A DNA stretch of 64,000 nt from the human T2T-CHM13v2.0 reference genome, Homo sapiens. The notes beneath the pieces were generated by a model, which searched no databases, was not told where the DNA came from, and saw only the letters and a list, made by a program, of their open reading frames with translations. The stretch lies in assembly GCF_009914755.1 (NCBI RefSeq), contig NC_060928.1; one strand, 5' to 3'. Each line of letters begins with the position of its first letter. Position 1 is the first letter of the stretch. Below, in pieces: positions 1 through 64,000 of this stretch. The translations under genes and the position numbers were made by a program.

Positions 1-169
1 ACCTTTGGGATTGGGCAACACTGCAACCCCAGCTTATGGTATAGACAGAGTACTTTACCCACTTCTATATTCTGCTGTTCCTAGGCTGCTATCACATTAG
101 CATTTCTTTCTGCTCATTCTGTGCATGTTTCACTGTATGGAGCTCCATTAGTTTCTGTGTCAGCTGTTC

Positions 170-520
170 ACTCAATAATTCATTCATTCAGCTGATCATT
201 CTCCAATACTGATTGACCTTTTGTTAGGTGTCAGATACTGTGCTGGACACTGGGAGTTCGTTGTTGAACAAACAAGGTCTCTATGCTTATGGTGCTTATA
301 TTTTACTAAGGAAAGACACATGATAAATAAATAAATCAATAAGAAAATTTTAGGTTGTGATGAGTTCTGGGGCATAAGTAAAACAGAGTGATGTAGCCAG
401 GCCCTTTTCCAGTTCAGAAGTCAGCAAAGTCCCCTCAGGAGACAACATTTTGGGAGAGACCTGAACGATGAGAAAGAGCCAGACAGGCAATGGTCCTGAG
501 AAGTTTGTTGCAGCAATGGA
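170..520 (-). mobile_element. L2 LINE 3' remnant (degraded)
   Basis: Starts with a CATTCATTCA tail (reverse of the L2 (TGAA)n end), followed by L2-like 'tactgtgctggacactggg...aaataaataaat'; boundaries approximate. Confidence 0.55.
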
Positions 521-1422
521 AACAACAAACACAAGGGCCCTGCATCCTTCCCACGCAGCTTCTGTATCCAACCTTATTGCCTTTTTGATTACCTAGCCCA
601 GTGACAGACCTCAAGATACCCAGTGATTTTGAGAACAATGCTATGGTCATCCAGCTTCTCTGTAATTCTTCATCACATCACCACTTTAATCATAGCACTA
701 TGATGGATAGAGAAGTACTGGCTATGGGTGCTTTAGCCACATGACCCTTACCTTCCTAAGATCACCCTTCCTTAACTCTTGATCTTAGCCTTAGTTGCTC
801 CACTAGCTATTCAACAGGTAAGGAATTTTATCTTGCCCTGGAGTTTTGGGTTAGAAAGAAGGTAGTATCCTGGAAGTTTTCCTCTTGGAAGAACATTCCA
901 CCAAAAAAGCAAACCTTCGACTTCCTCAGTGCTCTATTTCCAAACTCCTCCTGGGTACTAAATGTTAGTTGAGGGTCAGAGTCATGCTTTAATGAAGAAC
1001 CACTAGTCATCTCAGGCACTGCCATGGAAACAAGCATGGGAGAAGAGAAACTGCCAGCATTGTAAACCCATCATCTCCTTTTAGCCCACTATATAAGGCT
1101 TCCATTCTCCCTGCAGCTGGTGATATCCCGGCTCAGCCATGGACAGTGGAGCATGTTTCAAGCCTGAGTTTTTCAGTGTGTGTTATCTGATTGTGTTCCA
1201 TAGGACATCAATAGGTTCTGTGCCAAAAATAAAGATAATAGGAATGAGTGGTTTCTGTTGTTCTATATGCTATTTACCTACTTATTTTCTTAAAGATATG
1301 CCAGAACTTCTGATAATACACTATTGTGTAAGCACATGTAAAATTCTGTGAATAGTATATGGCACATAGGGAGTGACCATTTAATGGTTTCATGAAGCCA
1401 TTAAACTCTAGGTTTCATTATT

Positions 1423-1770
1423 TTATCAGTCAGGATAGGCATGCTTATGCTTCTATAAAAAACAATCTCAAAATCTCAATGGTTTAGAAAAACAGTTACT
1501 TCTTCATCCTACATGTTCATTACATGCTGTCTGTGGGGCAGGGGTTGGGGTCATCTTTATTCTGGAAATGGCATCACTTACAGAGGCAGGAAGAAAAGCA
1601 GACAGAAAATGTGAACACTAGCACTTCTGCATGTCACTTCTACTCATATTTCATTGGCCCAAGGAGTCACCTGTCTGTAGCTAACTTCAGTAACAGCAAA
1701 AATACATTTTTTCAATATACCCAGAAAGGGAGTAAGATTGCATATTGGTAGGTGGTCATAAGGCTTACAT
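1423..1770 (-). mobile_element. Old MaLR solo LTR (MLT1K/L-like)
   Basis: 'tatcagtcaggatagg...aaacaatctcaaaatctcaatggtttag' and 'cacttctactcatatttcattggcccaa' resemble the reverse strand of old MLT1 LTRs. Confidence 0.55.
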
Positions 1771-3215
1771 CAGCAATCATCTATGTATTTACTTTTTATC
1801 ATTATTATTATTTTCATTGTTATCTCTATCAATATGTCTCTCCAAGAATAAAAAATCATGTATTTTCAAAATTATTCCAAGAATCACTCTCTTTCAGAAC
1901 ACTGATTGGTAAGGAACACAGCTTGGATTATGCTCTTCTCTGTAATCACTCAGAATAACTCCCACTTTGCTCTACCCCTCCCACACTTTACTTACAGTTC
2001 TCTCATCTACTTGGTCTTTGAATGTTTTGCTCTATCCCTTGACTTTAGATCATCTGATTTAGAAGTCATCTAGTCTCTCCTCTTAGGTCTTTGCACACCA
2101 ACTCAGTTTTTGGCCTTGCCTTTGTTCTACTTCAGCACCCATCCTGTTCTCTGTTTCCACTACCACCTCTTCTCAGCACCCCCAATCCCATATACACCTC
2201 TCCACCTTGTTAAGCTCTGTCTCCTACTTCAATCAAAGGAAAAAGAGAAAAATTCGGACAGTCAGCTAGTAGCAAAGTATTTTACTGCAATGTATACTGA
2301 TTGAGGATCACACAAACAGAATTCAATGTGTCTTCAAAAACATGTCAGCTGCCAGCAATTTCCTGGAATAATAATTGCATCTCTCTGGGGCAGGGGAATT
2401 GAGAGTTTATGTTCCTCATTTCTCCCTTTGCAATTGGCTGTTCTAGCTGGAGAATTCGGATGAAATGACTGTAGCAGCACGATGCTGGCCCACTTAAAAC
2501 TTCTATTATGAAACCCAGTTGCATAAGCTATAAGAGCAAATAAGTTATATTCTCAGGAACAAATTCTAGTGAATCAGCTCATCTGAGCTTCACATCTTCA
2601 TCTGTCTCTGAAGTGGCTTATTTAAATTTTAATAGAAAACGTTCTACACGGGGCTCAAATGGAGGGAATGAAAATAACAGTTTATCTCCAAGAAAAAATT
2701 GTGTCAGGAGCAAAAAAAGAAAAATAGGATGCTAATTTCCTGAAAACAAACCCCCCATGTCCCACTTCATAGAAACTGGACAAAGCAAGATAAAGTCTAT
2801 TGTACTGAACAAAAGCAGCAATGGCACGTTTGGAGACTCACTGTCCCTTTTTGTTTGACTGTTTAAAAAATCATTCAAAAAGGAAAAGTTTCTTTCAGGA
2901 AAAGTGAAAAAAGCTTGCAAAACAAAGTTTGCCACTGTCAGGGGACAGTTGCAGAAGGAAATGGAAGCGGAGATAGCATGTGGTGGTGGGAAGGTTTTTA
3001 ATGGGCTTGGAAATAGAGATCTGGGCTCAAACACTGACTTTGTCATTTGCTTGCTATATGGCCTTGGAGAAGTCAATTGGTAGTGGCAGGGGTAATGAAG
3101 ATCATCATATCGGCTCTTGCATGGTATTGTCCTGAGGAGGAAACAATGTGAGAAATTACTTGCCTAGCTGGTGCTCCTCCAGGAGACCACTTCTCAGTGA
3201 CCTTCACACGCTCCA

Positions 3216-3432
3216 GACCAGGAGTCTGGACCCACAGGCCAAATCTAGGCTGCTTTCTGTGTGTAAGGAAGGTTTCACTGGAACACAGCCTTGCCCATTT
3301 GTTTACTATCCTCTATGGCTGCTTTTGCACTACACGGCAGTGTGGAGTAGTTACGAGAGACCATATGGTCTACAAAGCCTAGAATATTTATTCCTTGCCT
3401 TTTGCTGGAAATTTTAGCAACAGTCACTCCAG
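3216..3432. mobile_element. MER58A-like hAT-Charlie MITE
   Basis: 'ggaacacagccttgcccatttgtttact...tatggctgcttttgcactaca...gagtagtt...gagaccatatgg...aaagcct' matches the remembered MER58A consensus. Confidence 0.75.
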
Positions 3433-3529
3433 AGAGCTGTGAAATTTGGGAGTCAGCTCAAGCAAACTGGCTTCCTTGCTCCCTAGTGACTCCTCAGTGC
3501 AATCACTCCTCAGTTTCTGTGTCCTGTGA

Positions 3530-3668
3530 ATCCTATCTCCAAAATATCTCATGAATCTTTGTGATTCTCTTCACCTCCACAGCCACCCCCAGGTCTAAGC
3601 CACCATCATTACTACATTGGCCTCCTACGAGGCCTCCTAGCAGCCGCTCGGCTCTCCTTTCCTGCCCA

Positions 3669-3724
<56 letters not shown>

Positions 3725-4330
3725 ACAATTTGTTCCTCACACAACAGCCTGAGTGTGTTTTTTTAAAATGCAAATCATGCAAATTCCCTCCTTAGAATCA
3801 CTCAGAGAATTCCCATTGCTCTTAGGATAAGAAGCAAAATCCAAGCAGATCCTGCAGAATCAGATTTCCACCTCCTCACCACCTTTGACTTAAGAAAAAC
3901 CCCACAAAATTGGCTTTGGACTTCACCAGCCTTCTTTCTGCTGGTATATTGAAGGAGGCCTGCTCTTCTTGCCCAAGACCTTCACATAGCATGATTTCTG
4001 CTCTAGGAACAGTCTTGTCCTCACAGTCTCCATCCTTTCTTCCTGGATCACTCCTGCTCATCCTGCAGGCCACAGAATGACTGTCACCTACTCAGGTACA
4101 ACTGTCTGTCCTGACTCTTCAGCAGCCGTGACCCCGCTCCAGGCCAGAACCCTCTGGTTTACACTTCCAGTGCACTCATAATTGGAAATAGGTGCTTAAT
4201 TTCACACTTATTTTTGCGTGTTTAACTCCTCCTCCCTGAATGTAAGCTCTAGAGAGCAGGGTAAAGCCACACCCATGGCCACCTCTGTATCTCCAGAGCA
4301 TGGCACAGCTCTTTGCATATAGCAGTAAAA
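3530..4330 (+). mobile_element. L2 LINE fragment containing a (CT)n(CA)n microsatellite
   Basis: L2-type pyrimidine-rich motifs ('cccattgctcttaggataa', 'tgaatgtaagctctagagagcaggg', 'gcatggcacag'); boundaries approximate. Confidence 0.55.
3668..3726. repeat. Compound (CT)n(CA)n microsatellite
   Basis: Directly visible. Confidence 0.95.
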
Positions 4331-4560
4331 TGCAGCAGTTGAGGGTGGAAATACCACTAGGATGCCTGAATTAAAATCCCTCTACTACTTAACAGCTGTG
4401 TGACAAAACCATTTAACCTCTGCATTTCAGCCTATACGTATGAAAAAAGATAATAAATATGTATAGTATAATAGTATATGGTAGGGTGTTGTGAGGAGAT
4501 TATATGAAAAACAGAACAGTACAAGGATATATTAAATGCTACATGAGTGTTTGCTGTTCT
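4330..4560 (+). mobile_element. MIR SINE
   Basis: MIR core 'ctactacttaacagctgtgtgac...atttaacctctg...ttcag' and 'gggtgttgtgaggag'. Confidence 0.6.
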
Positions 4561-6079
4561 GATTAGGGCAGGTTGTCAGTGAAAATGGTATGGAGGAATG
4601 ATTCACTTTTCCCCTTTCTTCTCCAAGGAAGCATGTTTTTGGAGTGTGCTATTTAATCTGAGGTTTACATTTGTGCTCCAATAACACTAGATTTAACTTT
4701 TTTCCCAAACCACCTGCATTGCACCCCCTCTTTGCTTTTGCACATGCTATTCTCTCCTCATCCCCAGTTTCTCTAGTGAATTCTAATAATCTAGTACAAC
4801 CCTACAAATGTCACCTTCACCCTGAAGCCAAGGACTCCTCCTGCTTCCTTCTACTTCCTCCTGCTTCCTCCCAAGGACAGCCCAGAGAAGTTAACCTCCC
4901 TTTCTGCTGATTATAATTAACAGAGAGAGAGAGAGAGAGAGAGAGATAAGAGAGAAATTGCTCTTTTTTGTAGCTGACATGTATCATTATTCCAAAAAGC
5001 TTTAGGTCAGTTTCACTTACACAAGATGATCAAAATTGATACCTCCTCAACATTCCCCAAACATGGTGTTTCCACTGTTGGTATAACACTCATGTTATTT
5101 TACTTCAATGTTTTTAGTAATCTACTCATATCTTCTCCAGAAAATTTTTGTCTATGAAAGGCCAGGGACCACGTCTTACTCACCTTGGACCGGCCTGAGT
5201 GTTTTGTCCTCTCCTTGGCTTGTAGTAGGTGCTCAGAAAATGCTTATTAATTTATGGCTGGTGGTTGAATTTGTTTTTGTGTTATCAGCACCTACTGCTA
5301 CTCAGTAGGGTTTTGAGGAAATGGTTGTGGAATTGTGTCAAAAATGCATTTTTAGAAGTGACTTCTTGCTTTCTGAAAATAAGCTTCAAGAACAAGCAGC
5401 AATGCAACTCAATTCAAGAGGATTTGCCATTCCTTGACCCAGAGGGAAAGGCAAGGAGACTGTTTCTGAATGAATCAGGGAGACCTGCTGTGGAAATGGG
5501 CAGACTATGCCAGCTACAGAGGGAAGTGAGATTTTCCTGCTCCCAGTTCCCCACCCAAGGTCAGATTGAAACTCTGGTTTCTAGGCATCTTAGGGTTTGC
5601 CTTCAGTGAGAGATTGCTATACATTGCAAGGCTCTCCACTGGACTATTTTTTTTCTTTCTAGACAATATGGTCCTCCTGACATCCTACACACATATGTTG
5701 GGAGCCACCATGTATGGGGAATGTAGCTAAGTGCCGAAGATGTAGCAATGATGGATAGTCCCATCTGCAAAGGAGTTCGCAGCCTAAAGGAGGGGAGGAA
5801 GAGAGAGCTGGAAAAGTATGGAAGACACAGACTCACAAAAAAGAATAGAAGTTATTGTGCATGGAAAAAGTGATTTGCTCAGATTGTTGCATGAAAAGTT
5901 TCAGAAATGTTTGTTGAAATAGGTATTCTTTAATTTTTATAGGAAATAACATTATATGTTTATGTGTGTATGTATCATAATGTTAAAAGAAGTAACTCAG
6001 GTGAGTTGGATTTGGGGATCTCTCATGAAAAGGAGAACATTCTGTATTGTTTTGATTTTTTAAAATGGCAATCCTGCCT

Positions 6080-6298
6080 TTTTAAAATTTTTTTAGTAGA
6101 CAGGTAAAATCATATTTATTTATTATGTACAACATGATGTTTTGAAATATATATACATTGTAGAATGGCTAAATCAAGCTAATTAACTTATGCATTACCT
6201 CACACAGTTGTCCTTTGTGGCAATAACACTTAAAATCTACCCTCTTAGCATTTTTCAAGAGTACAACATATCGTTATTTACTACAGTCACCATGTTGG
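6080..6298 (-). mobile_element. L1MA-type 3' UTR fragment
   Basis: 'tacaacatgatgttttgaaatatatatacattgtagaatggctaaatcaagctaattaac...gcattacctcaca' matches L1MA 3' end on the reverse strand. Confidence 0.7.
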
Positions 6299-6302
6299 TG
6301 AT

Positions 6303-6663
6303 TAATATGGTTTGGTTGTGTTCCCACCCAAATCTCATCTTGATTTGTAATCTCCATAATCCCCCCATGTTATGGGAGGGACCCAGTGGGAGGTAATTGA
6401 ATCATGGAGGTGGTTTCCCCCATGCTGTTCTCTTGATAGTGAATGAGATCTGATGGTTTTATAAGCATCGCGCACTTCAACTGCTGACACTTCTTTCTGC
6501 TGCCATGTGAAGAAGGACATGTTTGCTTCCCCTTCTGCCATGATTGTAAGTTTCCTGAGGCCTCCCTAGCCCTGAGGAACTGTGAGTCAATTAAACTTAT
6601 TTTCTTTATAAATTACCCAGTATCAAGTATTTCTTCATAGCAGCATGAGAATGGACTAATACT
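6303..6663 (+). mobile_element. THE1 (THE1C/D-like) MaLR solo LTR
   Basis: Begins 'atatggtttggttgtgttcccacccaaatctcatcttg', has 'gtaagtttcctgaggcctccc' and 'tgagtcaattaaac', ends 'atggactaatac'. Confidence 0.9.
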
Positions 6664-6759
6664 GTGAAGAAATTGTTCTGCATCTTGACTGCATTAATAT
6701 CAATATTCTGTTAGGATAGAAGCCAAAGGAGGCCACATACTCTCTCCACCCCATAGTCC

Positions 6760-7095
6760 CAAGGGTTCCAGCACATGACCTACACCAGACCATGTGGATG
6801 ACTACAGAGTCACAATAGTGATGGAGATAATTTGTCAAAGAGGTTGATTCAAGGACCCACTGGTGGGTGATAAGTTTCCAGCTGGGAGATGCCAATCAGC
6901 TTCCTCATTGACTGGGGCTGTGGTTGGTGGTGGCTGGGCCTTGCTTCCTGTGGTTTCTGCCCACTTTCTAAGGCTGTTTCTCCAGCCTTCTTACCAATTC
7001 TATGAGCATTTCTACCTTGCCTTCCTTCCATTTAATTCCTTTCCTGCTTAAATAAGCCAGAGTTTGTTTTTGTTGTTTGCAAACCACAAACACTT
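6760..7095 (+). mobile_element. Old ERVL-class LTR fragment (LTR33/LTR67-like)
   Basis: 3' end 'aattcctttcctgcttaaataagccagagtttgtttttgttgtttgcaa' is typical of these LTRs. Confidence 0.45.
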
Positions 7096-9597
7096 GAAAG
7101 GGATAAGTATCTACTATGAGCAACTAACTGTGATTCCATTATCTCTTCAATTGTCCAAACCATCTCATTAAATGGGCAGCATTCCAATACAGAATTGTGT
7201 TTTTCAAGATTCTAAATCCTGGAAGGAACTAAACATTAGAGTTGTTCTAACTAAGAGGACTTTTAAATGATAATTCACTTATTAAATCAGCTTCTAATAA
7301 TGAATGAATTTGCTGTGACTCATGGTACATGAAAATGATATGATCTGGTGGATAGAAAATACCTGCTGTGGGATGTCTCAGTGACATTCCCTTCCCAAGC
7401 CAAGATGGTTCTAAGTCATTTATAAGATTTGGAACAGATAAAATGCTATTTTGAAGCATTAAATTATAATTGTGCAAATATATGCAAATATACATGCAAT
7501 TTCTAAATCTACGTAACAATGGGATTTTTTTAAAGCCAAGAAAATATTCCCCAAAAATGTATGCAGAAAATATTGAGGCTAGTTCAAGTCAGTCTCACCC
7601 TCTCTTAATTAGTACTTTACTTTTTCAGTGTTGACAAACCTAAACTCCAGAAATAGTCACGCAATGAAATCCGCCAAATCACCTCCTCTGTGTTTTTATT
7701 TTATAGCTGAGGAAAGTGAGACTCAGATGGGTTATAAAGTTTACGTCTAAGATACCACACTAGTAAATTTGAGCCACAGCACTCATATTTATATTTTTTC
7801 TCTCCTGGTGTCTCTAAAGGTAATTTTTCCAGATCTAACTTCCAGTTCACTCCTTTCTTCAAGGGTGTTTGCAAAGCAATGTCTAGTATATAGTAAATGA
7901 TATGTACCTGTTAGCTGTCATATCATCCTTATGATAAATCCCTTCTTTATTCATCAGATTTTAAGTTTAATAATTACATTTTTATCTCCAGAGTTCCCTT
8001 TCATTCTTTTTCCAAATCTGTTTGGTCATGCATGATAATCCATTGTTGCTTGCTATCTTTATTCTCTTTTATTTCTTTAAACATGGTATTCTTAGGTAGA
8101 ATGTCTTCTGTACCTGATAATGCCAGAGTATTTGAAGACCTCAGGGGTCAAAATCTGTTCATAGTTGTTTAGACTGACTGTCATCCATGCGTGTTTTGCC
8201 ATTTTTCCCTAGGAGTTCTTACTTGCCTGAAGTTAACCTGGGAGCACCCTGGAGGCTCTAAGCTGAAGATGCTGACTCCCCAAGGTACTCTGCATCTTCT
8301 ATTTCTGGACAATAGGAATGGCTCTCAAACTAGGGATGCTTTAAGCTATTGGCTTTATTTTCTCTGACTTTATGGATGGTACTAAAATAACCCTAGATCC
8401 ATATGAGAACAGTCCTGTACCAGAGCTAACAAATTCCACTGGAGACCAGTATTGTCACTAATTAAATTCTATCCAGAGTCACAGCAGTGACACACATGCT
8501 TTTTTTGTTTCTTCAGTCTAGCTTTTCACTGATTGTTTAGACCCTGTGAGAGCAAACCTTTAGGAGGGCATCTCAAGCCCAGCATCCTCCCCCTTGCATG
8601 ACCTCCAGATCCATTTTCTCATACCTGGTATGATCAATAATCCTCAACGTTTCAGGCACCTGGTTGCATCATTTTACCCAGAATGACTCTGCCTTCACAA
8701 TCACTCACCTCTCTAGTGTCAGCTCATGATTTGTTTGTTTGAGTTGTGGTTTTTAGGACATTCCTTACTTTCTTGTGGGCTCAGCAATGCACAGGCAAGT
8801 ATGGTTTCTTTGTGATTTATTCAGCATGTAGATATTCCACAGTATAAACGCTTTCCAGCTCATCTTATCCACCACATGGCTGGAAGAGGAAATTCATACA
8901 GACCTCAGGGATAACTCTAATTAATAAACGGCTGTTCTCTGGGCCCCACCAGCCAGGGAGAAAGAGGACCAGACACTTAACTTTCATCCCTCTTCTTCCC
9001 AGCCTTTTCAAATGCTCCCAGAAGAGTGCTGCTGGGCCCTAGGAGAATGCCTCTTATAGGTGCTGTGAAGTTTACATTTCCACCTTTTCTCTTTTGCTCT
9101 CTAGATTGCAATGCTGCTATTTCTGATCACCAGAGACATCAAAATGTTCACTCTGTCTCCCTTGTCCACCAAATCACCCTCTGTTTGCTCCTGCTGCTGC
9201 TGTTTCTGCCCAAAACCCGGGACACCAACTTTTGGATGAAGAATGCCAATACCAAGAGTCACAGCACCATCCCATTCACTCTAGGCTGGTTCACCCTTGT
9301 GATGAAGACCACCATCCCATGGCTATTGGCATCTTTGTTCTCCACTTCCACACCAATCATAGACAGAACACCTTTCTATTTTTCGTCAGTGAGGGAGGCT
9401 CAGTGTCAAAGACATTCATTATCCCTATAAGCAACATGCTTTGAGTATATATACACACAAACACATACATACCTATATTTATACACACACACACACACAC
9501 ACCTATTTATCTGCACTTTTATCACCAATCTTATCTTTCTCATGCAATCAGGTCATTTTCTGCAGATTTGGTAAGCACCAGGAGATTCAGACATCAT

Positions 9598-9599
<2 letters not shown>

Positions 9600-9644
<45 letters not shown>
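9600..9644. repeat. (CT)n microsatellite
   Basis: Directly visible. Confidence 0.95.
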
Positions 9645-12600
9645 ATTCTCTCCCTACTCCTCCCCGGCGGCCACCTCACTGCTTGGCTACCCTGTTTCCT
9701 GGGACATGGAGTCCTCATTTATACTCATTGAAATGTGTTGATGAGAATTTTGCAGAAAAAAATAAGAAAGCAAGAAGAAGAAAGAGAAGAAAAAGAATCA
9801 CATGAATGAAATTTGGGTTCTAATTAATAAGTAAGACAGAGCAAAGTCTAACAAACCCAAAGTTGTATTTTTTATGCTATGAGCACATTGTTTATTTACT
9901 AAAGATGCTCCTCACTCCTTCCTAATTCCTGTGAGACCATGGAACACCCTTTAGAGGCAAGAATTGGTTTTCACCTCAGTAAACCTATTTTGAGCACCTG
10001 CTGGGCTGAAAGCACGCAGCTGGATGTGTTGAAAAATACAAAGTTGAAAATATGTCTCTTCCCTTTCACCCATGTCAATGCATATCAACCACAATCACCC
10101 TCCAAGGCTCATATATGCAGTTATTTCTGATACACAGTGCCTAGGACATAATACATATTCAATAAATATTTGCTTAGGGAACAAATAAATAGGTCTGCTT
10201 GGATGTCCAAACGCAATAAAGGCACACCACAGTACCAGCAGGTAGCGACACACCTCTCCCTTCCTCTCCCTTTAAAAACTACTCGAATAAGCCAGACAAT
10301 AACCATTGGCATCAAACCCTGTTTCCTTCTTTGAACCACCCCAGTTTTGCCATTTCTCTTGCCTCCTTTTTTGCGGTACTTGCTTATCTCTACCTCATTT
10401 CACCACCTCAGTTCAGTTTTGGCGCCTTCCCATTGTTGCATGCTATTAGCACATCTACTGAAATGCCTGCCAGTTGATTCCAACTTTGTCGCAATATTTC
10501 ATATCAGACCTTTTGGAGAGGGTCAGAGGTGTGCTGTCAGCTTTCCAGAAAGAAACCTCCAGCAAATACCAGGTTTCAGTTTCACTCAGCTCTGCCTTCC
10601 ACTCTACCTTACTGGTTTTTAAATAGAGTGTTGGTACGTCCAGAGCTGTGTACCTTTTGGGAAGATTGCCCTGAAAGAAATGGCAGATAAAAAGAAATTA
10701 GTCTGGAGGCAGAAAGTTAAGAAAATATACGCTCATCCAAGTGAAAAGAAATGAATGAGCTAAGGTGGTAATGAAGAGGGAGAATCAGAAAGAAATGAGA
10801 GACACATTAAGGGAAGCAAATGGCCTGGAAAAGTGATTGGATGAGATTCAGATTCAGCAAGCTATGGTGGACTGGTGATCTGTGAAGCACGGTGCTGTAT
10901 CAGAGAAAATGGCCTTTATGGATCAGAGCTGCCAGAGAAGGTGCCACAGAGGTGATGAAATGGGAGCTAAGCACTCAATGACAAAGAATAAGATGTGACT
11001 CCAGGTGGGAGACAATGATTGGGGAGCATGTGGTGGGAACCACAGAAACAAGCATGGATCCTGTAGTATCCCTACCATCAAGACTTGATAGGGTTTCAAA
11101 GAATTGCTGGACATCTATTATCCTTCTCTGCCCAGCACTCATTTCTTCTTCTGAAAACAAAGCCCATCTTTCTAATGGGGAAGCAAATCATTGTGAATCA
11201 CCAATACTGACCACTCCATTATCCTGGCTACCAGAGTGAACAAATAATACAACAAATGTGAGGACTCTATTACCATGACCTCAGGGATTGGTTCAAGTAT
11301 GGACAATCGGCCTAAAAATATCCAATTAGAATGATTTAAAAGATTGAGATGATCTATTCCAAGGCATTAGGATTTGTATTTCTTTTTCTAGCTAAAATGA
11401 ATATACTCAATTTATTTTCCCCCCTCCTCTACCCTACACACCCACTATTGTAGCCACAGGTACAGTTGTATGTAATAAAAACCCAATGCCAAATAGCCCA
11501 AGAGTTTAAGAACATTAAAAAAAATAGCCTGGTTCCCAAGCTACTTTTCCTTCCACTGTACCCTACTGTCTTCATCACCCTTGTAGAGACTTTGGCAGAG
11601 TTATGTAATACAGACAGTATATCCCCTCCAAGAAAGGAGATTTGTTTGCTAATTACACAACTGTCCTCTCACTGTTTCTGCTCTGCTACCTCTTGTTACC
11701 TCTTACACAATTTTTTAAAGACAGGATACAAGATGATGTGACTTTACATTGCACATGCAGGCACCCATGCCTTTAAAATGTGCTACTGGCTTTTATTTAT
11801 AACTGATTTTATAGTTCTCTTTATTTTCCCATGCTAGGCTTTTCAAGGTAAAAGTTTAATTGTAAAATTGGATAGGGATTAGGGAGGAACAAATACCACC
11901 CTATTGTAAACAACCACATTTTCTCCATTGAAGACGCATGGCTGTGCTGGATTGCAGAGTTTGCAGGATGAGAAGACGTAGTCCACACCTAGGTGCTGAT
12001 GTTCTAAAGTAATTCAAACCTGTGTTGTTCAGTTGAGGTGCTGGGAGTCTCTTCTATTATGATCTCCAAATTTAATGTAAAGAGTGTCTCTGAACACCTT
12101 TCATGAGGCAAATGTAATATAGGTCTCGTGTTCACATGTCCAGTGAAAATCCATGATCAATGGATTAAGTTTTTACTGGACTTTTGAGAAAAACATTTGA
12201 AAACTGCTTGGAATGATTTGGATAGGAATATTAAAATAAGCCCATGTCTAAAAAACTGTTAATGAGAAAACTTATGCTACTAGACTTTTAAGGGAAATCA
12301 GCAAATCACAAGAAAACGTGCTGAACTGGAAGATTATCTCAAAAAATAAAATTCCAAGGAAAAACTTAGGCTCATCACATAAACAATTACTCATATTTTT
12401 CTAAGCCTTTCCATTTACAAAGATTTTACTCACAGACTCTTATGCGAGTTAGAGAGAGCTGGCACTATTATTTTTATCCTCTTTTGACAGCTGCTGGAAT
12501 TGAGGTGTAGGGTGGTTAAGCAAATCTGCAGAGGTCAGACAGCTAAGAAATGGGGAAAGCATGACACAAAGACCTCCCCTGCCTCTCGGTCCAGAAGGCA

Positions 12601-12784
12601 GCATGAAAGAAGATGGGATCTGCAGTCAGGGCTTCCCAGACATTAGCCACAACTTCCTGCTATGTATGACCAGCTACTGAATCTTTTTAATATTGCTGCT
12701 CTTTCTCACCTGCTATGGTTGCTCCTTCTGCTTGGAAAAATGTCCCCACTTTATTCTCTTCAAAAAAAAAAAACATAAAAAATC

Positions 12785-13340
12785 TTCTTGTAAATTTGTT
12801 TAAGTGCCTTGTACATGCCCAAAGGAGTATAAATCATTCTATTATAAAGATACATGCATGTGTATGTTCATTGCAGCACTATTCACAGTAGCAAAGACAT
12901 GGAATCAACCTAAATGCCCATCAATGATAGACTGGATAAAGAAACTCTGGTACATATACACCATGGAATACTATGCAGCCATAAAAAGGAATGAGATCAT
13001 GTCCTTTGCAGGGAAATGGATAGAGCAGGAGGCCATTGTCCTCAGCAAACTAACACATGAACAGAAAACCAAATACCTCATTTTCTCACTTACAAGTGGG
13101 AACTGAATGATGAGAACACATGGACACATCGGGGGAAACAACACACACTGGGGCCTGTCAGAGGGTAATGGGGAGGAGGGGGAGCATCAGGAAGGATAGC
13201 TAATGGATGCTGGACTTAATACCTGGATGATGGGATGGTCTATGCAGCAAACCGCTATGGTACACATTTATCTATGTAACAAACCTGCACATCCTGCACA
13301 CATACCCCTGAACTTAAAATTTTTTTAAATTAAAAAAAAA
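12785..13340 (+). mobile_element. 5'-truncated L1PA (older subfamily) 3' end with a short 5' inversion
   Basis: ORF 12804-13106 encodes the ORF2 C-terminus ([43 protein letters not shown]), followed by the L1 3' UTR and A-tail; TSD AAAAAATCTT at 12777-12786 and 13336-13345. Confidence 0.92.
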
Positions 13341-13668
13341 ATCTTTATCAGCTCAATATCATCACTTCCCTTAGGATATCTTCCCTGATACTCAAGCCTC
13401 CCCTCAAAAGCAGGGTTATATGCCCATCTTGTGCTCCTATAGCTGCACCCTATGTCTGCCCCAAGTCTCCATTGCACTTTTCAGAGTAACTGGTCACTTA
13501 TATATCTCATTAGGGGTAGAGACATTATGAGGTGCAGTTGTCTATTAAAGTTGAAAGCAAACTCTAAGGATGCCTAGGTGAATCTCCTGCAACCATTTCT
13601 TACTAACTGTGGGATCTTAGGTAAGTTGATTGGGCCTTCTATGCTTCATTCTCATATTTGCAAAATGG

Positions 13669-14128
13669 GTATTTCTTAGTTTCTTATGGCTCCTGTAGCA
13701 AATTACCATTAACTTGGTGGACAGAAACATCAGAAATTCATGCTTGCACAATTCTGGAGGCCCAAAGTCTGATATCAAGGTGTTGGCAGGGCCATGCTCC
13801 CGTGAAGGCTGTAGAAGATGATCTGTGTCTTGTCTCTTCCAGCATCTGGGGGCTCTGGGTGTTCCATGGCCTGTGGCTGTATCACCCCAATATCTGCCTC
13901 CATGGTCCCATTGCCTCCTCTTCTGTGTGCTTCTTCCCTGTGTGTCTCCTACAAGGGCACTTGCCACTATATTTAGGGCCATCTTGGATAATCCAGGATG
14001 ACCTCCTCATCTCAAGATACTTAATTACATCCGCAAAGACCCCCTTCCCAAATAAGGCCACAATCACAGGTCCGGGGATTTGCATATGGACGTATCATTT
14101 TTGGATGATCCCTATTCAACCCACTACA
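13669..14128 (-). mobile_element. MLT1B/C MaLR solo LTR inserted in a MIR
   Basis: 'ttctggaggcccaaagtctgatatcaaggtgttggcagggccatgctcc', 'ataatccaggatgacctcctcatctcaagat', ends 'ttcaacccactaca'; MIR pieces lie on both sides. Confidence 0.85.
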
Positions 14129-14296
14129 AGGCATTATAACAGTTTGCTTAGTTTTCATATTTGTTGGGAATATTGAAGGAGATGATGCACATAAAGCTCT
14201 CAGAACAGTACCTGGCAAAGAATAAAATGTTCAATGTTCAATAAATGATGGCCATTATTATCATTCTGTTTCCTAGTGACTATCACAGAGGCTGGC

Positions 14297-14306
14297 ATAT
14301 ACATAC

Positions 14307-14344
<38 letters not shown>

Positions 14345-14788
14345 TGTGAGCTATATATATAGCTATATATATATACTATATATTGAGAGCTATATATATA
14401 GCTATATATATACTATATATTGAGAGCTATATATACGCTATATAGCTATATATATAGCATACATATAGTATATATACATATATAGCATATATAGTATATA
14501 TACACGCTATATATAGCGTATATAGTATATATATACGCTATATATATAGCATATATAGTATATATATACGCTATATATATAGCATATATAGTATATATAC
14601 ATGCTATATATATAGCATATATATTATATATATGCTATATATACCTATATATGATATATAAGCTGTATATATAGATATTATATATATGTTGTATATATAT
14701 TATATATATGCTGTATATATTATATATATACACTATACATATACACTATATATATATATACACTATGTGTATATATATAGCTCTCAAT
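14297..14788. repeat. Compound (TA)n/(GA)n plus TA-rich minisatellite with AGCT/ACGCT/AGCAT punctuation
   Basis: Directly visible; units of roughly 33-37 bp such as TATAGTATATATATACGCTATATATATAGCATA. Confidence 0.92.
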
Positions 14789-15540
14789 TCTTATTTTCCT
14801 GTTTTCCTAAGTTAGAGATGTTAACTAGCACACTCTAGATATATTGCTAACATCAAGGGCTTAAATAGATCATGCTAGTTAATCTTCACTTTGACAAGGA
14901 TATTCAGTTAACCAGAATTCTCCTCCCCCATGACATGTGAATCTTGGCAGTGCTTCCAGTTGCAGCTCTTTCTCAAGGGAAGGATCTCCATGTTGAGGGC
15001 ATGGAGAATTTTGCTCTTTGCCAGTCCTCAAATAATGAATGACTTCATTTAAAATAAAGTTGAAGAGGTCAAGTGTATGTAATTATAGACGTGGGAAGGC
15101 TATGAAAGCAACCATCAAATAACCACCCTGCAAGATTACAGGCATGAGGAGGGACCGAGACTGGAAAAGAAATGACTTGCCCAGGTCATTCCTTGAGTTG
15201 GCAACAAGGCAGGATCTCTATTCATCCAGATTCAGCCCAGTCTTATTCTCACCAATGCTCTGCCTCAACTTGCTGACACCATTCAGTGCAAGAACTAATA
15301 CCCACAATAGTATCATCTATTTGAAAAACTGGAGGATCAGAACCAATTTATGTGACTCAACAAAATCTTACTCTCATAAGCTCTCAAGACTCTATTCCAA
15401 TAGACCCATGTAATAATAATACATAATAGCCTTATAATTTGTATTTTGTATTTCACTTTTATTTGCAAACAGTACCTCAGAAAAGCAGTATAAGATATTT
15501 CAGGCTTATTTGACACACCTAAAAGTCCTCTACTTTTCTC

Positions 15541-15982
15541 TTCTTTTTTTTTTTTTTGTTTGTTTTTACTTTTGTTTTTGGAGACAGGGTCTCAGGGTCT
15601 CACTCTACTGCCCAGGCTGGAGTGCAGTGGCATGATCATGGTTCACTGCAGCCTCGACTTCCTGGGTTCAGGTGATCCTCCTACCTCAGCCTCCCAAGTA
15701 GCCACAGGTGTGTACCACCATGCCTGGTTAATTTTTGTATTAGTTTGGTGCAAAAGTAAGTGAGTTTTTGCCATTAAAAGTATTAATAATTGCAAAAAGC
15801 ACACTTTTGTACCAACCTAATACAATATAATTTATAATATAGATATTTTTAATAATATTTTTTGTAGAGATGGTGTTTCACCATGTTGCCTAGGGTGGTC
15901 TTGAACTCCTGAACTCAAGCTATCTGCCCACCGTGACCTCCCAAAATGCTAGGATTACAGGCATGGGCCACTATGCCTGGTC
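15541..15982 (-). mobile_element. AluJ-type SINE interrupted by MADE1
   Basis: Poly-T, 'gagacagggtctcactct..cccaggctggagtgcagtggcatgatcatgg', right part ending 'ggattacaggcatgggccactatgcctggtc'. Confidence 0.88.
15740..15820. mobile_element. MADE1 (Hsmar1-derived mariner MITE)
   Basis: TTAGTTTGGTGCAAAAGTAA...TTTTTGCCATTA / TAATTGCAAAAA...ACTTTTGTACCAACCTAA terminal inverted repeats, 81 bp, flanked by TA on both sides (15738-39, 15821-22). Confidence 0.92.
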
Positions 15983-16504
15983 CAACTTTTCTTCCTAATA
16001 GGATCACTCTTTCCTCTTCACAAACTCCATACCTATTCCATGCCTCCTCACTGCACACTTCTGTTCAAACCTTTTTCTTTGTATCTTGAACACCTTCTCC
16101 TCTATTTCTACCTCTCCAAACCCTATCATTCTTGAAGTCTCTGTTAAAATGTTATCCGCTCCATAAAGTCTTCCTTGTTTGCCACCAAGTGACATTTCCT
16201 GTCTCTGAACCCTCATTTTACATCTTTTACACCTTTATTGTGGCATTAATCATTTTCTAATTTATATTTACTTACCCTCCTTTTCTATCTCTCCCCTTAT
16301 TTTATTGAAGTCACAGAGACGTCTGTAAAATGAGAGTCAAACAAATAAACTGGAAAGTTCCTCTGTCCACAGGACTTTCAGAGAGAAGTTAAATGTGTAA
16401 TCCTGATACCTTGACCACAGCTAAATGGACCAGGATACGACCCCAGTTCAAGACCAGCCAATCCCTAGACTGACCAGCAGCTATGAGGCAGCAGACAGGG
16501 GTGA

Positions 16505-16724
16505 CAGTGATATGCTGGAGCTGGCTTATGCTAGCTTATGGGCCCCAACTGTTCCATTTTCAGGATTTGAGGAGCCAGGTGACGTTATGTTGACAGCTTG
16601 AAACCATCTCTCGTAGGAGTATTTGTGCCAAGGAAATTGGCAACACACAGGTGTCAGGGTTTCCCCTACCCCCACCCAACCTCCCACAGAGAACCAGTTA
16701 TTAAACATTACCAGCACAACACTG
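16505..16724. mobile_element. MER63A-like hAT-Blackjack MITE
   Basis: TIRs CAGTGATATGCTGG ... CCAGCACAACACTG; internal 'ttttcaggattt..gagccagg..cagcttgaaa'. Confidence 0.7.
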
Positions 16725-19087
16725 ATGATAGCAAACTGAACCTTCTCCCCAGGCAGTAGAAGTGTGAGACCTACAGAATGAGCCAGCGGTCCTTAACACA
16801 AACAAAGGCAGAACTAACTCAGAGAGGAGGCTGGGTGCAAAAGACAGGAGACAGACAACGGCATGAGGCAGCAAAAGCCACAAGGCTGAGAGATAGGAAT
16901 AGAAATAAGCTGGTCAGTAATGGCAGGTTCAGAATAAGCAGAGGCAGGGAGTGGTGGAATTGTGACGATGACAAATTCCTGGAGTAGAAACAAACAAGTG
17001 CCTCTGCCTCGGGATGATGACTAATCCTGCCTCCTGGATGCTTTGCTGGATCCCACATGACCTTTCTAATTCCTACTCATCTGTGGGGCTGGCTTTGCAG
17101 GGATTCCTTTTTTCCTCACTTTCCTGCCTCCCAGATAAACTCTCATCACAGAGGACGTGCAGCCCAGAGAACACAATAGAGTGACCATTGCACTTTACAG
17201 CTCATAAACTGCTTTCACATCTATCCTCACATTGAATCCTTATGATAACTTTGGCAGGCACACAGGACACCAGCTCTTGTGAGCCTCAGCCAACACATGA
17301 GATAAGGAAGCTGAGGCTCAGAGAAGCTGCAAGACTTGCCCAAATATATGAGGCTAGAACAAAAAAGAAATGACATATGATCCCAGGTCCTCTGGCCTCA
17401 GGATCAGGGGCTCAATCCACTTTGGGCATAGGTGAGCTGGGAAGTCCACATAAGATGGGAAATGCTTTAACACTTTGTCCTCTCAGATCACAGCCCATGA
17501 ATGACAGCATGGTTAGTCAACCATCAGAAGGAGCGAAGAGGCCAAGAGATAGAAAAAGTGAGAGAAAAAAGAAAATGAAAGAGATGAGGAGAAAATGTGA
17601 TTTGGAAGTTTGGGTATCACATATAAATAATATAATATATAGGTATGCACACACACATAAATATACATGTACAGTATACATGTAATATCACATTATGTAT
17701 GTTATGTGGCATCAGACATACCTGGGTTAAAAATCTCAGCTTCCCTACTCATTGGACACGAGAACTTGAACAAGCCACTTACCCTTCCTGAGACTCTATT
17801 CATAAAATGGACATTAGTTTCTCCGTCCACTTTGTAAGATTCTGATAAAGCCTGATGAGAAAATGTATGTAAACTATCTGACACAAAGCTGTCCATAAAG
17901 TAATAATTTAATATATTTGATATTTAATTACTATTATTTTTAAGAAATAATTAAAACAATAAAAAGCTATAATCACTTAGTTATTAATTAGGATCATTAA
18001 TCTGCCTTTATCCTAAAAAAAAAAGTCAGCTAATGAAAGAACTCCTCTATATAAATCAAGGATATTTTATACATGTACACAGTCTGCTCTACCAAAAATT
18101 AAAAATATCATTGAAAACATACAGGATTCAAAATTAAATGTCTTTAAATAAAGCATAAAGCAAAAACAGCTGCTGCTGGAACTTGGTCCCTAGGCAGGTT
18201 TGATTTTTGAAAATGACAAAGAGGCCAAATTGTGCTTCGATTCCTGCCTGAACGGAGTGAGAGATGGGGTGTGACTGCCTCCCTGACAGCCTGCTTGGGG
18301 GAAGAATGCAGATGCTTAAACAAAGGATATTGTATGCTGGACACACAGCTTTCTGGGACTCTCAGCCATCAGGGAATTCTGCAGCCACATCACAAACAGC
18401 CTTGCTGAATTTTTCCTTCCATTTTCTAAACTAGCAATCACCACAAAGAAGACACCCTAACGGGTGCCATGAATGCAAATTTATTAGGCTGATCTGGGAT
18501 AACACTCCTTGCCACCGGCAGAAAAATCACCTATATTCCTGGAGACCTTAGTATGTGGCCTTATCACTTCCTAGTAGAGCCTCTGCTACAAGACTAATTC
18601 CACCTGGAGGATAAGTGTCTTATGCTGCAACCTAGAAATTAGACCCAGAATATGTACTGGGGAAGGAGCTGTTTGAATATGACTCAAATATAATTTTTAA
18701 ATATAATTTTAAAGTTAAGTAAACAAAAGTAAACACAAAAAATAAAGCCAAGAATTAAACCAACCAAACGGCACTCACCTTAACCAATGACCACCTTTTG
18801 CATATGTGCTTCCCAGCTTCTTTTCCTTCTCGTGTATGTGTTCACAGAATTGAAGTTAGAGTATCTTCATGATTTTGCAATGCAAATTTTTAGGAACTAG
18901 CTCATTGTGTAAGGGGAGTGGAACAAGAAATGGTAATTTGAAGGTATCCATCTTACCCTACGCAGGTAGGATGCCAGGGTGCCAGAAAGTGTCATCACTA
19001 GAGAAGCCTCACTTCTCTGAGAAAACAATGTCAAGTTAAGGTGCTTCTCTTTGTACTCCAGGATGAGAAACAGCCCCATAGTGTTTT

Positions 19088-19366
19088 TTATTTATTTATT
19101 TATTTTTATGTTTTTGAGATGGAGTCTTGCTCTGTGGCGCAGGCTGGAGTGCAGTGGCATGATCTCGGCTCACTGCAACCTCTGCCTCCTGGTTCAAGCA
19201 ATTCTCCTGCCTTGGTCTCCCAAGTAGCTGGGATTACAGGTGCGTGCCACCATGCTCGGGTGATTTTTGTATTTTTAGTAAGCTGGAGTTTCACCATGTT
19301 GGCCAGGCTGGTCTCAAACTCCTGACCTCGAGTGATCCGCCCACCTCGGCCTCCCAAAGTGCTGGA
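19088..19366 (-). mobile_element. AluS SINE, slightly 5'-truncated
   Basis: Alu body on the minus strand; 14-bp TSD CCCCATAGTGTTTT at 19074-19087 and 19367-19380. Confidence 0.95.
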
Positions 19367-20476
19367 CCCCATAGTGTTTTATCTCTCCTGCCCAGTGTTC
19401 CTGCTACACAAACTGAGTCCAGGTTTTTGACCACATCTCAATGTCTTCTCACTGTGCTGCCACAGCTGGTGTTCACTGTGCCTAAAACTCTTTTCCCCAC
19501 CGTCCATTTATCTCTCTGACTCCTTTTTACCACTCAGATCTCTTATTTCCCACCCGTTCGCTCGCAGACCTTTGCTGAACCTGACCTGACCTGCCACCTC
19601 AGGCTCCAGGAGGCCGTACAGAAAACTATAGCTGCCGCTTCCTGGCACTTATGACAGTATTTTAATTTTGGTTTTCATGTCAATCTCTTTTCCAACGGGG
19701 AGACATGAAATTACATCCAGAAGGGAAGGGAAAGACCAGGAAGCCTGGCTCGCGCCACCACCACGGATGCAGGTATGCCATGGTGGTATTTGAGCAGCAA
19801 GAGCCTGGGCCTGAGAGCGAAGTGGGAGCAGTGAGGCCAGTGGGATAGCAGATGTGTCTGTCCAGATGCTCTTTCTCTAGAGCTCTGTCTGGGCCTCCAG
19901 GCTGGGGCTGGTCCTCAAAAAAGATCACACCAGAAGAAAAGGAATCTTCAAGAAATACAGTCATGATCAAACAGCCTGAGGATCAGGGAAAGGGATGGGT
20001 CAACATCAGTTCCTACTAGCAAGCCAATTCCAGAGAGGAGTGGGAAAGGGAGATGACTGCAAACCCCAGCGGGGGTTCCCTGAAGAACTCCTAGACCCTC
20101 AACTGTCAAGATGGAACAGGAAGACATGTAGCCAAGGATGGCAACAGTGGTAAGCCACAGTGCTGTTAAGCATGCTCCTGCGTCCAAAGAGATGCAAGAA
20201 GGAACACAAGCAGATGGTCAGCAGTGCCGAGGCTGTCTGGGGAAAAGGAGATTAGAATTTCCCTCTGTGGGCCTCAAGGGTAGGACCTCTCTAGACCACA
20301 GAGCTCCAAAATAGCTTATCTGTGCATTCATGTGCCCTCCCCCAGAAGCAACCAGAACAAGAGCTGGTAGAAGGAAGGTGCTGGATAAATCTATGTTGGA
20401 TGGATGGATGGATGGATAACTGCCACTGTAGGATTACCTGGAGATAACTGTGTCTCAAGAAGTAATAGAGAAACAA

Positions 20477-20767
20477 GGCCAGGTGCGGGGGCTCACGCCT
20501 GTAATCCCAGCACTTTGGGAGGCCGAGGTGAGGTGGATGGATAACCTGAGGTCAGGAGTGAGACCAACCTGGCTAAAATGGCAAAACCCTGTCTCTACTA
20601 AAAATACAAAAAAATTAGCCGGGCATGGTGGCAGGCACCTGTAATCCCAGCTACTAGGGAGGCTGAGGCAGGAACCCAGGAGGCGGAGGTTACAGATAGT
20701 TGACATCATGCCAGAGCACTCCACCCTAGGTGACAGAGTGAGACTCCATCTCAGAAACAAAAACAAA
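20477..20767 (+). mobile_element. AluS SINE
   Basis: GGCCAGGTGCGG...A-rich tail; 19-bp TSD AAGAAGTAATAGAGAAACA at 20457-20475 and 20768-20786. Confidence 0.95.
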
Positions 20768-21228
20768 AAGAAGTAATAGAGAAACAGTATCACTTGGGCA
20801 GTCCATCACCTCTGCCAGGAGTTTGGAAGGACAGATCCAGAAGACAAACAGAGATGCAGGCTATGGAGCTCCCTGGAGCCATGGCCCCACAGGGAGGCAG
20901 CTGAGCAAGTCTACAGAGGGAAGCCTCACTGGCTAAGATTCTACTCTTCAGTCACATCCTGCTCCTGAACCAGGTACCAGACTGTAGGCCTGACTCAAGG
21001 CAGGGTTCCATCATCCATATGTGCAAATGAGGAATGCTTGAAATTTTAGAATTCTGAAGGACTTCAGGAGTCCTGAGGAAGTTTTCGCAGTTCCCAAACT
21101 ATAATACTTCAGTAGTTCAGAAATCCATATAGATATTTCATATTATTATATTGTATTATAGCAATGTTATATATTATTATAATTACATTATATATAATTA
21201 TTATAGATTCTATAATTATTATATATAA

Positions 21229-21517
21229 CTGCAGATTCAACCAGCTGCAGATGGAAAATATTCAGAGAAAAAAATAGTAAATAACAATACAACGATAAAA
21301 ATAAAACTTTAAAAAACAATACAACTATTTACATAGTAATTACATTATACTAGATATTATAACTAATTCAGAGATAATTTGAAGTATACCACAGGATGTT
21401 TGTAGGTTACATACAAATACTATGCCATCTTACATCAGAGACATGAGCAGTCACAGATTTTGGTATTTGGAGGGGGTCCTCAAACAAATCTCCCACAGAT
21501 GCCAAAGGAAAACGGTG
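21229..21517 (-). mobile_element. MER2-type Tigger MITE, left terminus missing
   Basis: 'gattcaacc..ctgcagatggaaaatattcag', 'gtaggttacatacaaatactatgccat', 'cagattttggtatttggagggggtcct...cccacagatgccaaagga' match MER2 reverse strand. Confidence 0.8.
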
Positions 21518-21586
21518 TGTCTGTCTGTATGTATATACATATTTTATATATATAATATATTATATTTTTGATGATATAATATATTG

Positions 21587-22029
21587 ATGATGTTTCAATC
21601 AACAGCTGCATATATGATGATCTTAGAAGATTATAATGGAGCTGCCCTACATAGGTGTACAATATTTAAATGTTTCACATTGTGTTTATGCTGTTTCTTT
21701 CTATGTTTAGATACATAAACACTTAACGTTGTGTTACAATTGCTTACAATATTCAGTACAGTAAAATGCTGTACAGTTTGTAACCCAGGAGCAACAGGCT
21801 ATACCATGTAGCCTCTGTGTGTAGTGAATTATAGCATCTAGGTTTTTGTACGTATACTCTAATGTTTACACAATGACAAAATCATCTAATGATACATTTC
21901 TCAGAGCATGTCACTGTCATTAAGTGACAAATAACTATAATGTGTAAATGTGTGGGGTATGTGGATACATACATATGCATGCATATGTGTGTATATATAT
22001 AAAATATATAATATTGTGTATATATATAA
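21587..22029 (-). repeat. Left arm of a long inverted repeat (truncated Tigger3 MITE copy plus ~90 bp flank)
   Basis: Reverse complement of 25798-26236; manual alignment gives 14 substitutions and 3 small indels over ~440 bp. Confidence 0.95.
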
Positions 22030-25000
22030 TGTATATAATATATATAATATATTATATAAATAATATATAATATATAATATAAATAATATATATTCTATAT
22101 AATATATTATATATTATATATAATATAAATAATATATATTCTATATAATATATTATATATTATATATAATATAAATAATATATATTCTATATAATATATT
22201 ATATATTATATATAATATAAATAATATATATTCTATATAATATATTATATATTATATATAATATAAATAATATATATTATATAAAATATATAATATAAAT
22301 ATAATGTATAATATATAATATATAATATTATATATTTTATATATAAGATATATATTTTATTATATTATATATTATATATTTATATAATATAATATATATT
22401 TATATAATATAATATATATTTATATATTATATATTTATATAATGTAATATATATTTATATATTGTATATTTATATAATGTAATATATATTTATATATTGT
22501 ATATTTATGTAATATATATTTTTATATTGTATATTTATATAATATATATTTATATATTATATATTTATATAATATATATTTATATATTATATATTTATAT
22601 AATATATATTTATATATTATATATTTATATATTATATATTTATATATTATATATTTATATAATATAATATATATTTATATATTATATATTTATATAAATA
22701 ATATATATTTATATATTATATATTTATATAATATAATATATATTTATATATTATATATTTATATAATATAATATATATTGATATATTATATATTTATATA
22801 ATATAATATATATTGATATATTATATATTTATATAATATAATACATATTGATATATTATATATTTATATAATATAATACATATTGATATATTACATATTT
22901 ATATAATATAATACATATTGATATATTACATATTTATATATTATATATTTATATAAATAATATATATTTATATATTATATATTTATATAAATAATATATA
23001 TTTATATATTATATATTTATATAAATAATATATATTTATATATTATATATTTATATAAATAATATATATTTATATATTATATATTTATATGGATAATATA
23101 TATTTATATATTATATATTTATATAGATAATATATATTTATATATTATATATTATATAAATAATATATATTTATATATTATATATTTATATAAATAATAT
23201 ATATTTATATATTATATATTTATATAAACAATATATATTTATATATTATATATTTATATAAACAATATATATTTATATATTATATATTTATATAAACAAT
23301 ATATATTTATATATTATATATTTATATAAACAATATATATTTATATATCATATATTTATATAAACAATATATATTTATATATCATATATTTATATATTAT
23401 AATGTATATTTATATATCATATATTTATATATTATATATATATTTATGTATCATATATTTATATATTATATATATATTTATGTATCATATATTTATATAT
23501 GATATATATATTTATGTATCATATATTTATATATTATATATATATTTATGTATCATATATTTATATATTATATATATATTTATGTATCATATTTATATAT
23601 TATATATATATTTATGTATCATATATTTATATATTATATATATATTTATGTATCATATATTTATATAATAGAATATATATTTATGTATCATATATTTATA
23701 TAATAGAATATATATTTATGTATCATATATTTATATAATAGAATATATATTTATGTATCATATATTTATATAATAGAATATATATTTATGTATCATATAT
23801 TTATATAATAGAATATATATTTATGTATCATATATTTATATAATAGAATATTTATTTATGTATCATATATTTATATAATAGAATATATATTTATGTATCA
23901 TATATTTATATAATAGAATATATATTTATGTATCATATATTTATATAATAGAATATATATTTATGTATCATATATTTATATAATAGAATATATATTTATA
24001 TATCATATATTTATATAATAGAATATATATTTATATATCATATATTTATATAATAGAATATATATTTATATATCATATATTTATATAATAGAATATATAT
24101 TTATATATTATATATTTATATAATAGAATATATATTTATATATTATATATTTATATAATAGAATATATATTTATATATTATATATTTATATAATAGAATA
24201 TATATTTATATATTATATATTTATATAATAGAATATATATTTATATATTATATATTTATATAATAGAATATATATTTATATATTATATATTTATATAATA
24301 GAATATATATATTATATATTTATATAATAGAATATATATATTATATATTTATATAATAGAATATATATATTACATATTTATATATTATATATTTATATAA
24401 TATAATATATATTATATATTTATAGAATATCATATATATTATATATTTATATAATATAATATATATATTATATATTCATATATTATATATTTATATAAGA
24501 ATATAATATATATTCATATATTATATATTTATATAATAATATAATATATATTCATATATTATATATTTATATAATAATATAATATATATTCATATATTAT
24601 ATATTTATATAATAATATAATATATATTCATACATTATATATTTATATAATAATATAATATATATTCATACATTATATATTTATATAATAATATAATATA
24701 TATTCATACATTATATATTTGTATAATAATATAATATATATTCATATATTATATATTTATATAATAATATAATATATATTCATACATTATATATTTATAT
24801 AATAATATAATATATATTCATATATTATATATTTATATAATAATATAATATATATTCATATATTATATATTTATATAATAATATAATATATACTCATATA
24901 TTATATATTTATATAATATATAATATATATTATATAAATACATAATATATATTATATATATTTATATATCATATAATTATATATAAATATATATATAATT

Positions 25001-25797
25001 ATGTATCATATAAATATATATAATTATATATCATATATTTATATATATAATTATATATCATATAATTATAGATATATAATTATATATCATATAATTATAT
25101 GATATATAATTATATATCATATAATTATAGATATATAATTATATATCTATAATTATATATAAATATATATATAATTATATATCATATAATTATATAAATA
25201 TATATATAATTATATATCATATAAATATATATATAATTATATATCATATAAATATATATAATTATATATCATATAATTATATGTAAATATATATAATTAT
25301 ATATCATATAATTATATATATATAATTATATATCATACAATTATATATCATATAATTATATATAAATATATATATAATTATATATCATATAATTATATAT
25401 AAATATATATATAATTATATATCATATAATTATACATATTTATATATAATTATATATCATATAATTATATATAAATATATATAGTTATATATCATATAAT
25501 TATATATAAATATATATATATTTATATATAGTTATATATCATATAATTATATATAAATATATAATATATCATATATTATATATAAATATATAATATATCA
25601 TATATTTATATATAATTAATAATATATTATATTATATATTATATTATATATTTATATATAATTATATGATATATTATATGATATATTATATTATATATTA
25701 TATAATGTATAATATAATAAAATATATAATATTATATATCATATATTTTATATATTATACATTATATTTATAATATATTATATATTTCATATATATT
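22030..25797. repeat. ~3.8 kb compound AT-rich minisatellite (46-, 35-, 38-bp and shorter units)
   Basis: Almost exclusively A/T. Periodicity read from the rare G/C bases: C at 22095/22141/22187/22233 (46 bp), G at 22780-22920 every 35 bp, G at 23671-24301 every 35 bp, C at 24515/24553/24591/24629 (38 bp). Confidence 0.97.
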
Positions 25798-26236
25798 TTA
25801 TATATATACACTATTATATATTTTATATATATACACACACATATGCATGTATATGTATGTATCCACATACCCCACACACTTACACATTATAGTTATTTGT
25901 CACTTAATGACAGTGACATGCTCTGAGAAAGGTATCATTAGATGATTTTGTCATTGTGTAAACATTAGAGTATACGTACAAAAACCTAGATGCTATAATT
26001 CACTACACACAGAGGCTACATGGTATAGTCTGTTGCTCCTAGGTTACAAACTATACAGCATATTACTGTACTGAATATTGTAAGAAATTGTAACACAACG
26101 TTAAGTGTTTATGTATCTAAACATAGAAACAGCAGAAACACAATGTGAAACATTTAAATACTGTACACCTGTGTAGGGCAGCTCCATTATAATCTTCTAA
26201 GATCATCACATATGCAGTTGTTGACTGAAACATCAT
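25798..26236 (+). repeat. Right arm of the long inverted repeat
   Basis: Reverse complement of 21587-22029. Confidence 0.95.
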
Positions 26237-26253
26237 TATGTGGTACATGGCTG
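25890..26253 (+). mobile_element. Tigger3/GOLEM (MER7-type) MITE, complete with both TIRs
   Basis: TA|tagttatttgtcacttaatgac...ctctgagaaa..aaacctagatg..ttgctcctagg..gcagctccattataatct..gaaacatcattatgtggtacatggctg|TA matches the remembered Tigger3 consensus. Confidence 0.85.
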
Positions 26254-26255
26254 TA

Positions 26256-26670
26256 CCTATGTAGGGGCAAGGGGGAAAGAGATAGAAGGATGATTTTAAG
26301 AAATTGGTTCACGCCACTGTGGGAGCTGGCAAGTTCAAAATCTATCAGGCAAGCAAGCAGGCTGAAGATCAGGTGAGAAATAATGCAGTCTTGAGATTGA
26401 AGGCTGGAAATGTAGGCAGGATTTCTATGTTGCAGTCTCTAGGCAGACATCCCTTCTTGTTAGGAAACCTTAGTCTTCACTCTGAAAGTCTTCAACTGAT
26501 TTGACAAGGCCCATCCACATTATGGAGGATAATCTACTTTACTTACTATCAACTGATTGTAAATATTAATCACATCTACAAAGTACCTTCACAGGAACAT
26601 CTAGACTCATGCTTTACCAAACAACTGGTCACCATAGTCTAGCCAAGTTGACACAAAAATTTCGCCCTCA
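26256..26670 (-). mobile_element. MLT2 (ERVL) solo LTR, left end missing
   Basis: 'aagaaattggttcacg...ctggcaagttcaaaatct', 'cttcaactgatt..aaggcccatccacattatggaggataatctacttt', 'tagccaagttgacaca'. Confidence 0.8.
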
Positions 26671-28149
26671 AAGCCACAACTCTGCCAGCTCTCAGAAAGC
26701 CCCTATGATAGATGAAATAAGAAGGCTCTTGGCTTTGAAAATGCCAAATTCTTTCGCCACATTTCCAGACTCTGGCAAGGGGGAGACACATTCTGAGCAA
26801 GAGAATTACCAGTTTGTAAAATGCTGACAAGATGCAAACCAGCCAGGAATGGCCTTCTAACTGGGTGATTCACACATGCAGGGCAGGGCTACCTGGGCAG
26901 CACCTTCTCAGTGCATTCCTGCACCACAGGCGTAGTCCCCCTGACCATGCACCTTGCACCTCCTTGGCAGTGGGGAAAAACCTAACCACAGACGATGAAA
27001 AGGAGCTCTTGTATCATTAGGTGGGACTCTTGCCTCACCTGCCACACCTAGCTAGACCTGGACAGATGGATTCCATTGTCAGGTTGTTGTAAATGTTTTT
27101 CCAGCCCCAAGCCATGCATCCTTTCTGCATAGTTGCATTTTGGTGTCATGGGAAAGAACTCACATACCCTCACATACCCCTTCCTTATGTGGGCCAAGGA
27201 GAAGTGCCTGGAATAGGCTGTGGGAGCCCTGGCCTGGGTGCCCACCTCTCCACAGCCTGGCACTGGCTGAAGCTCTGGCAACACTGCTGAGTTAACGTGA
27301 TGACTGAGTCACACTCCAGCCTGAGAAACCACGCCGTCCTTTTAATATCGTATTTTTCCTTTTTAAACAAGGAATCTGTTGTCTTCTCCAGACATGGAAC
27401 ATCTTTCTACTTTGGAGGTTGCTCACACCCTCATGACTGGAGTCAACTATAGGCTCAGTGCAGGTTGTTTTATTTTTCATTCCCTCATCAGTGAACAATG
27501 AATGCTAGAACCAACCCACAGAGTCCTTGTGACAGTTCCATAACATACTGGAGACAAAGTGCATGACACATAGTGTGTGCTGAACATCTTCTTCCTTCCC
27601 CTTCCCTATCATCTATGCAACATTCTTGCTGCAATGTAACGCCCCATGTATTGTCCCATTGGCTGATAGGACAGCCCCTCGAGACAAGCACTGATGATCC
27701 CTGGCTGGAAGAAGTGGAAACTGGGAGTCAGTTTGCCATCCTCCTGGATTTGGGATGGTAGAAGCACCTGCTTTGTCCCAAATTGATGCATTAGCTAGCA
27801 CACTTGTGCCTTTTTGTTTTGCAATATCCCACAGATTAGGCGAAACAGGGGAAATGGTTGACAGAGAATATAGCAACAACCAACCAGGACAGGCAGGCAA
27901 GAGAGAGCTCTGGGGCTGCTGTGGGTGAGCCCTGGGCACAAAATAGGGCCACAGAAGAGGCCAGAGATACAAAGTTCAGGGCCAGGATTGGAGTGCGTGG
28001 TGCAGGGCAGCTGAGAAGAGGAGTTAAGACCTGAGCCAATGGACAGAGGGGAGAAAGAAAAGGCCACCTTACCCAGGAGGAACTAATTGTATGAGATTCT
28101 ATAAACATGTCATCAGGAGAGAGGAAGGTGGATGGGAGAGGAGCTGCGT

Positions 28150-28890
28150 CAGAAGAAAGGCAGCTCCTCCACCCTGGACACTGTGTCTAAGCCACCATTG
28201 TCTCTTGCCTGGAATATTACAACAGGCTCTCAACGGTCTGCCTGCTTTCAACCTTGACACAACCTTGGCCTCCACAGAGCAGCCAGAGAGACTGTAAAGA
28301 CATGAGGCAGCTGCTCCTCTGCACAAAACCCTGCAGTGACTCTTCCCCAAGAGAACCCAAAGTCCTCACAGAGCCCTTGCAATGCTCTCTGGGGTCCTTA
28401 TGATCTGCCCTTCCCGTGTACTCACTCTACTCCAGCCAAACCAGTCACTGGGCTGGCCACACACACACAGGCACATGCCTGCTGTCTGAGGGCCTCTGCC
28501 CTAGCCACTCCTCCACCAGAAATGCTCTTTCCTCAAACATCCTCTGGGTGAACTCCATTGCCTCCTTCAACCCTGATCATATCCAATATTCTCAATGAAG
28601 TCTATCCAACACATTGGATTTCCTACTGCAAATTTCCCCTGCCCCGCAGTCTCAATTTCCCTTACCTGCTCTTCTTTCTCTTTTTTGTCCATACATATTT
28701 TTTAAAATTTTGTTTACTTTTTATCATCTGTATTTCATTACTAGAATGTAAAAGCCTCTCAAAGGCGGGAACTTTTATCTGCTTTGTTCATGACTGTCTC
28801 TCAAGATCTGAGAATGGTCCCTGGCCAACAGTGGGTGCTCCATAAACATGTGATTAAGGAATGAACGAATGAATGAATGAGCCAATGAAT
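28150..28890 (+). mobile_element. L2 LINE fragment with 3' end
   Basis: L2 motifs ending 'ctagaatgtaa..gtgctccataaac..gaatgaacgaatgaatgaatga'. Confidence 0.7.
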
Positions 28891-28939
28891 AAAAATAGCC
28901 TTGGAACCAGATATATCCTGGTTGTTTTTGCTTTTGTTT

Positions 28940-29406
28940 TATGTAATTTCAACTTTATTTTGGATTCGGGGGTATGTGTGTGCAGTTGTTACCTGGGTAT
29001 ATTGAGTGATGCTGAGGTTTGGAGTACTGAGAATACGACCCAATAGATAGCTTTTAAGTCGTTGTGCCCTCCCTCTCTCCTTTCACTCTCTAGCAGTCCC
29101 AGTGTCTATTGTTGCCACTTTATTCCCATTCGTACCCAATGTTTAGCTCCCACTTATAAGTGAGAATATGTAGTATTTGGTTTTCTATTTCTACGTTCAT
29201 TCACTTAGGGTAATGGCCTCCAGCTGCATCTGTGTTACTGCAAAGGACATTATTTCTTTCTTTTTGTTGTTGGGTAATATTCCATGCTGTAGATATACCA
29301 CATTTTCTTTATCCAATCCACTGCTGATGGGCACCTAGGTTGATTCCATGCCTTTGCTATTGTGAATAGGGTGCCGATGAACATACAAGTGCATGTGTCT
29401 TTTTGT
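28940..29406 (-). mobile_element. L1 (old L1PA/L1PB) 3' end
   Basis: ORF 29250-29435 encodes KDTCTCMFIGTLFTIAKAWNQPRCPS..DWIKKMWYIYSMEYY; 3' UTR 'gtttagctcccacttataagtgagaa'. Confidence 0.9.
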
Positions 29407-30324
29407 AGACCCTGGTTTAAATCCCTACTTTCCACTACCTTTGTGTTTCTCCACTCGGGGAGGTATATTAAACTTTCCTCAGTGGTAGGATTGCTACCTG
29501 CAGTTTTCTGACACTCAGCATGTGTTGTGTTAAAGATTCAACTTTAAGGATAGAGTGTGGAGGTGAAATAGCATTAGAAGGAGTTATCAGGGCCTTGTCT
29601 TCAGATTTAACATCGACAGCAAGTTTGCTGCTACAAAGCTGCTCTTTTGTAAGTAGCAAATTGTTATTTTCCTTGAATTTGTGCTAATATCTGGCTTCTG
29701 GAAAATCTTTGATAAAAGGCAGGAAAAGGAGCCCCTGATACTCATTTCCTGGGGAATCCTTCCCCCAGGAAGGATTATACTCTCCTTATACTATCCAGCC
29801 AGAGTCACCTCTTTGGACTGTCGCTAGAATCCTTCAGAGCAAAGAAAGCAAAAAGGTTTAAAATGGGGGGACGTGGAAAGAGGCTTAAGCAGCTTGGGAG
29901 GAATTCTGCAGAAAGAAATTGACTGTTGTCCTTCCTTCTGAAGCTCCTTTTTGTTGCCCAGTCTGGCTGGAAGCAGCAGGGTCTGAACCTCAGCCAAGGG
30001 ACAAAGGGCTTTTTTGGCTAAGAGAAGTATAATTATGGTCATGATGGGCCAAAACAGGAGGGAAGCATTTTATGGGGTAACAGGGCCTCCCAAATGTCAG
30101 AATTGGTGCCTGCAGGATGTAATTTAATTCTGTAAGCACTTACTAAGCACCTGCTTTGTTCCAGGCATACTCACATGATTAAGAGACAATCCCAGGGCCC
30201 AGAGAATTCCCAAATTACTAGAGGACTCATTCATTCCATTTATTCATTTATTTATTTAATATCTTACTTCTTTGGCCATATAATTCAGTAATTAAGAACA
30301 AAGCCTTGAAATAAGAGAGTCAGG

Positions 30325-31230
30325 TTTATTCATTCATTCAATAAAGATATATTCAGCGCCTACTTAGGGCCCAACACTGTTCACAGCCTTAGAGAGAAAA
30401 AGGCAGACAAAATATAGATCCCTACCCTCAAGGACATTGATTGGTCGGGGCTTGTGGAGGGAGAGAGACAATGAACAATAAGCATAACAAATAAATTGCA
30501 TAGTATGTTAGAAGCTGGCCAGTGCTATGGGAAAAAGAAAACACAGAGCAGGGCCAGGGGCCCAGGAATTTCGAATGCCGTGTTCAATAAGGCTGTCAAG
30601 GTGAACCTCACTGAGAAGCCCACAGGTTAGCAGAGACCAGGAGCAGTGAGAGAGTTGGGCGGGCTTGTGGACATGGCGTAGGGGAGGGAAAGCAATGCAG
30701 AGACAGGGACAGCTAGACACAAGGCCCTAAAGAGAGGCCATGCCTATTCTGTCCAGGGCCAGCGAGGAAGCCCAGGAGGTAGGCAAAGAGTTGGCGGGGG
30801 AGAGTAGTAAGAGAGTTAAGGCTGGGGCAGAGTATGCAGGGCCATAAGGGACATGGTAGGATTTCTGCCTTTACTGAGTGACATGAGTAGCCCTGGCAGG
30901 GTTTTAGAAGACAAGTGCCAGGATCCATCTCATATTTTAACAGAATCACTCTTGCGACTATGGTGGGAATAGACCTTAAGTGTATAAAGCTGGGGGCAGG
31001 GAGACCTACTAGATGGCCGTTGCAGCAATCCTGGGGAGAGGTGACAGCAGTTCAGGCCAAAATAGTAATACTGGAGGTGATGAGAAGTGGCTGAATCCTG
31101 AATGTTTTGAAAGCTGAAACAACTTGCTATGAATTGACTCTAGGGACTCCAAGAGAAAAGGATGAGTTGACGATAAATTGTAAGGTTAGCAGCCTGAGCC
31201 AATCAGGACTATTAAAGAGGTTCATTAAAG
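30325..31230 (-). mobile_element. L2 LINE fragment
   Basis: 'ttcattcattcaataaagatatattcagcgcctact' start and a purine-rich L2 body ('atattttaacagaatcactct'). Confidence 0.7.
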
Positions 31231-31599
31231 TGCGATCTTGAACATGTCTCTAAACTTCCATATTCTTCTTTGTAAAATGGAGAATAATGATATCAACATT
31301 ACAGGGCTGTCATGAGTATTAAAAGAGATAATACAGCAAATCATTTGGCTTGTGAAGAGGGCACATAATAAAGATACAAAACCAACTAATTAATCTGACA
31401 GCATGTTCAAGGCACCAGAACAACACTTTGAGGGATTTTGACAAAGATGGAACATGCATGAGGTAGAATAGGGGGTGACTGAAATGAATAAGGAGACTGC
31501 AGTTTCATTCTCATGACTACTACTCACCACTTTATTACCTTTGGTAAGTCTCTTAGCCTCACTCTACCTCTATTTCTCAATATATAAAACAAGAGGGAA

Positions 31600-31815
31600 G
31601 TTGATCAACATCAAAGATCTACAAGCAAATCCACCATGTGTTTTTGCGAATAAAGTTTTATTGCAACACAGTCATGCTCATTTTTCTATGTATTGTCTAT
31701 GACAGCTCTCATGCTACAACAGCATCATTAAATAGTTATGACAGAGACTGTACAGCCTCCAAAGGTTTAAATTACATCTGGCCAAGTACAGAAAAAGTTT
31801 GCAGGCTCTGGTCTA
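31600..31815. mobile_element. MER58A-like MITE
   Basis: 'aataaagttttattgcaacacagtcatgctcatt...tattgtctatgacagct...tacaacagca...tagttatgacagagac'. Confidence 0.7.
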
Positions 31816-32524
31816 GGTGTTGTTTTTCACATAGTTGTTAGATACAGACATGACATGGCTAGGCATACATGTGCCCATAGACAGAGAGCATGAAATCTTT
31901 TCTTCAGATGAAGTCTTAGCCAGAAGCCTAATATATAACAGAATAAGTGTGGCTCTGGCCTGGTTGATGAGTAGAAGGGGTAGGAGAGATATGAATGGTG
32001 TTGATTCTATCTCAGGCTCTGACTACTCTCACATCCCGGGTCAACCCTGAGGTACCTTCTCTTCATCCTTGGGATGAAACACAGTTTGAAAGACAGCAAT
32101 CTCAGATCATCTCTAGGGGGCTATTCCAGGCCTCTACTTATCTAGGAGACCATGCCAAATAAACTGTATTGATTGGATAACACTTATGGATAACACTTAT
32201 GTTAAAGGTATTAAAACTGTTTTTTCAGTTTTGAGAAATGAACTGAGAAGTTAATTTTATACTGGGTAAGGTCAAAATTCACTTCTTGTTGTGGCAGACA
32301 TTTTCAACTTCGTGAGCTAGAGAGGGGTAGCATTTCCACATTCCTGGCTTCTCCCTAATGACCAATTAGGGTATTAAGTGTCTGCCTATTACTTTGTCTT
32401 AATATAATGGAACCCCTGAACATTTTCAACTTCAATCGATTGTGACTTTTCTAATAAACTTCTATCAGGAAGAATCTTCCCTACTCTAACTTCTACTATT
32501 TTTCTTCAGACTTGGATACCTGTG

Positions 32525-32884
32525 TGTTATAGATTGAATGTTGTGTCCCCTCAAAATTCATATGTTGAAGCCCTAATTCCCAATGTGATGGTATTTGGAG
32601 ATGGAACCTTTGGGAAGTAATTAGAGTTAGATTATTTCATGAGGGTGGGGTCCTTATGTTGGGTTTAGTGTCCTTATTGGAAGAATCAGCAGAGAGCTTG
32701 CTTCCTTTTCCTCTTTCTCTTTGCCATGTGAGGACACAGCGAAGATGGCTGTCTGCACCCCAAGAAGAGAGTCTTCACCAAATCAGCCGTCACCCTGATT
32801 ATGGACTTCTAGCCTCCAGAACGGTGAGAAAATAAATTTCTGTTACGTAAGGCACCCAGTCTATGGTATTTTGTTACTAAGACA
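32525..32884 (+). mobile_element. MLT1A-type MaLR solo LTR
   Basis: 'tgtcccctcaaaattcatatgttgaagccctaa', 'gccatgtgaggacacagc', 'gcctccagaacggtgagaaaataaatttctgtt'. Confidence 0.85.
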
Positions 32885-33757
32885 CTGTACCTCCAGTCCA
32901 ATGAGCTTACCAATTAGTCTCTCACCTCCCCATTCAAATAATCCTTGCAAATCCACATCTCACAAGAAATGTTGCTGATTTAACTGATGCTCTCTCTTTA
33001 ACGCTAGTCCAAAATTGACAACCACCTGTTGGTCAACATCAACAGGCTCTCCCACACAAATATTCTATTACTAATGTCCAAAATAAAATTAACCACCCCC
33101 CATTTCCTTCTCCATACTCATCTTCCCTTCCTCACTTCTACTAATGTCACCATCATTCTCCCAGTCACCTAAATTAGCGCACTTAAGATTCTATTTTATA
33201 CCCCTGACCCTCTGCCCCACAAACACAATCAACAGTATTTATTTTATCTCCATTATACATTTTTGCATTCCTCTCATCTACTTCATTTCTACCATCATTT
33301 TCTAGCTCAAATCTTGGTCACCTCTCCCTTTATTATATTAGTCTTCTAATTCATGTCCCCGGTTTCAATTACTCTCTCTTCAAGTCCTCTTTCACAAGAC
33401 TTCCAGATAAATGCTTTTAACTGCAAATCTGATTATATCACTCCTCTATTCTCCATTGCTGGTATAATAAAGCCAGACATTTGTTTCTCATTTTAACCTG
33501 AATTTGAATTCTATCTACCTTCTTATCTTTAATTCGTACTATTCCTCTTTACATATTTGACATGCAAATTTGAAGGAGATAGTCACTCTCTACTAAACCT
33601 TGCACTTATTTTCCTCTGGCTTCTTCCTGTACTACCTCTTTGAGCTTTGCTGCATGTCCAAATCTTCCAAGGCCCAATCAAGCTCTTTTACTTGATGGAG
33701 TCTCCTCTGGTCCCCTCTCTCTCTCCTTCAAATACTCTCAACATTTTAACATTTACT

Positions 33758-33899
33758 TAAATATATATACACTTATGTATGTGTATATATATATTTATTT
33801 AATATATATTATATATATTTTATATATATAATATATATATTATATATAATATATATATTATATATATATATACACACACACACACATACATACACATAC
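33758..33899. repeat. TA-rich / (CA)n simple repeat
   Basis: Directly visible. Confidence 0.9.
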
Positions 33900-34009
33900 C
33901 ATTCCTATGACAAAAAGAGTCATTATAGGTAATAAATGGTGGGTATTCTAAGTATTATTATCATTTTCATCTATACATGTTTGATATAAAGTGTCTCCTA
34001 ATAACAGAG

Positions 34010-34460
34010 CATGGCAGAGATGGCTTACTCTTCACCCAAAATTTCTGCTCCTTCTTCTACAGAATAGAGCTATCTCTGGTAAGGAGCTGCCCAGCCAGGG
34101 ACTACACTTCCCTTGCCTTTTTGCATCAGTGAGGGACCAACTGACTGGTCTTGCAGTGGAATATGAATATAAGTGATGTATGTCCAGGTGATGGTGATTA
34201 AGATGTGGATGTTGCTTTTCTACTCTCTTGTTTCCTTTCTACTGGCTGGAGGCAGAGAACTCTGAGATCTTAGGAAAATTGCAGAACCCCAAGATGGGGA
34301 GAGTCTGGGTCTCTGAATCACTATTTGAAGGGAAGTTGTCTATGAAGCAGAAACACCCCCATTATATTCTCAACTGAGAAGGAAATAAACTTTTCTTACA
34401 TTAAGCCACCAAAATTTGGGAGTTTATTTGTTAGAGAACTTCGTATTATCTTAATGAACA
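34010..34460 (+). mobile_element. Old MaLR solo LTR (MLT1I/J-like)
   Basis: 'actacacttccc..', 'ctgggtctctgaatcac', 'gaaataaacttt..ttaagccac..atttgggagtttatttgtta'. Confidence 0.6.
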
Positions 34461-35389
34461 GAATATGCTAAATGCTGAAGGTACCAGGGATAAACAATAG
34501 GCAGGTAAAATTTAGAACACAGTCAAAATCTAGCCATTATGAAGATGTAGTTAAAATGTTGAGAGTATTTGAAAGACAGGGAGAGGGGACCAGAGGAGAC
34601 ACCACCAAGTAAAAGAGCTTGATTGGGCCTTGGAAGATTTGGACATGCAGCAAAGCTCAAAGAGGTAGTACAGGAAGAAGCCAGAGGAAAATAACGGCAA
34701 GGTTTCAGCAGAGAGGGACTATCTCCTTGAAATTTTCATGTCAAGTATATAAAGGGGAATAGTGAGAATTAAAGATAAGAAGGTAGACAGAATTCAAATT
34801 TAGGTTGAAATGAGAAAAAAGAGTCTGGCTTTATTATACCAGCAATGGAGAATAGAGGAGTGATATCATCAGATTTGCAGTTAAAGAAAATTTATCTGAA
34901 AGTGTTATGAAAGAGGACTTGAGGAGAGAGTAATTGAACAGGGACATGAATTAGAAGACTAATATAATAAAGGGAGAAGTGACCAAGATATGAGCTAGAA
35001 AATGGGAATAGAAATGAAGTAGATGAGATGAATGCAAAATATATAATGGAGATAGAAAAGTAAATACTGTTGGAAATAATATTTAATATATTATTTCCAA
35101 CACAAAGATATATATAATAAATATAAAATATATTATATAAAATATATAATAAACATAAAATATATTATATAAAATATATAATAAACCTATTATATCACAT
35201 ATTATATATTATTAATATAATATATAATTTATATAATCTAAATAAGATATGATATTGTAGATAATATAATCATATTTATTATTTCCAACACAAATAATGT
35301 AACGATAATTATAATTTAAAGATAATAGTAATTACTTTTGAGATGAGAAAGGTTTGTTTCATAATATTAAGAAATGGTAATTATAAAAG

Positions 35390-35572
35390 TGCCAGGTACA
35401 GTGGCACACATCTGTAGTCCCAGCTACTTGTGAGGCTGAGGCAAGAGGGTCACTTGAGCCCAGAAGTTTGAGGCTATAGTGCTCTATGATCATGTCTGTG
35501 AACAGCCACTGCACTCCAGCTTGGACAACACAGTGAGACCCTGCCTCTAAAAATATTAATAATAATAATAAA
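35390..35572 (+). mobile_element. FAM (fossil Alu monomer)
   Basis: Single monomer carrying the 7SL-derived 'ctgtgaacagccactgcactccagc' segment typical of FAM; (TAA)n tail. Confidence 0.75.
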
Positions 35573-35962
35573 AGCAACACTCATTGAGCATTGATTATAA
35601 AATGGACGAAGGACTTCACATACAAGGTTACTCAAGTTTATAAGTTGTTGAATGAGGTTTTAAACCCAGACCTACCTGTCTCTAAAGACCATGTTTTATC
35701 CATTACTAGTTTAGGCTTTCCTTCGTGTTATAGAGCTAAAATACACAGAACAATAGAAGTTAATATTTAAGGAGTCCTTCCTATTTGCCAGCCTCAAGTT
35801 TATACTTTACGTGTATTATGAAATTTAATCTACAACACACACATACACAAACACACACACGCGTATATACATACATAGGTATGTATACTATGTGTACACA
35901 TACAAATATATGAATATATACATATATCCACATATCTGTGTGTATGTATATTTACATATGTA

Positions 35963-36412
35963 CAGTTTACCCTCGAACAATGTGGGGGCTGGGGATGCTG
36001 ACCCCCCCACATAGTCATAAGTCCCAATATGATTTTTAACTCCCCACAGACTTAACTGCTAATAGCCTACTGTTGACTGGAAGCCTATTGAAAACATAAA
36101 CAGTCAATTAACAAGTATTTTGTATGTTACATGTATTATATACTGTATTCTTACAACATAGGAAGCTAGAGAAAAGAAAATATTATTTAGAAAATTATAA
36201 GAAAGAGAAAATATATGTACTATTCCTTGAGTGTAAGTGGATCATCATAACAGCCTTCATCCTCATTATTTTCATGTTGAGCAGGCTGAGGAGGAGGAGG
36301 ACGGCAAAGACAAAGGGCTAGTCTTACTGTCTCAGGGGTGACAGAGGTGGAAGCAAATTCATATATAAGTGGACTCGCACAGTTCAAATGCACGTTGTTC
36401 AAGGATCAACAG
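35963..36412 (+). mobile_element. Tigger2a (MER28) DNA transposon MITE
   Basis: TIRs CAGTTTACCCTCGAACAA / TTGTTCAAGGATCAACAG with TA flanks; internal 'taatagcctactgttgactggaagcc', 'gttgagcaggctgaggaggagg'. Confidence 0.85.
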
Positions 36413-37653
36413 TATGTATAAGAGAATGATAATCTATAGTGTATATATGTCTGTATATATGTGTATACCATATAGTACCATTATCATGTTCTTTATACAG
36501 ATGAGGAAACTCAAGCCCAGAGAGACTAACTTATTTTTCAAGGTCTCAGTGAGCAAATGGTTCTGCAAATGTGAACTTCGGCAGCTAGAACACTAAGGAC
36601 AAAGGTTTGCCACCTGGTAAGTCTTTGGGTTTGCAGTCCCGTGTGTCTCTGCTGACATGAGACCACGAGGTCATTAAGCACCAGAACTGTGCTGCATTCA
36701 TTATTATATTCCCCGTACCTAACATTGCCTGGCACGCTTCAATAAATACTTGTTGAATGGAACTGACGAAGTTCAGGGAAAATTGTTACCAAAGTAGAAC
36801 TAGCATTTACAGTCTGTGAGATTAGAGGAGGAGTAACAATTTCTGCCAGAAAAAGAAAACAGCCTGGCATTTCAAGAAGCAAATTAAAGTCCACATGTTT
36901 AGTGAACTTCTCAGTGTTTGTCTTCTTGGGAAACTTCTGCATTTCCGGCAGTGGGCCAGCGCTGGAAAACTGCATGCAGTAAGGAGGTCACTCTATCTCA
37001 CCCAGGCTGTCGAGAACAACCTTATAACCCTCTCATTGTGTACCTCTCAGCCAAACACTGCTCAAAGACTCCAGAAACAGAAAAATGCTTTGATTATATT
37101 GGAAGTTTGGTGAATATGTTTGAGAAAGAGTTAAATCCCAGGTCTTCAAAAGTTCATCTTTTATGTTTGAAGCATTAAAAAAAAAATGAGGCCAGTGTGA
37201 AGAAGGTCATAAGATTTCTTAATGAGGTGACCTAGATTCATAAGCATAAAATGAATAATTAAGATTTGTGAGGAGGCATTAGGTAATACAAGGCATGGTC
37301 ATATATAGTATCCAAATTAGACCCAATCCAAATCTTACTTGCTTTTTTTTTTAAGTGAAAGGCAGTGGGTTTGCATTTGGTTGTTGGCTTTTGATTTTGT
37401 TGTTGTCATTGTTGCTGTTATGTTTGTTTTCAAAGAACTGCTATTTAAATTTTCTGTGAAGATGGTATATTGTGTTCACACTTTGTTTCTCTTTTCCAAA
37501 CAATACAACTGACAAAGAAAAATATGCATGTGTGTGGATGCATGCATGCATGTACATGCAAAAAGACATAGGAATAATGGGGGAGAAAAGATGACTTCTA
37601 TCAGATAAGGAAGGGAACAAAGACACAAATGAGTGAGAGAGAATATAATCAAG

Positions 37654-37949
37654 GGCCAGGCATGGTAGCTCACGCCTGTAATCCCAGCACTTTGGGAGGC
37701 CAAGGCGGATGGATCACTTGAGGTCAGGAATTCGAGACCAGCCTGGCCAACATGGCAAAACCCCATCTCTACTAAAAATACAAAAGTTAGCCAGGTGTGG
37801 TGGCACACACCTGTAATCACAGCTACTCAGGAGGCTGAAGCAGGAGAATCACCTGAACCCAGGAAGCAGAGTTTGCAGTGAGCCAAGATCAAACTACTGC
37901 CCTCCAGCCTGGATGACAGAGGTAGACTCCATCTCGAAAGAAAAAAAAA
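37654..37949 (+). mobile_element. AluS SINE
   Basis: Full dimer 'ggccaggcatggtagctcacgcctgtaatccc...' with A tail. Confidence 0.95.
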
Positions 37950-38399
37950 TACAATTTGAGAAATCGAGAATATAGCCAAGAGCCTCCTGGTCTCTGCACC
38001 TGGGGCTCAGCAGTGGGGCAAAGGGTTCAGGTCCCACAGAGTGATTATCATAAAACTTAAGCCATCCAAGATGGACAATCAGGACTAGGCTCACTGCTTA
38101 GAGCTAGTGGCTATACATACAGGGTTTTCCCACTTATAAATAAGGGGGAAAATCCCTGCTTCCCAGCTCTACATGGAGCTATGGATTTTAGCAGGCTTCA
38201 AACCCAAGAGGGACTGGAGGGCACAGTCACTACCTCACAATTAGAAATGGAACCAAGCTGATTTGGAGCCTGGCTTTACAACATTCCCATTATTGTTGTG
38301 TGTGAAACAGGATGTCTGAAATGCTATGGTGAGACCTAGAGACCTATACGGGCCTGAAGGCAAGGGGAAGACAATTTTTAAATCATTGGATAGGACAGA

Positions 38400-41300
38400 A
38401 TTAATGTAGATAGAGACAGAAAAGAATGAATAAAATTCTCTCATTTAACCCTAGCCCTATTTCCTAGCCTAACCCTAATAGAACAGAAACCAGGAATCAG
38501 AAATGCCAGATACCTCTGACATTGGAGATATAGTGAAACAAAGAATAAAGGTGTGTGTGAGAAGCAGTTCGACTCCTAGGACACCTCATAAACCCCAAAT
38601 GAGATAACTACTCTCCTCATTTCCACTTACACTCAGGGCCTCAAAAGATGAAGTTTATCACTTGAACCGTGGAATCCAAAGCCTCTGAACTCAGTGATAC
38701 CAGGTACAGCTGAGGGAAGAGGGCAGAACTAAAAATGCTCAAAAGGAGAGCCCAGCTCCCTTTTTCACTCAACTCCCAGAAGGTCATCATCTAGGTTTAT
38801 AAGCCCAGGGAGTAGCCTTGAGGATTCTGGACTATTGACCCCATGTGAAAAGACATGTAGTTACTGGACTACTAGTGATTCTGCAAGGAACTAGTTGACT
38901 CTCTGCTTGGTACCCAGTAGTGAAGCCCATCATTCAGAAAGTCCTCACCCCACGTGTTGGCCATTCAATGAACTTTTAAGTGCCTCACCTCTCAATATAA
39001 ATGGACAGCAAAAAAATTGTCAGTTTTTTGAAGAATACTTCCAACATAATAGACAGATGAAAATAATTATTTAGAAGTATCAAAAAACAGAGAAAATGCA
39101 GTAAGAATGAAAGTTTTTAAAATGTCTCAAAGAGGTAAAACATAGTACATTCATGAGACAAGAACAAATACCATTTGGACAACAAGGAAAAAAAGAGCTC
39201 TTTGAAATTAAAAATATGACAGCAAAAATTTTAAATCCAATGTAGCGTTTGAAAGATAAATCTGAAGAAATCTCCTAGAACCAAAGTCCAAAGAGCTAAA
39301 AATAGGAAATTTTTTAAAATAAAGGATCTGTTTGGGAGGACCAACAGCTAAATATTAGGAGTTCCAGAAAGAAAGATTAAACATAGGGAAAGAAATAATA
39401 ATGAAACAGTACAAGAATTTCCCATGATTAAAGGATATGGGTCTAGAGATTAAAAGACCCCATTGGTGTCTAGCACACTCTAAGCACAAGAAATGAAAAC
39501 AAACTCTCACCAGGGCATAGTATTATAAAATACGAGAACAGTGAAGGTAAATAAAAGACTTAGGGTCCATACAGGAGAAAAATATACAATTTTACATACT
39601 CATGCATCAGAGTGGCACGGAACTTTTTTGCAGGAACACCAGATTCTACAAGACAATGGAGAAATATCTTCAAATGTGAAGAGAGGGGTAGTGATTTTAA
39701 ACTTAGAAGTCTATACCAGGGAAAACCATCAACCAAATGTGAAGGTCGAAAGAAGAATTTTGCAAACTGGCAATATCTTTAAAAATTATCTGCCATGAAT
39801 TCTTTATTTTTTAAACCTTTATTTTAGGTTCGAGCTACATGTGAGAGTTTGTTATATACATAATCTCATGTCATGAGAGTTTGTTGTACAGATTATTTCA
39901 TCACCCAGGTATTAAGCCTAGTACCCAACAGTTATTTTTTTCTGCTCCTCTCACTCCTCGCGCCCCCCACTCTCAAGTAGACCCAGTGTCTGTTGCTCCT
40001 GTCCTCGTGTTCATGCCATGAATTCTTATTCAGAAAGAAGATGAAGGGTATGTTCTACCAAACAAAGCCATTAACCTAAAAAGAGAAAGCAAGGAATGAA
40101 AAACTAACTTGAACTCCAACCCAGGAGAGATGCAAAGGTAAGGTAATTCTCATGATGATGGTAAAGGATGTCCCCAGTCAACAGCTGCTCTCAAAGATGT
40201 AAGGCTTCAAAAAAAACAAAAACCTGTCTTTCTATGTGTGATTATTCCACACACCTCCACCCGTGATATATTGCCTTAATTTCTCTGAATATACTGAAAA
40301 AATGATTGCACTGTGTGAGTTTTAGAATGAATTAAGGATAGGTACACGGAAAAAATAGGCAAATAAAGTGAAGAATGTGTTAACTCTAGAGTAAATAATA
40401 TATAAACTATATGCATATACATACAAACAAAAAAAGTTGATCCTAGTACCTTACCTTGCTCAATGGTGAATATTTACATACTGTAATGTAAATACTTTTT
40501 AAAACACAAATGTGATACAACTATATTGGGAGAGGTAGAGATAAGTACCCATCTTCCAAAGTAAACATTAAATAGATACTATCAAAAACAGAAAAAAAAT
40601 AGCAGCATATTAACGTATACAACTGAAAAACCAAGAAATAGCAATATGTTCATGTTATTTGGAAATATGGAGGTAAATACAAAAAGAAACACTAAAAGAT
40701 TTGAAATGGGTTGCCTCTGGGTACTGGTAATTTGGAAAGGATCCTAATATTGTAGAACTATTTGACTTTAAAAATATTTTCTCATGATGCTATAAAATCA
40801 AATTAAATTTAAAAGGAAAACATAAAAATGTATTAATGTGATGTACTACATTAAAAATATAAATAAAAACAATAGGTACAGGAAAAGCATTCAACATAAC
40901 AAAATGACAAAATGCTCACTTGTTAATTCCTGACAAAATGCTTATCAAACAAGTAGTAAATATAATTTATTTAACTAAAAATAACTGCAAATGTATTTAA
41001 TATAATGTATCCTTAGAAGCATTCAAATTAAGTGAAGAAATAAAATAAAGTTGTCTTCTTTTTGACTTCCATTTGAGGCCGTAGACAATGCAATAAGGAA
41101 AGAAATAAGAGGTATAAAATTAGAAATGAATAAATTATTATTTCTCCCAGTAAAATTTTCTCATAGAAACCCAAAGATAATTTATAGAACGATTTAGAAC
41201 TTTTTTAGAAGTTCAGCAAGATTTCTAGATACAAGATCTATATACCAAACTCAATAAGAAATTCTGGCATAAGTGTAAAAATAAAGATCTCTTTTAAAAT

Positions 41301-41520
41301 GTTTATCACATCATGTTTGTAATAAGAAAATGTTAGAAACCACTTAAATGTTCACGAGCAGAAAATTATTAAATTCTGTAATATTATAAACAAAATAAAA
41401 ATGAACTAGAACTAGATATGTTAAAATGAATAAATCTCAAAATGTAACAAAAAAGTCAAATATTAAAAATAGAACGTTGATATATTTAAATTTGAAAAAT
41501 ACACTACTAATATCTATATG
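38400..41520 (+). mobile_element. Highly degraded old L1 (L1M-type) fragments
   Basis: A-rich sense strand with L1 ORF1/ORF2-like motifs ('taggagttccagaaag', 'gaaaagcattcaacataa', 'gttcagcaag..gatacaagatc'); boundaries approximate. Confidence 0.5.
39805..40013 (-). mobile_element. Short L1PA 3'-end insertion
   Basis: L1 3' UTR reverse ('gtacagattatttcatcacccaggtattaagcctagtaccca'); 14-bp TSD TGCCATGAATTCTT at 39791-39804 and 40014-40027. Confidence 0.9.
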
Positions 41521-42425
41521 TTAGAATAGTTACAATGTTAGTGTTAGGTTTAATTGCTAGACATAAAGACTGAAGAAATAACAACAAACATGACAGCCTG
41601 TTTTTCTCTCATGTAAAAGATATGCAGAGGGATAGACCATACAAGGTTTATATATGGCCAACCCACAAGATAATCAGTCCCAGCATTCTTCCATCTGTCT
41701 CTCTGCCCTTCTCAGACAATGTCTTTCATCTCAGGATCCTAGATGCTTGCTATAACTCTAACCATTATATCAAAGTTCCAGTGGCAGGATGGAGAAAGAG
41801 GCAAAGGAGATGTTTTTCTTTATTTGTAAGGAGATTTCCTTCTAGTTACACACAACACAACTATCTAATATTAATGGCCAAATCTTAGTACTACAGTATT
41901 GCGAGGGCAACTGGGAAACATATTCTTCCCTTTAAAAATCAAGGTTTACCTGTTCCAAAGAAGAGAAGAATAGATTATCGTAAGCGATTAGGTAATGATA
42001 AACACCCAATTCACAATAATATTCTAATGGGATTCAGCAATTATCTCTGATGAATGACAACATAAAACGGGATGGAAAAGAAACACAGAGGGGTTCAACT
42101 GTACTTCTGATTATTTACTTCTTAATAAATATTATTTGAAGCAAATATTTCAAAAATATTAAGATGACAGTGAGGTGGTAATTTCGTGAATATTTGTCAT
42201 ATTTATTTTTGCTTTCTCTGTATTTTTAACATACCATGTAATTAAAAAATTAACAATGTTCAAATGGTCAATTTTGCACCATTGTTCCTTTATTTTTAAA
42301 AAGTAATCTAAGCTTCTATACACATATATACAAAAAACGTAGAATACATAAGCTATACTTAGAAGACACAAGCTTCATTACAAACTCTCTTATATGAGGC
42401 TTCAGTTATTTTGACTTTAAAATAA

Positions 42426-44641
<2,216 letters not shown>

Positions 44642-44885
44642 AAATCCTTGTTGTTGTTATTAATCAGCATTAGGTGAACTCCTACTATTAATACATGGAG
44701 ATAACTGATCACAAGGCTTTCTTCCAAACAATGCATCACAGAATATACCCTGGGTGTCAACTGCCTAAATTTCTGGTTCCCCATTCAAAGGCTGATGCAT
44801 TCCCCTATTAATTGAAATTGTAGTTATAGGAAGAAAAGTGGAAATAAGACTCTTCTGATAAGCGTGGAAGACTATGAATACATAA

Positions 44886-45059
44886 TTTCACTCCTCTTTT
44901 GACAAAGATCTCTTTAAGTTCAGCCTATGGATCTCTGCTTAGTTGACGCTTCGACCAAGAACTTAACCATGAATACCTTTTTTCACTCCTCTTTTGACAA
45001 AGATCTGTTTGAGTTCACCCTACAGATCTCTGCTTAGTTGACGCTTCGACCAAGAACTT
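44886..45059. repeat. 79-bp direct duplication with a 16-bp spacer
   Basis: 44886-44964 versus 44981-45059, five mismatches. Confidence 0.93.
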
Positions 45060-46038
45060 TATGGTACCCCACCACCACACAAAGATTAAATTAGGTGCTG
45101 CGTCTTTTAAACTGCTATGGTGGTCCATAATTGCTTGTATCTTGCACTTCCCTATGCCACCCATTCCATATCCTTCCCTGTACTCTGAATGCCTGATTAC
45201 TTGTTCATCTGCACCATAAGACCCCAGACTTCCTTGAAAGAAGGTGCACTGTTTGGATCACTGTGGTATTCCCAGCACACAGTCCAGGGCATGGCACATA
45301 GGTGTTCAATAAATATTTTTTAAATAAATGAGTAACTGAATGTCAGTCTTCTCTCTTTGGTATTGTCCTAAACACTGTTGTTGCTGCTTAGTCAGGATAA
45401 AGACCCTTGTGGTCCAAAGGCTTCCTTTACTACATCTAATTTATACGACTATAAAACACTGTGGAAAGCCCAACTGCCAGAAACTCACCCCTGCATGTTC
45501 ATTTTACAGTAAGTGCTTTTGGAATTTCCCTCAACAAAAATATCAGAATTTAGAGGTCTCAATTGCTGGGAAAACAATTCCCACTACCAACGGAAGAGTC
45601 ACCAGACACAGCAACTCACATCATCCTACTGAAGGATTGAGTGTGGATAATGGATTACCGGAATTCCTACGTCATGAAGAGAAATGGCAAAGAACAAAAT
45701 CTCTGTTCGATGTTCAGGCGCCTCATTCATTTCCTGTTTTTCCAGTAAGTTCACATTAGACACAACCCTTAACCTTTTCAGATCTCATCTCTTGTGGAGA
45801 CACTGCGTCTTCCCAAAGCATTACAAAATCAGAGCCTGAAGCCTCTCAGACTACACGATTCCTTAACCTTTTCTGGCTCCTACTTCTCAAAATCACACTA
45901 TTAAAAATTTGGGGTTCCACCCACCTTTTACAAAGAAGGCAATATATTTAAGGAAACCATTGTTATATTTATTAGGTATATTAAGCTTAAGGACTTAAAA
46001 ATCACAAGACATATTGTTGATAATATTGTTGTTACTGT

Positions 46039-46470
46039 TCGTAGTGGATTAAATAGTGTTCCTTCAAAATTCATGTCCACACAGAACCTCAGAATGCGAT
46101 ATTTTTAAATACTGTCTTTGAAGATGTAATTAATTCAGGATCTCAAGGTGAAATTATCCTGGATTTAGGGTAGATCCTATGTCCAAAAACTGGTGTCTTT
46201 ATAAGAAGAGAGGACACAGAGAAACACTCAGGGAAAAGACCATGTGAAAATACAGAGACAGAGATTGGAGTTATGTTGCCACAAGCGAAATAACCCCAGC
46301 ACCCACTAGAAGCTGGAAGGGTCAAGGAAATTCCTTACCTACAGCCTTCAGAGGAAACATGGCTCTGCTAATACCTTGATTTCAACCTTCTAGCCTCCAG
46401 ACCTGTGAGAGAGTAAAACTGTTGTTTTACCCAGGTTGTAGTACTTCGTTATGGCAGCCCTAAGAAACTA
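46039..46470 (+). mobile_element. MLT1B/C MaLR solo LTR
   Basis: 'aaaattcatgtccac..agaacctcagaatg', 'attatcctggatttagggt', 'cagagattggagttatg..gccacaagc', 'ttatggcagccctaagaaacta'. Confidence 0.85.
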
Positions 46471-46548
46471 GTTTGGTTTGAAAACACCAAAACCAGTTGT
46501 TTGGTGCAAATAGTAAAAATATTATGTCTATGCAAAACACAATAATAA

Positions 46549-46883
<335 letters not shown>

Positions 46884-47729
46884 GGCAAAAGAAATTCTTA
46901 AGAAGCATTAGGAAAGCTTGGTTCTACCCACGTCCCACCATCTGTGGTAAGTATGAAACTAAAAAGTTTGTATTAGTTGGATAATCAGTGTTTATCTCAA
47001 ATGACCAGTAAAAGCAGCCAATTACACAAATAAAACTAGACTAAACATTTCAGAAATTTTTTAAAATAGAGAAAAGGGAATAATCACCCAGCAATTTATT
47101 ACGCTGTTGGTCAGCACTAGCATTTTGTTGATATTTCCTCCTGGGAGATATTTCTTCCATATCCAATGTTATGTTCAAACTTTAAATATATGTTCTACTT
47201 TTAACATTTAGCATTGTAGCAAACCATATTTCTATACTGTTATAAACTCTTTCATAGGCAAAAAAGTCAAACTTTACTGACATACAATTGATAAAATGCT
47301 AAATCACATTTTATTGATACCTACATAGATAAAATGTAATCTTTCATTGAGAGGTTCTTACATAATTTACTTCAAGTATTCCCTATTGATGGACATAGAC
47401 CATCTTCATTGTTTTTTCTACTACAAATAGTTATCCAGTAAATATCTTGTTTTAGAAATTTTAACAATATTTATGATTATTTTCTTAGGATGGGTTCTAA
47501 AAAAGTAAAAGGAGAAAAGACTCCTGGGTCAAGTAGTATAAAAATTTTAAAGGCAAAATACTTCCCAAAATACTTTCTAAAAAGAGTATACCGATTCATA
47601 ATTCAACCAGCAGTGTGTGAAAGTGAGAACAGAAAATGGTAGTCTACATACTGAAATATTTACTAACTTCATAAGCAATAAATGACACATTATTTTAATT
47701 TGTATTTTTTAGAGACTGGAATAAAGAAA

Positions 47730-48305
47730 AACACAAATGCCTATGTTATAACCTAGCAATTCCACTCCTAAATGCATTTATACATCCATCAGTTTACTCC
47801 CAGGCATATATCCAGGAGAAATGAGTGGCGTGTTCACCATAGCTCTTTCATTCATAATAGTCAAACACTGGAAACAAACCAAATGTCCATCATCAGCAGA
47901 ATGTACACATAAATTATGGTATATTCATAAAATGAAATATTACAGAAAGATTTTAAAAAGAACGAACTACTACCACATATCTCACAGGCATCACATTACA
48001 TGAAAGAAGCCAGAAGCAAAGGAAAAAATACTGTTTAATTTCATTTATATGGAGTTCAAGGTCAGGTAAATGTAGCTCATAGAAATTGAAATCAGAATAG
48101 TGATGGAGGAAAGTGAAGAGTGTTGGTATTGACTGGGAAAGGGCACGGAAGTGGCTGTGAGGTATTGGAAAATTTGAATATCTCAGTCTGGGTGGTGCAC
48201 AGATGAGCATATGCAGGTATAAAAACACACTGCATTTAAAATTAGTTCAATTTATTATGTGATGGTTATACCTTTATGGAAAAGTAAGAATTATAAAAAA
48301 AAAAT
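47730..48305 (+). mobile_element. Old L1M 3' end
   Basis: ORF2 C-terminal remnant (KHWKQTKCPSS...KLWYIH.M.YY) followed by an L1M-type 3' UTR. Confidence 0.7.
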
Positions 48306-49767
48306 AACAAAGTGTGGATTTTGAAGGACACTACAAGTAGATGAACCTACTTGTGAAGGTCCTTTAAGGTAAATGGTTCATTGCTCCATTTACCTTAAAG
48401 TGAGAATTGGCTTCTGGATGATATCATGCTTTGCTGTTCGGGGAGTTTGGTAACGAACTCACTGAACTATTTACACATATGTTTGAAGATTACAGAAAAC
48501 TGGACTTGCGCCCAAAAGACTTAGAAAGTAAAGAAAGTCATCTTAGCAATTACCATCTGGCAAATCTACCACTTCAATTATCATTTAAATAACTCTTTTA
48601 GAGACAAATTTTAAGCATAAAAAGAAAAAAAAGCATACTAAAATCTTCAGTAACTGGAGAATGGTACAAACACTGGGAATCAGAACCGCATTCTAAGCCA
48701 GGTTCTACAGTAAATGATTTCCGTTAACACCAGACTTCTCTGGATTTCTATCTTTATGTATTTATTTTTTTCAGTCCCTTTCGGTGCCTCCAAATCTTCC
48801 ACTTGTCTAAATGTTGGTGTGCTTCGGGGCACCATCTCCCTACATAATTGCATATAATTCCATGACTTAAGTACCATATATAAGCCAATGTCTCCCAAAT
48901 TTCTATCTCCACACCTGACCTCTCACCTAAACTTCATACTCATAAATGAGTCTTGCTTAACATCCTCATTAGATACTTAATAGGCATCTCCAGTTTAAGG
49001 CCTTGATTTTCCATACACACTTGAGTCTCCAAAAACTATTCCTCCTCCAATTTCTCCAACTGAGGACAAAGTTAACCATACTGCTCAAAGCCCCCTACCC
49101 AGAAATAGAAGAATCATAAAACTGGGAAAGCCCTTTCTCATTTTTGCTTTTAGGGCAAAGTCTCTCCAAACAAGAAGGAAAGCTTCATCAGTGCAAGGAA
49201 TTTGTTTTTGTTAATTGCTAACATCACCAGTGACTAGAACAATGCCTGGCATGTTTTAGGAACATGACAGGAACACGTAGGATCAATGAATGAATGATAT
49301 ATTGAACATCATAAATTCCTAATTGGAATAATTTCTAATTATATATAAAGAACCATCTTTAGCAGTACTTTCATTTACTCATTGGACTGTTGTGAAGTTC
49401 AAATAAATTACTTATAGAAAATGGTTTTTTTGGCAATAAAATGGTAGCTTGCTCTACTAATCTCTGCAGAACAATGGTTTTCCAACTCTGACATTGTCAT
49501 TTGTAGGTGAAAGTGGGAAGGTTTGTGTTTAAATCTGGACTCTGGATTTAATTGGGGGGACCTTAATTAATTGGACAACCTTGGGTTATGTGCTTAATCT
49601 CTCTGACTAGGTACTCACATCCATAAATTGAATATAAGTAAATCTGCCTCACAAGATTGTATTACAAATTACTTTAAATGATACAATATTTATCAGAGTG
49701 CCAAACAAGCAGAAGGTCCTCAAAAAATAACAACAAAAACAAAACAAAAAAAAAATGATGACAGCAA

Positions 49768-50327
49768 TTGCCATCCTGACTGGCATGAGATGGTATCTCA
49801 TTGTGGTTTTGATTTGCATTTCTCTAATGACCAGTGATGTTGGGCTTTTTTTTTTTCATATGTTTGTTGGCCGCATGAATGTCTTCTTTTGAGAACTGTC
49901 AGTTTATGTCCTTTGCCCAGTTTTCAATGGGGTTGTTTTTTCTTGTAAATTTGTTTAAGTTCCTTGTAGATTCTGGATGTGAAATCTTTGTCAGATGGAT
50001 AGATTGCAAAAATTTTCTCCTACTCTGTAGGTTGCCTGTTCACTCTGATGATAGTTTCTTTCACTGTGCAGAAGCTTTTTAGTTTAATTAGATCCCATTT
50101 GTCAATTTTTGCTTTTGTTGCAATTGCTTTCGGCAATTTCGTCATGAAGTCTTTGCCCGTACATATGTCCTGAATGGTATTGCCTAGAAAAATAGCTAAT
50201 GCATGCTAGGCTTAATACCTAGGTGACAGATTGATAGGTGCAGCAAACCACCATAGCACACGTTTACCTATGTAACAAACCTGCACATCCTGCACATGTA
50301 CCCCAGAACTTAAGATAAAAATTAAAG
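49768..50327 (+). mobile_element. L1PA insertion with 5' inversion (inverted ORF2 49768-50187, sense 3' UTR 50188-50327)
   Basis: Antisense ORF2 joined directly to sense 3' UTR and A-tail; degenerate 17-bp TSD AAAAATGATGACAGCAA (49751-49767) / AAAAATCATGACAACAA (50328-50344). Confidence 0.9.
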
Positions 50328-50570
50328 AAAAATCATGACAACAACAGAAAAACAGGCACCTATATTTGTGTAAATTAGACCATTATCATGATGTTTCCTT
50401 GAGGGGCCAAGTATATTTTTTAAATAATTTTATCAATTTTTGTAAAGTAGTACATATTTACTGTAGAAATGGTGAATCATACCTACAAATAGTTTTTAAA
50501 TGAAACTTACCTAGAATCCTGTCTCCCAGACAATCACTGCTGACATTTTAGCTATATATTCTTCAAATCT

Positions 50571-50608
50571 TTCTTTACTTCCTCCCTTCTTTCCCTCCCT
50601 CCCCCCTC

Positions 50609-50663
<55 letters not shown>

Positions 50664-50915
50664 CCTCTCTCTGTCTCTCTCTCGCTGGAGTGCAGTGGTG
50701 AGATCATAGCTCACTGCATGCAACCTCCATCCCTTGGGCTCAAGCGATTCTCCCACCTCAGGATCACAGGCGTGCACCACAGTGCTCTGCTAATTTCTGT
50801 ATTTTCTGTAGAGACAGGGTTTCGCCATGTTTCCCAGACTGGTCTCGAACTCCTGGGCTCAGATGATCCACCTGCCTCAGCCTGCCAAAGTGCCAGGACT
50901 ACAGGCATGACCTAC
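50571..50915 (-). mobile_element. Degenerate AluJ with its tail replaced by (CT)n
   Basis: CT-rich tract 50571-50682, then 'gctggagtgcagtggtgagatcatagctcactgca...gtagagacagggtttcgccatg'. Confidence 0.8.
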
Positions 50916-51615
50916 TTCTTCCAGCCCTTCAAGTCTTTTTAACATATGTATCTGCATGTATGGTGTTTTATCTGTCATTACATTAACAATGTCATCCAAA
51001 TTCTTAAAGAACATGATTTCTAAAAGCTGTATTTCCTTTTTCTGAGCTCTTATTGATGTTCTGTTGAATTGATTCACATATTTACAACTATTAACAATCA
51101 TAATATTATTAATAAATTTGGGGGGATTATTTCCATGGGTAAAATTCCTAAATGGAATTAATGAGTGAAATGAAAATCATTGACATTTTTGATACATTTT
51201 GCCAAATTTTCTTCCCCCCAAAATTTGCTAATTTACACTAAAATCAGCAGTGTATGACTGCCTATTTCCTTAACTCCTAATGAAAGATTGAATTATAGTG
51301 CAGAAAAAAACAGCACAAATACCATTGTGGTAAACAAACAAAAAGTCTTACTATATTTTATTTTTTGTAATATGTAATAATAAAGTTTAATATCAATGTT
51401 TTAACAATAATGACTTCATTATATGTGTTAAAATGTATACTGTTATATATTTTTTCAAATACAGATTAAAAATTCCACCACCCAGTCATAGTGTTCGTCA
51501 ACTCTTTCTTCATACAATTTCAGACATCTCTCTATGGATAAGAAGATGTCAGAACAGGTATGAAGTTAGGGAGGAAAAGGGGGAAGAAGGGTGAAAGAAG
51601 ACCTTATTAGAGATA

Positions 51616-52264
51616 CAGTGTATCCTCCTTGTTTGTGGATTCCATATTTGTGAATTTGCCTACATGCTAAAATTTGTTTGTAATCCCAAAATCAATACTA
51701 CTGGAGCTTTTGTGGCCATTCACAGATATGCACACAGTAGCAGAAATTTGAGTCACCTGACAAACACATTCCCAGCAAAGTCAAACCAGGTGATATTCTG
51801 CCATTTGGTTTCAGCACTCATACTGTAAATAAGTGTCCTTTGCACAGTCTATTTTGTGCCATGTAATTCCCATTATTGTGCTTCGTGTTGGTGATTTTAC
51901 TGGTTACGGTGGCTTCGAAGCATAATGCTGAAGTTCCACCTAGTTTTCCAAAGTGCAAGAAGCTATGATGTGAGAAAATACAAGTGTTAGATAAGCTCAA
52001 TTCAGTCATGAATTATAATGCCGTCAGTCACGGGTTCAATTTAAATGAATCAACAATATATATTAAATAAGGTGCCTTTAAACAGAAACACACATAAAAC
52101 ACACAATTTTGTAATGATCAGTTAATGAAGATGCTGTGATCAGAGGCTCAAAGGAACCTAACCTGAAACATAATTTCCCCCAGGAACAATGGTTGAGTAT
52201 TCTCTAATTCAGTTTTCCTAGCGACTTTATAGAACACACCAACCATAAATTCTTGAATCTACTG
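51616..52264. mobile_element. MER82-like Tigger DNA transposon
   Basis: TA|CAG...CTG|TA ends, ~650 bp, 'gtggattccatatttgtgaatttgcctac..ctaaaattt..taatcccaaaatcaatact'. Confidence 0.75.
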
Positions 52265-52867
52265 TACTTTAGAAAACTTAGAAATATAAATTTTAATGGA
52301 TTGTACTATAAATGCTACCATTAATAAAAGTATTAAATGGCATTTATTTGAATTTACAGTAAAGTATAAATCATGTAGAATTAAATTGCTAAAAACCATT
52401 CAATTTTCTTCCCAACAAGAAATATCAATTCTTAAATGACCCCTCTAGGTTGCTAAATTTAAAGACATGAATATGGTTGTGAATTTACTAAGAGGCTGGG
52501 GTCATTATGTTTTTAAACTATGCTTCAAATTTATATACCATTCATGGATTATTTGACATGAGAATATTAGAATACTTATACTTCCCAACAGACACATCTT
52601 CTCTCTACCCCATCCTGAATTTGTTAAATTATTACCATGACATTGTGAAAGCTTATGCCATTTGCATTTGAAGATGTGAACATAAATTCAATAGTTTTTC
52701 AGATTTGCTCTACTTTTAAGCTGATTTCCATACTCATCATCAGTGCTTTGACTGCAATTTCTCCATTCCTGAGTTACAACTTTGCAATTATTCTTACTAT
52801 AAATGATTATTGGAATAGAACTATATTGTTATCTATAGGATGGATGGACACACCTTTGCAACACATA

Positions 52868-52869
<2 letters not shown>

Positions 52870-52931
<62 letters not shown>
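52870..52931. repeat. (CA)~31 microsatellite
   Basis: Directly visible, uninterrupted. Confidence 0.97.
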
Positions 52932-52932
<1 letters not shown>

Positions 52933-52997
52933 AGAATCCACCCCCAACCCAGGGACCCACTTGCAAGGTACAAATTGGAAGAGACGAAACAACTGCC

Positions 52998-53267
52998 ATT
53001 AATGGAAAACCAAACATCATATGTTCTCACTAAGAAGAGGGAGCTAAACTATGAGGATGCAAAGGTATGACACAGTGAACTTTGGGGACTCACAGGGAAA
53101 GGGTGGGAAGAAGGTAAAGAATAAAGACTACAAATTGGGTTCAGTGTATACTGCACAGGTGATGGATGCACGAAAATCTCACAGATCACCACTAAAGAAA
53201 TTACTCATGTAACCAAATACCACCTGTTCCCCAAAGACATATGGAAATAAAAAATTAAAAAACAAAA
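52998..53267 (+). mobile_element. L1PB-like 3'-end insertion
   Basis: 'gagctaaactatgaggatgcaaagg..gactacaaattgggttcagtgtatactgc..caccactaaagaa'; 12-bp TSD GAAACAACTGCC at 52986-52997 and 53268-53279. Confidence 0.88.
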
Positions 53268-53282
53268 GAAACAACTGCCTTC

Positions 53283-53470
53283 CTGTGTGTCATTGATTCT
53301 AAGACACATTTTTTTTTCATATTTTATTCTCTTGGAAAATGAGGTGTGCTTTACAATTGATATCATGTCAGAATTTAATTGGCAGTAGTTTTTGTTTCTT
53401 AGTTAAAAAAATTAAAAAATCATATTGCATCTTACAATTGATGGCATCTTTGATTTAACAGGATACAGTG
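53283..53470. mobile_element. MER104-like Tc2 MITE
   Basis: 'gattctaagacacatttttt', repeated 'ttacaattgat', 'gcatcttacaattgatggcatct'. Confidence 0.55.
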
Positions 53471-54849
53471 GCATAGATCTAAAGGGACAGCCCATGGAGG
53501 ACATTGGGGGAGCTGTGGATGTGTGGCAGGAATGGAAGAAGTTTGGGTAACTGGGGCAGAAAATGGCAAAGGTGACTGAGTAGGAGGATTCACAGTCAGA
53601 GACTGGGAATACCTTAGTCAAAAGATTGTACAAAGGTCAACTTGTCCATTATCATCATCCTCAAATATTTGAAAGGCTGTCATGTGGAAGAAGAAAACAT
53701 ACTTGTTTTGTATGGCTCCTGAGGACAGAATGAGGGCCAGCAAGTCAAGCAAATGATGCTGCGTGGGGATCAAGAAACTCCGAATTTTAGAAATTTGAAC
53801 TGGCCAGCAATTGGATAAACTTTCTTGTGAGAAAGTGAAATTTATAGAAAGGAGTCAAGAAGAGGCATATGGCTTTAGAGGGTGTCCCTGCCTTAAGTTT
53901 GAGGTTTAACAAAGCAACTTCTCTCCGTTTTGAGATTCCTATACTCTAAAAATTCATACCCATTTTAGCCTCCACCAGAAAATAACTTAGGTAAATAATC
54001 ACAAAGAAGAATAGAGAAATGTGTAGGAAGATGTTAATTGTAGAGGAAGAAAGAGTCAATCAATACATCCATTCATAGGGAAATGTTTCAATAACCACTA
54101 AAATCTGATGAAATATAACACAGCTGTTGGAAATGACCATTATGAAGACCATGTACTGGCAAGGAAAGCTGTGTCTGAAAGTCTTGAGAAAATATGACAC
54201 AAAATTACATCTTTACTGATTATATGTAAAAATATGTAATTTTCTGCATATGGAAAAAACTAGATAGAAATATGGAAGTGAAAACAGGTGATGTTTTTGA
54301 CTGGCAGAATTCTGGGTTAGTCTTTTTCTCTTTCATTTTAAATTTTGACTATTATTGTGGTTAGCAATTTCAGCAACCCTTGTTGTGGGGGAAGTTAGTT
54401 TGTCTTATTTGAGGGATACCAACTGGGACATCTCTGATATGAATAACATGTGCTGTAAACTCCTGGTGCTCATTCCTGAAACACAAAAGATATTTTAAGT
54501 TGTTTGGACCTCATTACCTAATAAATAGACCTGTTGGGTGTTTATTTTAGACTAGGGGCCTCATCAAAACATTACTGAGACAATAAAGGCAATGTGAACC
54601 AAGGCAATTTTGGAAACCTTTGACATAGCCCCTACACTCAAATAACTCATCATTAGTCTCAAAAGCCAGATCATAAATAAATGAAACTAGCAAAATAGGT
54701 CATATAATCTGGATGAGTACAAAATGAGAAGGGAGAATTGGAGTGGGAGAAGAGGGGAAGACAAGTAATTTTGACTGCATGGAAGGCATCAAAAAAAGCT
54801 GCACAGGAAGCATGATTTTTAATACTGGTTGTTTTATTTCATCTAAATA

Positions 54850-56850
54850 ATAAATGTTCTTTAAATAAACTAGATTATACTGAGAAAATGGTAATCTTCT
54901 GCCCCAGTCACCATCAAAACCCCAGTCCTGCTCCCCAGAGCCAACCTCTTTCAATTGTTGTACCTACTTCTCCTGGTAATTGTTTCCCTATCTTCAAAAT
55001 AAGATGCTTACACTGCTAAATCTTGTTTTATAAATTTTCAGCCTTTTGTAGTGACTTCCTGTTATAGAACTTAAGGGGTTAGCTTTCTTATGCCATCCTC
55101 AACCCACATCCCTCAATTTAATTATATATCAAATACTGGGTGCATCATTATGACTATATAAATGTTGTTTATTACTAAACCATGTAATGTACCATAATTA
55201 CTTATTCCTTCTCCTAGAACTTATTGTTTTTCCTCGGATTCTTAATACATCCTGGTTTCTGTTAATTTTTTAAATGTACTTACTATTACTTTTGTCCTAA
55301 ATGCCCCAACGGATCTTTTAAAATCTATCGGTAATTTTTGCACTTGCTGGGCTACAGTTTCAAACACTCTATACGTTTCTGCCTCCTGCCCTCCCTTCTT
55401 CGACCCACCCATCCTGCACCCTCTCTCCCACGGCCTACAGTTCTTCTGCTCCTATTGTGGACCCTTTGATCTCCGGGCCAGCTACCTGGCTTTCATGCTA
55501 AGCCTTCTTTTCTTCACCCTCCTCCACCCCAGGCATTACATGGCCTGGTTTTTTAATACCATGTCTTTCTCTTCCTTGATTGACTCCCTCATTTTATAAA
55601 GAACATTCTTCATTTGCTTCTTAAGAAAAGATGTGTAGTGGGCAAAACGTTTGAGCCTTTCATGTCAGAAAATGTCTGTATACTACTGTGTACCCTCAAT
55701 CGATAATTTGGCTTAGTATAGAATAGTAGATTGAAAATAATTATCCCTCCAAGTTTTGAAAATATTTCTCTTTTGTTCTAGCATTCAGTGTTGCTGAATG
55801 CTAGAACATTCAGAAGCCATTCTGAATTTCCTCTCTCTCTCTCTCTCTCCCTCCCTCCCTCCCTCCCTCCCTCTTTCATCTCAAGTAACTCTTCTAGGGT
55901 CTTCTTGTGTATAGTGTGCTGAGTAATTAGGGAACCCGTCAGTGTAGAAGCTCACGTATTTCAGCTGTAAGAGATATTCCTACATTATTCATTTGATTAT
56001 CTTATCCTTTCCTTTTTCTCTATCTTCTCTTTCTGAAACTCCTAATGTTTAGAGGTGAAGCTTCCTAGATTGAGATTCTAATTTTCTTTCCTTCCTTCTT
56101 ATTCATCATTATTCCTCTTGTTTTTCAACAAAGTTATTTTCCAAAATTGTATGCACTTTTAAATTTATTTTCTGGGATATGAAATAAAAATATTTTCCCC
56201 AAGAGCTCTTTATTGCTCTGATGTTTCTTTTTCCCAAGCTTCCTGTTGTTATTCTAAAGATGCAACAAATTTTCTTGTATTTCTGAAGTTATTAGTGGCA
56301 GCTTTTTGAAAATTTTCCTTTGTTCCCAACATTGTCTCTATTTCACTGAATTCCTTTTCCTTGTTGTTTTGTTGATTTGTTTCTTTCATTGGCTGGTTGA
56401 TATTGTGCGTGTTTTCAGCTCTTTCATGTGGAAAGCCTTCCTCAAAATATCCAGTTATCCTGGATTGTCCGCTTGTTTTTTCAGAGTGAAGCATCAAGTG
56501 TTTCATCTGAAGCACTGTAAGCATGGGCAGATACTTAATTGCTGGGTTTTACTCGGGGTAATGAAAGGGCAAGCCATCCTTCCTGATGGAGAGCTCCACA
56601 TGTCTGTGTCTAAAAATCTCTCTGGGCCCACTTCATTTCTACACAAAATGACCTTCCAATCTGCTGCTGTAGAAGGTGAAGAATAGGACATATGTCTGGC
56701 TGCTGGCCTTCTAAAGCAATGGGGGAAGGCTGCTGAGGGTCTCCGAATTTGTTGTATACGTTTTCTTTAATCCCATGCCACACTACCTTGCTCTCCCCAG
56801 ATGTTGGTGTCCCTGAGACCACACTCCCACTAGTTTATTCTCCAAAGAAT
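54850..56850 (-). mobile_element. Highly degraded old L1 (L1M/HAL1-type) region
   Basis: T-rich antisense L1-like motifs ('gtatagaatagtagattgaaaataatt', 'ttctctttctgaaactccta'); boundaries approximate. Confidence 0.5.
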
Positions 56851-57852
56851 GATTTTTCTCCAGCATGATAGTAAAGGCAAGGATGTAACATCTGAAGCTG
56901 GGTAATTCAGAAAGAAAAGAGGTTTATTTGTCTCATCATTCTGCAGACTTCACAAGCAAAGTAACAGCATCTGCTTAGCTTCTGGTTGGCAGCCTCAGGA
57001 AGCTTACAATCATAGCAAAATGTGAAAAGGAGCCAGTGTGTCTCATGGCAAGAGAAGGAACAAAACATATCAGAGGTGGTTTGTTTAAGTGAGAACAACA
57101 ATAACAAAGCAACAAAAATTCAGACTATCTTAAATAATAAGGAAATACATTTGGCTCAGGAAAAAAGAAACCTAGAAACCAGCTAGACTTGAGGATTTAT
57201 TAACCTGAAGACTATAACTCAGTTTCTCCATAGTTTTTTGATTGACCCTTACTCAGTGTATTTACTTCCCTCTGACATCCAGTGGTTTGTTTTTCAGTTA
57301 TAGGAAATGTCTGACTTAGAACCCTAAGAATTTCTCCCTCTTGTGTCTCTGGCCTGAGCTTGATCGATTCATGAATGGAGTCCAGGGGCCTAGCAAGTGC
57401 TAACTGTCTTAGACCTGGATTCCTGAATCGCTATGCCAGTTTTGGATGAATTAGCTCCAAACCACTTGCATGAACCTCCAGAGCTGAAGATGGAGGCAGG
57501 GTTCCTGAAATCAAGGGTGACAGAAGGAGATGCATCATTAAATGAACACTGGGATAGTTTACTTAGGGCAAATACAATAATGGGTATATAAACAGCAATA
57601 TCCACTGCACTCACAATAAAATAAAAAATAATACAAACGTTCTGATGCAATGTAATAGTCTTATAGTGTTATTTTATAGTCTATATAGCTCTATAGACTA
57701 TATAATAACACATAGTACTGCTATATTATAAATAACAAGATAAAGCTGAAGAGATAATAAAGGTAAAATGGTGAGAGGAGAACAATGGGAAAATTACTAG
57801 ATAGACTCTGAACAGTAAAAGCCCCAACAAATTGATTAAAAATAAAATGGTA

Positions 57853-58281
<429 letters not shown>

Positions 58282-59067
58282 TCAGATAAATCATTTTTCC
58301 CACAAGTCTTCCTAAAGGGGTCACTGCATGACAATGGAACTGTCAGTAGCATCCCTATGGTGTATGTAACGATGAATTTGAAAACATCTATCAACACTAC
58401 CACAGATTTAATTTAGTTGCTCTGATATATTTGGTCCAAACCAAGACAATTCTCACATGCTCTGGATTAATCTAAGGATAAAATCTGGGGTGATAAGAGC
58501 CATGTCTCTCAAACTGGGGTAGAATTAGAACTACTGGGGACACAACAGGAGGTAAAAGTAGTACATATTCCTTGTGGTAGGAAGGAAATCATTTTGGTTT
58601 GGCCTTTTTCTTGATAGAAATAGATTTAAAAGATTACTTTTATATTTAAACCAACATAAATATATTACAGAGTAGAATATAAAAAGCATAAATGCTATGA
58701 AAAAGAGAGCATAAAACCTCAATGAAAGGATATCCCAGTTGTGTGGACAGCCTTGAGCTATATACCCAGTCCCCCAGAGGCGTCATCTCATGGTCTTCTA
58801 CCTTTCAGGTTTGTTCAGGGGAAAGGTTTCAAGACACTTCCCTCTACACTTTCTTCATCTGGCCAACTCCTAGTCATCTCTGATAGCTCCTTGTACTCCT
58901 TTGATCATGCCACTCTGTACATTTTGTTGTAGTTATTTGTTTAAAATCTTCCTCCCTTAATAGAATGGCAAGAAATTGGCTACCTTGTCCTCCAGTTCCT
59001 GGTGCAGTGTCTGTTTTGGTACAAGAGGCCAATAAATTAATAAGTTAATGAACTAAAGACGTCTGAT

Positions 59068-59458
59068 TGTTATGGGCCGAATTGTTTCCCCTCAAAATTA
59101 ATATGTTGAAGTCCTAACTCCAGCACTTCAGAATGTGACCTTATGTGGAGTAGGGCCTTTAAAAAAGTAATCAAGCTAAAACAAGGTTATACAGGTGGCC
59201 TCAATAAAATATGACTGGTTTCCTTATAAGAAGTGGAGATTTGGACACAGAGACATGCAGAGAAGAAAGATCATATGAAGACATGACCAAGAAGAGAGCC
59301 TTGGAATAGACCTTCCCTCACAACCTTCAGAAGGAACCAGCTCTGCCCACACCTTGATCTCAGACTTTCAACCTCCAGAACTGCAAGACCATACATTTCT
59401 GTTGTTTCAGTTGCTCACTCTGTGGTACTTTGTTACACAACCCTAGAAAACTAATACA
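59068..59458 (+). mobile_element. MLT1B-type MaLR solo LTR
   Basis: TG...CA ends with a 5-bp TSD CTGAT; 'atatgttgaagtcctaac..cagaatgtgacctta', 'accttgatctcagactt..cctccagaactg'. Confidence 0.88.
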
Positions 59459-60849
59459 CTGATCTTCAAATCCTTCAGACGGCCCTACCTCCCACGAATA
59501 TAAATGTGAGCCTCTTTCCTTGCTCTCTTGCTCTCCATGCAATGGAATACATACTTCTTTCTCCACAGAAGGAGGAAGGAGGCCCTCAAATCCTTTACAA
59601 TTTTAAGGCATTTTTTCCTTTAATATTATTATCCAGCAGCCTTCTACAATAGGCAGAAAAATCATGAAGATAGTTTGACTGGAGAGATGACAAATAAGTG
59701 CCATTTTAGTTTATAAGGAGAATTAAATTTTTGTGAACTAAACATTCTAATTGGTATCTTAAAATTTTTCATTAAAAAACAATCCTGGTTCATTGAGTTT
59801 ACTTAGAAACTTTGGCTGTAGTTTACACTTAGAACAAATGGCTTTAATTTCATTATACACTACCAAATCAACCAAGTCATTGTACACGTAAACTTAACCT
59901 TCATGTCTTGCAAATATGTGTGTGTGTATTTTTTTCCTGGTGCTTTACTCTAATTTTTATTGTTTAAATTTTTTTCTTTATTGTTTCTCAGTAACTGAGT
60001 GTTCCCTAAACCAGACAGAGAAAAAAAAAGGAAAGACATTCTCAATCATGGGACTGAGGCTGTTAGATCCCAGAAATTGTTTTCCAAAGAGTAAATCAGA
60101 GTACTTTTCCACTTGAATCACAGTACTTTTCCAGGACTAGCTATAGGATGATCTTGGTACAAATTTATTTGTCGTGACAGAATAGAGAAAATTTAGTGCT
60201 ATTATTTTCCACAAACCCTTTTGAACACTTTTGCAAGAATATCAAAATGCCAGGTGAACATTGTTTCACTTAACATGACCCAGTGTTAATAATTAAACAG
60301 GGCCAAGCATTCTGTAAATATTTAAAGCCCTACTAATATACACTTGGCATCATCTATGAAAAATTCGGGTACCTGCCACACATTTGGAATTCAGGTGTGA
60401 ATTATAAAGTGCTCAACAAATTTAAAATAACAGAAGGCAAGCCACGGTCACTGCAGGCAGGAGCACTAAGGGTAAGGAGAAGGGCTAATTGACGTCCTAA
60501 CAACAAATGAGGAAGCAGGAAACCCATAAAAACTGGTCACAAGCATATAAAACCCCAGCATTCATTTTTTATAGAAGCACTGAATATTAAGTGTGCCACA
60601 GGCCCCAAGACATTAATGTAATACAACCCAACAGAAGGAGACAAAGTCGCTGCAATGCTCCCTGGAAAGGCAAAGGGATCAGCAACCAGGCATTTGGAAG
60701 GCCCCCTGATTAGCCAGGCCACTTGGAAAAGTCATTTAATCTCTCAAAGCTGCTCTTTATCTACAAATAAAAATAATAATTCTGTCATTTCCTACTCTAC
60801 AGGGTCATGGTGGGGATCAAAAGTAGAAAAGCTGCTGCATAGAATCACT

Positions 60850-61480
60850 GACTGGATTTCACACCTTGTTCCCTCCTCTCTCTTTTCTTGGCTTCCAGCA
60901 CCCCACACACCGTCCTGTTTCCCTCTAATGCATTGGCTATTCCTGCTCATACTGCTATGCAGGTTCACTCTTTGATCCCCAAATTTTGGAGTACCCTAGA
61001 CTTCAGTCCTTATCCTTTTTATCTGGTCTATCTGTAGTCTCTCTTTAGGTAATCTCAAGGTCCTATGTATGATTCCTTTTGCTGATCATTCCCACATTTT
61101 TATCTCCAATTTTAATCTTCCTTCTGAATTTCAGACTTACATATGTAACTGTAAACTTGACGTCTTCACTTGATGCCCGATAGGCAGCTCAAACGTTTTA
61201 TGGCCAAAATAGGCCTATTGATTCTCCACAATCCAACCTCTTATTTTCATCAATCTCATCCTCTCAATTGCTCAAGCCAAAAAAAAAATCTAGGAGTTAT
61301 CTTAGTTCTTCTCTGTCCTTCATCTCTCACATCCTATGCATCAGCAAGGACTGTCTCTGAAACAGATCTCAAATCTATCCATTTCTCTTCACCACTACTA
61401 CCATTGCCCTTGTCCAAACCACCATCTTTGCTCATCTGAATGTCCACAGATGACTCTCAACTGGTCCTCATTTTCCTATT
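60850..61480 (+). mobile_element. L2 LINE fragment (continues ~62300-62830)
   Basis: Pyrimidine-rich L2 motifs ('cttcacttgatg..gcagctcaaac', 'tgctcaagccaaaaa..aggagttatcctt'-like). Confidence 0.55.
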
Positions 61481-61989
61481 AGCCTAGGCAAACCTTTTTT
61501 TAACATTTATTATAGCCTTTATACAAACTTAATTTAGTGACATTGTATAAATAAATAATAAATATGTAAAAGATAGTGTTTTTAATTTAAAAATCCACCA
61601 AACAATTAAACATACATGTGTATGTAAAAAAATTAAAAATCAATAAAGGCCTAGAAGGATACACACAAAATCTATGATACATTTAACTTCTTCAAAAAAA
61701 AAAATTAGGATAAGGATGAAGGACAAAATGGGCTTGACTTTAACTCATAACATTCCCTTCTTTTAAAAAGCATAAGAACTTGGAGCAAACATGTCAGTAT
61801 GTTAAATGTTGATTCTTGGTCAGATATTTTGATACTCTTCTCTGTAAACTTTTTCTGATTTTTTTCAAAATAAAAAAAGTAAACACAGAAAGGAGAAGAT
61901 AGAAAACATAAAAAGGACAAGGGTAAAAGGAGGATAGAAAAAGTGTAAAAGGATAATGTCCCTGAGCTAAAAAAAAATGCGTTAAAACT

Positions 61990-62185
61990 TTAAATATAAA
62001 ATGTATAAATATATATTTTATATATATACGTATATATACATATACGTATATATATACACATATATACATATAAATACATATATATAAATTTATATGTGTA
62101 TATATACATATAAATACATATATAAAATGTATAAAAATATAAAATATAAAATAAATATTTAATTTTTAAATAAAAATATAAATAT
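61990..62185. repeat. TA-rich low-complexity tract
   Basis: Directly visible. Confidence 0.85.
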
Positions 62186-62847
62186 TCTCCACATGTACAG
62201 GTGGATAAGTATTTCAATTTTTTGAAAGAGGAACAAAAAGTCTTGCTCTATTTCTAACTGAAATCTTTCTATGTGTCTCCGCACTGTATAAAATCTTGAA
62301 AGTATAAATCAAATCATATAATCTATTTAGAGTCTTCCAATGGTGCAACACATTTAGAATCAAATTCAAATTCTTTACCATAATACACAAAGTCCCACCA
62401 AATCTGACCTCTAACCATCTCTCCAACTTCCTCTGGCCCCACCATCATCTAGGGGCCAGCCATACCACCTGTCTGTCAATCACAAGTTCTTCCTCACGTG
62501 AAGCCCTTCACAGTGGCACCTCATCTACCTGGATTGCACTTCTCCCAGAACTGAATTTGACTGGAAACTTCTTGTCATACGAGTCTTTTCAAATAAGACT
62601 GCATCAAGGAGACTTCTCTTGACCAACTGATCTAAAGAAGCCCCCTAACACTCTCAATTATATCACCCCATTATAATTCTCTTCATAACACTGACCACCA
62701 TCTGATATTTTACCGTGTGTTTATTTATTGGTATTTCTTCATGCATCTTCTTCATCCCCCATCCTTCTCCCAGAACATAAACTCTGTGATTGCAGAGGCT
62801 ATGTTATATCCTCAGGACCAAGAACTATCATGATCCTCTATAAAGGG

Positions 62848-63369
62848 TATATTTGTCTCTAGTGCAGCATAACAAATTACCATAATCTTAGTGGCTCCAA
62901 ACAGCAACCATTTATTAGTCCTGGTCCTTTAGGTCAGAAGTCCATTCACAGCTTGGCTAGGGTCTATGATCTGATGAGAGCACTAAAGGCTGAAATCAAG
63001 GTGTTGACTAGGCTAAGTTCTTATCTGGCGGCTCTGGAAAAGAATCTGCTTCCAAGCTCATTCAGAGTATTAGCAAAATCCAGCTTCATTATACTATAAA
63101 ACTAAGATCTCCATTTCCTTACTGACTGCCAGCCAAGGGTTCCTAGAGGCCACCCACACTCCATATCATCTGGGCCCCTCCATCTTCAGGCTGGCAATTG
63201 TGTGGAAAAACCTTCTTATGCTTTCCAATCTGACTTCCTCTTCTATTAACAGCTGGAAAACTCTGTTTTCAAGGACTCTTATGACTCAACAGTGCCCACT
63301 TGGATAACTTCCCTATTTTAATGTCAATTGTGCCATATAAAAAAATCCAATCACAAGAGCAAAGTCCAC
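62848..63369 (-). mobile_element. MLT1 MaLR LTR interrupted by MLT2A
   Basis: 'gcataacaaattaccataatcttagtggct', 'aaggctgaaatcaaggtgttg', 'agaatctgcttccaagctcattcag'. Confidence 0.75.
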
Positions 63370-64000
63370 TGTATTAGTCAGGGTTCTCTAGAGGGACAGA
63401 ACTAATAGGATAGATGTATTTATTTTATTTTATTTTATTTTATTTTATTTTATTTTATTTTACTTTATTTTGAGATGGAGTCTCACTTCTTTGCCCAAGC
63501 TGAGTGTAATGGTGCGATCTTGGCTTACTGAAACCTCCGCCTCCCGGGTTCAAGCAATTCTCCTGCCCCAGCCTCCCAAGTAGCTAGGATTGCAGGCATG
63601 TGCCAGAATACAGAGCTAATTTTTGGATTTTTAGTAGAGACGGTGTTTCACCATGTTGGCCAGGCTGGTCTCGAACTCTTGACCTCAAGTGATCTGCCTG
63701 CCACGGTTTCCCAAAGTACTGGGATTACAGGCATGAGCCACCACACCTGATAGGATAGATGTATTTAAAAAGGAGAGTTTATTCAGGAGTATTAACTTAC
63801 ACAGTCACAAGGTCCCACAATAAGCCATCTTCAAGCTGAGGAGCAAAAAAGTCAGTCCGAGTCCCAAAGCTGAAGAACTTGGGACTCTGATGTTCGAGGG
63901 CAGGAAACATCCAGCACAGGAGAAAGAGGTAGGCAGGGAGGCTAAGCCAGTCTGGTCTCTCATGTTCTTCTGCTTGCTTTTATTCTGATCATACTGGCAG
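63370..64000 (-). mobile_element. MLT2A (MLT2A1-like, HERV-L) LTR, runs off the window
   Basis: 'tgtattagtcagggttctctagagggacagaactaatagga...gtccgagtcccaaagctgaagaacttgg..tgatgttcgagggcagg'. Confidence 0.88.
63423..63749 (-). mobile_element. AluS SINE nested in MLT2A
   Basis: (TTTTA)n tail; TSD ATAGGATAGATGTATTTA at 63405-63422 and 63750-63767. Confidence 0.93.

What the first reader, a model, noticed from the sequence alone, without database searches (positions are those of the whole stretch)
21587..26236. 4.65 kb locus: ~440-bp inverted arms enclosing a 3.8-kb AT-only minisatellite (PATRR/fragile-site-like)
Seen: 21587-22029 is the reverse complement of 25798-26236 (14 substitutions, 3 small indels, ~96%). 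The homology continues ~90 bp past the transposon end into ordinary flank (AATGTGTAA.TGTGTGGGGTATGTGGATACATACATAT). The two copies share private departures from the Tigger3 consensus, and only the right copy has both TIRs. So this is an inverted duplication, not two independent insertions, and a repeat annotator would hide it as 'two Tiggers plus simple repeat'. Established: palindromic AT-rich repeats (PATRR11/22/17) extrude cruciforms and drive translocations; AT-rich minisatellites underlie FRA16B/FRA10B; expanded TA tracts are cut by MUS81-EME1 in WRN-depleted MSI cells. Inference: a fold-back or template-switch event at a TA tract created the arms and the centre then expanded. The arms could support recurrent inversion of the centre or a large stem-loop. 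Whether this locus is already described cannot be told from the sequence.
Basis: partly seen in the sequence, partly recalled or inferred. Interest (0 to 1): 0.85.

Follow-up and report, generated by a model that had tools for sequence, protein, structure and literature searches.

The report
Inverted duplication flanking AT-rich minisatellite
An old inverted copy of a transposon fragment and its neighbouring DNA brackets a 3.8-kb AT-rich tandem array in a human lncRNA intron; it is a real but explainable structural feature, not a PATRR-type palindrome.

Summary
Window 21587-22029 is the reverse complement of 25798-26236: 445 columns, 14 mismatches, 3 gaps covering 8 columns, 95.1% identity.

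It is a duplication, not two insertions.
- The next-best 38 scored genomic copies of the element are only 74-82% identical.
- The arms share 35 derived sites against 9 private ones.
- Homology runs about 90 nt past the transposon end, into sequence found nowhere else in the genome.

The centre is 95.8% A+T, not AT-only. It is a composite of 46, 15/30, 34, 35 and 38-bp sub-arrays. Most of it is head-to-tail in one orientation, so it is not mirror-symmetric.

The PATRR reading fails. The arms are about 66% AT, the spacer is 3.77 kb, and the longest pure (TA)n is 12 nt.

The array belongs to the widespread FRA16B/FRA16C-type class of AT-dinucleotide-rich sequences. At least 37 other loci match it. 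It is absent from a published hg38 list of arrays of 3 kb or more.

The best model is an ancient replication template switch in a TA tract, followed by minisatellite growth. Fragility and inversion remain untested. Interest is modest.

The parts
21340..21516 (+). End of an unrelated interspersed repeat. It forms the left outer flank, and its copies elsewhere stop at about this point.
   Evidence: 1114 first-look candidates and 40 scored matches, 39 of them elsewhere in the genome at 75-81%. Most alignments end at query positions 151-177, which is window position 21516 or lower. The family name was not determined with the tools.
21517..21586 (.). GT/TA-rich low-complexity remnant outside the left arm. 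It is inferred to be the left end of the ancestral TA-rich tract. A 19-bp tandem duplication at 21555-21592 spans the junction.
   Evidence: Sequence; TRF. It has only low-complexity similarity to the inner flanks, about equal in both orientations (scores 25-26, against a shuffle mean of 12.3 and maximum of 20).
21587..21937 (-). Left arm, transposon part. It is an inverted copy of the Tigger-like element and lacks the outer 17 nt of its terminus.
   Evidence: (95% to the right copy).
21938..22029 (-). Left arm, non-transposon part. It is an inverted copy of the TA target dinucleotide plus about 90 nt of flank. Weaker homology runs to about 22064.
   Evidence: innerL against innerR: minus strand 89% over 75 nt, plus strand 77%.
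22030..25797 (+). Composite AT-rich minisatellite of 3768 nt between the arms. Sub-array periods: 46 (about 22050-22400), 15/30 (about 22400-22750), 35 (about 22750-22950), 34 (about 22950-23620), 35 (about 23620-24330, up to 99% self-match), 38 (about 24430-24900, 98%), and degenerate 25-37 (24900-25800). Blocks from 22420 to 24900 share one orientation.
25798..25889 (+). Right arm, non-transposon flank. It is degenerate CA/TA-rich but unique, and ends with the TA target site at 25888-25889.
   Evidence: (found only at the two arms in the whole genome).
25890..26253 (+). Right, source copy of a short Tigger-like DNA transposon with both termini, flanked by TA on each side. Arm homology ends at 26236.
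Evidence: other genomic copies start and end at the same columns. No repeat library was available.

Best explanation
Ancestral state (inferred). A TA/GT-rich low-complexity tract lay between the end of one interspersed repeat (about 21516) and a short, old Tigger-like DNA transposon (25890-26253).

The event (inferred). Roughly 15-35 million years ago a replication error copied about 475 nt in reverse complement. The copied stretch held the inner TA-rich edge, about 90 nt of unique flank, and all but the outer 17 nt of the transposon. The copy landed at the far side of the TA tract. This is a template switch of the 1-4-3-2 kind in the four-point model, with both junctions in TA-rich DNA. It created the two inverted arms.

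Afterwards. The TA-rich DNA between the arms grew by slippage and unequal exchange into a 3.8-kb composite minisatellite. The array is largely one-directional, and its youngest blocks are 98-99% uniform.

Today (inferred). The arms are too far apart (3.77 kb) and too diverged (95%, longest perfect run 97 nt) to extrude a cruciform or to recombine often. Any instability should come from the array itself. It belongs to the FRA16B/FRA16C class of AT-dinucleotide-rich sequences, which are expected to vary in length and to hinder replication forks under stress.

Shown: the duplication, its limits, and the array structure.
For: Duplication:
- The arms are 95% identical, against 74-82% for the 38 other scored genomic copies out of 2953 first-look candidates.
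- In the transposon part there are 35 shared-derived sites, 2 private to the left arm and 7 private to the right, judged against 6 other copies. 57 columns were left out as ambiguous.
- A 71-nt piece of the non-transposon flank occurs only at the two arms in the 3.1-Gb genome. The one other hit is 45 nt of low complexity.

Breakpoints in TA-rich DNA:
- Inner homology fades inside AT-rich sequence at about 22064/25761.
- The outer junction at 21587 sits in a TA-rich remnant.

Mechanism precedent: short-range template switches generate inverted repeats and are enriched in AT-rich DNA (PMC7954356, passages).

Age: Kimura two-parameter (K2P) distance is 3.6% over 397 sites outside the AT-rich part.

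Later growth of the array:
- The 35-bp and 38-bp blocks self-match at 98-99%.
- Blocks from 22420 to 24900 match each other at 84-92% on the plus strand, against 75-81% on the minus strand.

Class:
- The array hits at least 37 other AT-rich loci.
- A 3.4-kb composite array of 32/33/37-bp AT-rich minisatellites from FRA16C is enough to make a fragile site (PMC6765107, passages).

A second, smaller case of the same architecture exists at G000:C2:200396670-200397261. It has 82-nt arms at 95% around 428 nt of AT-rich array.
Against: - No outgroup genome could be examined, so the ancestral state, the age, and the order 'duplication first, expansion later' are inferred.
- The copied stretch (about 475 nt) is longer than the tens to hundreds of nucleotides typical of published short-range template switches.
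- The microhomology at the outer junction is ambiguous. ATGATG is blurred by a 19-bp tandem duplication.
- Single-strand DNA folding gives no special hairpin signal beyond composition. The z-score against shuffles is +4.06 for the 35-bp block (folds worse than shuffles), -1.15 for the 38-bp block and -2.15 for the 46-bp block.
- Only 1 of 17 other surveyed arrays has array-abutting inverted arms, so the architecture is uncommon.
Confidence: 0.7

Rival explanations
1. The inverted copy arose through a double-strand break in the TA tract rather than a fork template switch. Resection and intrastrand fold-back priming made a hairpin-capped or palindromic intermediate. A second joining in the TA tract restored the chromosome.
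For: Both junctions are in self-complementary TA-rich DNA. Inverted repeats and AT-rich repeats are known break sites that give inverted duplications (PMC8053094, passages).
Against: It needs a second rejoining that keeps all flanking DNA intact. No deletion or filler is visible. The sequence alone cannot separate it from a template switch.
Confidence: 0.2
2. The locus acts today as a PATRR-like or large stem-loop element. The 440-nt arms pair into a cruciform or hairpin and cause breaks or translocations.
For: If the whole 4.8 kb were single-stranded, the minimum-energy fold pairs the arms completely: 427 pairs, -454 kcal/mol for the arm helix alone.
Against: - The spacer is 3768 nt. In yeast, fragility of 320-bp inverted Alus falls sharply once the spacer exceeds about 8 bp (PMC8053094, passages).
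- PATRRs have no spacer and are more than 90% AT (PMC4940405, passages). The arms here are about 66% AT.
- The arms have persisted long enough to diverge by 3.6%.
- The listed PATRR sites do not include 4p15.
Confidence: 0.04
3. The arms mediate recurrent inversion of the centre by non-allelic homologous recombination, making the array orientation polymorphic in people.
For: The repeats are 440 nt, inverted, 95% identical and 3.8 kb apart. The array is polar, so an inversion would be detectable.
Against: The longest perfect identity is 97 nt. The 14 substitutions are spread along the arms, with spacings of 7-98 nt and no homogenised tract. This argues against frequent exchange or gene conversion. 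A search for 'CPEB2-DT' with 'inversion' found 0 papers.
Confidence: 0.1
4. The arms are two independent insertions of the same transposon family in opposite orientation beside a simple repeat.
For: The family is abundant: 2953 first-look candidates.
Against: The arms are 95% identical, against 82% or less for the other scored copies. They share 35 derived sites. Homology extends 92 nt beyond the element end into unique DNA. The left copy is truncated without its terminus.
Confidence: 0.01
5. The left arm is an assembly artefact, a fold-back chimera in an AT-rich region.
For: AT-rich arrays are hard to assemble. Only one assembly was available.
Against: The arms differ at 14 sites and 3 indels. 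A chimeric fold-back would give identical arms. The left arm is joined to distinct unique flank. A 4.65-kb locus is shorter than typical long accurate reads (general knowledge).
Confidence: 0.03

Closest known systems
AT-dinucleotide-rich sequences (AT-DRS) and AT-rich minisatellites of FRA16C/FRA16B and FRA10B
   Same: The sequence is more than 90% A+T. It is a composite of several minisatellite motifs of about 30-45 bp: here 34, 35, 38 and 46, against 32/33/37 at FRA16C, 33 or 35 at FRA16B and about 42 at FRA10B (PMC6765107 and PMC9714581, passages). It is kilobase-sized. The sequence aligns at about 75% on both strands to the start of the FRA16C array in this genome.
   Different: No cytogenetic fragile site is mapped to it. 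It is below the 5-kb threshold quoted for FRA10B expression. It is absent from the hg38 list of 31 arrays of 3 kb or more. It is bracketed by a 440-nt inverted duplication, which 16 of 17 other surveyed arrays lack.
Palindromic AT-rich repeats (PATRR11, 22, 17, 8 and others)
   Same: Inverted symmetry of several hundred nucleotides is associated with AT-rich DNA. At birth the structure may have resembled a palindrome with an AT-rich centre (inference).
   Different: PATRR arms are themselves more than 90% AT, nearly perfect and unspaced. Here the arms are about 66% AT and 95% identical, with a 3768-nt non-symmetric spacer.
Short-range template-switch mutations (four-point model)
   Same: A reverse-complement copy of nearby sequence is inserted next to its source. 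The 1-4-3-2 order yields a single inverted repeat. The context is AT-rich.
   Different: The copied stretch is about 475 nt and the present distance is 3.8 kb, larger than the tens to hundreds of nucleotides described there.
Expanded (TA)n dinucleotide repeats cut in WRN-deficient microsatellite-unstable cells
   Same: Both are TA-rich and have self-complementary potential.
   Different: There is no long uninterrupted (TA)n here. The longest run is 12 nt. I saw only search listings and abstracts for those papers.

Membership tests
PATRR | Nearly perfect palindrome without a spacer | tested here: not met
   The arms are 95.1% identical with 3768 nt between them. The centre is a one-directional tandem array, not mirror-symmetric. 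Definition from PMC4940405, passages.
PATRR | More than 90% A+T across the palindromic arms | tested here: not met
   The arm windows 21600-21999 and 26000-26199 are 65.5-67.5% A+T.
PATRR | Translocation breakpoints at the centre of symmetry; listed among known PATRR sites | not testable with these tools
   The review passages list 11q23, 22q11, 17q11, 8q24, 4q35.1, 1p21.2, 3p14 and 9p21, with none at 4p15. No breakpoint data were available.
AT-DRS / FRA16B-FRA10B-type AT-rich minisatellite | About 90% A+T or more, with tandem units of about 30-45 bp, often several motif types | tested here: met
   95.8% A+T over 3851 nt. Periods are 46, 15/30, 34, 35 and 38. At least 37 similar loci exist genome-wide.
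AT-DRS / FRA16B-FRA10B-type AT-rich minisatellite | Length in the 'long' class (3 kb or more); for FRA10B-type expression, more than 5 kb | tested here: inconclusive
   The array is 3.77-3.85 kb in this assembly, so the 3-kb mark is met and the 5-kb mark is not. The TwistFlex program that defines the published list was not run. The locus is not in the hg38 list.
AT-DRS / FRA16B-FRA10B-type AT-rich minisatellite | Chromosome gaps or breaks under distamycin A, BrdU or aphidicolin; length polymorphism | not testable with these tools
   No cytogenetic, break-mapping or population data were available. The 4p15 band holds FRA4D (supplement of PMC6765107), but that band spans tens of megabases by my recollection.
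Inverted duplication by template switch | Reverse-complement copy of adjacent sequence that shares the source's private changes and flank | tested here: met
Inverted duplication by template switch | Ancestral allele without the copy in outgroups; microhomology at the switch points | not testable with these tools
   No primate genomes were held. The outer junction has a possible ATGATG microhomology, blurred by a 19-bp tandem duplication.
Long (TA)n repeats dependent on WRN | Long uninterrupted TA dinucleotide run | tested here: not met
   The longest (TA)n in any 200-nt window of the locus is 12 nt.
Tigger3-type (pogo-like) DNA transposon | Interspersed family with defined termini and a TA target-site duplication | tested here: met
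There are 2953 first-look candidates. Six aligned copies start and end at common columns, and the right copy is flanked by TA on both sides. The family name itself was not tested against a repeat library.

The most novel reading that the evidence does not exclude
Template switching at TA tracts first makes a near-palindrome with an AT-rich centre, a proto-PATRR. The centre then escapes instability by growing into a long AT-rich minisatellite. On this view, inverted-flank architecture marks one birth route of the long AT-rich arrays that underlie fragile sites. This chr4 array would be a previously unlisted, length-variable one: 3.8 kb in T2T-CHM13 and absent from the hg38 list of arrays of 3 kb or more. 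The second, smaller case on chromosome 2 would be an earlier stage of the same route.
Probability: 0.15. Interest if true: 0.6.

Novelty: new member of a known kind. Interest (0 to 1): 0.33.

Why it matters
The locus adds a long composite AT-rich array to the class shown experimentally to stall forks and create fragile sites. This array is not in the published hg38 list of arrays of 3 kb or more.

It also gives a clean, datable example of a roughly 0.5-kb inverted duplication seeded in a TA tract.

Because the array is polar and bracketed by inverted arms, length and orientation variation can be read directly from long-read pangenomes. No gene or annotated functional element is affected. The locus lies in an intron of the lncRNA CPEB2-DT.

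Tried and rejected
- The survey of other AT-rich arrays was cut short. I hand-listed 37 distinct loci, where 29 further matches were not printed. Only 20 could be fetched. Of the 20, 2 had no block at 90% AT or more over 300 nt or more, and 1 ran off the fetched stretch. That left 17.
- I guessed that L038 (G000:C16:70.917 Mb, a 3.7-kb array of 37-bp units) was the published FRA16C array. The paper's primers 6L and 6R do not occur in it. Primer 6L lies 196 kb away at C16:71113724. The guess is rejected.
- Mirror symmetry of the centre was tested by G/C marker positions and by strand-specific block comparison. It is rejected for 22420-24900 and undecided for the two outermost blocks.
- Specific homology of the left outer TA remnant to the inner flanks was tested. 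The similarity is only low-complexity and about equal in both orientations.
- Single-strand folds of array blocks show no consistent excess over shuffles.
- Literature searches for this locus found nothing: 'CPEB2-DT' with 'inversion' gave 0 papers, and '4p15.33' with 'AT-rich' and 'fragile' gave 0 papers. Broader searches returned general papers. I did not open them all, and none was seen to name this locus.
Full report
**1. Observation**

The inverted arms are real. The repeat finder reported them in two pieces because of indels (I1 and I23). blastn joins them as window 25798-26236 against 22029-21587: 95.06% over 445 columns, 14 mismatches, 3 gap openings, E = 0. A global alignment gives 14 mismatches, 8 gap columns and a longest perfect run of 97 nt.

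The centre is not 'AT-only'. Positions 21990-25840 hold A 1769, T 1922, C 88 and G 72, which is 95.8% A+T.

**2. One duplication, not two insertions**

The whole T2T-CHM13 genome could be searched.

- The right-hand element (25889-26254) matches the left copy at 95%. The other 38 scored copies match at 74-82%, out of 2953 first-look candidates of which 40 were scored.
- I aligned both arms with six other copies. Those copies begin at a common column, so the element here is 25890-26253, flanked by TA on both sides.
- The two arms stay homologous for a further 92 nt beyond that end.
- The left copy departs from the family 17 nt before the outer terminus.
- I scored columns where at least 4 of the 6 other copies agree. 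The arms share 35 derived states, 2 are private to the left arm and 7 to the right, 247 are unchanged, and 57 columns were set aside as ambiguous.
- A 71-nt piece of the non-transposon flank occurs only at the two arms in 3.1 Gb. The one other hit is 45 nt of low complexity.

The name 'Tigger3' was not tested against a repeat library.

**3. The surroundings**

- The left outer flank (21340 to about 21516) is the end of a different interspersed repeat. There are 1114 first-look candidates, and most alignments stop at window position 21516 or lower.
- Between it and the left arm lie about 70 nt of GT/TA-rich low complexity. A 19-bp tandem duplication spans the junction.
- This remnant has only orientation-independent, low-complexity similarity to the inner flanks.
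- Inward, arm homology continues into AT-rich sequence. Positions 21990-22064 match 25761-25840 at 89% on the minus strand and 77% on the plus strand. Beyond that it sinks to the roughly 75-80% background that any two AT-rich stretches show in either orientation.

So both ends of the duplicated segment lie in TA-rich DNA.

**4. The centre**

TRF calls a 35-bp period with 110 copies at 85% match. A sliding autocorrelation resolves the following sub-arrays:

| Period (bp) | Approximate span | Note |
|---|---|---|
| 46 | 22050-22400 | |
| 15/30 | 22400-22750 | |
| 35 | 22750-22950 | |
| 34 | 22950-23620 | |
| 35 | 23620-24330 | up to 99% self-match |
| 38 | 24430-24900 | 98% self-match |
| 25-37 | 24900-25800 | degenerate |

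Blocks between 22420 and 24900 match one another at 84-92% on the plus strand and only 75-81% on the minus strand. The bulk is therefore a single head-to-tail array with a polarity, not a palindrome. The G and C marker positions are likewise not mirror-symmetric. The longest pure (TA)n is 12 nt.

**5. Structure potential**

If the whole 4.8 kb is folded as one DNA strand, the minimum-energy structure pairs the arms completely. There are 427 pairs, and the arm helix alone is worth -454 kcal/mol. This is thermodynamics only, because it needs 4.65 kb single-stranded at once.

Folding of 300-nt array blocks against dinucleotide shuffles gives these z-scores:
- 35-bp block: +4.06, which is worse than shuffles
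- 38-bp block: -1.15
- 46-bp block: -2.15

Hairpin potential is thus a property of the composition, not of the specific arrangement.

In yeast, breaks and fork arrest at 320-bp inverted Alus fall steeply once the spacer exceeds about 8 bp (PMC8053094, passages). A 3768-nt spacer puts the arms far outside that regime.

**6. How common are the array and the architecture?**

A 431-nt piece of the array hits AT-rich arrays at 37 or more other places at 72-82%, usually on both strands. There were 647 first-look candidates, 40 scored and 29 matches not printed.

I fetched 9.9 kb around 20 of these. Seventeen had an AT block with both flanks in view.
- Sixteen show no array-abutting inverted match. 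Four of these 16 (L023, L030, L036, L037) have inverted matches at 72-81% that are not placed symmetrically, consistent with unrelated interspersed repeats.
- One, L025 (G000:C2:200396670-200397261), has 82-nt arms of ordinary, non-AT-rich sequence, 95% complementary, around 428 nt of AT-rich array. It is a smaller instance of the same architecture.

**7. Literature**

- PATRRs are several hundred bp long, more than 90% AT and nearly perfect palindromes without spacers. The listed sites do not include 4p15 (PMC4940405, passages).
- A 3.4-kb array from FRA16C, composed of 32, 33 and 37-bp AT-rich minisatellites, creates a fragile site when moved to HPRT: 42 of 1318 X chromosomes broke there. 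The 33-bp motif is the one expanded at FRA16B (PMC6765107, passages).
- Supplementary Table S3 of that paper lists 31 such arrays of 3 kb or more in hg38. Chromosome 4 has only one, at 31.81 Mb. The present locus is not there. Either the hg38 allele is shorter or the TwistFlex criterion splits it. I could not tell which.
- FRA10B is quoted as fragile when its array exceeds 5 kb. FRA16B has 33- or 35-bp units (PMC9714581, passages).
- Short-range template switching produces inverted repeats (order 1-4-3-2) and is enriched in AT-rich DNA (PMC7954356, passages).
- Searches for this locus by name found nothing.
- For the WRN/(TA)n work I saw only listings and abstracts.

**8. Explanation**

Shown: an inverted duplication of about 475 nt with both breakpoints in TA-rich DNA, enclosing a polar composite minisatellite whose youngest blocks are far more uniform than the arms are to each other.

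Inferred:
- A template switch, or a fold-back after a break, occurred at an ancestral TA tract that lay between two old transposon ends.
- The event dates from arm divergence. K2P distance is 3.6% over 397 sites. With recalled neutral rates of 0.5-1.0 x 10^-9 per site per year this is 18-36 million years. It is about 15 million years if scaled to a recalled human-orangutan divergence of about 3.4%.
- The minisatellite grew later.
- The even spread of the 14 substitutions, with spacings of 7-98 nt, gives no sign of gene conversion. This argues against frequent arm-to-arm exchange.
- Present-day behaviour should be that of a long AT-rich array: length variation and fork hindrance under stress. 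The arms are essentially passive.

**9. Verdict**

- The duplication inference is confirmed.
- The PATRR and (TA)n analogies are rejected on tested defining features.
- The fragile-site analogy is reasonable by class but untested.

The locus is a new member of known kinds: an AT-dinucleotide-rich minisatellite plus a template-switch inverted duplication. Its main value is as a tractable example and as a candidate for pangenome genotyping.

Noticed in passing
L025:4671-5262 (G000:C2:200396670-200397261): A second, smaller locus with the same architecture. It has 82-nt inverted arms of ordinary sequence, 95% complementary, enclosing 428 nt of AT-rich array.
   Followed up: partly
L038:3631-7350 and 7280-9002 (G000:C16:70916830-70922200): A 3.7-kb AT-rich array of 37-bp units, followed by a 215-bp higher-order repeat. 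It lies 196 kb from the FRA16C array marked by the published primer 6L at C16:71113724. It is not the published array itself.
   Followed up: partly
L026 (G000:C23:112732800-112738600 and beyond): A very long AT-rich array on the X chromosome. Matches span 112733615-112740646 (at least 7 kb), and the AT block ran off the fetched stretch.
   Followed up: no
window 21340-21516: The left flank of the locus is the terminal part of another abundant interspersed repeat that ends just where the TA-rich tract begins. Two transposon ends therefore face the same TA tract. This would fit TA-targeting elements landing in a TA-rich tract (inference).
   Followed up: partly
window 44874-45059: A 95-bp unit repeated twice at 91% match. 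It is the only other tandem repeat in the window with a TRF score of 300 or more.
   Followed up: no
window 21555-21592: A 19-bp tandem duplication (2 copies, 84% match) spans the outer junction of the left arm. It obscures any microhomology at the junction.
   Followed up: partly
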